Part shown: in pieces, positions 1 to 64,000 of the stretch | Position numbering within the stretch: position 1 is the first letter of the stretch | Layout: the number at the start of each line of letters is the position of its first letter | Assembly (NCBI RefSeq): GCF_003334335.1 | Contig: NZ_QOWQ01000002.1 | Reading direction: 5' to 3' (one strand) | Source of the DNA: Escherichia coli | GTDB lineage: Bacteria > Pseudomonadota > Gammaproteobacteria > Enterobacterales > Enterobacteriaceae | DNA: 64,000 bases | The notes under the pieces: model-generated | Told to the model about the DNA's origin: nothing | What the model saw: the letters and a program-made list of their open reading frames with translations, nothing else | The model's database searches: none | Translations under genes and position numbers: made by a program

Positions 1-111
1 ACGCGAGGCATCGTCTTAACGAGGCACCGAGGCGTCGCATTCTTCAGATGGTTCAACCCTTAAGTTAGCGCTTATGGGATACTCCTCGCCTTGCGCTGCA
101 TTCTGGAGTAA

Positions 112-2285
<2,174 letters not shown>

Positions 2286-2383
2286 TACGTATCCTTATAC
2301 CTGAAATCTTCGCAAGTATGCCTGGCCGCGAGATTATGGCACACTTGTCCGGTTAACTCTCGTCTCATACAGGTAACACAAAC

Positions 2384-3520
2384 GTGAAAATCCTTGTTGA
2401 TGAAAATATGCCTTATGCCCGCGACTTATTTAGCCGTTTGGGTGAGGTGACCGCGGTTCCCGGGCGTCCAATCCCCGTCGCTCAACTGGCAGACGCGGAT
2501 GCGCTGATGGTGCGTTCGGTCACGAAAGTGAATGAATCTTTGCTGGCAGGAAAACCCATTAAATTTGTTGGCACTGCCACTGCGGGGACCGACCATGTCG
2601 ATGAAGCATGGTTGAAGCAGGCGGGAATTGGTTTTTCCGCTGCACCTGGCTGTAATGCGATTGCGGTGGTGGAATATGTTTTCTCCTCCCTGCTGATGCT
2701 TGCCGAACGCGATGGATTTTCACTGTACGACCGTACGGTGGGGATCGTGGGCGTTGGTAACGTTGGACGTCGATTGCAGGCGCGACTGGAAGCGTTAGGG
2801 ATTAAAACCTTACTTTGCGATCCGCCTCGCGCCGACCGTGGGGATGAGGGTGATTTCCGCTCGCTGGATGAGTTAGTCCAGCGCGCGGATATTCTGACTT
2901 TCCATACGCCACTCTTTAAAGATGGTCCGTACAAAACGCTACATCTGGCGGATGAAAAACTGATCCGTAGCCTGAAGCCCGGAGCGATTCTGATTAACGC
3001 CTGCCGTGGCGCAGTCGTCGATAATACTGCGTTGCTGACCTGCCTGAATGAAGGCCAGAAGTTAAGCGTAGTGCTGGATGTCTGGGAAGGCGAACCGGAA
3101 CTCAACGTCGAGCTGCTGAAAAAAGTGGATATCGGCACGCCGCATATCGCAGGCTATACCCTGGAAGGTAAAGCACGCGGTACTACGCAAGTGTTTGAAG
3201 CTTATAGCAAGTTTATTGGGCATGAACAGCACGTTGCGCTGGATACATTACTGCCTGCGCCAGAGTTTGGTCGCATTACGCTGCATGGCCCGCTCGATCA
3301 ACCGACGCTGAAAAGGCTGGTGCATTTGGTGTATGATGTGCGCCGCGATGACGCACCGCTGCGTAAAGTCGCCGGGATACCGGGTGAGTTCGATAAACTG
3401 CGCAAAAACTATCTTGAGCGCCGTGAATGGTCATCTCTGTATGTAATTTGTGATGACGCCAGTGCGGCATCATTGCTGTGTAAACTGGGTTTTAACGCCG
3501 TTCATCATCCGGCACGTTAA
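2384..3520 (+). CDS. pdxB: Erythronate-4-phosphate dehydrogenase
   Basis: 378-aa ORF with GTG start at 2384; D-2-hydroxyacid dehydrogenase NAD-binding motif GIVGVGNVG; N-terminus [12 protein letters not shown]. Confidence 0.93.
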
Positions 3521-3585
3521 TCTCTTCTTCATGCTCTCTGCTGTAACATTGGCAGGGAGCTTTGCTATTTCTGGAGTAAACCACC

Positions 3586-4599
3586 ATGTCTGAAGGCTGG
3601 AACATTGCCGTCCTGGGCGCAACTGGCGCTGTGGGCGAAGCCCTGCTTGAAACGCTGGCTGAACGTCAGTTCCCGGTTGGGGAAATTTATGCACTGGCAC
3701 GTAACGAAAGCGCAGGCGAACAACTGCGCTTTGGTGGTAAGACAATCACCGTGCAGGATGCCGCTGAATTCGACTGGACGCAGGCGCAGCTGGCATTTTT
3801 TGTCGCAGGCAAAGAAGCTACCGCTGCCTGGGTTGAAGAAGCGACCAACTCAGGTTGCCTGGTGATCGACAGCAGTGGATTGTTTGCTCTCGAACCCGAC
3901 GTACCGCTGGTGGTGCCGGAAGTAAACCCGTTTGTACTGACAGATTACCGGAACCGGAATGTCATCGCCGTACCAGACAGTCTGACCAGCCAGCTGCTGG
4001 CGGCACTGAAACCGTTAATCGATCAGGGCGGTTTATCACGTATCAGCGTTACCAGCCTGATTTCAGCCTCCGCCCAGGGCAAAAAAGCGGTCGATGCGTT
4101 AGCGGGGCAGAGTGCGAAATTGCTCAACGGCATTCCGATTGACGAAGAAGATTTCTTCGGGCGTCAGCTGGCGTTCAACATGCTGCCGTTACTGCCGGAT
4201 AGCGAAGGTAGCGTGCGTGAAGAACGTCGTATCGTTGACGAAGTACGCAAAATCCTGCAGGACGAAGGGCTGATGATTTCGGCTAGCGTCGTCCAGGCAC
4301 CGGTATTCTACGGTCATGCCCAGATGGTCAACTTTGAAGCTCTGCGTCCACTGGCAGCAGAAGAAGCGCGTGATGCGTTTGTTCAAGGCGAAGATATTGT
4401 GCTCTCTGAAGAGAACGAATTCCCAACTCAGGTAGGTGATGCTTCGGGTACGCCGCATCTTTCTGTTGGCTGCGTGCGTAATGACTACGGTATGCCGGAG
4501 CAAGTCCAGTTCTGGTCGGTGGCCGATAACGTTCGCTTTGGCGGCGCGCTGATGGCAGTAAAAATCGCCGAGAAACTGGTGCAGGAGTATCTGTACTAA
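3586..4599 (+). CDS. usg: Aspartate-semialdehyde dehydrogenase homologue Usg
   Basis: 337-aa ORF with N-terminal Rossmann motif VLGATGAVG; lies between pdxB and truA. Confidence 0.85.
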
Positions 4600-5411
4600 T
4601 GTCCGACCAGCAACAACCGCCAGTTTATAAAATTGCGCTGGGCATTGAGTACGACGGCAGTAAGTATTACGGCTGGCAACGGCAGAACGAAGTCCGCAGT
4701 GTGCAGGAGAAGCTGGAAAAGGCGCTCTCCCAGGTGGCGAACGAACCCATCACCGTCTTCTGCGCCGGGCGTACTGACGCAGGGGTACACGGTACCGGGC
4801 AGGTTGTGCATTTCGAAACAACCGCGCTGCGCAAAGACGCGGCGTGGACCTTGGGCGTAAATGCGAATTTACCTGGTGACATCGCTGTGCGTTGGGTTAA
4901 AGCTGTACCTGATGATTTTCATGCCCGATTTAGCGCCACGGCTCGCCGTTATCGCTACATCATCTACAATCATCGGCTGCGCCCGGCGGTACTGAGTAAA
5001 GGGGTAACCCATTTTTACGAACCGCTGGACGCTGAACGGATGCATCGGGCTGCGCAATGCTTGCTGGGCGAGAATGATTTCACCTCGTTCCGTGCGGTGC
5101 AGTGCCAGTCCCGAACCCCGTGGCGCAACGTTATGCATATTAATGTCACGCGTCACGGTCCTTATGTGGTGGTAGATATTAAAGCGAATGCTTTTGTACA
5201 TCATATGGTCAGGAATATTGTCGGCAGCCTGATGGAAGTCGGTGCCCACAACCAGCCGGAGAGCTGGATAGCAGAGTTGCTGGCGGCAAAGGACAGAACG
5301 CTGGCGGCAGCAACGGCAAAAGCGGAAGGGCTGTATCTGGTCGCGGTGGATTACCCTGACCGGTATGATCTTCCAAAACCGCCAATGGGCCCGCTATTTC
5401 TGGCGGACTAA
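4599..5411 (+). CDS. truA: tRNA pseudouridine(38-40) synthase
   Basis: 270-aa ORF; start overlaps the usg stop (TAATG); contains the catalytic-Asp region [10 protein letters not shown]. Confidence 0.95.
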
Positions 5412-5432
5412 CGAGAATAATGCTCGGAACAT

Positions 5433-5465
5433 TTCAGGCTGTAGCCAACGTAGTTACAGCCTGAA
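5433..5465 (+). other. Perfect 11-bp inverted repeat (stem-loop) in the truA-dedA spacer, no U-tract
   Basis: ttcaggctgta (5433-5443) pairs with tacagcctgaa (5455-5465) around an 11-nt loop; no T-run follows. Confidence 0.5.
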
Positions 5466-5493
5466 AGATGACGAGTACAAGGCATAGGCAAAT

Positions 5494-6153
5494 ATGGACC
5501 TGATTTATTTCCTCATCGATTTTATCCTGCACATTGACGTGCATCTGGCAGAGCTGGTCGCGGAGTACGGCGTCTGGGTTTATGCCATTTTGTTCTTAAT
5601 TTTGTTCTGTGAAACCGGTCTGGTGGTAACGCCGTTTTTACCGGGTGATTCATTGCTGTTTGTTGCCGGAGCGTTGGCATCACTGGAAACCAACGATCTC
5701 AACGTCCATATGATGGTGGTGCTGATGCTGATCGCCGCGATTGTGGGTGACGCGGTCAATTACACTATCGGGCGGTTGTTCGGTGAAAAGTTGTTCAGTA
5801 ATCCCAATTCGAAAATTTTCCGTCGCAGTTATCTCGACAAAACCCATCAGTTTTATGAGAAACATGGCGGCAAAACGATTATTCTCGCCCGTTTTGTGCC
5901 GATCGTCAGAACGTTCGCCCCGTTTGTTGCGGGAATGGGCCACATGTCGTACCGTCATTTCGCCGCTTATAACGTGATCGGCGCACTGTTGTGGGTACTG
6001 CTTTTTACCTACGCAGGCTATTTCTTCGGTACAATCCCGATGGTTCAGGATAACCTTAAGCTGCTGATCGTCGGGATTATTGTGGTTTCTATTTTGCCGG
6101 GCGTCATCGAAATAATCCGTCACAAACGCGCTGCGGCACGCGCCGCAAAATAA
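5494..6153 (+). CDS. dedA: DedA-family inner-membrane protein
   Basis: 219-aa hydrophobic ORF downstream of truA. Confidence 0.9.
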
Positions 6154-6308
6154 AAAGTAACTCCGCGGTTCGACCACTTTTTTATCCAAAGTTTCGGGCT
6201 GTTATGTTTTAATGTGCAACATTCATGGTCTGTTGGGGGCAAAAATGGCATTATGCGTCCCCAAAGATAAAACTGGCATCGAACCAGGTTCAGACAGAAA
6301 GGTCCCTA

Positions 6309-7223
6309 ATGAGCTGGATTGAACGAATTAAAAGCAACATTACTCCCACCCGCAAGGCGAGCATTCCTGAAGGGGTGTGGACTAAGTGTGATAGCTGCGG
6401 TCAGGTTTTATACCGCGCTGAGCTGGAACGTAATCTTGAGGTCTGTCCGAAGTGTGACCATCACATGCGTATGACAGCGCGTAATCGCCTGCATAGCCTG
6501 TTAGATGAAGGAAGCCTTGTGGAGCTGGGTAGCGAGCTTGAGCCGAAAGATGTGCTGAAGTTTCGTGACTCCAAGAAGTATAAAGACCGTCTGGCATCTG
6601 CGCAGAAAGAAACCGGCGAAAAAGATGCGCTGGTGGTGATGAAAGGCACTCTGTATGGAATGCCGGTTGTCGCTGCGGCATTCGAGTTCGCCTTTATGGG
6701 CGGTTCAATGGGGTCTGTTGTGGGTGCACGTTTCGTGCGTGCCGTTGAGCAGGCGCTGGAAGATAACTGCCCGCTGATCTGCTTCTCCGCCTCTGGTGGC
6801 GCACGTATGCAGGAAGCACTGATGTCGCTGATGCAGATGGCGAAAACCTCTGCGGCACTGGCAAAAATGCAGGAGCGCGGCTTGCCGTACATCTCCGTGC
6901 TGACCGACCCGACGATGGGCGGTGTTTCTGCAAGTTTCGCCATGCTGGGCGATCTCAACATCGCTGAACCGAAAGCGTTAATCGGCTTTGCCGGTCCGCG
7001 TGTTATCGAACAGACCGTTCGCGAAAAACTGCCGCCTGGATTCCAGCGCAGTGAATTCCTGATCGAGAAAGGCGCGATCGACATGATCGTCCGTCGTCCG
7101 GAAATGCGCCTGAAACTGGCGAGCATTCTGGCGAAGTTGATGAATCTGCCAGCGCCGAATCCTGAAGCGCCGCGTGAAGGCGTAGTGGTACCCCCGGTAC
7201 CGGATCAGGAACCTGAGGCCTGA
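6309..7223 (+). CDS. accD: Acetyl-CoA carboxylase carboxyltransferase beta subunit
   Basis: 304 aa from the ATG at 6309 (AAAGG Shine-Dalgarno 7 nt upstream); N-terminal C4 zinc ribbon (CDSCG...CPKCDHH). The track ORF starting at 6225 is an unsupported upstream extension. Confidence 0.95.
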
Positions 7224-7231
7224 TAACTGAT

Positions 7232-7261
7232 AAGGGCAGGGCCACTGGCTCTGCCCTTTTG
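7232..7261 (+). terminator. Intrinsic terminator after accD
   Basis: GC-rich hairpin (aagggcagg...ctgccctt) followed by TTTT, starting 9 nt after the accD stop. Confidence 0.6.
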
Positions 7262-7292
7262 CTATTCTCACCGTAACGAATCAGCGGATACC

Positions 7293-8561
7293 ATGATTAT
7301 CAAACGCACTCCTCAAGCCGCGTCGCCTCTGGCTTCGTGGCTTTCTTATCTGGAAAACCTGCACAGTAAAACTATCGATCTCGGCCTTGAGCGCGTGAGC
7401 CTGGTCGCGGCGCGTCTTGGCGTCCTGAAACCAGCGCCATTTGTGTTTACCGTTGCGGGTACGAATGGCAAAGGCACCACCTGCCGTACGCTGGAGTCGA
7501 TTCTGATGGCGGCAGGGTACAAAGTGGGCGTCTACAGTTCGCCTCATCTGGTGCGTTATACCGAGCGCGTACGTGTGCAGGGCCAGGAATTGCCGGAATC
7601 GGCCCACACCGCCTCTTTTGCGGAGATTGAATCGGCACGCGGTGATATTTCCCTGACCTATTTCGAGTACGGTACGCTGTCGGCGTTGTGGCTGTTCAAG
7701 CAGGCACAACTTGACGTGGTGATTCTGGAAGTAGGGCTGGGCGGTCGTCTGGACGCAACCAATATTGTCGACGCCGATGTCGCGGTAGTAACCAGTATTG
7801 CGCTGGATCATACCGACTGGCTGGGTCCAGATCGCGAAAGTATTGGTCGCGAGAAAGCAGGCATCTTCCGCAGCGAAAAACCGGCAATTGTCGGTGAGCC
7901 GGAAATGCCTTCTACCATTGCTGATGTGGCGCAGGAAAAAGGTGCACTGTTACAACGTCGGGGCGTTGAGTGGAACTATTCCGTCACCGATCATGACTGG
8001 GCGTTTAGCGATGCTCACGGCACGCTGGAAAATCTGCCGTTGCCGCTTGTCCCGCAACCGAATGCCGCAACAGCGCTGGCGGCACTGCGTGCCAGCGGGC
8101 TGGAAGTCAGTGAAAATGCCATTCGCGACGGGATTGCCAGCGCAATTTTGCCGGGACGTTTCCAGATTGTGAGCGAGTCGCCACGCGTTATTTTTGATGT
8201 CGCGCATAATCCACATGCGGCGGAATATCTCACCGGGCGTATGAAAGCGCTACCGAAAAACGGGCGCGTGCTGGCGGTTATCGGTATGCTACATGATAAA
8301 GATATTGCCGGAACTCTGGCCTGGTTGAAAAGCGTGGTTGATGACTGGTATTGTGCGCCACTGGAAGGGCCGCGCGGTGCCACGGCAGAACAACTGCTTG
8401 AGCATTTGGGTAACGGCAAATCATTTGATAGCGTTGCGCAGGCATGGGATGCCGCAATGGCGGACGCTAAAGCGGAAGACACCGTGCTGGTGTGTGGTTC
8501 TTTCCACACGGTCGCACATGTCATGGAAGTGATTGACGCGAGGAGAAGCGGTGGCAAGTAA
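7293..8561 (+). CDS. folC: Dihydrofolate synthase / folylpolyglutamate synthase
   Basis: 422-aa ORF with P-loop GTNGKGT (Mur-ligase family); lies between accD and dedD. Confidence 0.95.
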   Translation: MIIKRTPQAASPLASWLSYLENLHSKTIDLGLERVSLVAARLGVLKPAPFVFTVAGTNGKGTTCRTLESILMAAGYKVGVYSSPHLVRYTERVRVQGQELPESAHTASFAEIESARGDISLTYFEYGTLSALWLFKQAQLDVVILEVGLGGRLDATNIVDADVAVVTSIALDHTDWLGPDRESIGREKAGIFRSEKPAIVGEPEMPSTIADVAQEKGALLQRRGVEWNYSVTDHDWAFSDAHGTLENLPLPLVPQPNAATALAALRASGLEVSENAIRDGIASAILPGRFQIVSESPRVIFDVAHNPHAAEYLTGRMKALPKNGRVLAVIGMLHDKDIAGTLAWLKSVVDDWYCAPLEGPRGATAEQLLEHLGNGKSFDSVAQAWDAAMADAKAEDTVLVCGSFHTVAHVMEVIDARRSGGK

Positions 8562-9213
8562 GTTTCAGAATCGGTTAGTGGGCACGATCGTGCTGGTGGC
8601 GCTGGGGGTGATTGTACTTCCAGGGCTGCTGGACGGGCAGAAAAAACATTATCAGGATGAGTTCGCGGCTATCCCGCTGGTGCCGAAAGCGGGCGATCGT
8701 GATGAGCCTGATATGATGCCAGCCGCCACCCAGGCGTTACCGACGCAGCCGCCGGAAGGCGCAGCGGAAGAGGTGCGGGCAGGTGATGCCGCAGCACCGT
8801 CGCTCGATCCGGCCACTATTGCAGCCAATAACACCGAGTTTGAACCGGAACCTGCACCGGTCGCCCCACCGAAGCCGAAACCGGTGGAGCCGCCTAAACC
8901 AAAGGTTGAAGCACCACCTGCGCCGAAGCCAGAACCGAAGCCGGTCGTGGAAGAAAAAGCTGCACCGACGGGTAAAGCCTATGTTGTGCAACTGGGTGCG
9001 CTGAAAAATGCCGATAAAGTGAATGAGATTGTCGGTAAGCTGCGCGGTGCCGGTTATCGGGTTTATACGTCGCCATCCACGCCAGTGCAGGGTAAAATTA
9101 CCCGTATTCTGGTTGGGCCGGATGCCTCGAAAGATAAGCTGAAAGGTTCGCTGGGTGAGTTGAAGCAACTTTCTGGCTTAAGTGGCGTGGTAATGGGCTA
9201 TACGCCGAATTAA
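8551..9213 (+). CDS. dedD: Cell-division protein DedD (SPOR domain)
   Basis: 220 aa from the GTG at 8551 (AGGAG Shine-Dalgarno at 8541-8545); N-terminal TM segment, Pro/Lys-rich linker and C-terminal SPOR-like domain; overlaps the folC 3' end by 11 nt. Confidence 0.85.
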   Translation: MASKFQNRLVGTIVLVALGVIVLPGLLDGQKKHYQDEFAAIPLVPKAGDRDEPDMMPAATQALPTQPPEGAAEEVRAGDAAAPSLDPATIAANNTEFEPEPAPVAPPKPKPVEPPKPKVEAPPAPKPEPKPVVEEKAAPTGKAYVVQLGALKNADKVNEIVGKLRGAGYRVYTSPSTPVQGKITRILVGPDASKDKLKGSLGELKQLSGLSGVVMGYTPN

Positions 9214-9222
9214 TACGGTCTT

Positions 9223-9308
9223 GCCTGATGCGACGCTGGCGCGTCTTATCAGGCCTACGCAGGGGTAGAACCGTAGGTCGGATAAGGCGTTTACGCCGCA
9301 TCCGACAC
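9223..9308. repeat. BIME: two inverted REP palindromic units
   Basis: gcctgatgcgacgctggcgcgtcttatcaggcctac (9223-9258) and gtaggtcggataaggcgtttacgccgcatccgacac (9273-9308) match the enterobacterial REP pattern. Confidence 0.75.
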
Positions 9309-9341
9309 GCATTGCCCGATGCCGCAAAGGCATAAAAAGTC

Positions 9342-9376
9342 GATGGCGTTGAATATTTTTTCAGCGCCATTTTTAT
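9342..9376 (+). terminator. Possible intrinsic terminator ending the accD-folC-dedD transcript
   Basis: atggcg...cgccat stem with a 15-nt loop, followed by TTTTTATT. Confidence 0.4.
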
Positions 9377-9399
9377 TGATGCGCGGGAAGGAAATCCCT

Positions 9400-9415
9400 A
9401 CGCAAACGTTTTCTT
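9400..9415 (+). promoter_or_regulatory. PurR operator (PUR box) at the cvpA-purF-ubiX promoter
   Basis: ACGCAAACGTTTTCTT matches the 16-bp PurR box consensus; a TAGAAT -10-like hexamer lies at 9423-9428. Confidence 0.7.
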
Positions 9416-9471
9416 TTTCTGTTAGAATGCGCCCCGAACAGGATGACAGGGCGTAAAATCGTGGGACACAT

Positions 9472-9960
9472 ATGGTCTGGATTGATTACGCCATAATCGC
9501 GGTGATTGCTTTTTCCTCTCTGGTTAGCCTGATCCGCGGCTTTGTTCGTGAAGCGTTATCGCTGGTGACATGGGGTTGTGCTTTCTTTGTTGCCAGTCAT
9601 TACTACACTTACCTGTCAGTCTGGTTTACGGGCTTTGAAGACGAACTGGTTCGAAATGGGATTGCCATCGCGGTACTGTTTATCGCTACCCTGATCGTTG
9701 GTGCTATCGTGAACTTCGTGATAGGCCAGTTGGTGGAGAAAACGGGGTTGTCAGGCACCGATCGGGTGCTGGGCGTCTGTTTCGGTGCGTTGCGCGGTGT
9801 GTTGATTGTTGCTGCCATTCTCTTCTTTCTCGACTCCTTTACCGGGGTGTCGAAAAGCGAAGACTGGAGCAAATCACAGCTGATCCCGCAATTCAGTTTT
9901 ATCATCAGATGGTTTTTTGATTATCTGCAAAGCTCGTCAAGTTTCTTGCCCAGAGCGTAA
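9472..9960 (+). CDS. cvpA: Colicin V production membrane protein CvpA
   Basis: 162-aa hydrophobic ORF immediately upstream of purF. Confidence 0.9.
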   Translation: MVWIDYAIIAVIAFSSLVSLIRGFVREALSLVTWGCAFFVASHYYTYLSVWFTGFEDELVRNGIAIAVLFIATLIVGAIVNFVIGQLVEKTGLSGTDRVLGVCFGALRGVLIVAAILFFLDSFTGVSKSEDWSKSQLIPQFSFIIRWFFDYLQSSSSFLPRA

Positions 9961-9996
9961 GTGCTCTGAGATGTGGCTTAACGAGGAAAAAGACGT

Positions 9997-11514
9997 ATGT
10001 GCGGTATTGTCGGTATCGCCGGTGTTATGCCGGTTAACCAGTCGATTTATGATGCCTTAACGGTGCTTCAGCATCGCGGTCAGGATGCCGCCGGCATCAT
10101 CACCATAGATGCCAATAACTGCTTCCGTTTGCGTAAAGCGAACGGGCTGGTGAGCGATGTATTTGAAGCTCGCCATATGCAGCGTTTGCAGGGCAATATG
10201 GGCATTGGTCATGTGCGTTACCCCACGGCTGGCAGCTCCAGCGCCTCTGAAGCGCAGCCGTTTTACGTTAACTCCCCGTATGGCATTACGCTTGCCCACA
10301 ACGGCAATCTGACCAACGCTCACGAGTTGCGTAAAAAACTGTTTGAAGAAAAACGCCGCCACATCAACACCACTTCCGACTCGGAAATTCTGCTTAATAT
10401 CTTCGCCAGCGAGCTGGACAACTTCCGCCACTACCCGCTGGAAGCCGACAATATTTTCGCTGCCATTGCTGCCACAAACCGCTTAATCCGCGGCGCGTAT
10501 GCCTGTGTGGCGATGATTATCGGCCACGGTATGGTTGCTTTCCGCGATCCAAACGGGATTCGTCCGCTGGTACTGGGAAAACGTGATATTGACGAGAACC
10601 GTACAGAATATATGGTCGCTTCCGAAAGCGTAGCGCTCGATACGCTGGGCTTTGATTTCCTGCGTGACGTCGCGCCGGGCGAAGCGATTTACATCACTGA
10701 AGAAGGGCAGTTGTTTACCCGTCAATGTGCTGACAATCCGGTCAGCAATCCGTGCCTGTTTGAGTATGTATACTTTGCCCGCCCGGACTCGTTTATCGAC
10801 AAAATTTCCGTTTACAGCGCGCGTGTGAATATGGGCACGAAACTGGGCGAGAAAATTGCCCGCGAATGGGAAGATCTGGATATCGACGTGGTGATCCCGA
10901 TCCCAGAAACCTCGTGTGATATCGCGCTGGAAATTGCTCGTATTCTGGGCAAACCGTACCGCCAGGGCTTCGTTAAAAACCGCTATGTTGGCCGCACCTT
11001 TATCATGCCGGGCCAGCAGCTGCGTCGTAAGTCCGTGCGCCGTAAACTGAATGCCAACCGCGCCGAGTTCCGCGATAAAAACGTCCTGCTGGTCGACGAC
11101 TCCATCGTCCGTGGCACCACTTCTGAGCAGATTATCGAGATGGCACGCGAAGCCGGAGCGAAGAAAGTGTACCTCGCTTCTGCGGCACCGGAAATTCGCT
11201 TCCCGAACGTTTATGGTATTGATATGCCGAGCGCCACGGAACTGATCGCTCACGGTCGCGAAGTTGATGAAATTCGCCAGATCATCGGTGCTGACGGGTT
11301 GATTTTCCAGGATCTGAACGATCTGATCGACGCCGTTCGCGCTGAAAATCCGGATATCCAGCAGTTTGAATGCTCGGTGTTCAACGGCGTCTACGTCACC
11401 AAAGATGTTGATCAGGGCTACCTCGATTTCCTCGATACGTTACGTAATGATGACGCCAAAGCAGTGCAACGTCAGAACGAAGTGGAAAATCTCGAAATGC
11501 ATAACGAAGGATGA
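9997..11514 (+). CDS. purF: Amidophosphoribosyltransferase
   Basis: 505-aa ORF; MCGIVGI N-terminus (Ntn glutaminase catalytic Cys) and a PRPP-binding motif ([13 protein letters not shown]). Confidence 0.95.
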
Positions 11515-11608
11515 TGCCTTCGCTGAGGGTGCCGGTCTGGCACCCTGACTTGCAACTCCCGCCGAAATCCTGCAAAGTCTGCCTGCAAGTCTGACAGGGC
11601 AACTATTT

Positions 11609-12178
11609 ATGAAACGACTCATTGTAGGCATCAGCGGTGCCAGCGGCGCGATTTATGGCGTGCGCTTATTACAGGTTCTGCGCGATGTCACAGATATCGA
11701 AACGCATCTGGTGATGAGCCAGGCAGCGCGCCAGACCTTATCCCTCGAAACGGATTTTTCTCTGCGCGAAGTGCAGGCATTAGCCGATGTCACGCACGAT
11801 GCGCGCGATATTGCCGCCAGCATCTCTTCCGGTTCTTTCCAGACGCTGGGGATGGTGATTTTACCCTGTTCAATCAAAACCCTTTCCGGCATTGTCCATA
11901 GCTATACTGATGGCTTACTGACCCGTGCGGCAGATGTGGTGCTGAAAGAGCGTCGCCCGTTGGTGCTCTGCGTGCGTGAAACACCATTGCACTTAGGCCA
12001 TCTGCGTTTAATGACTCAGGCGGCAGAAATCGGTGCGGTGATTATGCCTCCCGTTCCGGCGTTTTATCATCGCCCGCAATCCCTTGATGATGTGATAAAT
12101 CAGACGGTTAATCGTGTTCTTGACCAGTTTGCGATAACCCTTCCTGAAGATCTCTTTGCCCGCTGGCAGGGCGCATAA
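11609..12178 (+). CDS. ubiX: Flavin prenyltransferase UbiX
   Basis: 189-aa ORF with flavoprotein N-terminus MKRLIVGISGASGAIYG. Confidence 0.93.
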   Translation: MKRLIVGISGASGAIYGVRLLQVLRDVTDIETHLVMSQAARQTLSLETDFSLREVQALADVTHDARDIAASISSGSFQTLGMVILPCSIKTLSGIVHSYTDGLLTRAADVVLKERRPLVLCVRETPLHLGHLRLMTQAAEIGAVIMPPVPAFYHRPQSLDDVINQTVNRVLDQFAITLPEDLFARWQGA

Positions 12179-12186
12179 CTCCGCTG

Positions 12187-12210
12187 TTGCCCTGTTTCAG
12201 GGCAATTTTG
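12187..12210 (+). terminator. Intrinsic terminator after ubiX
   Basis: ttgccctg/agggcaa stem with tttc loop, followed by TTTTG, 9 nt after the ubiX stop. Confidence 0.7.
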
Positions 12211-12359
12211 CAACCGCGATCAAATCCTCGACATTTTGTTTCTGCCATTCAATCGAAACGCTGCGATTCAACCGCTATACCTGCTATCTTCAACTTCAGG
12301 ACAATAATGCAACGTCTTATTAACATATTTAACGTTGAATGTTACTGTTGTCGTCAAGA

Positions 12360-12376
12360 TGGCATAAGACCTGCAT
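12360..12376 (+). promoter_or_regulatory. Sigma-54 (-24/-12) promoter for argT
   Basis: TGGCATAAGACCTGCAT has GG and GC at exactly the consensus spacing of TGGCACG-N4-TTGCW; about 70 nt upstream of the argT start. Confidence 0.65.
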
Positions 12377-12443
12377 GAAAGAGCCTGCAAACACACAACA
12401 CAATACACAACATAAAAAAGCCATTTTCACTTGAGGGTTATGT

Positions 12444-13226
12444 ATGAAGAAGTCGATTCTCGCTCTGTCTTTGTTAGTCGGTCTCTCCACAGCGGCTTCC
12501 AGCTATGCGGCGCTACCGGAGACGGTACGTATCGGAACCGATACCACCTACGCACCGTTCTCATCGAAAGATGCTAAAGGTGATTTTGTTGGCTTTGATA
12601 TCGATCTCGGTAACGAGATGTGCAAACGGATGCAGGTGAAATGTACCTGGGTTGCCAGTGACTTTGACGCGCTGATCCCCTCACTGAAAGCGAAAAAAAT
12701 CGACGCTATTATTTCGTCGCTTTCCATTACCGATAAACGTCAGCAGGAGATTGCCTTCTCCGACAAGCTGTACGCCGCAGATTCTCGTTTGATTGCGGCC
12801 AAAGGTTCACCGATTCAGCCAACGCTGGATTCACTGAAAGGTAAACATGTTGGTGTGCTGCAGGGATCAACCCAGGAAGCTTACGCTAACGAGACCTGGC
12901 GTAGTAAAGGCGTGGATGTGGTGGCCTATGCCAACCAGGATTTGGTCTATTCCGATCTGGCTGCAGGACGTCTGGATGCTGCGTTACAAGATGAAGTTGC
13001 TGCCAGCGAAGGATTCCTCAAGCAACCTGCTGGTAAAGATTTCGCCTTTGCTGGCTCATCAGTAAAAGACAAAAAATACTTCGGTGATGGCACCGGTGTA
13101 GGGCTACGTAAAGATGATGCTGAACTGACGGCTGCCTTCAATAAGGCGCTTGGCGAGCTGCGTCAGGACGGCACCTACGACAAGATGGCGAAAAAGTATT
13201 TCGACTTTAATGTCTACGGTGACTGA
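12444..13226 (+). CDS. argT: Lysine/arginine/ornithine-binding periplasmic protein
   Basis: 260-aa ORF with signal peptide; close paralogue of the hisJ product immediately downstream. Confidence 0.9.
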
Positions 13227-13446
13227 TACGTCGCTGGGAAGCTGTACCTGATGGAATGATCATCATGGTGCACGCCAGGTTTGTTGCACTATCGTGGTGC
13301 ATTGAAATGCATACTTAAGCATTTTTAATGAAAAATAATACGTCTAACGGGGCGGGATATTTTGCCTTGATGGTCAATTTTATGGCACGATAAGTGTAAC
13401 AAACCTGTAAATATTCCCTATAAAAAGACTGTCAGTTGAGGACATT

Positions 13447-14229
13447 ATGAAAAAACTGGTGCTATCGCTCTCTCTGGTTCTGGCCTTCTCCAGCGCAACT
13501 GCGGCGTTTGCTGCGATTCCGCAAAACATCCGCATCGGTACCGACCCGACCTATGCGCCATTTGAATCAAAAAATTCACAAGGCGAACTGGTTGGCTTCG
13601 ATATCGATCTGGCAAAGGAATTATGCAAACGCATCAATACGCAATGTACGTTTGTCGAAAATCCGCTGGATGCGTTAATCCCGTCCTTAAAAGCGAAGAA
13701 GATTGACGCCATCATGTCATCGCTTTCCATTACGGAAAAACGTCAGCAAGAAATAGCCTTCACCGACAAACTGTACGCTGCCGATTCTCGTTTGGTGGTG
13801 GCGAAAAATTCTGACATTCAGCCGACAGTCGAGTCGCTGAAAGGCAAACGGGTAGGCGTATTGCAGGGCACCACCCAGGAGACGTTCGGTAATGAACATT
13901 GGGCACCAAAAGGCATTGAAATCGTCTCGTATCAGGGGCAGGACAACATTTATTCTGACCTGACTGCCGGACGTATTGATGCCGCGTTCCAGGATGAGGT
14001 CGCTGCCAGCGAAGGTTTCCTCAAACAACCTGTCGGTAAAGATTACAAATTCGGTGGCCCGTCTGTTAAAGATGAAAAACTGTTTGGCGTAGGGACCGGC
14101 ATGGGCCTGCGTAAAGAAGATAACGAACTGCGCGAAGCACTGAACAAAGCCTTTGCCGAAATGCGCGCTGACGGTACTTACGAGAAATTAGCGAAAAAGT
14201 ACTTCGATTTTGATGTTTATGGTGGCTAA
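13447..14229 (+). CDS. hisJ: Histidine-binding periplasmic protein
   Basis: 260-aa ORF with signal peptide; first gene of the hisJQMP block. Confidence 0.9.
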
Positions 14230-14253
14230 TCGCCATCGGTGAAAGAAAGCCCG

Positions 14254-14277
14254 CTCCCTTCGGGTAACCGGAGGGAG
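14254..14277 (+). other. Intercistronic stem-loop in the hisJ-hisQ spacer
   Basis: 10-bp stem (ctcccttcgg / ccggagggag) closed by a GTAA tetraloop, with no U-tract; lies where the classical his-transport intercistronic palindrome sits. Confidence 0.6.
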
Positions 14278-14318
14278 ACAAGAGGCGGTAATTCACCACA
14301 CACGACAGGACAGGCAGC

Positions 14319-15005
14319 ATGTTGTATGGGTTTTCAGGTGTTATTTTACAGGGTGCGCTCGTCACGCTGGAGCTGGCTATCAGCTCTGTAGTGCTCGCTG
14401 TAATCATCGGTTTAATTGGCGCTGGCGGTAAGCTCTCGCAAAATCGGCTTTCGGGGCTGATTTTCGAAGGGTACACCACGCTGATTCGTGGCGTGCCGGA
14501 CTTAGTGTTGATGCTGCTGATTTTCTACGGTTTGCAGATTGCGCTAAACACGGTGACGGAGGCGATGGGCGTCGGGCAGATTGATATCGATCCGATGGTC
14601 GCTGGTATTATCACTCTCGGTTTTATCTACGGTGCTTATTTTACCGAAACGTTCCGTGGTGCTTTTATGGCAGTGCCGAAAGGACATATAGAGGCGGCGA
14701 CGGCGTTCGGTTTTACTCGTGGGCAAGTGTTTCGGCGGATCATGTTTCCGTCGATGATGCGTTACGCCCTGCCAGGCATTGGCAACAACTGGCAGGTGAT
14801 CCTCAAATCTACCGCACTGGTTTCGTTACTCGGCCTGGAAGATGTGGTCAAAGCCACCCAACTGGCAGGCAAAAGTACCTGGGAACCGTTCTATTTCGCC
14901 ATCGTCTGTGGCGTGATTTACCTGGTTTTCACCACTGTTTCCAATGGTGTGCTGCTGTTCCTTGAGCGCCGCTACTCCGTGGGTGTGAAGAGGGCTGACC
15001 TGTGA
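14319..15005 (+). CDS. hisQ: Histidine ABC transporter permease
   Basis: 228-aa multi-TM ORF with permease EAA-like loop. Confidence 0.9.
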   Translation: MLYGFSGVILQGALVTLELAISSVVLAVIIGLIGAGGKLSQNRLSGLIFEGYTTLIRGVPDLVLMLLIFYGLQIALNTVTEAMGVGQIDIDPMVAGIITLGFIYGAYFTETFRGAFMAVPKGHIEAATAFGFTRGQVFRRIMFPSMMRYALPGIGNNWQVILKSTALVSLLGLEDVVKATQLAGKSTWEPFYFAIVCGVIYLVFTTVSNGVLLFLERRYSVGVKRADL

Positions 15006-15718
15006 TCGAAATCTTACATGAATACTGGAAACCGCTGCTGTGGACCGACGGTTATCGCTTTACTGGTGTGGCGATCACTCTGTGGCTGCTTATTTTGTCG
15101 GTAGTGATAGGCGGAGTCCTGGCGCTGTTTCTGGCGATTGGTCGTGTCTCCAGTAATAAATACATCCAGTTTCCAATCTGGTTATTTACCTATATTTTTC
15201 GCGGTACGCCGCTGTATGTTCAGTTGCTGGTGTTCTATTCCGGCATGTACACGCTTGAGATTGTTAAGGGAACCGAATTCCTTAACGCTTTCTTCCGCAG
15301 TGGCCTGAACTGTACCGTGCTGGCGCTGACGCTTAACACCTGCGCTTACACTACCGAGATTTTTGCTGGGGCAATCCGTTCGGTTCCGCATGGGGAAATT
15401 GAAGCCGCCAGAGCCTATGGCTTCTCGACTTTTAAAATGTATCGCTGCATTATTTTGCCTTCTGCGCTGCGTATTGCGTTACCGGCATACAGCAACGAAG
15501 TGATCCTGATGCTGCACTCTACTGCGTTGGCATTTACTGCCACGGTGCCGGATCTGCTGAAAATAGCCCGCGATATTAACGCCGCCACGTATCAACCTTT
15601 TACCGCCTTCGGCATTGCCGCGGTGCTCTATTTAATCATCTCTTATGTCCTGATCAGCCTCTTTCGCAGAGCGGAAAAACGCTGGTTGCAGCATGTGAAA
15701 CCTTCTTCAACGCACTGA
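15002..15718 (+). CDS. hisM: Histidine ABC transporter permease
   Basis: 238-aa ORF; GTG start overlaps the hisQ stop (GTGA). Confidence 0.9.
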
Positions 15719-15725
15719 GAATACG

Positions 15726-16499
15726 ATGTCCGAGAATAAATTAAACGTTATCGATTTGCACAAACGCTACGGCGAACATGAAGTGCTGAAAGGGGTATCA
15801 CTGCAAGCGAATGCCGGAGATGTAATAAGCATCATCGGATCGTCGGGATCGGGGAAAAGTACCTTTCTGCGCTGCATTAACTTCCTCGAAAAACCGAGTG
15901 AAGGGTCGATCGTGGTCAATGGCCAGACGATCAATCTGGTGCGCGACAAAGACGGTCAACTCAAAGTCGCCGATAAAAATCAACTGCGCTTACTGCGCAC
16001 ACGCCTGACGATGGTATTCCAGCACTTCAATCTCTGGAGCCATATGACGGTGCTGGAAAACGTCATGGAAGCGCCGATTCAGGTGTTGGGCCTGAGCAAG
16101 CAGGAAGCGCGCGAGCGGGCGGTGAAGTATCTGGCAAAAGTCGGGATAGACGAACGTGCGCAGGGGAAATATCCGGTGCATCTTTCCGGCGGTCAGCAAC
16201 AGCGTGTTTCTATCGCGCGGGCGCTGGCGATGGAACCGGAAGTTTTACTGTTTGATGAACCTACCTCGGCGCTCGATCCTGAACTGGTAGGCGAAGTGTT
16301 GCGTATTATGCAGCAACTGGCAGAAGAGGGGAAAACCATGGTGGTAGTGACTCACGAAATGGGCTTTGCTCGCCATGTTTCTACTCATGTCATTTTCCTC
16401 CATCAGGGGAAAATAGAAGAAGAGGGCGCGCCGGAGCAGTTATTTGGCAACCCGCAAAGCCCTCGTCTGCAACGGTTCCTTAAGGGATCGCTGAAATAA
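15726..16499 (+). CDS. hisP: Histidine ABC transporter ATP-binding protein
   Basis: 257-aa ORF with Walker A (GSSGSGKST), ABC signature (LSGGQQQR) and Walker B ([11 protein letters not shown]). Confidence 0.95.
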
Positions 16500-16505
16500 T
16501 TTCCT

Positions 16506-16536
16506 CTCCGGTGGCTAACGCTGCCGGAGTATTTTC
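16506..16536 (+). terminator. Weak hairpin after hisP, possible terminator
   Basis: ctccgg...ccggag stem followed by tattttcat. Confidence 0.35.
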
Positions 16537-16695
16537 ATGGGGAATTTGCGAGTCAGCTTCCGCTGAAATGTAAAAGTTACAGTCCGCTAAAAATACTTCT
16601 GAATTCGCTGTCCAAAGATAAAAACTGCCTGCTGCATTGGGTGTTAATCGTGGTTATTGTCGCGTCATCTTAAATTTGAGGGGTGACGGAACGCC

Positions 16696-17586
16696 ATGAC
16701 AATATCGACAACTTCCACGCCGCATGATGCGGTATTTAAATCTTTTTTACGCCATCCAGACACCGCGCGGGATTTTATTGATATTCATCTTCCCGCGCCG
16801 CTGCGCAAACTGTGTGATTTAACGACGCTTAAACTGGAACCAAACAGTTTTATTGATGAAGACCTGCGGCAATATTATTCCGACCTCTTGTGGTCTGTGA
16901 AAACGCAGGAGGGAGTGGGTTATATTTATGTAGTGATAGAGCACCAAAGTAAGCCGGAAGAATTAATGGCTTTTCGCATGATGCGTTATTCCATTGCGGC
17001 AATGCAAAACCATCTTGATGCGGGCTATAAAGAGCTTCCATTGGTGCTCCCGATGCTGTTTTATCATGGTTGCAGAAGTCCTTATCCTTATTCACTCTGC
17101 TGGCTTGATGAATTTGCCGAGCCTGCTATAGCCCGCAAAATATATTCATCGGCTTTTCCGTTGGTGGATATTACCGTGGTGCCGGATGACGAGATTATGC
17201 AACACCGCAAAATGGCGCTGTTGGAGTTAATTCAGAAACATATTCGTCAGCGCGATCTGTTGGGATTAGTCGACCAAATTGTTTCGCTGCTAGTTACAGG
17301 GAACACTAATGACAGACAGCTAAAAGCCCTGTTTAATTACGTATTACAAACAGGGGATGCCCAGCGTTTTCGTGCATTTATTGGTGAGATAGCGGAACGC
17401 GCACCACAAGAAAAGGAGAAACTGATGACCATTGCTGACAGATTACGTGAAGAAGGCGCAATGCAGGGCAAACACGAAGAAGCCCTGCGTATTGCTCAGG
17501 AGATGCTGGATAGAGGTTTAGACAGAGAGTTAGTTATGATGGTGACCCGACTTTCACCAGACGATCTTATCGCGCAAAGCCACTAA
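16696..17586 (+). CDS. rpnB: Recombination-promoting nuclease RpnB (YhgA-like, transposase-related PD-(D/E)XK family)
   Basis: 296-aa ORF; N-terminus (HDAVFKSFL...) and position after hisP match K-12 yfcI/rpnB. Confidence 0.8.
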
Positions 17587-17633
17587 TCCTGTAACACCGG
17601 GAGTTAACTGGCGGATGTTTGCTGTAAACCACA

Positions 17634-18527
17634 TCAGCGAACGACATCCGCCAGCGCCTCTTCTAAATCGTACCAGCGAAACGCAAAACCCGCTTCTTCC
17701 AGCCGTTTAGGCAGCGCGCGTTGTCCACCTAATACCAGTACTGAAGATTCGCCCATTAACAGTCGAATGGCGGTCGCGGGGACGCGCAAAATGGCCGGGC
17801 GATGCAGCGCATGACCGAGCGCATGGGCAAATTGTTCATTGCGTACCGGGTAGGGCGAAACCATATTAAATGGCCCGCGCAGCTCGTTATCCAGCAGCCA
17901 GAGAATACCGTTGACCATATCATCAATATGAATCCAGGCCAGATACTGCCGACCAGAGCCAATCGGCCCGCCCAGGCCAAGACGAAACGGCGGCAGCATT
18001 TTACCGAGAATACCGCCATCCGGTGCCAGCACTACACCGGTACGCAGCAGGCACACTCGCGTTTTGTCACTTTGCGCCCGGCAGGCAATTTCTTCCCAGC
18101 GAGCGCAGAGTTTATGGGTAAATTCGTTATGCGGCGGTTCCTCTTCGGTAACCACCACTTCACCTAAGTCACCATAATAGCCCGTTGCCGAGCCGGAAAT
18201 GAGTACCGACGGTGGCGTGTCGCTGGCATTAATCAAATCGACCAGTTTTTGCGTGATATTCCAGCGGCTTTGGCAGAGACGCTCTTTTTGCTCGTGAGTC
18301 CAGCGTTTATCAGCAATCGGTTCTCCGGCCAGGTTGATTACCGCATCAACGCCGTTGAGGTTGCTTTGATCGGCAAGCCCTTGCCATAGTGTCACCCGAG
18401 GGCCGAGAACGGAACTGGCTTTCTGCGGGTTACGCGTCACTACCGTAATTTGATGGCCCAGCTCCAGCAAACGCGGAATCAAATGGCGACCAATTAATCC
18501 TGTCCCTCCGGTGATCACTATGTTCAT
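17634..18527 (-). CDS. yfcH: NAD-dependent epimerase-family protein YfcH
   Basis: 297-aa ORF with N-terminal Rossmann motif ITGGTGLIG. Confidence 0.85.
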
Positions 18528-18547
18528 GCAGCCTCCCGATATGGCGA

Positions 18548-18910
18548 TTAACGCTGCCAGCTTAAGGTCATGGATACCGAATCGGCGTAGCGCAGCGCGT
18601 GCAGTTTATCGATCTCCACTTCAGCATACGTCACCCAGTGATGTTCACGTGCGATATCGAGCACATCCTGAGTTAATTTTTCCAGCAAAGAGAAACGGTT
18701 ATTCTCTACATGCTGAATAATGTTTTTCGTTACGGTGCGATAATTCAGCGCATCGTTGATATCTTCGCTAGTGCGCGCTTTATCGGCGGGGTAGTGGATC
18801 GTCACATTGATAACAATATCCTGACGGTTGTTAATTTCTTCTTCCTTAATTCCGATAAACGTACGCAAACGAAGGTTCTTTATACGAATAATAGCGGCAG
18901 GTTGTGCCAT
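18548..18910 (-). CDS. folX: Dihydroneopterin triphosphate 2'-epimerase
   Basis: 120-aa ORF of FolB/FolX size; N-terminus [21 protein letters not shown]. Confidence 0.9.
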
Positions 18911-18966
18911 TGCAGGTTCTCCGTTGTTTTACTTAGGATGAAATAATACACGAGAACCTGTTTCTG

Positions 18967-20443
<1,477 letters not shown>

Positions 20444-20446
20444 TGA

Positions 20447-21001
20447 GTGATGAAACTGATGTTTGCATCGGACATTCATGGGTCGTTACCGGCGACGGAA
20501 CGTGTTCTGGAGTTGTTTGCCCAAAGCGGTGCCCAGTGGCTGGTGATCCTTGGCGACGTGTTGAATCACGGCCCGCGTAATGCTTTACCGGAGGGTTACG
20601 CGCCAGCCAAAGTCGCTGAACGGCTTAATGAAGTGGCACATAAGGTTATCGCTGTGCGCGGCAACTGCGACAGCGAAGTGGATCAAATGCTGCTGCATTT
20701 CCCGATAACCGCGCCGTGGCAACAGGTATTACTGGAAAAACAACGTCTGTTTTTGACGCATGGTCATCTTTTTGGCCCGGAAAATCTGCCTGCTTTAAAC
20801 CAGAACGATGTGCTGGTGTACGGTCATACCCATCTGCCAGTGGCAGAACAGCGGGGGGAGATTTTCCACTTCAACCCCGGCTCGGTGAGTATTCCGAAAG
20901 GCGGTAATCCGGCGAGTTATGGCATGCTGGATAATGACGTACTTAGTGTAATCGCACTCAATGATCAAAGTATCATTGCGCAGGTCGCGATTAATCCGTA
21001 A
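20447..21001 (+). CDS. yfcE: Mn-dependent phosphodiesterase YfcE (calcineurin-like)
   Basis: 184-aa ORF with metallophosphoesterase motifs (DIHG, GDVLNHG, GNCD, GHTH). Confidence 0.85.
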   Translation: MMKLMFASDIHGSLPATERVLELFAQSGAQWLVILGDVLNHGPRNALPEGYAPAKVAERLNEVAHKVIAVRGNCDSEVDQMLLHFPITAPWQQVLLEKQRLFLTHGHLFGPENLPALNQNDVLVYGHTHLPVAEQRGEIFHFNPGSVSIPKGGNPASYGMLDNDVLSVIALNDQSIIAQVAINP

Positions 21002-21058
21002 TTTACCCACAACTCAAAATGCGCCGTAAGAGCGCCAGAAAAAGAAGGTTTCCTGATA

Positions 21059-21601
21059 ATGGAACAGCGTCGTTTGGCAAGTACTGAATGGGTGGATATT
21101 GTCAATGAAGAGAACGAAGTCATTGCACAAGCCAGCCGGGAACAAATGCGGGCACAGTGTCTGCGTCATCGTGCAACTTACATCGTCGTGCATGATGGCA
21201 TGGGCAAAATTCTGGTCCAGCGTCGTACCGAGACAAAAGACTTTTTACCCGGCATGTTAGATGCGACCGCAGGCGGTGTAGTCCAGGCCGATGAGCAACT
21301 GCTGGAATCCGCGCGTCGCGAAGCGGAAGAAGAGTTGGGCATTGCCGGTGTCCCCTTTGCCGAGCACGGGCAGTTCTATTTCGAAGATAAAAATTGCCGT
21401 GTCTGGGGCGCATTGTTCAGCTGCGTCTCTCACGGTCCCTTCGCACTACAGGAAGATGAAGTCAGTGAAGTTTGCTGGCTGACGCCGGAAGAAATCACCG
21501 CACGCTGCGATGAGTTCACTCCAGACTCGCTGAAAGCGCTAGCGTTGTGGATGAAGCGCAATGCCAAAAATGAAGCCGTAGAGACTGAAACGGCAGAATG
21601 A
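21059..21601 (+). CDS. yfcD: Nudix hydrolase YfcD
   Basis: 180-aa ORF with a Nudix box ([23 protein letters not shown]). Confidence 0.85.
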
Positions 21602-21635
21602 AAAAAGAGCCGCAATTGCGGCTCTTAACATTTTT
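21601..21635. terminator. Bidirectional intrinsic terminator between convergent yfcD and yfcC
   Basis: Hairpin agagccgcaattgcggctct (21606-21625) flanked by AAAAA upstream and TTTTT downstream. Confidence 0.75.
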
Positions 21636-23154
21636 AGTGGTAGCCCATCAACTGAGCGCCGATCACTACGACGCTGGACATAATAAACAGCAGTCCAAGT
21701 AGGGTCGCGCCCACCTTCAGCCAGTTACGGAAGTCCACCCTGCACACACCGAGCGTTGCCATTAACGACGCTGAGGTTGGGTAAATGATGTGACTGAAGC
21801 CATCACCAAACTGGAACGCCAGCACGGTAACCTGACGGTTAACACCGACCAGATCGCCAAGCGGTGCCAGTAACGGCATGGTTAACGCCGCCTGACCAGA
21901 ACCGGACGTCACGAAGAAATTAAATACCGCCTGGAAGAGCAACATAAACCAGGCCGCGACCGCGTTGTCCAGACCGCTAATGGCATTGGCAATGCTGTTG
22001 AGGATGGTATTTAACACGCTGGCATCACCCGCTTCACCATTACCGACCAGCAGCAAAATCCCTTTGGCGAAACCCACCAGCAGGGCAGGGGCGATCATCA
22101 TTCGCGCCCCTTCGGTAAAGGATGAAGCCATGGTATTAACCGTCATGCCGTTAAGGCGGAAAACAACGCCGATGATGCCAATCACCAGACCCATGGTGAA
22201 GAACTGGCTGGCAATTTCTGGAATAAACCAGGCATTAACGATCACGCCCCAAATCACCCAGACCATTACGGCGGTCAGGACAATCAATACCAGCCAGTCA
22301 CCAAAGGTAAACGGACGTTGTTCAACATCAGCCTGCTTTTCACGAAAGAAGCGGTCGGACTCATGCACGCGTGACAGAAGAGGATTCTTTTTCACTCGTG
22401 AGGCGTACACCATGGTAAAGATCAGGCCAATCAGAGTGGCGATAACCCACACCACGATGCGCAACCCGGAGCCAGAAAGCACCGGAACGCCGGCAATCCC
22501 CTGAGCAACGACCACACAAAACGGGTTCATCCACGAACTGGCAAAACCGATTTGCGTGGCAATATAGGTCACCAGGACGGTGGTAATACTGTCATAGCCC
22601 AGCCGGACCATTAGCGGTGCGATGATAATGGCAAAGGCGACGGCCTCTTCTCCCATACCAAATACCGCGCCGCCAAGTGAAAACAGAATAAACAGCGCAG
22701 GAATAAAGAGAATTTCATTCCCGCGGGTATGGCGAATAAGCGCCAGGATACCGTTATCAATGGTTCCTGTACGCATCACAATGCCAAACGCGCCGCCAAT
22801 CACCAGCATAAACATGATGATGCCAACGGCTGTCCCGTATTTCGATCCTGAGGTTAATCCTTCAAACGGGAAGTTCATCAGGCCCGGGCGTTCATCGCCC
22901 GTCGTGAACAGCTGTACGCGGTGATACTCAGGTTCGCCTGCTTCGTTAGTCAGAATGCGAAATGAGTGTGGATCTACGACTTTGCGTGTTTTTGTTTGAC
23001 CATCAACCTGATACTGCACTTCCTGACTGTCAAACATCCCCACCGGAACTACCCAGGTGGCAAGGCTGGTTAAAATAGCAACAAAAAAGATAATCACCAA
23101 CGTATCGGGCATTGCCCATCTTCTTGTTGGTTTGGATTCAGTGATTGCGGACAT
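21634..23154 (-). CDS. yfcC: Putative inner-membrane transporter YfcC
   Basis: Polytopic membrane ORF; 506 aa from the ATG at 23154. The track start at 23175 is a GTG 7 codons upstream. Confidence 0.85.
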   Translation of the reverse strand: MSAITESKPTRRWAMPDTLVIIFFVAILTSLATWVVPVGMFDSQEVQYQVDGQTKTRKVVDPHSFRILTNEAGEPEYHRVQLFTTGDERPGLMNFPFEGLTSGSKYGTAVGIIMFMLVIGGAFGIVMRTGTIDNGILALIRHTRGNEILFIPALFILFSLGGAVFGMGEEAVAFAIIIAPLMVRLGYDSITTVLVTYIATQIGFASSWMNPFCVVVAQGIAGVPVLSGSGLRIVVWVIATLIGLIFTMVYASRVKKNPLLSRVHESDRFFREKQADVEQRPFTFGDWLVLIVLTAVMVWVIWGVIVNAWFIPEIASQFFTMGLVIGIIGVVFRLNGMTVNTMASSFTEGARMMIAPALLVGFAKGILLLVGNGEAGDASVLNTILNSIANAISGLDNAVAAWFMLLFQAVFNFFVTSGSGQAALTMPLLAPLGDLVGVNRQVTVLAFQFGDGFSHIIYPTSASLMATLGVCRVDFRNWLKVGATLLGLLFIMSSVVVIGAQLMGYH

Positions 23155-23271
23155 AGCGCAAATATTCCCTTGCACAAAACAAAGTGGTAAGTATGCAAAG
23201 TGGGATGGCGCAATTCATTGATGCAGCGCAGTTAAGCAAGATAATCAGAAAGGATTAATGCAAATTAAGAG

Positions 23272-23304
23272 AATAAAAAACCGGAAATAGTGATTATTTC
23301 CGGT
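23272..23304 (-). terminator. Intrinsic terminator after pta
   Basis: On the minus strand: hairpin ccggaaataatcactatttccgg followed by TTTTTTATT; a second hairpin (23311-23333) lies between it and the pta stop. Confidence 0.8.
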
Positions 23305-23343
23305 TCAGATATCCGCAGCGCAAAGCTGCGGATGATGACGAGA

Positions 23344-25488
23344 TTACTGCTGCTGTGCAGACTGAATCGCAGTCAGCGCGATGGTGTAGACGATATCGTC
23401 AACCAGTGCGCCACGGGACAGGTCGTTAACCGGCTTGCGCATACCCTGCAGCATCGGCCCGATGGAGATCAGGTCGGCAGAACGCTGTACCGCTTTGTAG
23501 GTGGTGTTACCGGTGTTCAGATCCGGGAAGATGAACACGGTAGCGCGACCTGCAACCGGAGAGTTCGGCGCTTTGGATTTCGCAACGTCAGCCATTACCG
23601 CAGCGTCGTACTGCAGCGGACCGTCGATCATCAGGTCAGGACGTTTTTCCTGCGCCAGACGAGTTGCTTCGCGAACTTTTTCTACGTCGCTACCTGCACC
23701 AGAAGTACCGGTGGAGTAGGAGAGCATAGCAACGCGCGGTTCGATACCGAAGGCCGCAGCGGAATCAGCGGACTGAATCGCGATTTCTGCCAGCTGTTCA
23801 GCGGTCGGATCCGGGTTGATCGCACAGTCACCGTAAACGTAAACCTGTTCCGGCAGCAGCATGAAGAACACGGAAGATACCAGGGAGCTGCCCGGTGCAG
23901 TTTTGATCAGCTGCAGCGGCGGACGGATGGTGTTTGCGGTAGTGTGAACAGCACCGGAAACCAGACCATCAACTTCATCCTGTTCCAGCATCAGCGTACC
24001 GAGCACCACGTTGTCTTCCAGCTGTTCGCGGGCAACGGTTTCGGTCATGCCTTTGTTCTTACGCAGTTCGACCAGACGACCAACATAGCTTTCGCGAACC
24101 ACTTCTGGATCAACGATTTCAATCCCTGCACCCAGTTCTACACCCTGAGACGCTGCAACACGGTTGATCTCTGCCGGATTACCCAGCAGTACGCAAGTTG
24201 CGATACCACGTTCAGCACAGATAGCGGCTGCTTTAACGGTACGCGGTTCGTCACCTTCCGGCAGTACGATACGTTTGCCCGCTTTGCGCGCAAGTTCAGT
24301 CAGCTGATAACGGAACGCAGGCGGAGACAGACGACGGCTGCGCTCAGAAGTGGCAGTCAGAGATTCGATCCAGTCAGCGTTGATGTAGTTAGCAACGTAT
24401 TCCTGAACTTTCTCGATACGTTCGTGATCGTCAACCGGAACTTCCAGGTTGAAGCTCTGCAGGCTCAGAGAGGTCTGCCAGGTGTTGGTGTTCACCATAA
24501 ATACCGGCAGGCCGGTAGCGAAAGCACGTTCGCACAGTTTAGAAATGCGCGCGTCCATTTCGTAACCGCCAGTCAGCAGCAGGGCACCGATTTCTACGCC
24601 GTTCATGGCTGCCAGGCAAGCGGCCACCAGCACGTCAGGACGGTCTGCGGAAGTCACCAGCAGAGAACCGGCACGGAAGTGCTCCAGCATGTGCGGAATG
24701 CTGCGTGCGCAGAAAGTGACGGATTTAACGCGGCGAGTATTGATGTCGCCTTCGTTGATGATGGTCGCATTCAGGTGGCGAGCCATATCGATCGCACGAG
24801 TCGCGATCAGGTCAAAGCTCCACGGCACAGCGCCGAGAACCGGCAGCGGGCTGGATTCTTGCAGCTTCGCCGGATCAACATTGTTTACTTTAGCTTTGGA
24901 AGAGTCGTCGAAAATCTCGGACAGATCCGGGCGAGTACGACCCTGTTCATCAACCGGTGCGTTCAGTTTGTTAACGATAACGCCGGTGATGTTGGTGTTT
25001 TTGGCACCGCCGAAGCTGTTGCGGGTCAGTTCGATACGCTCTTTCAGCTGTTCCGGGGTGTCAGTGCCCTGAGACATAACGAAGACGATTTCCGCATTCA
25101 GCGTTTTAGCGATTTCGTAGTTCAGAGACTGGGCAAACTGGTGCTTACGTGTCGGGACCAGACCTTCAACCAGAACGACTTCAGCGTCTTTGGTGTTAGC
25201 GTGGTAGTTTGCGACGATCTCTTCCATCAGCACATCTTTCTGATTGCTGGAAAGCAGACCTTCAACGTAGCTCATTTTCAGCGGTTCAGCGGCCGTCGTG
25301 GTGGAAGAGTTCGCACGCACGATAGTCGTAGTCTGATCGGGCGCATCGCCACCGGTACGCGGCTGAGCGATAGGTTTGAAAACGCTCAGACGAACGCCTT
25401 TGCGTTCCATTGCACGGATCACGCCAAGGCTGACGCTGGTCAGACCGACGCTGGTTCCGGTAGGGATCAGCATAATAATACGGGACAC
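23344..25488 (-). CDS. pta: Phosphate acetyltransferase
   Basis: 714-aa ORF; N-terminus [22 protein letters not shown]; lies downstream of ackA. Confidence 0.97.
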
Positions 25489-25524
25489 GGTTTATCCTCT
25501 TTCGTTACCGCCGATTTGGCGGGT

Positions 25525-25557
25525 TACAAAACAGCACCGCCAGCTGAGCTGGCGGTG
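25525..25557 (-). terminator. Hairpin plus U-rich tract between ackA and pta (partial terminator or attenuator)
   Basis: Perfect palindrome caccgccagc/gctggcggtg (25535-25557) followed on the minus strand by UGUUUUGU. Confidence 0.55.
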
Positions 25558-25562
25558 TGAAA

Positions 25563-26765
25563 TCAGGCAGTCAGGCGGCTCGCGTCTTGCGCGATAACCA
25601 GTTCTTCGTTGGTTGGGATAACCACCGCAGGACGGGTACCTTCTTTGTTGATGAAACCAGATTTGCCGAAACGTGCAGCCAGGTTGCGTTCATGATCAAC
25701 TTCAAAGCCCAGCACGCCCAGTTTGCCCAGAGACAGTTCACGAACCATTGCGGCATTTTCACCGATACCACCAGTGAATACAACAGCGTCCAGACGACCA
25801 TCCATCAGCGCAGTGTAGGCACCGATGTATTTCGCCAGGCGGTGGCAGTAAACGTCCATTGCGCGCTTCGCGTCTTCTTTCGTCGCGTAGTTGTCTTCAA
25901 CATAGCGGCAGTCGCTGGTCACTTCGGTCAGACCCAGCAGGCCAGACTCTTTGGTCAGCAGTTTGTTGATTGCGTCAACGCTCATGCCCAGGGTGTCGTG
26001 CAGGTGGAAGATGATCGCCGGATCGATATCACCAGAACGGGTACCCATGACCAGACCTTCCAGCGGGGTCAGGCCCATAGAGGTGTCAACGCATTTACCG
26101 TTGCGGATAGCAGAAACGGAACCACCGTTGCCCAGGTGGCAGGTGATGATGTTCAGTTCTTCTACCGGTTTGTTCAGCATTTTTGCCGCTTCCTGGGTTA
26201 CATAGAAGTGGCTGGTGCCGTGCGCGCCGTAACGACGGATGCCGTGCTCTTTGTACAGGTTGTAAGGCAGGGCGTAGAGGTAAGACTCTTCCGGCATAGT
26301 CTGGTGGAACGCGGTGTCAAATACAGCAACGTTTTTGTCTTTCAGCTGTGGGAAAGATTTCAGAGCTTCTTCGATACCGATCAGGTGAGCCGGGTTGTGC
26401 AGCGGTGCAAAAGAAGCTGCATCTTTGATACCCTGAATAACAGACTCATCGATCACTACGGAGCTGGTATACTTTTCGCCGCCGTGTACGATACGGTGAC
26501 CGATAGCAGTCAGCTGCGCAGACAGTTCTGGTTTTTGTGCCAGAATAGTATTAACGATAAAGTTGAGCGCTTCGCTGTGAGCGGCGCCTGCACCTAAAGC
26601 CGCTTCCTGTTTATTGCCGTCCATTTTCCATTTGATACGTGCTTCGGGCAGGTGGAAACATTCGGCTAAACCAGAAAGGTACTCTTCACCATTTACTGCA
26701 TCGATGATGGCAAATTTCAGTGAAGAACTACCGCAGTTCAGAACCAGTACTAACTTACTCGACAT
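25563..26765 (-). CDS. ackA: Acetate kinase
   Basis: 400-aa ORF; N-terminus [20 protein letters not shown] (ASKHA-fold acetate kinase signature). Confidence 0.97.
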
Positions 26766-27102
26766 GGAAGTACCTATAATTGATACGTGGCTAAAAAAAC
26801 GTCAGGGAGCCATAGAGCGTAGCGCATGATGACACCGACATTTATGATTAACATCATGCACTGCAAATTTTTTTTGCATGATGGAAGAAATATCTTGAGT
26901 CTATGCCATTTTGCGTAATTTTCAGCCAATGGCATAATGTATATGAATTTGACGACTCAATGAATATGTACTACTTAGGCCTTCAGGCTGCTAAAGGATA
27001 CCTGATAGTGGGTATGGAAGACAAAATGTTTTGAACGTTGTCCCGCTGAGTTGTGAATTTGCACAAATTTTTGAATCTTTATATGTGAAGTTGAGGTGAA
27101 GC

Positions 27103-27558
27103 ATGTCAACGCCGGATAATCGTTCTGTTAATTTTTTTAGCTTGTTTCGCCGGGGACAGCATTACTCAAAGACGTGGCCGCTGGAAAAACGCCTTGCCCC
27201 GGTCTTTGTCGAAAATCGCGTTATCAAGATGACGCGTTATGCGATCCGTTTTATGCCGCCGATCGCCGTATTTACTCTCTGCTGGCAGATTGCCCTGGGC
27301 GGTCAGCTTGGGCCGGCAGTTGCCACTGCCCTGTTCGCCTTAAGTTTACCCATGCAGGGATTGTGGTGGCTGGGCAAGCGTTCTGTCACGCCATTACCCC
27401 CTGCAATCCTTAACTGGTTTTATGAAGTTCGCGGTAAATTGCAGGAGTCTGGACAGGTGTTGGCACCCGTTGAAGGCAAGCCTGATTACCAGGCATTAGC
27501 TGACACGCTTAAGCGCGCCTTCAAACAACTGGATAAAACTTTCCTTGATGATTTGTAA
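27103..27558 (+). CDS. yfbV: UPF0208 membrane protein YfbV
   Basis: 151-aa ORF with two TM segments; diverges from ackA. Confidence 0.8.
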
Positions 27559-27562
27559 TTGA

Positions 27563-28135
<573 letters not shown>

Positions 28136-28145
28136 GGAGGCCCGC

Positions 28146-28796
28146 GTGCGGTGCAAAGGTTTTCTGTTTGATCTTGATGGAACGCTGGTGGATTCCCTGC
28201 CTGCGGTAGAACGGGCGTGGAGCAACTGGGCCAGACGTCATGGGTTAGCGCCGGAAGAGGTGCTGGCTTTCATTCACGGTAAACAGGCGATCACCTCTCT
28301 GCGACATTTTATGGCGGGCAAATCCGAGGCTGATATTGCCGCCGAGTTTACGCGTCTGGAGCACATCGAGGCCACGGAAACCGAAGGTATTACCGCGCTT
28401 CCGGGGGCAATCGCCTTACTCAGTCATTTGAATAAAGCAGGTATTCCGTGGGCCATTGTGACTTCTGGCTCCATGCCGGTAGCGCGAGCGCGCCATAAAA
28501 TAGCTGGGCTTCCCGCACCAGAGGTGTTTGTAACCGCTGAGCGAGTGAAGCGCGGAAAACCAGAACCTGATGCGTATCTGTTAGGCGCGCAGCTGCTGGG
28601 GCTTGCGCCGCAGGAGTGTGTGGTGGTGGAAGATGCTCCCGCTGGCGTGCTTTCTGGCCTGGCGGCGGGTTGTCATGTCATTGCGGTTAACGCTCCGGCA
28701 GATACCCCGCGCCTGAATGAGGTCGATTTGGTCCTCCACAGTCTGGAGCAAATTACTGTGACCAAACAGCCAAATGGCGATGTTATTATTCAGTGA
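28146..28796 (+). CDS. hxpA: HAD-family sugar-phosphate phosphatase (hexitol phosphatase A)
   Basis: 216 aa from the GTG at 28146 (GAGGAGG Shine-Dalgarno); HAD motif I FLFDLDGTLVDS. Confidence 0.85.
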   Translation: MRCKGFLFDLDGTLVDSLPAVERAWSNWARRHGLAPEEVLAFIHGKQAITSLRHFMAGKSEADIAAEFTRLEHIEATETEGITALPGAIALLSHLNKAGIPWAIVTSGSMPVARARHKIAGLPAPEVFVTAERVKRGKPEPDAYLLGAQLLGLAPQECVVVEDAPAGVLSGLAAGCHVIAVNAPADTPRLNEVDLVLHSLEQITVTKQPNGDVIIQ

Positions 28797-28815
28797 AACA
28801 CCTGATCATGATTTA

Positions 28816-28840
28816 GCCCCGTCTCGTCGGGGCTTTTTTA
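28816..28840 (+). terminator. Intrinsic terminator after hxpA
   Basis: gccccg/cggggc stem with tctcgt loop, followed by TTTTTTA. Confidence 0.85.
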
Positions 28841-28882
28841 TGGCAGAATCAAGTCATCCCCCTCAATTAACAAGGATAAGTT

Positions 28883-30715
28883 GTGAACGGTGAATTGATT
28901 TGGGTTCTTTCATTACTGGCCGTTGCCATCGTCTTGTTTGCGACGGGCAGAGTGCGTATGGATGCGGTCGCTTTGTTTGTTATTGTCGCGTTTGCATTAA
29001 GCGGAACGCTGACAGTCCCAGAAGTATTTTCCGGCTTTTCTGATCCTAACGTTGTCCTGATTGCCGCCTTGTTTATTATTGGCGATGGTTTGGTCCGTAC
29101 CGGTGTTGCCACCGTAATGGGAACATGGCTGGTCAAAGTTGCGGGCAATAGTGAAATCAAAATGTTGGTTTTGTTGATGCTGACCGTCGCGGGGCTTGGC
29201 GCGTTTATGAGTTCAACCGGCGTTGTCGCTATCTTTATTCCCGTGGTGTTAAGCGTTGCCATGCGTATGCAAACGTCGCCGTCACGTCTGATGATGCCGT
29301 TAAGTTTTGCCGGGCTGATTAGCGGCATGATGACGCTGGTGGCGACGCCGCCGAACCTGGTAGTCAACAGTGAATTGCTGCGTGAAGGCTATCACGGCTT
29401 CAGTTTCTTTAGCGTAACACCTATTGGCCTGGTCGTGCTGGTGCTGGGTATTTTGTATATGTTAGTGATGCGTTTCATGCTGAAAGGGGATACCCAGACC
29501 CCGCAGCGCGAAGGCTGGACGCGTCGAACCTTTCGCGATCTTATCCGTGAATATCGACTGACCGGGCGTGCGCGACGTCTGGCTATTCGCCCCGGATCGC
29601 CAATGATTGGTCAACGGCTGGATGATCTCAAATTACGTGAGCGTTATGGCGCTAACGTCATCGGTGTTGAACGCTGGCGGCGTTTTCGTCGCGTTATCGT
29701 GAACGTTAATGGGGTTTCTGAATTTCGCGCGCGTGACGTTTTGCTTATTGATATGTCTGCGGCTGATGTCGATCTCCGGCAATTTTGTAGTGAGCAATTG
29801 CTGGAGCCGATGGTACTGCGCGGCGAGTATTTTTCTGACCAGGCCCTTGATGTGGGCATGGCAGAGATTTCATTAATTCCTGAGTCAGAACTGATTGGTA
29901 AATCGGTGCGCGAAATTGGTTTTCGTACCCGCTACGGACTGAATGTGGTGGGGCTAAAGCGCAATGGCGTGGCGCTGGAAGGTTCGCTGGCGGATGAGCC
30001 TCTGCTGCTGGGCGATATCATCCTGGTTGTGGGTAACTGGAAACTGATCGGTATGCTGGCCAAACAGGGCCGCGACTTCGTAGCGCTGAACTTACCGGAA
30101 GAGGTGAGTGAAGCATCACCCGCGCACAGCCAGGCACCCCATGCCATTTTCTGTCTGGTGCTAATGGTGGCGTTAATGCTGACAGATGAAATTCCTAATC
30201 CTGTTGCCGCTATCATCGCCTGCCTGCTGATGGGGAAATTCCGCTGTATAGATGCTGAAAGCGCCTATAAATCCATTCACTGGCCGAGCATTATTTTGAT
30301 CGTTGGGATGATGCCGTTTGCTGTGGCATTACAGAAAACGGGAGGTGTCGCGCTGGCGGTGAAAGGGCTGATGGACATTGGCGGTGGTTACGGGCCACAT
30401 ATGATGCTGGGGTGTTTGTTTGTCTTGTCGGCGGTTATTGGGCTATTTATCTCTAATACCGCGACGGCGGTGTTGATGGCTCCGATTGCGCTGGCTGCTG
30501 CCAAAACGATGGGGGTGTCGCCTTATCCATTCGCGATGGTCGTGGCGATGGCAGCATCCGCCGCCTTTATGACACCGGTTTCTTCACCTGTTAACACACT
30601 GGTTTTAGGTCCGGGAAATTACAGCTTCAGTGACTTTGTGAAGTTGGGGGTACCGTTCACCATTATCGTGATGGCGGTTTGTGTGGTGATGATCCCGATG
30701 CTGTTTCCGTTTTGA
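28883..30715 (+). CDS. yfbS: Putative anion transporter YfbS with two internal TrkA-C (RCK_C) domains
   Basis: 610-aa ORF: hydrophobic N- and C-terminal halves flank two soluble repeats (...[23 protein letters not shown]... and ...[23 protein letters not shown]...). Confidence 0.85.
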
Positions 30716-30720
30716 CAAGA

Positions 30721-30770
30721 GCCTGATGTCGCATCCGGCGCTTATTGCCTGATGCGACGCAGACTCCGGC
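30721..30770. repeat. REP-like palindromic element between convergent yfbS and yfbR
   Basis: gcctgatgtcgcatccggcg...gcctgatgcgacgc carries REP-type inverted motifs. Confidence 0.5.
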
Positions 30771-30773
30771 TGC

Positions 30774-31373
30774 TTACAGCGGTGAATCCTGGCTAATCTC
30801 ATCGAGCGAAAGATGGAAGCTGGGAACAAATATTTCCATGAAGTAGTCCATCTCCTGGCTGCGACGCGCTTCAAGCGTCGCTTCCAGTCGCGTTTTTGCC
30901 AGCAAGAATTCATTATTTCCGGCCGCGAGTTCTTCCAGACATTTCAGATATGCACACAGTGCATCTGCCTGTTTCACCAGCGATTTTTCTTCATCGCTAT
31001 ATGCATGCTCGTCAATTAACGGCGCAAAGATATCCCGCAGCTCTTCCGGAACCATATCGACCAGTTTTTGCTGAGCGATTTTTTCAATAGCCTTGTACTC
31101 CTGAGCGATTTGCGAATTGAAGTATTTCACCGGAGTAGGGAGATCGCCGGTGAGCACTTCTGAGGCATCGTGGTACATCGCCAGTAAAGCGATACGTTCG
31201 GCGTTGACATTACCGCCAAATTTTCGATTTTTGATAGCTGCCAGCGCATGGGCGACCATCGCTACCTGCAAACTGTGTTCGGACACATTTTCCGTCCGCA
31301 CGTTGCGCATGAGCGGCCAGCGGTTAATGAGTTTCAGGCGGGAGAGATGGGCAAAAAAATGGCTCTGTTTCAT
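30774..31373 (-). CDS. yfbR: 5'-deoxynucleotidase (HD domain)
   Basis: 199-aa ORF with HD-domain signature (...[15 protein letters not shown]..., ...[11 protein letters not shown]...). Confidence 0.9.
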
Positions 31374-31456
31374 AGTGACCTTACGTATGATGACATCATC
31401 AGGTCATTGTGGTGGGATAACGCTGCCGGATGCAATCTCCGGCAGTGAAATTAAGA

Positions 31457-32674
31457 TTACAGCTGATGATAACCAGAAAGGAAACGCGCGAACTTGCTCA
31501 AAGACAGCTCGATATCATCGACACGCGGTAGCGTGACAATGCGGAAGTGATCCGGCCACGGCCAGTTGAATGCCGTCCCTTGCACCAACAGAACTTTTTC
31601 CTGCAACAGGAAATCCAGCACCATTTTCTGATCGTCGTGAATGTTAAAGCGTTTGGCGTCGATTTTCGGGAACATATACAGCGCACCACGAGGTTTCACG
31701 CAGGAAACGCCCGGAATATCGTTGATCAGTTCCCACGCGCGGTTACGCTGCTCATAAAGACGACCGCCAGGGGTAATAAATTCACTGATGCTCTGATAAC
31801 CACCTAGCGCGGTCTGAATGGCGTGTTGCGCAGGAACGTTAGCACACAGGCGCATTGAAGCCAGCATTTCCAGACCTTCGATGTAGCCTTTGGCGTGTTT
31901 TTTCGGCCCGTTCAACACCATCCACCCCTGACGGAAGCCTGCAACGCGGTACGTTTTCGACAGTCCGTTAAAGGTAATGGTCAGCAGGTCAGGTGCCAGC
32001 GGCGCAATTGAGTGATGCTCAGCGTCGTCGTAGAGAATTTTGTCATAAATTTCATCGGCGAAGATAATGAGATTATGCTGACGTGCAATCTCCACAATCT
32101 CCATTAAAAGCTCTTTGGAATATACCGCGCCGGTTGGGTTATTTGGGTTGATAATAACGATCCCACGCGTACGAGGCGTAATTTTAGCGCGAATATCATC
32201 GAGGTCCGGGAACCAGTCAGAGGATTCATCGCAAAGATAATGCACCGCTTTACCGCTGGAAAGCGAAACCGCCGCGGTCCAGAGTGGGTAATCTGGTGCA
32301 GGAACCAACATTTCGTCCCCGCTGTTCAGCAATGCCTGCATTGCCTGAACGATAAGCTCCGATACACCATTGCCGATGTAAATATCTTCCACGGTAACAT
32401 CACGCATGCCACGAGCCTGGTAGTGCTGCATGATGGCTTTACGCGCGGAGTAAAGACCTTTGGAATCGCAATACCCTTGAGCGGTAGGCAGGTTGCGTAT
32501 CACGTCAACGAGGATTTCATCTGGCGCGTCAAAACCGAACGGGGCTGGGTTGCCGATGTTCAGTTTCAGTACCTTGTTACCTTCTTCTTCCAGGCGTTTT
32601 GCTTCTTTCAGCACCGGACCACGGATGTCATAACAGACATTCTCTAATTTGCTGGATTTTTCAATGGGGGACAT
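31457..32674 (-). CDS. alaA: Glutamate-pyruvate aminotransferase
   Basis: 405-aa ORF of the class-I aminotransferase family; N-terminus MSPIEKSSKLENVCYDIRGP. Confidence 0.9.
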   Translation of the reverse strand: MSPIEKSSKLENVCYDIRGPVLKEAKRLEEEGNKVLKLNIGNPAPFGFDAPDEILVDVIRNLPTAQGYCDSKGLYSARKAIMQHYQARGMRDVTVEDIYIGNGVSELIVQAMQALLNSGDEMLVPAPDYPLWTAAVSLSSGKAVHYLCDESSDWFPDLDDIRAKITPRTRGIVIINPNNPTGAVYSKELLMEIVEIARQHNLIIFADEIYDKILYDDAEHHSIAPLAPDLLTITFNGLSKTYRVAGFRQGWMVLNGPKKHAKGYIEGLEMLASMRLCANVPAQHAIQTALGGYQSISEFITPGGRLYEQRNRAWELINDIPGVSCVKPRGALYMFPKIDAKRFNIHDDQKMVLDFLLQEKVLLVQGTAFNWPWPDHFRIVTLPRVDDIELSLSKFARFLSGYHQL

Positions 32675-33590
32675 GAATCTTGACCTTTTTTGCTGTTATC
32701 GCCACTCCCTGCCGTGGAAGTCAGCTTAGAACAATGTACTCCCCCAGGACGGTGTTTTGAAGGTCTGCAGAATAAGATTTTGCCAGAGGGGAAGGCTCGA
32801 TTGTGCTATTAATAACTTAATAATGACAAAATAATGAGGTGTACATGCTTTACATGCAATGTTATATAGTGAATTGTTCTGATTCTTAATTGTAAGTCTG
32901 GTTTTTTTATCTGTAAGATAATTGTGTGAAAATGCCTCATTTAAGAATTCACTAATGAAACGCGATGATGATATTTCCTCATTACGGAGAGTTTAACTGC
33001 GTGATGATTTCCGAGGTGTCGCAATGGGGGCAAGGTGTGAAACTATTGTTAAGCGGAATTAATGAATGAGGATGATGCTAATTAATTATTATTTAATATT
33101 CAAAAAGGTTTTGATGTGCTTATTAATAATAGAAGATTACTTTGCCTAACATAACATAACTTTGCATCAGATAATTCGCAATGACCCTTATAAATAAAAG
33201 GTTTTTGGGGTAAAATGCTCGGATAAATGACGGATCCCTGCTCTTGATGCCGCCTCACCATTGCTGTTGGTACGTGTTCGCGTATGACCAGCGATGCTGC
33301 ACGAGAGTGGAACAAGGACTCACATTTACATTTATACAAACACGCGCATGTCATAAATAGAAAAGAGTGAGTAACTTAATAGATATGCGATCCCTGAAGA
33401 TATATTCTGTGATCTACTTCAGGCATTATAACGGAACAATGTGAGTCGCTTTTTTAGTGCAACTCATATGCATTTTTACTTTCGTCCGGGTTCCGGATGA
33501 AACTGCCAGGGAGGCACATTACAAATGGAATTGCTTGTTTGTGTGTGCACAGCATTAACCAGCTCAGTATGAGCCGCCAGTAAGTGATAA

Positions 33591-34532
<942 letters not shown>

Positions 34533-34575
34533 TCGACGGACGATAGATAATTCCTGAGACAATAGTGTAAAAAAC

Positions 34576-34616
34576 GAGCCGCTGGGGGTGTTTTAAACCC
34601 CAGCGGCTTTTTTTTA
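34576..34616 (+). terminator. Intrinsic terminator after lrhA
   Basis: gccgctgggg/ccccagcggc stem followed by nine T. Confidence 0.85.
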
Positions 34617-35162
34617 GTAAAAATCCTTCATCGCATAGTGCAGAACGTACAAAACTGTTCATTTTTCAACCACCAGAGATTCACGTCCCGAACGCACAAA
34701 TAATCGCCTGAAAAAAATCACCTGCTACAATGATGTTAAAAAATACGTAAATTTGTTGCTGCGTTTTTGTTATGGAATGACAAAAGCGTGTCACAGATCA
34801 AGAAAATACTCTCTTTTGGGGGGAGGAATCGACACAAATTCCTGTCAAAATAGACCCGTATTTTTTCCATTGCTTCACAACGGACACGATTCAACAACAT
34901 CTAATTATCCTGGAGTCGTCAAGGATCTGGGGTGAAAGGGCATTAAATGCTAATGGTGTTGATATTATGTAAACTAATGTGAAGAAACTTTTGTTAAAGT
35001 TGACAAAAGGTTATAGAAAGGAGTAAAAAACCACATCAATTAGCTGTATAAAAGAATTTCTACAGTGATTGTAAGGTTTTTTTTATTCCTCCCCATGAAT
35101 CGATGTGGCGTCCATCTGCCGTGAAGAGCAGTGAATCTGGCGCTACTTTTGATGAGTAAGCA
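34617..35162 (+). promoter_or_regulatory. nuo operon promoter/leader region
   Basis: About 550-bp AT-rich non-coding stretch directly upstream of nuoA; individual operator sites not resolved by eye. Confidence 0.5.
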
Positions 35163-35606
35163 ATGAGTATGTCAACATCCACTGAAGTCATCGCTCATCA
35201 CTGGGCATTCGCTATCTTTCTTATCGTTGCCATTGGCCTGTGTTGCCTGATGCTGGTAGGCGGTTGGTTTTTAGGCGGTCGCGCACGCGCGAGGTCGAAA
35301 AACGTGCCGTTTGAATCCGGTATCGACTCGGTCGGCTCCGCCCGCTTACGCCTGTCCGCCAAGTTTTATCTGGTGGCCATGTTCTTCGTTATCTTCGACG
35401 TTGAAGCGCTGTATCTGTTCGCATGGTCAACCTCTATCCGCGAAAGCGGCTGGGTAGGCTTTGTGGAAGCTGCAATTTTTATTTTTGTGTTACTGGCAGG
35501 TCTGGTTTATCTGGTGCGTATTGGCGCGCTGGACTGGACGCCCGCGCGTTCACGCCGCGAGCGTATGAACCCGGAAACGAACAGTATCGCTAATCGTCAA
35601 CGCTAA
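35163..35606 (+). CDS. nuoA: NADH:quinone oxidoreductase subunit A
   Basis: 147-aa membrane ORF; first gene of the nuo block. Confidence 0.95.
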
Positions 35607-35621
35607 CCGCGAGGCATTAAG

Positions 35622-36284
35622 ATGGATTATACGCTCACCCGCATAGATCCCAACGGTGAGAACGACCGTTACCCCCTGCAAAAGCAGGAGATCGTAACCG
35701 ACCCTCTGGAGCAAGAAGTTAACAAAAACGTGTTTATGGGCAAGCTCAATGACATGGTTAACTGGGGGCGTAAAAACTCAATTTGGCCGTATAACTTCGG
35801 TCTTTCCTGCTGTTACGTTGAGATGGTGACTTCGTTTACCGCGGTGCATGACGTGGCGCGTTTTGGCGCAGAAGTATTGCGTGCTTCGCCGCGTCAGGCT
35901 GACCTGATGGTGGTTGCAGGAACCTGCTTTACCAAAATGGCACCGGTTATTCAGCGTCTGTATGACCAGATGCTGGAACCAAAATGGGTTATCTCAATGG
36001 GTGCCTGTGCCAACTCTGGTGGTATGTACGATATTTATTCCGTTGTGCAGGGCGTCGATAAATTCATCCCGGTTGATGTGTATATCCCGGGCTGCCCGCC
36101 GCGTCCTGAAGCGTACATGCAGGCACTGATGCTGTTGCAGGAATCTATCGGCAAAGAACGTCGTCCGCTCTCCTGGGTGGTTGGCGATCAGGGCGTTTAT
36201 CGCGCCAATATGCAATCAGAGCGCGAACGCAAGCGCGGTGAACGCATTGCCGTAACTAACCTGCGTACACCTGACGAGATTTAA
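35622..36284 (+). CDS. nuoB: NADH:quinone oxidoreductase subunit B (N2 Fe-S cluster)
   Basis: 220-aa ORF with conserved Cys ligands (CCYVEM, GCPP). Confidence 0.97.
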
Positions 36285-36389
36285 TTTGCGCCTGTCGGCA
36301 AAGGGATTTTTCTTCGCTTATTCCTAAATCTATTTCGCGAAGCTTACTGCGCCGACAGTCACCACGGACCATTTGCAATGGTGAACAAT

Positions 36390-38180
36390 ATGACCGACTT
36401 AACCGCGCAAGAACCCGCCTGGCAGACCCGCGATCATCTTGATGATCCGGTGATTGGCGAACTGCGCAACCGTTTTGGGCCGGATGCCTTTACTGTTCAG
36501 GCGACTCGCACCGGGGTTCCCGTTGTGTGGATCAAGCGTGAACAATTACTGGAAGTTGGCGATTTCTTAAAGAAACTGCCGAAACCTTACGTCATGCTGT
36601 TTGACTTACACGGCATGGACGAACGTCTGCGCACACACCGCGAAGGGTTACCTGCCGCGGATTTTTCCGTTTTCTACCATCTGATTTCTATCGATCGTAA
36701 CCGCGACATCATGCTGAAGGTGGCGCTGGCAGAAAACGACCTGCACGTACCGACCTTCACCAAACTGTTCCCGAACGCTAACTGGTATGAGCGTGAAACC
36801 TGGGATCTGTTTGGCATTACTTTCGACGGTCACCCGAACCTGCGACGCATCATGATGCCGCAAACCTGGAAAGGTCACCCGCTGCGTAAAGATTATCCGG
36901 CGCGCGCTACCGAATTCTCGCCGTTTGAGCTGACCAAAGCCAAACAGGATCTGGAGATGGAAGCCCTGACCTTCAAACCGGAAGAGTGGGGGATGAAGCG
37001 CGGCACCGAAAACGAGGACTTCATGTTCCTCAACCTCGGTCCGAACCACCCGTCGGCGCACGGGGCTTTCCGTATCGTTTTGCAACTCGATGGCGAAGAG
37101 ATTGTCGACTGCGTACCAGACATCGGTTACCACCACCGTGGTGCGGAGAAAATGGGCGAACGCCAGTCCTGGCACAGCTACATTCCGTATACTGACCGTA
37201 TCGAATACCTCGGCGGCTGCGTTAACGAAATGCCTTACGTGCTGGCGGTAGAGAAACTGGCCGGGATCACCGTGCCGGATCGCGTTAACGTCATTCGCGT
37301 TATGCTCTCCGAACTGTTCCGCATCAACAGTCACCTGCTGTATATCTCGACCTTTATTCAGGACGTCGGCGCAATGACGCCAGTGTTCTTCGCCTTTACC
37401 GATCGTCAGAAAATTTACGATCTGGTGGAAGCAATCACTGGTTTCCGTATGCACCCGGCGTGGTTCCGTATTGGCGGCGTAGCGCACGACCTGCCGCGCG
37501 GCTGGGATCGCCTGCTGCGTGAGTTCCTCGACTGGATGCCGAAACGTCTGGCGTCTTACGAGAAAGCGGCGCTGCAAAACACCATTCTGAAAGGTCGTTC
37601 CCAGGGCGTTGCCGCCTATGGCGCGAAAGAGGCGCTGGAGTGGGGCACCACTGGCGCGGGCCTGCGTGCTACCGGGATCGACTTCGACGTGCGTAAGGCG
37701 CGTCCTTATTCTGGCTATGAAAACTTCGACTTTGAAATCCCGGTGGGTGGTGGCGTTTCTGACTGCTACACCCGCGTAATGCTTAAAGTGGAAGAGCTGC
37801 GCCAGAGTCTGCGCATTCTTGAGCAGTGCCTCAACAACATGCCGGAAGGCCCGTTCAAAGCGGATCACCCGCTGACCACGCCGCCGCCGAAAGAGCGCAC
37901 GCTGCAACATATCGAAACCCTGATCACCCACTTCCTGCAAGTGTCGTGGGGTCCGGTGATGCCTGCCAATGAATCTTTCCAGATGATTGAGGCGACCAAA
38001 GGGATCAACAGTTACTACCTGACCAGCGACGGCAGCACCATGAGTTACCGCACCCGTGTTCGTACCCCGAGCTTTGCGCATTTGCAGCAAATTCCGGCGG
38101 CGATCCGCGGCAGCCTGGTGTCTGACCTGATTGTTTATCTGGGCAGTATCGATTTTGTTATGTCAGATGTGGACCGCTAA
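36390..38180 (+). CDS. nuoC: NADH:quinone oxidoreductase fused subunit C/D
   Basis: Fused 30-kDa/49-kDa-type subunit; 596 aa from the ATG at 36390. An in-frame ATG at 36378 would give 600 aa and the true start is not resolved. Confidence 0.93.
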
Positions 38181-38182
38181 TT

Positions 38183-38683
38183 ATGCACGAGAATCAACAA
38201 CCACAAACCGAGGCTTTTGAGCTGAGTGCGGCAGAGCGTGAAGCGATCGAGCACGAGATGCACCACTACGAAGACCCGCGTGCGGCGTCCATTGAAGCGC
38301 TGAAAATCGTTCAGAAGCAGCGTGGCTGGGTGCCGGATGGTGCGATCCACGCGATCGCCGATGTGCTGGGTATTCCGGCAAGCGACGTCGAAGGTGTGGC
38401 AACGTTCTACAGTCAGATCTTCCGCCAGCCGGTTGGTCGCCATGTGATCCGTTATTGTGACAGCGTGGTCTGTCATATCAACGGTTATCAGGGTATTCAG
38501 GCGGCGCTCGAGAAAAAGCTGAACATCAAACCAGGGCAAACGACATTTGATGGCCGCTTTACGCTGCTGCCAACTTGCTGCCTGGGGAACTGTGATAAAG
38601 GGCCAAACATGATGATCGATGAGGACACTCACGCGCATCTGACCCCGGAAGCGATCCCTGAACTGCTGGAGCGGTATAAATGA
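38183..38683 (+). CDS. nuoE: NADH:quinone oxidoreductase subunit E (2Fe-2S)
   Basis: 166-aa ORF with thioredoxin-like [2Fe-2S] Cys motifs (CDSVVC...CCLGNC). Confidence 0.95.
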
Positions 38684-40017
38684 AAAACATTATCCGTACT
38701 CCCGAAACGCATCCGCTGACCTGGCGTCTGCGCGATGACAAACAGCCAGTGTGGCTGGACGAATACCGCAGCAAAAACGGTTACGAAGGCGCGCGTAAGG
38801 CGCTGACCGGGCTGTCTCCGGACGAAATCGTTAATCAGGTAAAAGACGCTGGTCTGAAAGGGCGCGGCGGCGCGGGCTTCTCGACTGGCCTGAAATGGAG
38901 CCTGATGCCGAAAGACGAATCCATGAACATCCGTTACCTGCTGTGTAATGCCGATGAAATGGAGCCGGGCACCTATAAAGACCGCCTGTTGATGGAGCAA
39001 CTGCCGCACCTGCTGGTGGAAGGTATGCTCATCTCCGCGTTTGCGCTGAAAGCTTACCGTGGCTACATCTTCCTGCGTGGCGAATATATCGAAGCGGCAG
39101 TTAATCTGCGCCGTGCCATTGCCGAAGCCACCGAAGCGGGTCTGCTTGGCAAAAACATTATGGGAACAGGTTTCGATTTCGAACTGTTCGTCCATACCGG
39201 GGCAGGGCGCTACATCTGCGGGGAAGAAACAGCGTTAATCAACTCCCTGGAAGGACGTCGTGCTAACCCACGCTCGAAGCCACCCTTCCCGGCAACCTCC
39301 GGCGCATGGGGTAAACCGACCTGTGTCAACAACGTCGAAACCCTGTGTAACGTTCCGGCGATCCTCGCTAACGGCGTGGAGTGGTATCAGAACATCTCGA
39401 AAAGTAAAGATGCTGGCACCAAGCTGATGGGCTTCTCCGGTCGGGTGAAAAATCCGGGACTGTGGGAACTGCCGTTCGGCACCACCGCACGCGAGATCCT
39501 CGAAGATTACGCCGGTGGTATGCGTGATGGTCTGAAATTTAAAGCCTGGCAGCCAGGCGGCGCGGGGACTGACTTCCTGACCGAAGCGCACCTTGATCTG
39601 CCGATGGAATTCGAAAGTATCGGTAAAGCGGGCAGCCGTCTGGGTACGGCGCTGGCGATGGCGGTTGACCATGAGATCAACATGGTGTCGCTGGTGCGTA
39701 ACCTGGAAGAGTTTTTCGCCCGTGAGTCCTGCGGCTGGTGTACGCCGTGCCGCGACGGTCTGCCGTGGAGCGTGAAAATTCTGCGTGCGCTGGAGCGTGG
39801 TGAAGGTCAGCCGGGCGATATCGAAACACTTGAGCAACTGTGTCGATTCTTAGGCCCGGGTAAAACTTTCTGTGCCCACGCACCTGGTGCAGTGGAGCCG
39901 TTACAGAGCGCCATCAAATATTTCCGCGAAGAATTTGAGGCGGGAATCAAACAGCCGTTCAGCAATACCCATTTGATTAATGGGATTCAGCCGAACCTGC
40001 TGAAAGAGCGCTGGTAA
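38680..40017 (+). CDS. nuoF: NADH:quinone oxidoreductase subunit F (NADH/FMN binding, 4Fe-4S)
   Basis: 445-aa ORF with glycine-rich motif [10 protein letters not shown] and Cys cluster ([10 protein letters not shown]); overlaps the nuoE stop (ATGA). Confidence 0.97.
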
Positions 40018-40069
40018 CCGAATTTCGATTAACGCTCAGTCTCTGACTGAGAAAACTGGAAGCATGCTA

Positions 40070-64000: not shown

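Follow-up and report, generated by a model that had tools for sequence, protein, structure and literature searches.

The promoter-proximal leader of Escherichia coli accD and its probable translation start

Introduction

In classical autogenous operators, such as those of thrS and the ribosomal-protein genes, a protein binds a structured site that overlaps the ribosome binding site (RBS), and the operator mimics the normal RNA ligand of that protein. Another kind of arrangement was described by Weaver et al. (2019) for pssL-pssA, yoaL-yoaE and baxL-baxA, in which a short ORF with its own Shine-Dalgarno (SD) sequence overlaps the 5′ end of the downstream gene in another frame. From initiation-complex ribosome profiling, the same study predicted a small ORF (smORF) overlapping the 5′ end of accD in another frame. 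Its ORF33-lacZ fusion showed no measurable activity, and replacing the ORF33 start with a stop codon left the activity of an accD-lacZ fusion unchanged (Weaver et al. 2019).

The accD gene of E. coli K-12 (b2316, formerly dedB/usg) codes for the carboxyltransferase beta subunit of acetyl-CoA carboxylase; structures of its product are available (PDB 2F9Y chain B and 8UXZ chain D). An in vitro study put forward a ‘dimmer switch’ model of autoregulation by CT (Meades, Benson, Grove & Waldrop 2010; PMC2831308). CT was found to bind accA and accD mRNA, while a variant with its four Cys residues changed to Ala lost nucleic-acid binding. CT also inhibited in vitro translation, an inhibition relieved by acetyl-CoA. 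The RNA to which binding was mapped by EMSA spanned 684 nt from the start codon and contained a 335-nt ‘symmetry box’; binding to shorter 5′ transcripts was poor, and the accA 5′-UTR alone did not bind. The constructs omitted the accD 5′-UTR, and the assay of beta-subunit repression used accD cloned in pET28 instead of the gene in its native context.

Results

accD and its start codon at position 6309

The window analysed (a stretch of 64,000 nt of E. coli chromosomal DNA; positions are counted from its first nucleotide) is identical to K-12 MG1655 between 6151 and 6340. The gene order around accD, truA-dedA-accD-folC-dedD, matches that of MG1655, and the accD gene itself does not differ from that of K-12. 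Its start, its zinc ribbon and the proposal of autoregulation are all already known from the literature. The gene is delimited by the following features:

6309..7223, plus strand: accD coding sequence, acetyl-CoA carboxylase carboxyltransferase beta subunit, 304 aa (RefSeq)
6225..6308, plus strand: 28-codon in-frame extension, read as untranslated leader (no SD, broken frame, non-coding substitutions)
7232-7258, plus strand: accD terminator hairpin, a terminator-like site from a scan
7263 (2432972), plus strand: 3′-end of the accD transcript (SMRT-Cappable-seq)

The longest ORF does run from 6225 to 7223 (332 aa), as an earlier reading made from the sequence only had stated. When compared with K-12 accD, however, this 332-codon frame is merely the longest ORF, being neither the annotated nor the conserved version of the gene. 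The RefSeq coding sequence starts at 6309 in MG1655 and in further strains. A partial match in E. coli M171-1 was explained by a deletion plus a frameshift within the coding sequence and has no bearing on the start. The 304-residue protein scored 504.9 bits against the TIGR00515 equivalog (NCBIfam; cutoff 317.45), with residues 1-281 aligning to profile positions 1-283 of 285, i.e. from the N-terminus. PDB chain 2f9y_B matched residues 1-304 (E = 5.8e-202), the cryo-EM chains (8uxz_D and relatives) matched from residue 2, and the carboxyl transferase (crotonase-fold) domain PF01039 covered residues 54-270 (E = 2e-20). A cryo-EM preprint reports AccD residues 2-23 to be resolved, with Trp-3 sitting in a pocket of biotin carboxylase.

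Two in-frame ATGs only, at 6225 and 6309, precede the conserved protein. All 78 other Enterobacterales species inspected have ATG AGC TGG at the homologous position, followed by ATT in every species except one symbiont. The sequence AAAGG, which the earlier reading had proposed as an RBS serving ATG 6309 alone, is indeed present at 6298-6302, six nt upstream of this ATG, while ATG 6225 has no ribosome-binding signal at 5-10 nt (predicted SD pairing of +0.9 kcal/mol). Nevertheless, the predicted pairing of the 16S rRNA 3′-end for ATG 6309 is weak (-3.4 kcal/mol). Since about 24% of random positions in the window score -4.0 kcal/mol or better, AAAGG is not significant alone and would not stand out from chance; its weight as an SD derives from its conservation across species, not from its pairing energy, AAAG and the T following the GG being invariant among 55 aligned species.

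The interval is thus very probably the promoter-proximal leader of accD plus the 5′ part of its coding sequence, with translation from ATG 6309 and not from ATG 6225. The annotation, the conservation, the pattern of substitutions, the published transcription start sites (TSSs) and the solved structures all point to 6309 as the true start, as the sequence-only reading had it. In the portion of the literature that our search could reach, accD was named in no table of N-terminal proteomics or of start-site ribosome profiling.

Two extended -10 promoters drive accD

The published TSS coordinates were mapped onto the window, which is identical to MG1655 in this region. The elements located upstream of the coding sequence were:

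6165..6190, plus strand: conserved block 5′ of the promoter (intergenic alignment, Enterobacteriaceae and beyond)
6205..6213, plus strand: extended -10 element TGtTTTAAT of the major accD promoter, conserved, with published TSSs 7-8 nt 3′
6221, plus strand: major accD TSS, giving an 88-nt leader (SMRT-Cappable-seq, NC_000913.3 2434014)
6246..6263, plus strand: second promoter, extended -10 element TGgCATTAT (6246-6254) and TSS at 6263, giving a 46-nt leader

The TSS at 6221 was backed by 263 SMRT-Cappable-seq reads in M9 medium and by 209 in a second row of the table, taken as the rich-medium sheet. A class-I TSS from dRNA-seq (U00096.2 2432037) corresponds to position 6220. The TSS at 6263 (2433972) accumulated 124 and 135 SMRT-Cappable-seq reads in two rows. 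Both promoters fit the extended -10 class of sigma-70 promoters (TGn plus a hexamer, with a mapped TSS downstream), and transcription from these two sigma-70 promoters yields the two leaders listed above. A generic -35/-10 scan of the window called neither of them, because their -35 elements are weak. Further TSSs lie within dedA, at 6042 and 6063, and read-through into accD from upstream is also present in the transcript data.

The TGtTTTAAT element, allowing one mismatch at most, was found 44-188 nt upstream of the start codon in 75 of the 78 other Enterobacterales species, a count in which a few of the one-mismatch matches appear spurious. The block ATGGCATTATGCG at the second promoter was conserved in Enterobacteriaceae only. 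Within the conserved block located 5′ of the major promoter, GCGGTTCGACCAC occupies positions 6165-6177 (-56 to -44 relative to the TSS at 6221) and is followed by a T-tract, while TTATCCAAA carries a weak -35 element, TCCAAA (6185-6190). This block (6165..6190) may resemble FadR and DnaA boxes.

A conserved block surrounds the accD start codon

The sole nucleotide-level constraint beyond coding was found in about 65 nt spanning the start codon (-37 to +27), a block which includes a short hairpin, P2:

6272..6335, plus strand: translation-initiation block comprising P2, GUUCARRCAGAAAGGU, ATG 6309 and codons 2-9 (conservation)
6273..6287, plus strand: hairpin P2, CUGG(C)-loop-(G)CCAG (pairing across the alignment)

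Identity at positions -20 to -1 was 0.87 for accD, compared with 0.45 for dedA and 0.59 for folC in the same 33 species. The relative synonymous entropy of codons 2-17 was 0.39, against a gene mean of 0.70 (79 species). In this set of species the synonymous constraint was limited to codons 2-9; the early codons AGC (78/79), ATT (78/78) and GAA (79/79) were frozen. P2 pairs in 87% of the alignment cells over 54 distinct sequences, its fifth pair being C-G in 24 and U-A in 8, a modest covariation. An antisense transcript that would end at the reverse complement of P2 plus a T-run, a candidate from a minus-strand terminator scan, was rejected. The stem of this terminator candidate has just 4-5 bp and its A-run is absent in Yersinia and Serratia; no opposite-strand TSS was present at the accD leader in the SMRT-Cappable-seq tables examined.

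The block most likely reflects the tuning of ribosome access and initiation. A further possibility, which we hold tentatively and consider less probable than its negation, is that it is a previously undescribed post-transcriptional control element, either a structural switch or a site for a trans-acting RNA or protein. This is compatible with translation from ATG 6309 and would be an addition to it. As a switch, P2 (CUGG/CCAG) would compete with a helix in which CCAG-g-UUCA(A) pairs with the start codon and codons 2-6 (UGAGCUGG / UUGAA). The minimum free energy (MFE) fold of the E. coli sequence does pair CCAG/UUCA with UGAGCUGG, RNAalifold independently selects UUCAR:UUGAA, and the start-occluding helix can form in 97% of the alignment cells, with all 15 one-sided changes keeping a wobble pair. 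The compensatory change seen in P2, the almost frozen synonymous sites of codons 2-9, and a conservation far above that of the dedA and folC equivalents in the same species agree with such a role. On the other hand, zero pairs of the sequestering helix were changed on both sides, which means no true covariation, and the predicted energies are small: the consensus structure reaches -3.2 kcal/mol and the E. coli leader fold is no more stable than its shuffled versions (z of about +0.3). Further, Rfam 15 gave no relevant match in this region of the window (E ≤ 1) or at 14 orthologous loci (E ≤ 0.1), no sRNA regulator of enterobacterial accD was found in the literature search, and no ligand or protein partner is known. 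The conservation might equally stem from the optimization of initiation on a weak SD.

The accD segment resembles the classical autogenous operators of thrS and the ribosomal-protein genes in being compact, conserved, placed over the SD and start codon, and potentially able to form alternative hairpins. It differs from them in that its putative sequestering helix lacks covariation, has a low predicted stability and has no identified partner. We know of no RNA ligand of AccD.

The zinc ribbon and the proposed autoregulation

The zinc ribbon of AccD is encoded as follows:

6378..6455, plus strand: coding sequence of the C4 zinc ribbon, residues 24-49 (Pfam Zn_ribbon_ACC PF17848, E = 9.4e-13)

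The ribbon had been placed just downstream of the start, within 6225-6400. It is present, with the codons for Cys27, Cys30, Cys46 and Cys49 at 6387, 6396, 6444 and 6453, but only the first CxxC falls within that interval, the CPKC motif lying outside. The four Cys residues were invariant in 79 species, although their codons swap freely between TGT and TGC. The synonymous entropy of zinc-ribbon codons 24-52 was 0.73-0.87 versus a gene mean of 0.70 (79 species). Since synonymous variation is at least as high as the gene average, no RNA-level constraint is detectable in these codons. The zinc ribbon is a protein-level feature of AccD; according to the cryo-EM preprint, BC and BCCP bury the zinc domain within the active filament, where it is ‘primarily involved in PPIs’.

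The sequence-only reading had taken it as established that CT binds its own mRNA through the AccD zinc ribbon and represses its translation, and had named the start region together with the zinc-finger codons as the probable cis target. ‘Established’ overstates the case. The proposal derives from the ‘dimmer switch’ model and involves the same protein, zinc ribbon and mRNA, but the determinant in that model is a long internal coding segment rather than the start region and zinc-finger codons. Smith and Cronan reportedly raised CT in vivo without a detectable effect on the translation of CT subunit mRNA. The evidence for autoregulation comes from one in vitro study (PMC2831308), and the model is described in a later paper as having been challenged by Smith & Cronan 2014.

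Autoregulation through binding at the start region and zinc-finger codons appears very unlikely to us. The reported mRNA binding, its Cys-dependence, the inhibition and its relief by acetyl-CoA would fit with it, as would the unusual nucleotide conservation of the start region, although nothing links that constraint to CT binding. However, the published determinant is the 684-nt RNA, with short 5′ transcripts binding poorly, and, because repression was assayed from accD in pET28, the native start region is unnecessary for the reported effect. Against it also stand the burial of the zinc domain in filament contacts and the lack of synonymous constraint on the zinc-ribbon codons. Finally, the accA and accB initiation regions shared no motif with the accD leader beyond chance 7-9-mers.

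Leader hairpin P1 and an out-of-frame smORF

Upstream of the initiation block, the leader contains two further features:

6228..6268, plus strand: hairpin P1 (GGUCUGUUGGGGGC / GUCCCCAAAGAU; MFE and centroid folds)
6245..6322, plus strand: out-of-frame 25-codon smORF, its ATG 6245 lying behind GGGGG (SD pairing of -8.4 kcal/mol)

In the predicted fold, P1 pairs the GGGGG run, and its loop contains ATG 6245 and the second -10 element. For 29 distinct leaders of other genera, the P1-equivalent segment had a mean folding z of -2.6. The conserved UCUG closes onto CAGA/CAGC across genera, the inner stems being entirely different. A pairing of the 5′ UCUGUU with the ACAGA beside the SD was considered and dropped, as the proximal CAGA closing P1 fits better. 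Terminator scans of the Yersinia and Pectobacterium leaders gave zero calls.

The GGGGG run (6235-6239), which the sequence-only reading had missed, is the strongest SD-like element of the leader and stands at a suitable spacing from ATG 6245. The smORF stops 11 nt inside accD and is probably the ‘ORF33’ of Weaver et al. As with pssL-pssA, yoaL-yoaE and baxL-baxA, it is a short ORF with its own SD that overlaps the 5′ end of a downstream gene in another frame, in this case an essential lipid-synthesis gene. That a smORF overlapping accD was predicted from initiation-complex ribosome profiling would further suit a leader peptide controlling accD by translational coupling. Unlike those three pairs, however, the accD smORF is characterized by neither reporter expression nor a downstream effect, and conservation is lacking for its peptide, its frame and even its ATG. 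The negative ORF33 reporters bear on this smORF to the extent that the two are the same, as seems probable. Further, the G-run is paired within P1, the extended -10 element of the second promoter better accounts for the conserved ATGGCATTAT, and ATG 6245 is missing from the transcript that starts at 6263. A leader peptide is therefore very improbable, being largely refuted by the published reporter data.

The in-frame extension from ATG 6225

With TSSs at 6221 and 6263, ATG 6225 occupies position +5 in the major mRNA, and the shorter one lacks it; longer transcripts place this ATG internally, such that trace initiation there could occur. A homologous ATG was present as a sequence in 45 of the 78 species and lay in the accD frame in 30 of these 45, more than one third, though related species are not independent and most such frames contain stops. 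The ATG was associated with a frame open to accD in 13 of the 78 species only. The upstream frame was interrupted by stops or indels in most Enterobacterales species, with in-frame stops as near as 6-12 nt upstream of the accD start in seven. Between E. coli and Enterobacter, substitutions in 6225-6308 were distributed 7/6/5 by codon position and 17 of the 28 residues were kept, whereas accD codons 10-37 showed 1/0/11-13 and kept 28 of 28. The 28-aa peptide had no NCBIfam family match. Rather than a start codon, ATG 6225 is very probably part of a conserved leader sequence, AUUYAUGGUCUG, adjoining hairpin P1.

A 332-residue, N-terminally extended AccD isoform made from ATG 6225, whether through near-leaderless initiation on the 6221 mRNA or from longer transcripts starting within dedA, is barely credible. 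In its favour, E. coli, E. albertii, one Citrobacter and several Enterobacter keep an open frame, and the conserved ATG lies just 4 nt from where the major mRNA begins. Against it, this ATG has no SD, is not 5′-terminal and adjoins P1, the frame is broken in most species, several species have ACG, GTG, AGC or a similar codon instead of the ATG, the substitutions are of a non-coding type, the peptide matches no family, and the extension would precede residues 2-23, which dock onto biotin carboxylase according to the preprint.

Discussion

The main outcome of this analysis is corrective: the autoregulation model is disputed and at no point involved the accD start or the zinc-finger codons. Compared with the neighbouring genes, accD shows far stronger conservation of its initiation region and of its leader architecture (the two extended -10 promoters, P1 and P2, and the frozen codons 2-9), which may be worth specialist attention. 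Neither a described RNA family nor a described regulator explains this conservation. If the conserved block were indeed a control element, then together with P1, variable in sequence but conserved in structure, it would provide a concrete cis element for the stoichiometry of AccA, AccB, AccC and AccD, and would address how these four proteins reach a fixed stoichiometry from three loci.

Locus and start codon of accD

The accD start region (6225-6400) lies in the E. coli chromosome, where the gene order in the window is usg-truA-dedA-accD-folC-dedD-cvpA. A 1.2-kb segment around the start was present as a single copy in each of 5,426 of 5,426 complete E. coli genomes. Since positions 6151-6340 are 100% identical to K-12 MG1655, base for base, published MG1655 data are directly applicable (window position = 2440235 minus NC_000913.3 coordinate). 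The annotation of E. coli M171-1 (L083, NZ_CP101666.1) lists accD as a pseudogene with a frameshift, and its alignment to the window shows a gap of ~124 nt; accD being an essential gene, an assembly error is more likely here than a biological cause.

Every feature described in the sequence-only reading was present. The longest ORF does begin at 6225 (6225..7223, 332 aa) and its only in-frame ATGs are those at 6225 and 6309; the AAAGG preceding ATG 6309 occupies 6298-6302, at a spacing of six nt. The preference for 6309 was borne out by annotation, conservation, substitution pattern and initiation signals, independent lines that agree with one another. It equals the existing annotation (RefSeq CDS start, 6309), so there is no real ambiguity, and the finding as first given held nothing new. 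Alignments to the NCBIfam accD equivalog and to the crystal-structure chain 2f9y_B begin at residue 1. The first residue in AccD cryo-EM chains is residue 2, and a cryo-EM preprint resolved this N-terminal segment (residues 2-23) as docked on biotin carboxylase, where Trp-3 occupies a pocket.

ATG AGC TGG was found at the equivalent position in all 78 other Enterobacterales species, followed by ATT in 77 (the exception is one symbiont). The open frame from the homologous upstream ATG was retained in only 13 of the 78, and in seven a stop lies as near as 6-12 nt upstream in the accD frame. In Enterobacter genomes where the 84-nt extension is open, differences from E. coli were distributed 7/6/5 by codon position and changed 11 of 28 residues, versus 1/0/11-13 and no residue changes when accD codons 10-37 were compared in these genomes. 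As judged from these comparisons, the substitution pattern is non-coding in the extension and coding in the adjoining part of accD. Pairing with the 3′-end of the 16S rRNA was predicted at -3.4 kcal/mol for 6309, a weak value given that roughly one random position in four reaches -4.0 or better, versus +0.9 for 6225. The Shine-Dalgarno argument for 6309 thus draws its weight from AAAG-G-T being invariant in the aligned species, not from motif strength.

Transcripts containing or lacking ATG 6225

A TG(T/G)TTTAAT block is nearly universal in the intergenic alignment; read as an extended -10 element, it predicts a start near 6220, and published data agree. The two accD promoters are:

6205-6213, + strand, extended -10 of the major accD promoter (conserved block; TSS 6221)
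6246-6254, + strand, extended -10 (TGgCATTAT) of the second promoter, upstream of TSS 6263

SMRT-Cappable-seq placed one accD TSS at 2434014 (window 6221), supported by 263 reads in M9 and by 209 in another row, taken as the rich-medium sheet; the other, at 2433972 (window 6263), had 124 and 135 reads. The transcripts from the two share an end at 2432972 (window 7263), just past a hairpin at 7232-7258, and dRNA-seq reported a class-I TSS at 6220, one base from 6221. The two extended -10 promoters, 42 nt apart, each have a matching published 5′-triphosphate end; a generic -35/-10 scan called neither. Further published accD TSSs lie within the dedA coding sequence at 6042 and 6063 (267 and 246 nt before the start), the former preceded by TACAAT at 6030-6035. 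Thus accD has at least four start points plus read-through.

In the major mRNA, ATG 6225 stands at +5; the second mRNA lacks it. Efficient Shine-Dalgarno-independent initiation on leaderless mRNAs in E. coli requires a 5′-terminal AUG, and the stem of leader hairpin P1 lies directly 3′ of AUG 6225. Trace initiation there may occur, conceivable rather than documented, because the transcripts starting inside dedA contain 6225 internally and published read-through transcripts also cover it.

The terminator hairpin is only 30 nt ahead of the folC start (7293), and its read-through is sizeable: 38/124 and 60/263 reads (M9) were accD-folC-dedD transcripts. Synonymous variation was low, too, over the first ~20 codons of folC in a small set of 31 species. 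Upstream of the major promoter, GCGGTTCGACCAC (within 6165-6190; -56 to -44 of TSS 6221) is conserved in many genera; we take it to resemble the FadR operator consensus, and FadR has been reported as an activator of accD. In Pantoea, Erwinia, Photorhabdus and others, the adjacent TTATCCAAA reads TTATCCACA, presumably a perfect match to the DnaA-box consensus.

Proposed autoregulation by AccD

The zinc ribbon reported just downstream of the start is real, although its second CxxC (6444-6455) falls outside 6225-6400, since the ribbon extends further:

6378-6455, + strand, zinc ribbon coding sequence (Pfam Zn_ribbon_ACC, residues 24-49, E = 9.4e-13)

In one in vitro study, carboxyltransferase (CT) was reported to bind the coding regions of accA and accD and to inhibit translation of both, and a four-Cys variant to lose binding (Meades et al. 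2010, PMC2831308). In that study the optimal RNA was 684 nt, from the start codon; an internal 335-nt 'symmetry box' was necessary, and binding was poor with shorter 5′ transcripts. The constructs deliberately left out the accD 5′-UTR, and repression of the beta subunit was assayed with accD cloned in pET28. This map contradicts the proposal that the start region and zinc-finger codons form the cis target. A later paper calls the model challenged by Smith & Cronan (2014), and the cryo-EM preprint describes the zinc finger as buried and mainly mediating protein-protein contacts.

Synonymous-site variation across 79 accD genes gave no sign of RNA-level constraint on the zinc-finger coding region: relative synonymous entropy was 0.73-0.87 over codons 24-52, versus a gene mean of 0.70, and all the Cys codons switch freely between TGT and TGC. 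With a 684-nt RNA needed and the ribbon codons unconstrained, the proposed cis target is not supported. Autoregulation has been published as a proposal; calling it established overstated a single in vitro study that has since been challenged. Smith and Cronan reportedly saw translation of the subunit mRNAs unaffected by excess CT in vivo.

Conserved leader and initiation block

ATG 6225 belongs to a conserved sequence of the leader, AUUYAUGGUCUG, which lies at the mRNA 5′-end. ATGG occurs at this site in 45 of 78 species, whatever the frame, and other species have ACG, GTG or AGC for the ATG. The UCUG(U) that follows AUGG closes P1 (6228-6268 in E. coli), whose interior is wholly different among genera. 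Escherichia has GGGGGC/GUCCCC, Enterobacter GGAGGC/GCCUCU and Pantoea CUGCUGAAG/CUUCAGCAG; Yersinia and Serratia carry inserts of ~100 nt. P1 nevertheless forms significantly more stable folds than shuffled sequences (mean z = -2.6, 29 distinct leaders).

In Serratia, Yersinia, Hafnia, Pectobacterium, Edwardsiella and Rahnella (L043-L062) the ~100-nt insert lies inside P1, ~60-130 nt before the accD ATG, and contains a long imperfect hairpin followed by U5-7 (e.g. ...GGCAUUUUUU). By its sequence it looks like an intrinsic terminator or attenuator inside the leader; a simple terminator scan made no call in it, and it matched no Rfam family.

Around the start codon (about -37 to +27; 6272-6335), codons 2-9 are nearly frozen (AGC 78/79, ATT 78/78, GAA 79/79, CGA 53/68, ATT 74/79, AGC 65/71), and relative synonymous entropy over codons 2-17 was 0.39 in the 79 genes. 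The 37 nt upstream are also highly conserved; identity over -20 to -1 was 0.87 for accD, versus 0.45 for dedA and 0.59 for folC in the same 33 species. The default reading is initiation optimised on a weak Shine-Dalgarno sequence.

A regulatory element in this block is plausible from the sequence, though less likely than that reading. Three possible structures favour it, the first being:

6273-6287, + strand, hairpin P2, CUGG(C)/(G)CCAG (pairs in 87% of cells)

The fifth pair of P2 alternates between C-G and U-A. The P2 3′ arm plus UUCA can pair with the start codon and codons 2-3 (UGAGCUGG) in 97% of cells; one-sided changes were all wobble-compatible and two-sided changes occurred in 0 pairs. 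The third, UUCAR:UUGAA (codons 4-5), is the RNAalifold consensus (-3.2 kcal/mol). Against such an element, predicted folding energies are small and the E. coli leader fold is no more stable than shuffles; the block had no Rfam match, accA and accB held no similar motif, and a literature search returned no sRNA regulator of accD. The reverse complement of P2 plus TTTTATCTTT (6273-6287, minus strand) was flagged as terminator-like; its T-run is not conserved in all genera, and the SMRT-Cappable-seq tables examined list no antisense TSS.

The strongest Shine-Dalgarno-like element in the leader, GGGGG at 6235-6239 (-8.4 kcal/mol), was absent from the sequence-only reading. It precedes an out-of-frame smORF that terminates 11 nt inside accD:

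6245-6322, + strand, 25-codon smORF (ATG 6245 after GGGGG; stop TGA 6320-6322)

It probably corresponds to ORF33, a prediction based on initiation-complex ribosome profiling; the ORF33 lacZ fusion showed no activity, and removal of ORF33 left accD-lacZ unchanged (Weaver et al. 2019). A function for it is argued against: the peptide is not conserved, the G-run is paired within P1, and the second promoter is the better explanation for the conserved ATGGCATTAT. That promoter lies inside the P1 loop, so the two transcripts differ by the presence or absence of P1.

Five loci from Enterobacter sp. ENT03, Phytobacter and relatives (L012, L013, L015, L025, L028) have a minimal spacing of 44 nt between the -10 element and the ATG; neither P1 nor the 5′ arm of P2 is present in them. 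All but L015 have CAGAAAGG changed to CATAAAGG, a change that puts a TAA stop in the accD frame, 12 nt upstream. As a natural deletion variant, this group could serve to test the role of the leader; the unexpectedly conserved leader and initiation block are the only part of the finding that may be worth experiments.

Follow-up and report, generated by a model that had tools for sequence, protein, structure and literature searches.

What separates the accD-folC-dedD transcription unit from the cvpA-purF genes that lie directly downstream of it in E. coli? We analyzed a window of 64,000 nucleotides of E. coli DNA (the whole stretch under study, from NCBI RefSeq assembly GCF_003334335.1, contig NZ_QOWQ01000002.1), whose plus strand carries folC, dedD, cvpA, and purF, with an intergenic spacer of 258 bp between dedD and cvpA at positions 9214 to 9471. 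A first-pass annotation had assigned the separation to a complex of two REP units and a hairpin acting together. Our analysis indicates that the spacer very probably consists of three layers that differ in age and role: a terminator, the cvpA promoter, and a BIME-2 unit.

Layout of the dedD-cvpA spacer

Over the 301 bases aligned around the dedD-cvpA spacer, the window shows no mismatch to MG1655 (NC_000913.3), and its positions convert to MG1655 coordinates, on the minus strand, as 2440235 minus the window coordinate. The features of the spacer are given below, with the evidence for each in parentheses.

9211–9213, plus strand: dedD stop codon, TAA (ORF list and RefSeq annotation)
9222–9258, minus strand: REP1, a Z2-type palindromic unit, TGCCTGATGCGACGCTGGCGCGTCTTATCAGGCCTAC (Z2 consensus, published REP query, fold)
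9226–9316, no strand: polymorphic BIME-2 unit of 91 bp (strain alignments, 60-genome sample)
9248–9258, plus strand: natural IS621 target ATCAGGCCTAC inside REP1 (target sequence, PMC11208160)
9259–9272, no strand: short linker GCAGGGGTAGAACC of 14 nt between the GTAG ends (sequence; recurs in every multi-copy unit)
9273–9307, plus strand: REP2, a Y-type palindromic unit, GTAGGTCGGATAAGGCGTTTACGCCGCATCCGACA, reading GTAGG...CATCCGACA (Y consensus, fold)
9319–9333, plus strand: small 5-bp hairpin AUGCC-gcaaa-GGCAU (fold −7.1 kcal/mol, z −1.8, not significant alone)
9342–9377, plus strand: intrinsic terminator of the accD-folC-dedD and folC-dedD transcripts (scan, fold, mapped 3' end, conservation)
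9400–9415, plus strand: PurR operator ACGCAAACGTTTTCTT (−36 to −21 relative to the TSS; PurR ChIP-chip; cross-species pattern)
9420–9428, plus strand: extended −10 element TGTTAGAAT of the cvpA promoter (sequence; TAGAAT)
9436, plus strand: TSS of cvpA-purF(-ubiX) (SMRT-Cappable-seq, 2430799)
9472–9474, plus strand: cvpA start codon, ATG (ORF list and RefSeq annotation)

The downstream part of the spacer holds the PurR-regulated cvpA promoter, as had been proposed from the sequence. Its 16-bp PurR box overlaps the promoter, and PurR ChIP-chip lists the identical sequence for cvpA-purF-ubiX in the form of the reverse complement, AAGAAAACGTTTGCGT (PMC3159470). Transcription starts at 9436, 8 nt after the −10 element; SMRT-Cappable-seq (PMC6131387) supports this TSS with 868 reads in its M9 sheet and 190 reads in the second one. 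The box begins 22 nt past the end of the terminator T-run, close to the 30 nt first estimated, and the terminator itself lies about 60 nt upstream of the TSS. Sequence conservation across Enterobacteriaceae is good in the 21 bases (GATGCGCGGGAAGGAAATCCC, 9379–9399) that separate the terminator from the PurR box, and this stretch may form an upstream promoter element.

An RpoN gSELEX study reported a peak in the cvpA/dedD spacer. A search for the RpoN motif TGGC-N8-TGC found none in 9214–9471, the nearest being TGGCATAAGACCTGC at 12360–12374, upstream of argT. Two minus-strand ORFs that overlap the spacer (9098–9370 and 9178–9333) run through REP sequence and were rejected as spurious. The RefSeq feature table contains zero REP features, even for REP325, which makes the missing REP annotation at this locus uninformative.

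Transcript ends and the terminator hairpin

The first-pass annotation had placed a hairpin with a T-run after the BIME. Indeed, the stem at 9342–9371 comprises 12 pairs, folds at −18 kcal/mol (z −7.0), and is followed by TTTTTATT (9370–9377), in which a U-run at 9370–9374 precedes AUU. A terminator scan by itself was not above chance, with 1 terminator found versus 2.0 expected from shuffles; we call this hairpin a terminator because of its conservation and its mapped RNA 3' end, not because of the scan. The smaller hairpin at 9319–9333, whose 5' flank GCCCGATGCC resembles a REP head, is kept in E. albertii and in the allele that has no BIME, and one Citrobacter has a diverged form of it.

Published SMRT-Cappable-seq data place a TTS at 2430860, which is window position 9375 (±1), at the end of the hairpin U-run (PMC6131387). 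Transcripts ending there start at the accD promoter (2433972) and span accD, folC, and dedD (PMC6131387), confirming that the proposed accD-folC-dedD unit exists. In the one of two sheets in which this TTS is called, 14 reads end at the site, 9 stop within 50 bp downstream, and 10 pass it; the median read-through is 487 nt, and the read-through transcripts listed are dedD-cvpA, dedD-cvpA-purF, and accD-folC-dedD-cvpA (PMC6131387). The TTS is not called in the M9 sheet of the same study, and the Term-seq data of Adams et al. (PMC7815308) show zero 3' ends between 2430606 and 2431708. Published 3'-end mapping, the check that had been suggested for this boundary, thus locates the end in one SMRT-Cappable-seq sheet and not in Term-seq. 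On these small counts, the hairpin appears to function as a terminator that leaks, stopping roughly two thirds of transcripts, and the insulation claimed for the locus is partial, with about one third read-through. As the 3' end lies downstream of the BIME, transcripts cross both REPs before stopping. The earlier claim that the complex as a whole insulates dedD from cvpA is therefore right in outline about the boundary, but the insulating element is the terminator and not the BIME.

An operon list (PMC5927463) likewise keeps folC-dedD apart from cvpA-purF-ubiX; it is derived from EcoCyc and is not independent. Two other sets of transcript ends were seen near the spacer. A strong RNA 3' end at window position 9629 (MG1655 2430606), 157 nt into the cvpA coding sequence, appears in at least two lists of the Term-seq tables and may be a premature termination or processing site. 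Upstream, SMRT-Cappable-seq maps TSSs inside folC at window positions 8298 and 8362 (MG1655 2431937 and 2431873; PMC6131387). These starts yield dedD, dedD-cvpA, and dedD-cvpA-purF transcripts, and dedD therefore has its own internal promoter or promoters.

We scanned other species, one genome per species, with a pattern made of the PurR box and the −10 element. The pattern matched exactly in at least 120 loci, mostly from Enterobacterales, and the distance between TAGAAT and the PurR box is fixed in every locus retrieved. A dedD homologue lies upstream in 111 among the at least 120 loci listed. In 67 of these 111 listed loci (51 distinct sequences), the PurR box is preceded, at a distance of 26 to 32 nt, by a hairpin with a T-run, and a GGCG/CGCC stem core occurs in 77 of the 119 distinct sequences among the matches listed. 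RNAalifold on MAFFT alignments of the terminator region returned no structure, with two sequence groups out of register. When the sequences were instead aligned on their GGCG/CGCC core and compared with slid-partner controls, the pairs flanking the core covaried (T.G, A-T, and T-A at one; T-A, C-G, and G-C at another). Pairing at variable positions reached 0.84 versus 0.23–0.65 when the partner column was slid by 1 to 3. Because its position is conserved and its base changes compensate each other, these comparisons indicate that the terminator is old and its structure selected.

The BIME-2 unit and its copy number

BIME-2 elements consist of Z2 and Y units joined by a short linker and occur as tandem copies whose number varies among strains (PMC3333891). 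Because the dedD-cvpA element combines a Z2 with a Y unit, in inverted orientation, over a short (S) linker, and varies in copy number among strains, we assign it to this class, with REP1, the linker, and REP2 forming one BIME-2 unit. The GTAG end of REP1 is on the minus strand, so that it reads as an "iREP" on the plus strand. Read as its reverse complement, REP1 agrees with the Z2 consensus of Nunvar et al., and in its plus-strand form it is identical in every letter to one REP query sequence among those used by Durrant et al. REP2 fits the Y consensus printed by Nunvar et al. Both fold stably against shuffled sequence (−21.4 kcal/mol and z −4.7 for REP1; −18.8 kcal/mol and z −5.0 for REP2). 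In each, GTAGG precedes a stem that contains internal mismatches, as befits a REP, a 30- to 40-nt imperfect palindrome with a GTAG foot, and the GTAG ends of the two face each other over 14 nt. Further, the elements are extragenic, lying within the dedD-cvpA spacer, and highly repeated: by megablast, a BIME query of 103 nt matches at a median of 18 places per E. coli genome. The first-pass reading of an inverted REP pair directly after the dedD stop, with REP1 beginning 9 bases past it, is thus upheld.

The best scores against the Rfam family naRNA4 (RF02564) were 38.3, 38.1, and 35.3 bits, all below the gathering threshold of 59.5; these matches represent generic REP resemblance only. More REP-like half-sites occur elsewhere in the window, at 30727–30759 (an inverted pair), 35887–35899, 42139–42151, and 47069–47082.

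A comparison of the spacer among strains bore out the expectation that REP copy number varies, from 0 to 7 units. The spacer measures 167, 235, 258, 314, 531, 713, and 804 bp in seven E. coli strains, and strain alignments give its length as 167 + 91n bp for whole units; the 91-bp unit is flanked by a TTGCC direct repeat (9221–9225 and 9312–9316). The terminator hairpin, the PurR box, and the −10 element are present in all seven aligned strains. With the BIME-less allele as the query, the locus was found in 5426 of 5426 complete E. coli genomes, from which we sampled 60 by even steps down the match ranking. One unit was present in 41 of the 60 sampled genomes, three units in 6, four in 6, none in 2, and seven in 1. 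Of the other 4, one has 1.5 copies, one a fused hybrid REP, one a variant of 162 bp, and one an IS insertion. Across E. coli strains, unit numbers of 0, 1, 1.5, 3, 4, 6, and 7 were seen: K-12, BL21, and O104:H4 have one unit, APEC O1 and both O157:H7 genomes sampled have four, and O55:H7 DEC5D has six. Polymorphism of REP/BIME copy number at fixed loci has already been published (PMC3333891).

The boundary of the unit, TGCC^TGAT, is also a site at which TnpA(REP) is reported to cleave (PMC3333891). This match fits gain and loss of units by a transposase, without proving it, and copy number would most likely shift by recombination or by cleavage of the TnpA(REP) type at the TGCC^T sites on either side of the unit. 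SMS-3-5 (L003, positions 415–649) and H83 have a 235-bp spacer with a single hybrid palindrome made of fused Z2 and Y units, an arrangement suggestive of a deletion between the REPs.

REP1 also contains ATCAGGCCTAC, the natural target of IS621, a bridge-RNA recombinase element (PMC11208160). In E. coli B25FEP (L008, positions 1624–3160), IS621, a member of the IS110 family, is inserted in REP1 between CT and AC, and its junctions, TTATCAGGCCT/TGTATT and ACAGTATCT/ACGCAGG, lead back to the published target.

Between species, the sequence from the dedD stop to the terminator is not conserved. Most of the listed Enterobacterales loci have a spacer without an E. coli-type REP, and short dedD-cvpA spacers are found in many genera. 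E. albertii has two BIME units at the locus, and a REP pair in diverged form occurs in one Citrobacter. In Pseudocitrobacter, several Enterobacter, Pluralibacter, and others, the slot is instead occupied by arrays of a palindromic repeat of an unrelated kind (CCCTCTCCC...GGGAGAGGG...GGGTGAGGGG); these arrays are tandem at loci L067, L085, L046, L019, L040, L097, and L127 and reach 548 bp in Pseudocitrobacter. The repeat may resemble boxC-type repeats. The slot between dedD and the terminator is a tolerant landing place for repeats, and the E. coli spacer is a recurrent site of landing and expansion for repeats and IS621.

Possible roles of the BIME and comparison with known systems

We are confident that the insulator at this boundary is the conserved terminator and not the BIME, and that the boundary is leaky, because the 3' end lies downstream of the REPs, the terminator is conserved where REPs are missing, and zero-BIME strains exist. 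In the arrangement that we propose, an ancestral terminator (9342–9371 plus the U-run) ends most accD/folC/dedD transcripts, and an ancestral PurR-repressed cvpA-purF-ubiX promoter begins a new transcript at 9436. The single BIME-2 unit, a member of the genome-wide REP/BIME family, is transcribed within the dedD 3' UTR, between the dedD stop and the terminator, and grows or shrinks in 91-bp steps between strains. The existence of natural alleles without any copy shows that the BIME is dispensable here. We infer that it adds little to insulation, and we regard it as a passenger of the dedD 3' UTR that is mobile and able to expand. By analogy with other REPs, any local effects are probably generic: a 3' UTR structure that slows 3' exonucleases and possibly some damping of dedD translation or binding of gyrase.

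It is possible, if doubtful, that a post-transcriptional role on dedD maintains the BIME, which would lower DedD by stalling terminating ribosomes, protect the mRNA from 3' exonucleases, or both. Translation of a gene can be reduced by a REP less than 16 nt from its stop codon (PMC12306157); here 9 nt separate the last base of the dedD stop (9213) from the first base of the REP1 stem (9223), a distance within that limit. The BIME is also transcribed as dedD 3' UTR, and at least one copy is present in most sampled E. coli, with two in E. albertii. However, the mature 3' end already has a stable terminator hairpin, zero-copy alleles occur naturally, and the same dedD-cvpA arrangement exists in other genera that have no E. 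coli-type REPs there.

We consider it improbable that the BIME is the main barrier, with REP hairpins pausing RNA polymerase and promoting termination, perhaps Rho dependent, and the downstream hairpin playing a secondary part. The REP hairpins are very stable, and BIMEs are reported to attenuate transcription and REPs to facilitate Rho-dependent termination, as relayed in citing papers. The sole mapped 3' end, however, is at the U-run of the downstream hairpin, outside the BIME, and the REPs are not followed by a U-run. Moreover, the terminator is conserved where the BIME is missing, both in other taxa and in some E. coli strains, and a range of 0 to 7 copies is unlike a tuned barrier. By analogy with the attenuation reports, a small contribution of the REPs to termination, added to that of the conserved terminator, would still be compatible with these data. 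A role of the BIME-2 as a DNA-level site of gyrase binding and cleavage, relaxing supercoils between the two codirectional units, is likewise improbable: citing papers relate that BIME-2 elements bind gyrase strongly, but copy number at this locus varies freely, down to zero.

Most improbable, in our estimate, is that the 0-to-7-copy polymorphism in the dedD 3' UTR acts as a natural dial on DedD output or on read-through into cvpA-purF. If it did, lineages such as K-12 and B (1 unit), the two sampled O157:H7 genomes and APEC O1 (4 units), and O55:H7 DEC5D (6 units) would differ heritably in the coupling of a division gene to purine genes. The locus offers a clean natural series of 0 to 7 units beside an unchanged terminator and promoter, which could be used to probe the effect of BIME copy number on a neighboring gene; no surprise is expected. 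All components of the spacer come from well-described classes in the best-studied bacterial genome, and the finding is correct, ordinary, and already explained. Its significance beyond annotation is slight: it separates the insulating terminator from the REP pair and shows that the boundary leaks.

The terminator-passenger arrangement can be compared with several known systems. Like canonical Rho-independent terminators, the hairpin has a G+C-rich stem base, a 6-nt loop, and a U-run, with a 3' end mapped there in one SMRT-Cappable-seq sheet; it differs from them in its read-through of about 30% in the only dataset that scores the site, and the label "novelTTS" given to it in the table of PMC6131387 means that no known terminator was matched there. 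As in BIME-1 elements (RIB/RIP), two inverted REPs stand at the 3' end of a transcription unit. BIME-1, however, is single-copy and combines a Z1 unit with a long conserved L linker that contains an IHF site (PMC3333891), whereas the dedD-cvpA element has a Z2-type unit, a 14-nt linker, and tandem amplification, and we rejected a BIME-1 identity for it. Among REP targets of IS621 and the IS110 family, REP1 has the exact target and the B25FEP insertion sits precisely there, whereas K-12 and the window have the target without an IS621 insertion. In organization, the element resembles REP325, the reference BIME-2 array, which lies between yjdM and yjdN in E. coli K-12 and is the source of naRNA4. 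Both have alternating Z2 and Y units in inverted orientation, short linkers, and a tandem number that varies among strains. They differ in that REP325 has six units of 100 bp each and K-12 dedD-cvpA one unit of 91 bp, and in their linkers, GCAGGGGTAGAACC and AGCCGTT at dedD-cvpA versus AAATTCCCGCACCCTCC and AACGGTGCCGACT in REP325.

Follow-up and report, generated by a model that had tools for sequence, protein, structure and literature searches.

What is the 16-bp imperfect palindrome that lies between dedD and cvpA in this Escherichia coli chromosome, and what does it do for the purine genes that follow it? PurR, the E. coli purine repressor, is a LacI-family dimer whose corepressor is hypoxanthine or guanine. 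A PurR-binding purF operator of E. coli K-12 was reportedly described by Rolfes and Zalkin in 1988; the original footprinting and operator-mutation papers are said to be those of Makaroff and Zalkin (1985), Rolfes and Zalkin (1988) and He et al. (1990), and it is this purF operator that the crystal structure papers on the PurR-corepressor-DNA complex carry in their titles. The palindrome at 9400-9415 is almost certainly the purF (cvpA-purF-ubiX) operator of PurR, and nothing that we found argues against that identity. The operator is already known, and there is no novelty in the site itself. Its coordinates and those of the surrounding features are collected in Table 1.

Table 1. Features of the dedD-cvpA-purF-ubiX region, numbered along the window, which is the whole 64-kb stretch of E. 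coli DNA that was analysed
Feature	Position	Strand	Source
dedD	8551-9213		annotation of identical DNA
Terminator-like hairpin	9342-9371	+	terminator scan: 12-pair stem, 6-nt loop, then TTTATT
PurR operator (PUR box) ACGCAAACGTTTTCTT	9400-9415	read on +	sequence; dedD-cvpA intergenic region
Extended -10, TGt + TAGAAT, of the sigma-70 promoter cvpAp1	9420-9428	+	sequence; PMC2760140 supplement
GC-rich discriminator GCGCCCC	9429-9435	+	sequence; between -10 and start
Transcription start of cvpA-purF-ubiX (G)	9436	+	5'-RACE; computed from ATG 9472
cvpA, 162 aa, first operon gene	9472-9960	+	ORF list; RefSeq annotation of identical DNA
purF, amidophosphoribosyltransferase, 505 codons	9997-11514	+	ORF list; annotation
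ubiX, 189 codons, third gene of the unit	11609-12178	+	ORF list; annotation; PMC3159470

The operator and the promoter it overlaps

The palindrome is built around a central CpG at 9407-9408 and agrees with the palindromic PUR consensus ACGCAAACGTTTGCGT at 14 of 16 positions. Its left half is perfect, and both mismatches fall in the right half, where T replaces G at positions 13 and 15. The earlier note on this DNA had called it a near-perfect 16-bp PUR box, which is fair at 14 of 16, but the word consensus in its heading slightly overstated the match. The note had also put the box about 8 nt upstream of a TAGAAT hexamer; the spacer between them, TTTCTGT, is in fact 7 nt long (9416-9422), and TAGAAT occupies 9423-9428. 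In form (a 16-bp imperfect palindrome with a central CpG) and in location (upstream of cvpA-purF, overlapping the core promoter), the site has the attributes by which a PUR box is recognised.

The start of transcription is known from directed 5'-RACE, which placed it at -36 from the cvpA ATG, a start listed as "Known" and assigned to cvpAp1 (PMC2760140, supplement file 3). The same supplement gives the sigma-70 -10 element as GTTAGAAT / ttctGTTAGAATgcgc and assigns no -35, so that the hexamer first read simply as -10-like is the 5'-RACE-supported -10 of cvpAp1. Counted from the mapped start, TAGAAT occupies -13 to -8, with the start 7 nt past the hexamer, and the TG of the extension lies at -16/-15. 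The operator spans -36 to -21, with its centre at -28.5, and so stands where the -35 element and the first two-thirds of the spacer would be. The candidate -35 hexamers there (ACGCAA and TACGCA) share two to three of six bases with TTGACA. A consensus promoter scanner found no -35/-10 pair at 9150-9550; since this scanner requires a -35 match, its null result is not evidence against cvpAp1, which has a 5'-RACE start and an extended -10. The sequence and the mapped start have the hallmarks of extended -10 sigma-70 promoters, namely a TGn motif, a -35 that is weak or missing, and transcription beginning 6-8 nt past the hexamer. Given TGt joined to TAGAAT, a start at 9436 and no -35, cvpAp1 would be best described as an extended -10 promoter without a usable -35.

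Downstream of the -10 element, the discriminator and the start G together (9429-9436) give CCCG at -3/+1, and this is conserved across 92 species among the matches listed. A CCCG bias at -3/+1 has been described for E-sigma70-preferred promoters, a set that includes cvpA, purF and ubiX with in vitro ratios of 1.85-2.12, and GC-rich discriminators are typical of ppGpp-inhibited promoters (PMC3141248). Stringent control of cvpAp1 through its GC-rich discriminator may be inferred from this. A candidate RNA hairpin pairing GCGCCC (9429-9434) with GGGCGT (9448-9453) was rejected because its 5' arm precedes the mapped start.

The DNA around the operator is that of E. coli at large. Many E. coli chromosomes match bases 9000-10200 at 100% identity, and the region is present in 5426 of 5426 complete genomes; the 56-nt core at 9390-9445 is single-copy in all 5426, identical in 5383 of them and different at one or two bases in the other 43. 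According to the annotation, argT and hisJ come next after ubiX. The dedD-cvpA intergenic region contains two REP-type hairpins, GCCTGATGCGACGC/GCGTCTTATCAGGC at 9223-9254 and GTCGGATAAGGCGT/ACGCCGCATCCGAC at 9277-9306 (9187-9332 if taken more widely), and it is because of these hairpins that the 1.2-kb query matched each E. coli genome at a median of 15 places. An Rfam scan of 9150-9600 returned only three sub-threshold naRNA4 matches on the REP hairpins, with scores of 35-38 bits where the gathering score is 59.5; the operator, the promoter and the 5' UTR gave no match. The terminator-like hairpin, about 130 nt beyond the stop codon of dedD and 29 nt short of the PUR box, presumably insulates cvpAp1 from upstream read-through, to judge by its sequence and position. 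A published in vitro run-off table lists a probe upstream of cvpA, IG2428784_2429041-f, as "transcribed in opposite direction" with a ratio of 1.71 (PMC3141248). This probe corresponds to about 9216-9473 of the window on the minus strand, a hint that the REP/terminator region gives rise to a divergent or antisense transcript. A LexA site has also been predicted for cvpA, AAGACTGGAGCAAATCACAGCT, with a score of 9.8 (PMC2760140 supplement). This site falls at 9860-9881, within the coding part of cvpA and not upstream of the gene, and was set aside as a weak computational prediction unrelated to the operator.

Motif strength and PurR occupancy

How far does the palindrome stand out from the rest of the window? 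A weight matrix was made from the PurR motifs that the ChIP-chip study PMC3159470 tabulates (its Table 1), 27 in number once the cvpA site had been left out, and was run over both strands of all 64 kb; 100 Markov-1 simulated sequences of 64 kb served as the null. Read in its two orientations, the PUR box scored 21.65 and 17.06 bits, and nothing else in the window scored as high. The training sites scored 12.05-24.76 bits with a median of 19.96, so the box lies above the median of the sites from which the matrix was made. Maxima of the 100 simulated windows averaged 15.56 bits (sd 1.82), the largest was 20.58, and none reached 21.65. This was the scan that the earlier note had proposed as a check, and it shows the box to be more than a chance match. 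The next-best locus reached 13.54 bits, about 8 bits below the box. The runner-up matches are at 25390-25405 (+), 36464-36479 (-) and 29267-29282 (-), at 13.5, 13.4 and 12.3 bits, respectively. Such scores are no lower than those of the weakest ChIP sites, yet they do not reach the mean maximum expected by chance in a window of this size (15.6 bits), and PMC3159470 reports no ChIP region at any of the three positions; they are probably chance matches.

The published binding data refer to exactly this site. Cho et al. (2011, PMC3159470), who mapped PurR by ChIP-chip, give the bound region of cvpA-purF-ubiX as 2,428,603-2,428,965, and the motif they list for it is AAGAAAACGTTTGCGT at MG1655 2,428,842-2,428,857. 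This motif is the reverse complement of ACGCAAACGTTTTCTT; the window lies around 2.43 Mb of the K-12 map and reads along the K-12 minus strand. When the ChIP-chip coordinates are mapped onto the window, the motif falls exactly at 9400-9415 and the cvpA ATG at 9472. PurR enrichment at cvpA-purF-ubiX was log2 = 1.77 with adenine, no peak was present without adenine, and the authors counted the site among those previously characterised (PMC3159470). Purified PurR shifts a cvpA-purF fragment extending from -171 to +56 in EMSA (PMC5829826), and cvpA-purF is a member of the PurR-controlled, adenine-responsive Pur-1 iModulon (PMC8376909). The literature therefore documents both PurR binding, by ChIP-chip and EMSA, and dependence on a purine corepressor, by adenine-only occupancy and Pur-1 membership. 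Together with the published motif, these data bear out the earlier suggestion that a PurR operator at the cvpA-purF-ubiX promoter explains purine repression of the operon.

Conservation of the block and competing readings

Conservation was assessed with a degenerate pattern for cvpA codons 23-32 (GFVREALSLV) in one genome per species, which gave at least 120 loci. A coding-region probe was chosen to avoid selecting on the operator; the cvpA start was then located and up to 300 nt upstream of it were scanned. Three Enterobacterales loci were left unscored, two of which begin inside cvpA (L025, L116), and one of which has only 36 nt of upstream DNA (L044). Among the matches listed, 107 of 118 related loci have purF downstream of cvpA in the same orientation. 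A PUR box is present in every one of the 92 Enterobacterales loci with upstream DNA among the matches listed, which comprise 89 distinct 160-mers, and conservation at orthologous promoters can thus be added to the attributes of the site. Among the genera represented are Escherichia, Citrobacter, Enterobacter, Kosakonia, Pantoea, Erwinia, Serratia, Yersinia, Rahnella, Hafnia, Edwardsiella, Dickeya, Pectobacterium, Brenneria, Providencia, Morganella, Budvicia, Pragia and Plesiomonas.

The 16-mer is identical in 83 of the 92 species and is followed by TTTCTGTTAGAAT in 86, among the matches listed; GCGCCCC or a close variant is found in all 92 of these species among the matches listed. Over the same 92 listed loci, the majority-base fraction is 0.99 in the box, 1.00 in the seven-base spacer and 0.99 in the -10, and in the flanks it is 0.58 over the 50 upstream bases, 0.84 over the next 12 downstream bases and then 0.59 and 0.49. 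The profile was anchored on the first 11 box bases, so that conservation of the anchored columns is partly by construction, a bias that does not touch columns 11-15, the spacer, the -10 or the flanks; among the matches listed, the anchor was present in every Enterobacterales locus that has upstream DNA. Across the 92 loci among the matches listed, the box lies anywhere from 57 to 195 nt ahead of the ATG, and this variability indicates that the block is conserved as a unit and not through overall similarity.

Outside the Enterobacterales the picture changes. No site above 6.9 bits was found in the 23 non-Enterobacterales loci with upstream DNA among the matches listed; the outgroups scanned were Marinobacter, Cellvibrio, Catenovulum, Oceanobacter, Marinimicrobium and several MAGs. 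Twelve of 14 outgroup loci checked carry cTGnTAGAAT or cTGnTAAAAT followed by a GC-rich discriminator, with purF downstream. The -10 lies about 39-42 nt from the ATG in 11 of these loci and 76 nt from it in one. Loci with an extended -10 and no box include L012, L040, L091, L110 (Marinobacter), L038 (Catenovulum), L072 (Cellvibrio), L086 and L121. Since the outgroups keep the -10 without a PUR box, the extended -10 promoter looks older than the PurR operator, which would have been superimposed on the upstream half of that promoter in the PurR-using lineage.

Could the palindrome be a chance resemblance to a PUR box, with no regulatory role? A search of the 64-kb window for 16-mers with up to three mismatches found 9400-9415 as its sole match, but such a match is expected at random in a window of this size: the expectation is 0.77 per window and 59 of 100 shuffles also produced one, so the mismatch search is uninformative on significance. 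The chance reading is refuted on other grounds and has practically no probability left, given the exact identity to the published site, the matrix score above those of all 100 simulated windows, the binding shown by published ChIP and EMSA, and a box that is invariant in 83 of 92 species among the matches listed while its flanks diverge. Could the block instead be conserved mainly as core promoter, a -35 equivalent plus spacer, with PurR binding secondary or incidental? Conservation does run unbroken from about -38 to +4, well past the 16 bp of the box, and takes in both the T-rich spacer and the right half-site with its non-consensus bases, and the left arm of the box sits exactly at the position of a -35 hexamer. 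That arm is, however, a poor -35, and outgroup promoters with TGnTAGAAT and a GC-rich discriminator have unrelated sequence in the -35 and spacer region and no PUR box, which argues that the promoter does not need the PUR-box sequence. The box also outscores the median of bona fide PurR sites, and its occupancy by PurR in vivo is purine-dependent. A conserved core promoter with incidental PurR binding is accordingly very improbable, and the preferred reading stays that of a PurR operator set into an extended -10 promoter.

What remains to be weighed is why the right half-site holds to its non-consensus form. Among the matches listed, T is found at position 15 in 84 of 92 species and at position 13 in 91 of 92, and the consensus G at position 13 in none. 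Variant right half-sites (TTTTCGT, TTTACGT and TTTTCCT) occur in only seven species among the matches listed, and the PurR matrix gives every one of them a higher score (24.2-24.7 versus 21.5 bits), which makes the usual TTTTCTT a conserved sub-optimal half-site. The variant loci are L011, L054 (Providencia), L046, L109 (Morganella), L062, L059 (Serratia grimesii) and L098 (Erwinia piriflorinigrans). This fixity of positions 13 and 15, together with the higher scores of every variant, could be taken to mean that a second factor reads the operator too, or that the affinity of the operator for PurR is tuned to be sub-maximal. We consider that unlikely: no result here indicates a second factor, positions 13-16 are also promoter spacer, which is sufficient reason for constraint, and the variants themselves prove that the positions can change. 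Similarly doubtful, if slightly less so, is the broader idea that the fixed non-consensus positions, the T-rich spacer and the GC-rich discriminator form an extra control layer packed into 45 bp, acting through sub-maximal PurR affinity or through ppGpp/DksA-sensitive coupling to the open complex, with a cooperative two-operator version arising separately in the Budviciaceae.

A second strong PUR box is indeed present in three members of that family, Pragia fontium (L096), Budvicia aquatica (L026) and Limnobaculum allomyrinae (L112). The second boxes are ACGATAACGTTTGCGT (21.5 bits), ACGGTAACGTTTGCTT (17.8 bits) and ACGATAACGTTTGCTT (19.2 bits). The boxes lie at -138/-145 and -107/-113 from the cvpA ATG, the second lying upstream of the conserved box at a distance of 31-32 bp, or about three helical turns. 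In the rest of the 115 loci among the matches listed, two sites of at least 12 bits do not occur together.

Repression by PurR and related operators

How would PurR act at this site? When purines are plentiful, hypoxanthine or guanine would load the repressor, and the PurR dimer would bind the 16-bp imperfect palindrome, place its hinge helices at the central CpG and bend the DNA. The operator stops five bases short of the TG motif in the extended -10; because it lies within -36 to -21 of such a promoter, bound PurR would be expected to exclude RNA polymerase, and transcription of cvpA, purF and ubiX would be turned off. Collision with RNA polymerase is the accepted mode of repression at pur promoters. 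Steric exclusion of polymerase and the details of hinge helix and kink would thus follow from established knowledge of PurR, of which crystal structures exist (including 1pnr, 1qpz and 1wet); the sequence, the matrix match, the position relative to the start, the purine-dependent occupancy, the in vitro binding and the conservation come from direct observation, here or in the cited experiments.

Compared with the purF operator of E. coli K-12 at cvpAp1, nothing is different: the sequence, the locus, the downstream genes, the -10 and the start are the same, and the window is simply another E. coli strain with the K-12 operator. The other PUR boxes of E. coli (purT, purL, purHD, purMN, purC, purEK and others) share the 16-bp palindromic architecture with central CG. 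PurR sites generally lie between -35 and -10, which is where the motif is found in 14 of the 32 promoter regions under direct PurR control (PMC3159470). Unlike, for example, the purT box ACGAAAACGTTTGCGT, the cvpA-purF box combines one perfect with one weakened half-site. Its position also sets it apart from the purB and purR operators, which lie downstream of the start and act as roadblocks, and from the carAB box, which lies far upstream, at -128.5. More widely, the PurR site is reminiscent of other LacI/GalR-family operators, such as lacO, galO and the cytR and fruR sites, which have in common with it a dimeric helix-turn-helix repressor with a hinge helix, a pseudo-palindrome with central CG and overlap with the core promoter. 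In contrast to the family in general, PurR needs a corepressor (hypoxanthine or guanine) in order to bind, rather than being released by an inducer, as established knowledge and the adenine-dependent ChIP signal (PMC3159470) both indicate.

The value of the site is that of a control. It is a textbook transcription-factor site that can be recognised from raw sequence, and it is usable, as the earlier note had suggested, as an internal positive control for motif reading in the window. It also anchors the window's identity and orientation, as E. coli DNA read along the K-12 minus strand. The PurF reaction is the first committed step of purine synthesis, and the operator is the switch that turns this step off when purines are available, a switch that has been established since the 1980s.

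Follow-up and report, generated by a model that had tools for sequence, protein, structure and literature searches.

Among NtrC-activated sigma-54 promoters, glnAp2 is the archetype. It combines a GG-N10-GC core, a closed complex, activation by phosphorylated NtrC (NtrC-P) when nitrogen is limiting and a neighbouring sigma-70 promoter with two strong NtrC palindromes located about 100-140 bp upstream, and its study established that NtrC can activate from kilobase distances as well as from downstream positions. At other promoters, such as Salmonella glmY/glmZ and the class I/II sigma-54-repressed promoters (chaC, patA, mdfA), a sigma-54 site lies across or right next to a sigma-70 promoter and the two holoenzymes compete. 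Bona fide sigma-54 ChIP sites can also depart from the core, as in pspA (TTGGCACGCAAATTGTA), pspG (TTGGCATGATTCTTGTA) and hydN (CTGGCATGATTTGTGAA), which carry TGGCAC at -24 and no GC at -12. For dhuA (hisJ), a -24/-12-like sequence appears in compilations of the 1980s, and the NtrC site of Salmonella dhuA was reportedly footprinted by Ames and Nikaido in 1985.

The promoter of argT belongs to the first of these groups and has been met several times in genome-scale studies. In E. coli K-12, ATGGCATAAGACCTGCA is the sigma-54 ChIP-seq site OS22, assigned to argT with a signal 12-fold over threshold and a predicted start 58 nt ahead of the gene (PMC4591121), which corresponds to position 12386 of the DNA studied here. 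The Salmonella site of STM2355 argT, TGGCATAAGACCTGCATG, is the identical 18-mer; it was positive in ChIP-chip, wild-type expression exceeded that of the rpoN mutant 3.5-fold, and argT is counted as one of four Salmonella operons whose sigma-54 control had been demonstrated by experiment (PMC3844500). An rpoN- and activator-dependent start about 12 nt past the GC was reported for Salmonella argT, as relayed by papers that cite the original work (PMC3844500, PMC6640053). Genomic SELEX with the RpoN holoenzyme gave a peak in the argT/ubiX spacer both with and without NtrC (PMC8743547). In nitrogen-starved E. coli, NtrC ChIP-seq yielded a signal at argT, a 5.4-fold peak that is the weakest in the table and was added by hand after inspection by eye (PMC4066584). 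Removal of the GlnK feedback on NtrC raised both argTp-lacZ and argT mRNA 2.4- to 3.2-fold (PMC4958250), and a 2019 paper describes argT as read from a sigma-54 promoter that NtrC activates and hisJQMP from an ArgR-regulated sigma-70 promoter (PMC6640053). In EcoCyc, the E. coli argT sigma-54 promoter still had the status of predicted and unconfirmed in 2015, and our literature search found no 5'-end mapping of this start in E. coli.

The DNA analysed here, a window of 64 kb, comes from another E. coli strain and contains the ubiX-argT-hisJQMP locus, in which every gene lies on the + strand. ubiX (11609-12178) matches its NCBIfam family above the curated cut-off. It is followed by the coding sequence of argT (12444-13226), a lysine/arginine/ornithine-binding periplasmic protein recognised by the NCBIfam equivalog NF011586 at 582 bits and annotated as such by RefSeq in E. 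coli genomes of the same sequence. The hisJ coding sequence (13447-14229; equivalog NF011965, 599 bits) opens hisJQMP, and hisQ, hisM and hisP are each above their NCBIfam curated cut-offs. The region 12100-12500 was found in 5426 of 5426 complete genomes, and many E. coli chromosomes in RefSeq match it at 100% identity; the longer region 12150-13460 also has 100% identity to many RefSeq genomes.

Inside the 265-nt ubiX-argT spacer, on the + strand, the 17-mer TGGCATAAGACCTGCAT occupies positions 12360-12376, 68 nt upstream of the argT ATG (12444). The original prediction, made from the letters alone, had read a sigma-54 motif with -24/-12 spacing here. This is borne out by the GG at 12361-12362 and the GC at 12373-12374, the canonical GG-N10-GC arrangement. 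It had further given the motif to argT, which is supported by the OS22 ChIP-seq site, by the ChIP signal and rpoN dependence of Salmonella STM2355 and by the RpoN SELEX peak, and it had related it to the established nitrogen control through NtrC, in line with the published assignment (PMC3844500, PMC6640053). With a probability of roughly 0.93, we consider the element to be argTp, from which argT and, via read-through, argT-hisJQMP are transcribed in a sigma-54-dependent manner in E. coli. The K-12 promoter and its Salmonella Typhimurium counterpart argTr are the same element, with identical 17/18-mer, gene, distance to the ATG and NtrC assignment, and the promoter core of the window (aTGGCATAAGACCTGCAT, 12359-12376, + strand) shows no difference from them. 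Because the identical sequence is a published sigma-54 ChIP site in both species, this NtrC nitrogen-starvation promoter is already known, besides being real and conserved.

How much of this could be learned from the motif itself was evaluated at two levels. The argT motif, TGGCAT-AAGAC-CTGCA, has 2 mismatches over the 11 specified positions of TGGCAC-N5-TTGCW. Counting matches to this loose consensus proved uninformative and was abandoned, since 2 mismatches allow 45 matches in the window against 43.3 expected; the stricter TGGCAY-N5-YTGCW gave 2 matches against 0.46 expected. A position weight matrix (PWM) was then trained on 41 intergenic ChIP-seq sites of Bonocora et al., with argT omitted, whose scores range from 8.3 to 21.6 bits with a median of 16.1. 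With 14.96 bits, the argT motif has the highest score of the 64-kb window and falls within the range of ChIP-validated sites. At that score, chance would supply about 0.99 matches in 64 kb when both strands are counted, so that the motif by itself is no better than chance for a window of this size; scaled to the 265-nt leader and the correct strand, a matter of arithmetic only, the expectation is about 0.002. The case for a real promoter is therefore made by position, conservation and published experiments and not by motif score alone. Other matches of 12.6-14.2 bits at 63378-63394 (+), 53930-53946 (-), 2023-2039 (-), 59050-59066 (-) and 31983-31999 (-) are listed in none of the published sigma-54 ChIP-seq tables and look like the chance background expected at such scores, and the other five top matches of the window are likewise absent from the tables of PMC4591121. 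The match at 31983 lies within a 405-aa open reading frame on the same strand.

Conservation was assessed over 80 orthologous loci of Enterobacteriaceae, including Escherichia, Salmonella, Citrobacter, Enterobacter, Klebsiella, Raoultella, Kosakonia, Pluralibacter, Franconibacter and others. TGGCA-N7-TGC is present in all 80 argT leaders, 67-106 nt ahead of the ATG. In an alignment of 76 sequences, no other 17-mer of the spacer is as well conserved as the argT motif, whose core positions are 99.9% identical against 66% elsewhere. This conservation is the decisive in silico evidence for the argT motif.

Two further blocks of the spacer are conserved. The non-coding block ACCGCGATCAAATCCTCGACATTT (12213-12236, +), which spans about -173 to -150 relative to the predicted start, ranks second with 0.91 identity among the 76 Enterobacteriaceae sequences and matches no NtrC, IHF or Rfam consensus. 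The block GCAACGTCTTATTAACATATTTAACG (12309-12334, +), at about -77 to -52, includes a candidate sigma-70 -35 element; it occupies the typical position of an IHF bend site, yet fits the IHF consensus poorly. A scan of both intergenic spacers for the IHF consensus returned zero sites with at most 1 mismatch, and the block can therefore not be called an IHF site. With a permissive threshold, Rfam matched no family over 12000-13600, so that the conserved blocks are not accounted for by any known cis-RNA family. A 63-aa open reading frame at 12187-12378, which runs across the terminator, the promoters and stretches whose conservation is at the level of DNA, was discarded as a mechanical reading frame.

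On the reading as argTp, the sigma-54 holoenzyme binds the GG (12361-12362) and GC (12373-12374) elements and settles into a stable closed complex. When nitrogen is limiting, this complex would be opened by phosphorylated NtrC at the expense of ATP, and transcription would begin near 12386, 58 nt ahead of the ATG. This start is predicted from the -12 position (the C of the GC taken as -12), agrees with the distance given for OS22 and delimits a 58-nt argT 5' UTR (12386-12443, +). We infer both the exact E. coli start and the place where activating NtrC binds. The resulting transcript would carry a C/A-rich leader targeted by the small RNA GcvB; the stretch AACACACAACACAATACACAACA (12390-12412, +) is probably the target site of its R1 seed. 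With NtrC inactive, the bound holoenzyme would occupy positions +6 to +22 of a sigma-70-type promoter and lower sigma-70 output.

This second promoter was brought to attention by Schaefer et al., in whose Table S3 the sigma-54 motif covers +6 to +22 relative to a sigma-70-like argT start, which lies 5 nt upstream of the motif (PMC4551910). Read at the positions that this implies, the putative hexamers on the + strand are a -35 TTAACA (12320-12325) and, after a 17-nt spacer, a TG-extended -10 TACTGT (12343-12348), with a start near 12354; this assignment is ours and tentative. The sigma-54 and sigma-70-type starts would then be about 32 nt apart. TTAAC of the -35 is invariant across 15 genera and the -10 is poorly conserved. 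Like glmY/glmZ and the sigma-54-repressed promoters, argT thus appears to have a sigma-54 site in contact with a sigma-70 promoter for which the holoenzymes compete, but at glmY the promoters overlap fully and share a common start, whereas the argT motif sits just downstream of the sigma-70-type start. Our own sigma-70/terminator scanner, whose thresholds ask for 4/6 matches per hexamer, for that reason picked up neither of the two published sigma-70 promoters, and its negative result was set aside as uninformative.

The overlap gives rise to a different view of the site, as mainly a repressive docking place where holoenzyme lacking an enhancer blocks the sigma-70 promoter, with productive transcription by sigma-54 playing only a minor part in E. 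coli. It is compatible with the reading as argTp, and the question is which of the two roles dominates. The position of the motif relative to the sigma-70-like start speaks for such a role, as do the expression of argT in the presence of rpoN, 23% of the level without it, and the reduction of sigma-70 initiation on argT DNA by sigma-54 in vitro (PMC4551910). A repressive-promoter model, in the outline given with the RpoN SELEX data, points the same way (PMC8743547), and so do the missing upstream NtrC palindrome in E. coli and the weak argT signal in NtrC ChIP. However, in E. coli both nitrogen limitation and activation of NtrC induce argT, and Salmonella argT depends on rpoN. The -24/-12 core is moreover invariant in 80 species while the sigma-70 -10 is poorly conserved, a difference indicating that it is the sigma-54 promoter itself that is under selection. 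We therefore regard a mainly repressive site as unlikely.

The same overlap bears on two practical matters. The original prediction took argT transcripts that initiate elsewhere and are unaffected by rpoN deletion as grounds for rejecting the promoter. Since the overlapping sigma-70-type promoter is de-repressed without sigma-54, an rpoN-deletion test of argT transcripts would mislead; transcripts start elsewhere too and rpoN deletion can raise expression, which makes this ground for rejection too simple. In addition, argTp has been used as a part in metabolic engineering, and its fragment gave the highest GFP among 12 sigma-54 promoter fragments (PMC7045595). Primer mapping places that fragment at 12188-12385 (198 bp), where it holds the sigma-54 and the sigma-70-type promoters and leaves out the NtrC site near hisJ. 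Because of the sigma-70-type promoter, the high output that the fragment gave in yeast-extract medium is not creditable to sigma-54 alone, and the strength reported for it as a sigma-54 promoter could be confounded.

With regard to NtrC, this promoter departs from glnAp2: E. coli argTp has no upstream consensus palindrome, and the NtrC ChIP signal is 5.4-fold at argT against 71-fold at glnAp2. The upstream search for NtrC enhancer sites recommended with the original prediction came back empty, no match to TGCACC-N5-GGTGCA with up to 3 mismatches being found in the E. coli ubiX-argT spacer (12179-12359). What comes closest to an NtrC site upstream of argT in Escherichia is the terminator-like hairpin of ubiX, TGCCCTGTTTCAGGGCA, which together with the ATTTTG that follows it spans 12188-12210 (+). 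It is a 17-bp palindrome with the geometry of an NtrC site and 4 mismatches to TGCACC-N5-GGTGCA, and its position, -171 from the motif, is homologous to that of NtrC-like palindromes in Klebsiella and Raoultella. Outside Escherichia, 36 of the 80 loci have upstream palindromes with at most 2 mismatches, at fixed offsets of -202 and/or -171; TGCACCTGCAGGGTGCA of Enterobacter cloacae is one example. The segment of about 24 bp that follows the ubiX stop and bears the -202 palindrome elsewhere is missing from Escherichia; a segment with an NtrC-type palindrome after the ubiX stop is found in Enterobacter, Klebsiella, Trabulsiella and Pseudocitrobacter. In many genera, two NtrC-type palindromes lie 31 bp apart directly after the ubiX stop (for instance in loci L027, L028, L047 and L066 of our alignment; window 12157-12204), and Escherichia keeps only the hairpin at the second position. 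The weak NtrC ChIP-seq peak at argT accords with this arrangement.

As regards the leader of hisJ, the original prediction, which saw no comparable element there, is contradicted by the sequence. On the + strand at 13382-13398, 65 nt ahead of the hisJ ATG, ATGGCACGATAAGTGTA scores 12.7 bits (rank 6 in the window) and has an NtrC palindrome at enhancer distance upstream, 97 nt away. This palindrome, TGCACTATCGTGGTGCA at 13285-13301 in the argT-hisJ spacer, is the only match to TGCACC-N5-GGTGCA with at most 1 mismatch in 64 kb and lies 925 nt downstream of the argT motif; with up to 2 mismatches, a palindrome is present in the argT-hisJ spacer of 69 of 76 loci. After coordinate mapping it coincides with NtrC ChIP-seq peak 12 (hisJQMP, 23.7-fold), the strongest published at the locus (PMC4066584), whose coordinates are uncertain by the order of 100 bp. 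Genomic SELEX with NtrC lists a site in neither the ubiX-argT nor the argT-hisJ spacer; since the near-perfect hisJ palindrome and its strong ChIP peak are also unlisted, we treat that assay as insensitive and not as evidence of absence.

Compared with the argT motif, the hisJ element is the weaker of the two. GG stands at -24, but GT replaces GC at -12, and the element thus lacks the GG-N10-GC core; GTGTA is found in 6 of 6 Escherichia loci. In this it resembles the pspA, pspG and hydN sites, which differ from it in being bound by sigma-54 in ChIP: the hisJ element is absent among the published E. coli sigma-54 ChIP-seq sites, and hisJ is described as controlled by sigma-70 and ArgR (PMC6640053). 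RpoD SELEX identified the hisJ sigma-70 promoter TTGAAA-16-TTTAAT, and the A/T-rich conserved block ATGCATACTTAAGCATTTTTAATGAAAAA (13302-13340), which lies after the NtrC palindrome and ahead of the hisJ motif, matches this promoter and published ArgR boxes. Compared with Citrobacter and Salmonella, E. coli has lost about 21-27 bp near 13302-13340, a deletion that shifts the NtrC palindrome from -117 to -97.

Other genera retain a better hisJ motif. GC is present at -12 in 40 of 76 other hisJ leaders, and the homologue ATGGCACGATAACTGCA scores 18.4 bits in Citrobacter, Franconibacter and others; allowing T at its end, the range is 17.6-18.5 bits in Citrobacter, Franconibacter, Pseudocitrobacter and others, above argTp. 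Salmonella subspecies read CCGCA at -12. On these comparative grounds, the hisJ sigma-54 motif is degraded in Escherichia and Salmonella. TGGCAC is nonetheless invariant in 76 of 76 hisJ leaders; as it persists even where the -12 part is lost, a constraint other than sigma-54 may act, possibly an overlapping sigma-70 -10 region. In E. coli, the strong NtrC site could serve the activation of a weak hisJ sigma-54 promoter, could enhance argTp from 925 nt downstream or could be vestigial.

The second of these roles amounts to a distinct proposal, namely that the enhancer of argTp in Escherichia is the palindrome at 13285-13301, acting by looping and shared with the hisJ promoter. It is the sole near-consensus NtrC site within the locus, NtrC acts over kilobases and from downstream positions, and Escherichia has no palindrome-bearing segment of about 24 bp after the ubiX stop. 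NtrC ChIP is also stronger there than at argT, 23.7-fold against 5.4-fold. Yet the 198-bp fragment without that site topped the GFP output of 12 fragments, an observation confounded by its sigma-70 promoter, and argTp-lacZ placed at the lac locus still responded to deletion of glnK, in a construct whose fragment limits are not given (PMC4958250). The palindrome stands at -97 from the hisJ sigma-54-like motif, a normal enhancer distance, and hisJ is thus the simpler target; NtrC-P at high levels can also activate enhancer-less promoters from solution. A downstream enhancer of argTp is, like the mainly repressive site, improbable on balance.

That the argT motif is a functionless chance match has a negligible probability: about one match of its score is expected in 64 kb and the loose consensus occurs at its chance rate, but conservation in 80 of 80 loci with invariant GG and GC, the right strand and distance, and direct sigma-54 binding in ChIP and SELEX stand against it, and published sigma-54 ChIP-seq together with conservation refutes it.

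The reading as argTp is supported and recovers a promoter already catalogued; its value is that of a positive control, in which a genuine sigma-54 promoter was located to the base from raw sequence. It also gives a measure of caution: a sigma-54 match of this quality turns up about once per 64 kb by chance, and calling one needs position, conservation or ChIP data.

The sole mildly novel angle, suggested by the comparison of leaders, would be an evolutionary one: in Escherichia, NtrC sites may have been rearranged and the sigma-54 motif of hisJ may have decayed. Taken to its end, it might describe a rewiring in which argTp kept its sigma-54 core and lost its upstream palindrome through the loss of about 24 bp after the ubiX stop, the ancestral hisJ sigma-54 promoter decayed at -12 from CTGCA to GTGTA, and the hisJ palindrome became a shared downstream enhancer. 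We hold this sequence of events to be somewhat more doubtful still than the downstream enhancer on which it draws. If it were true, the argT-hisJ locus of Escherichia would offer an example from nature of an enhancer re-used after the decay of a promoter.
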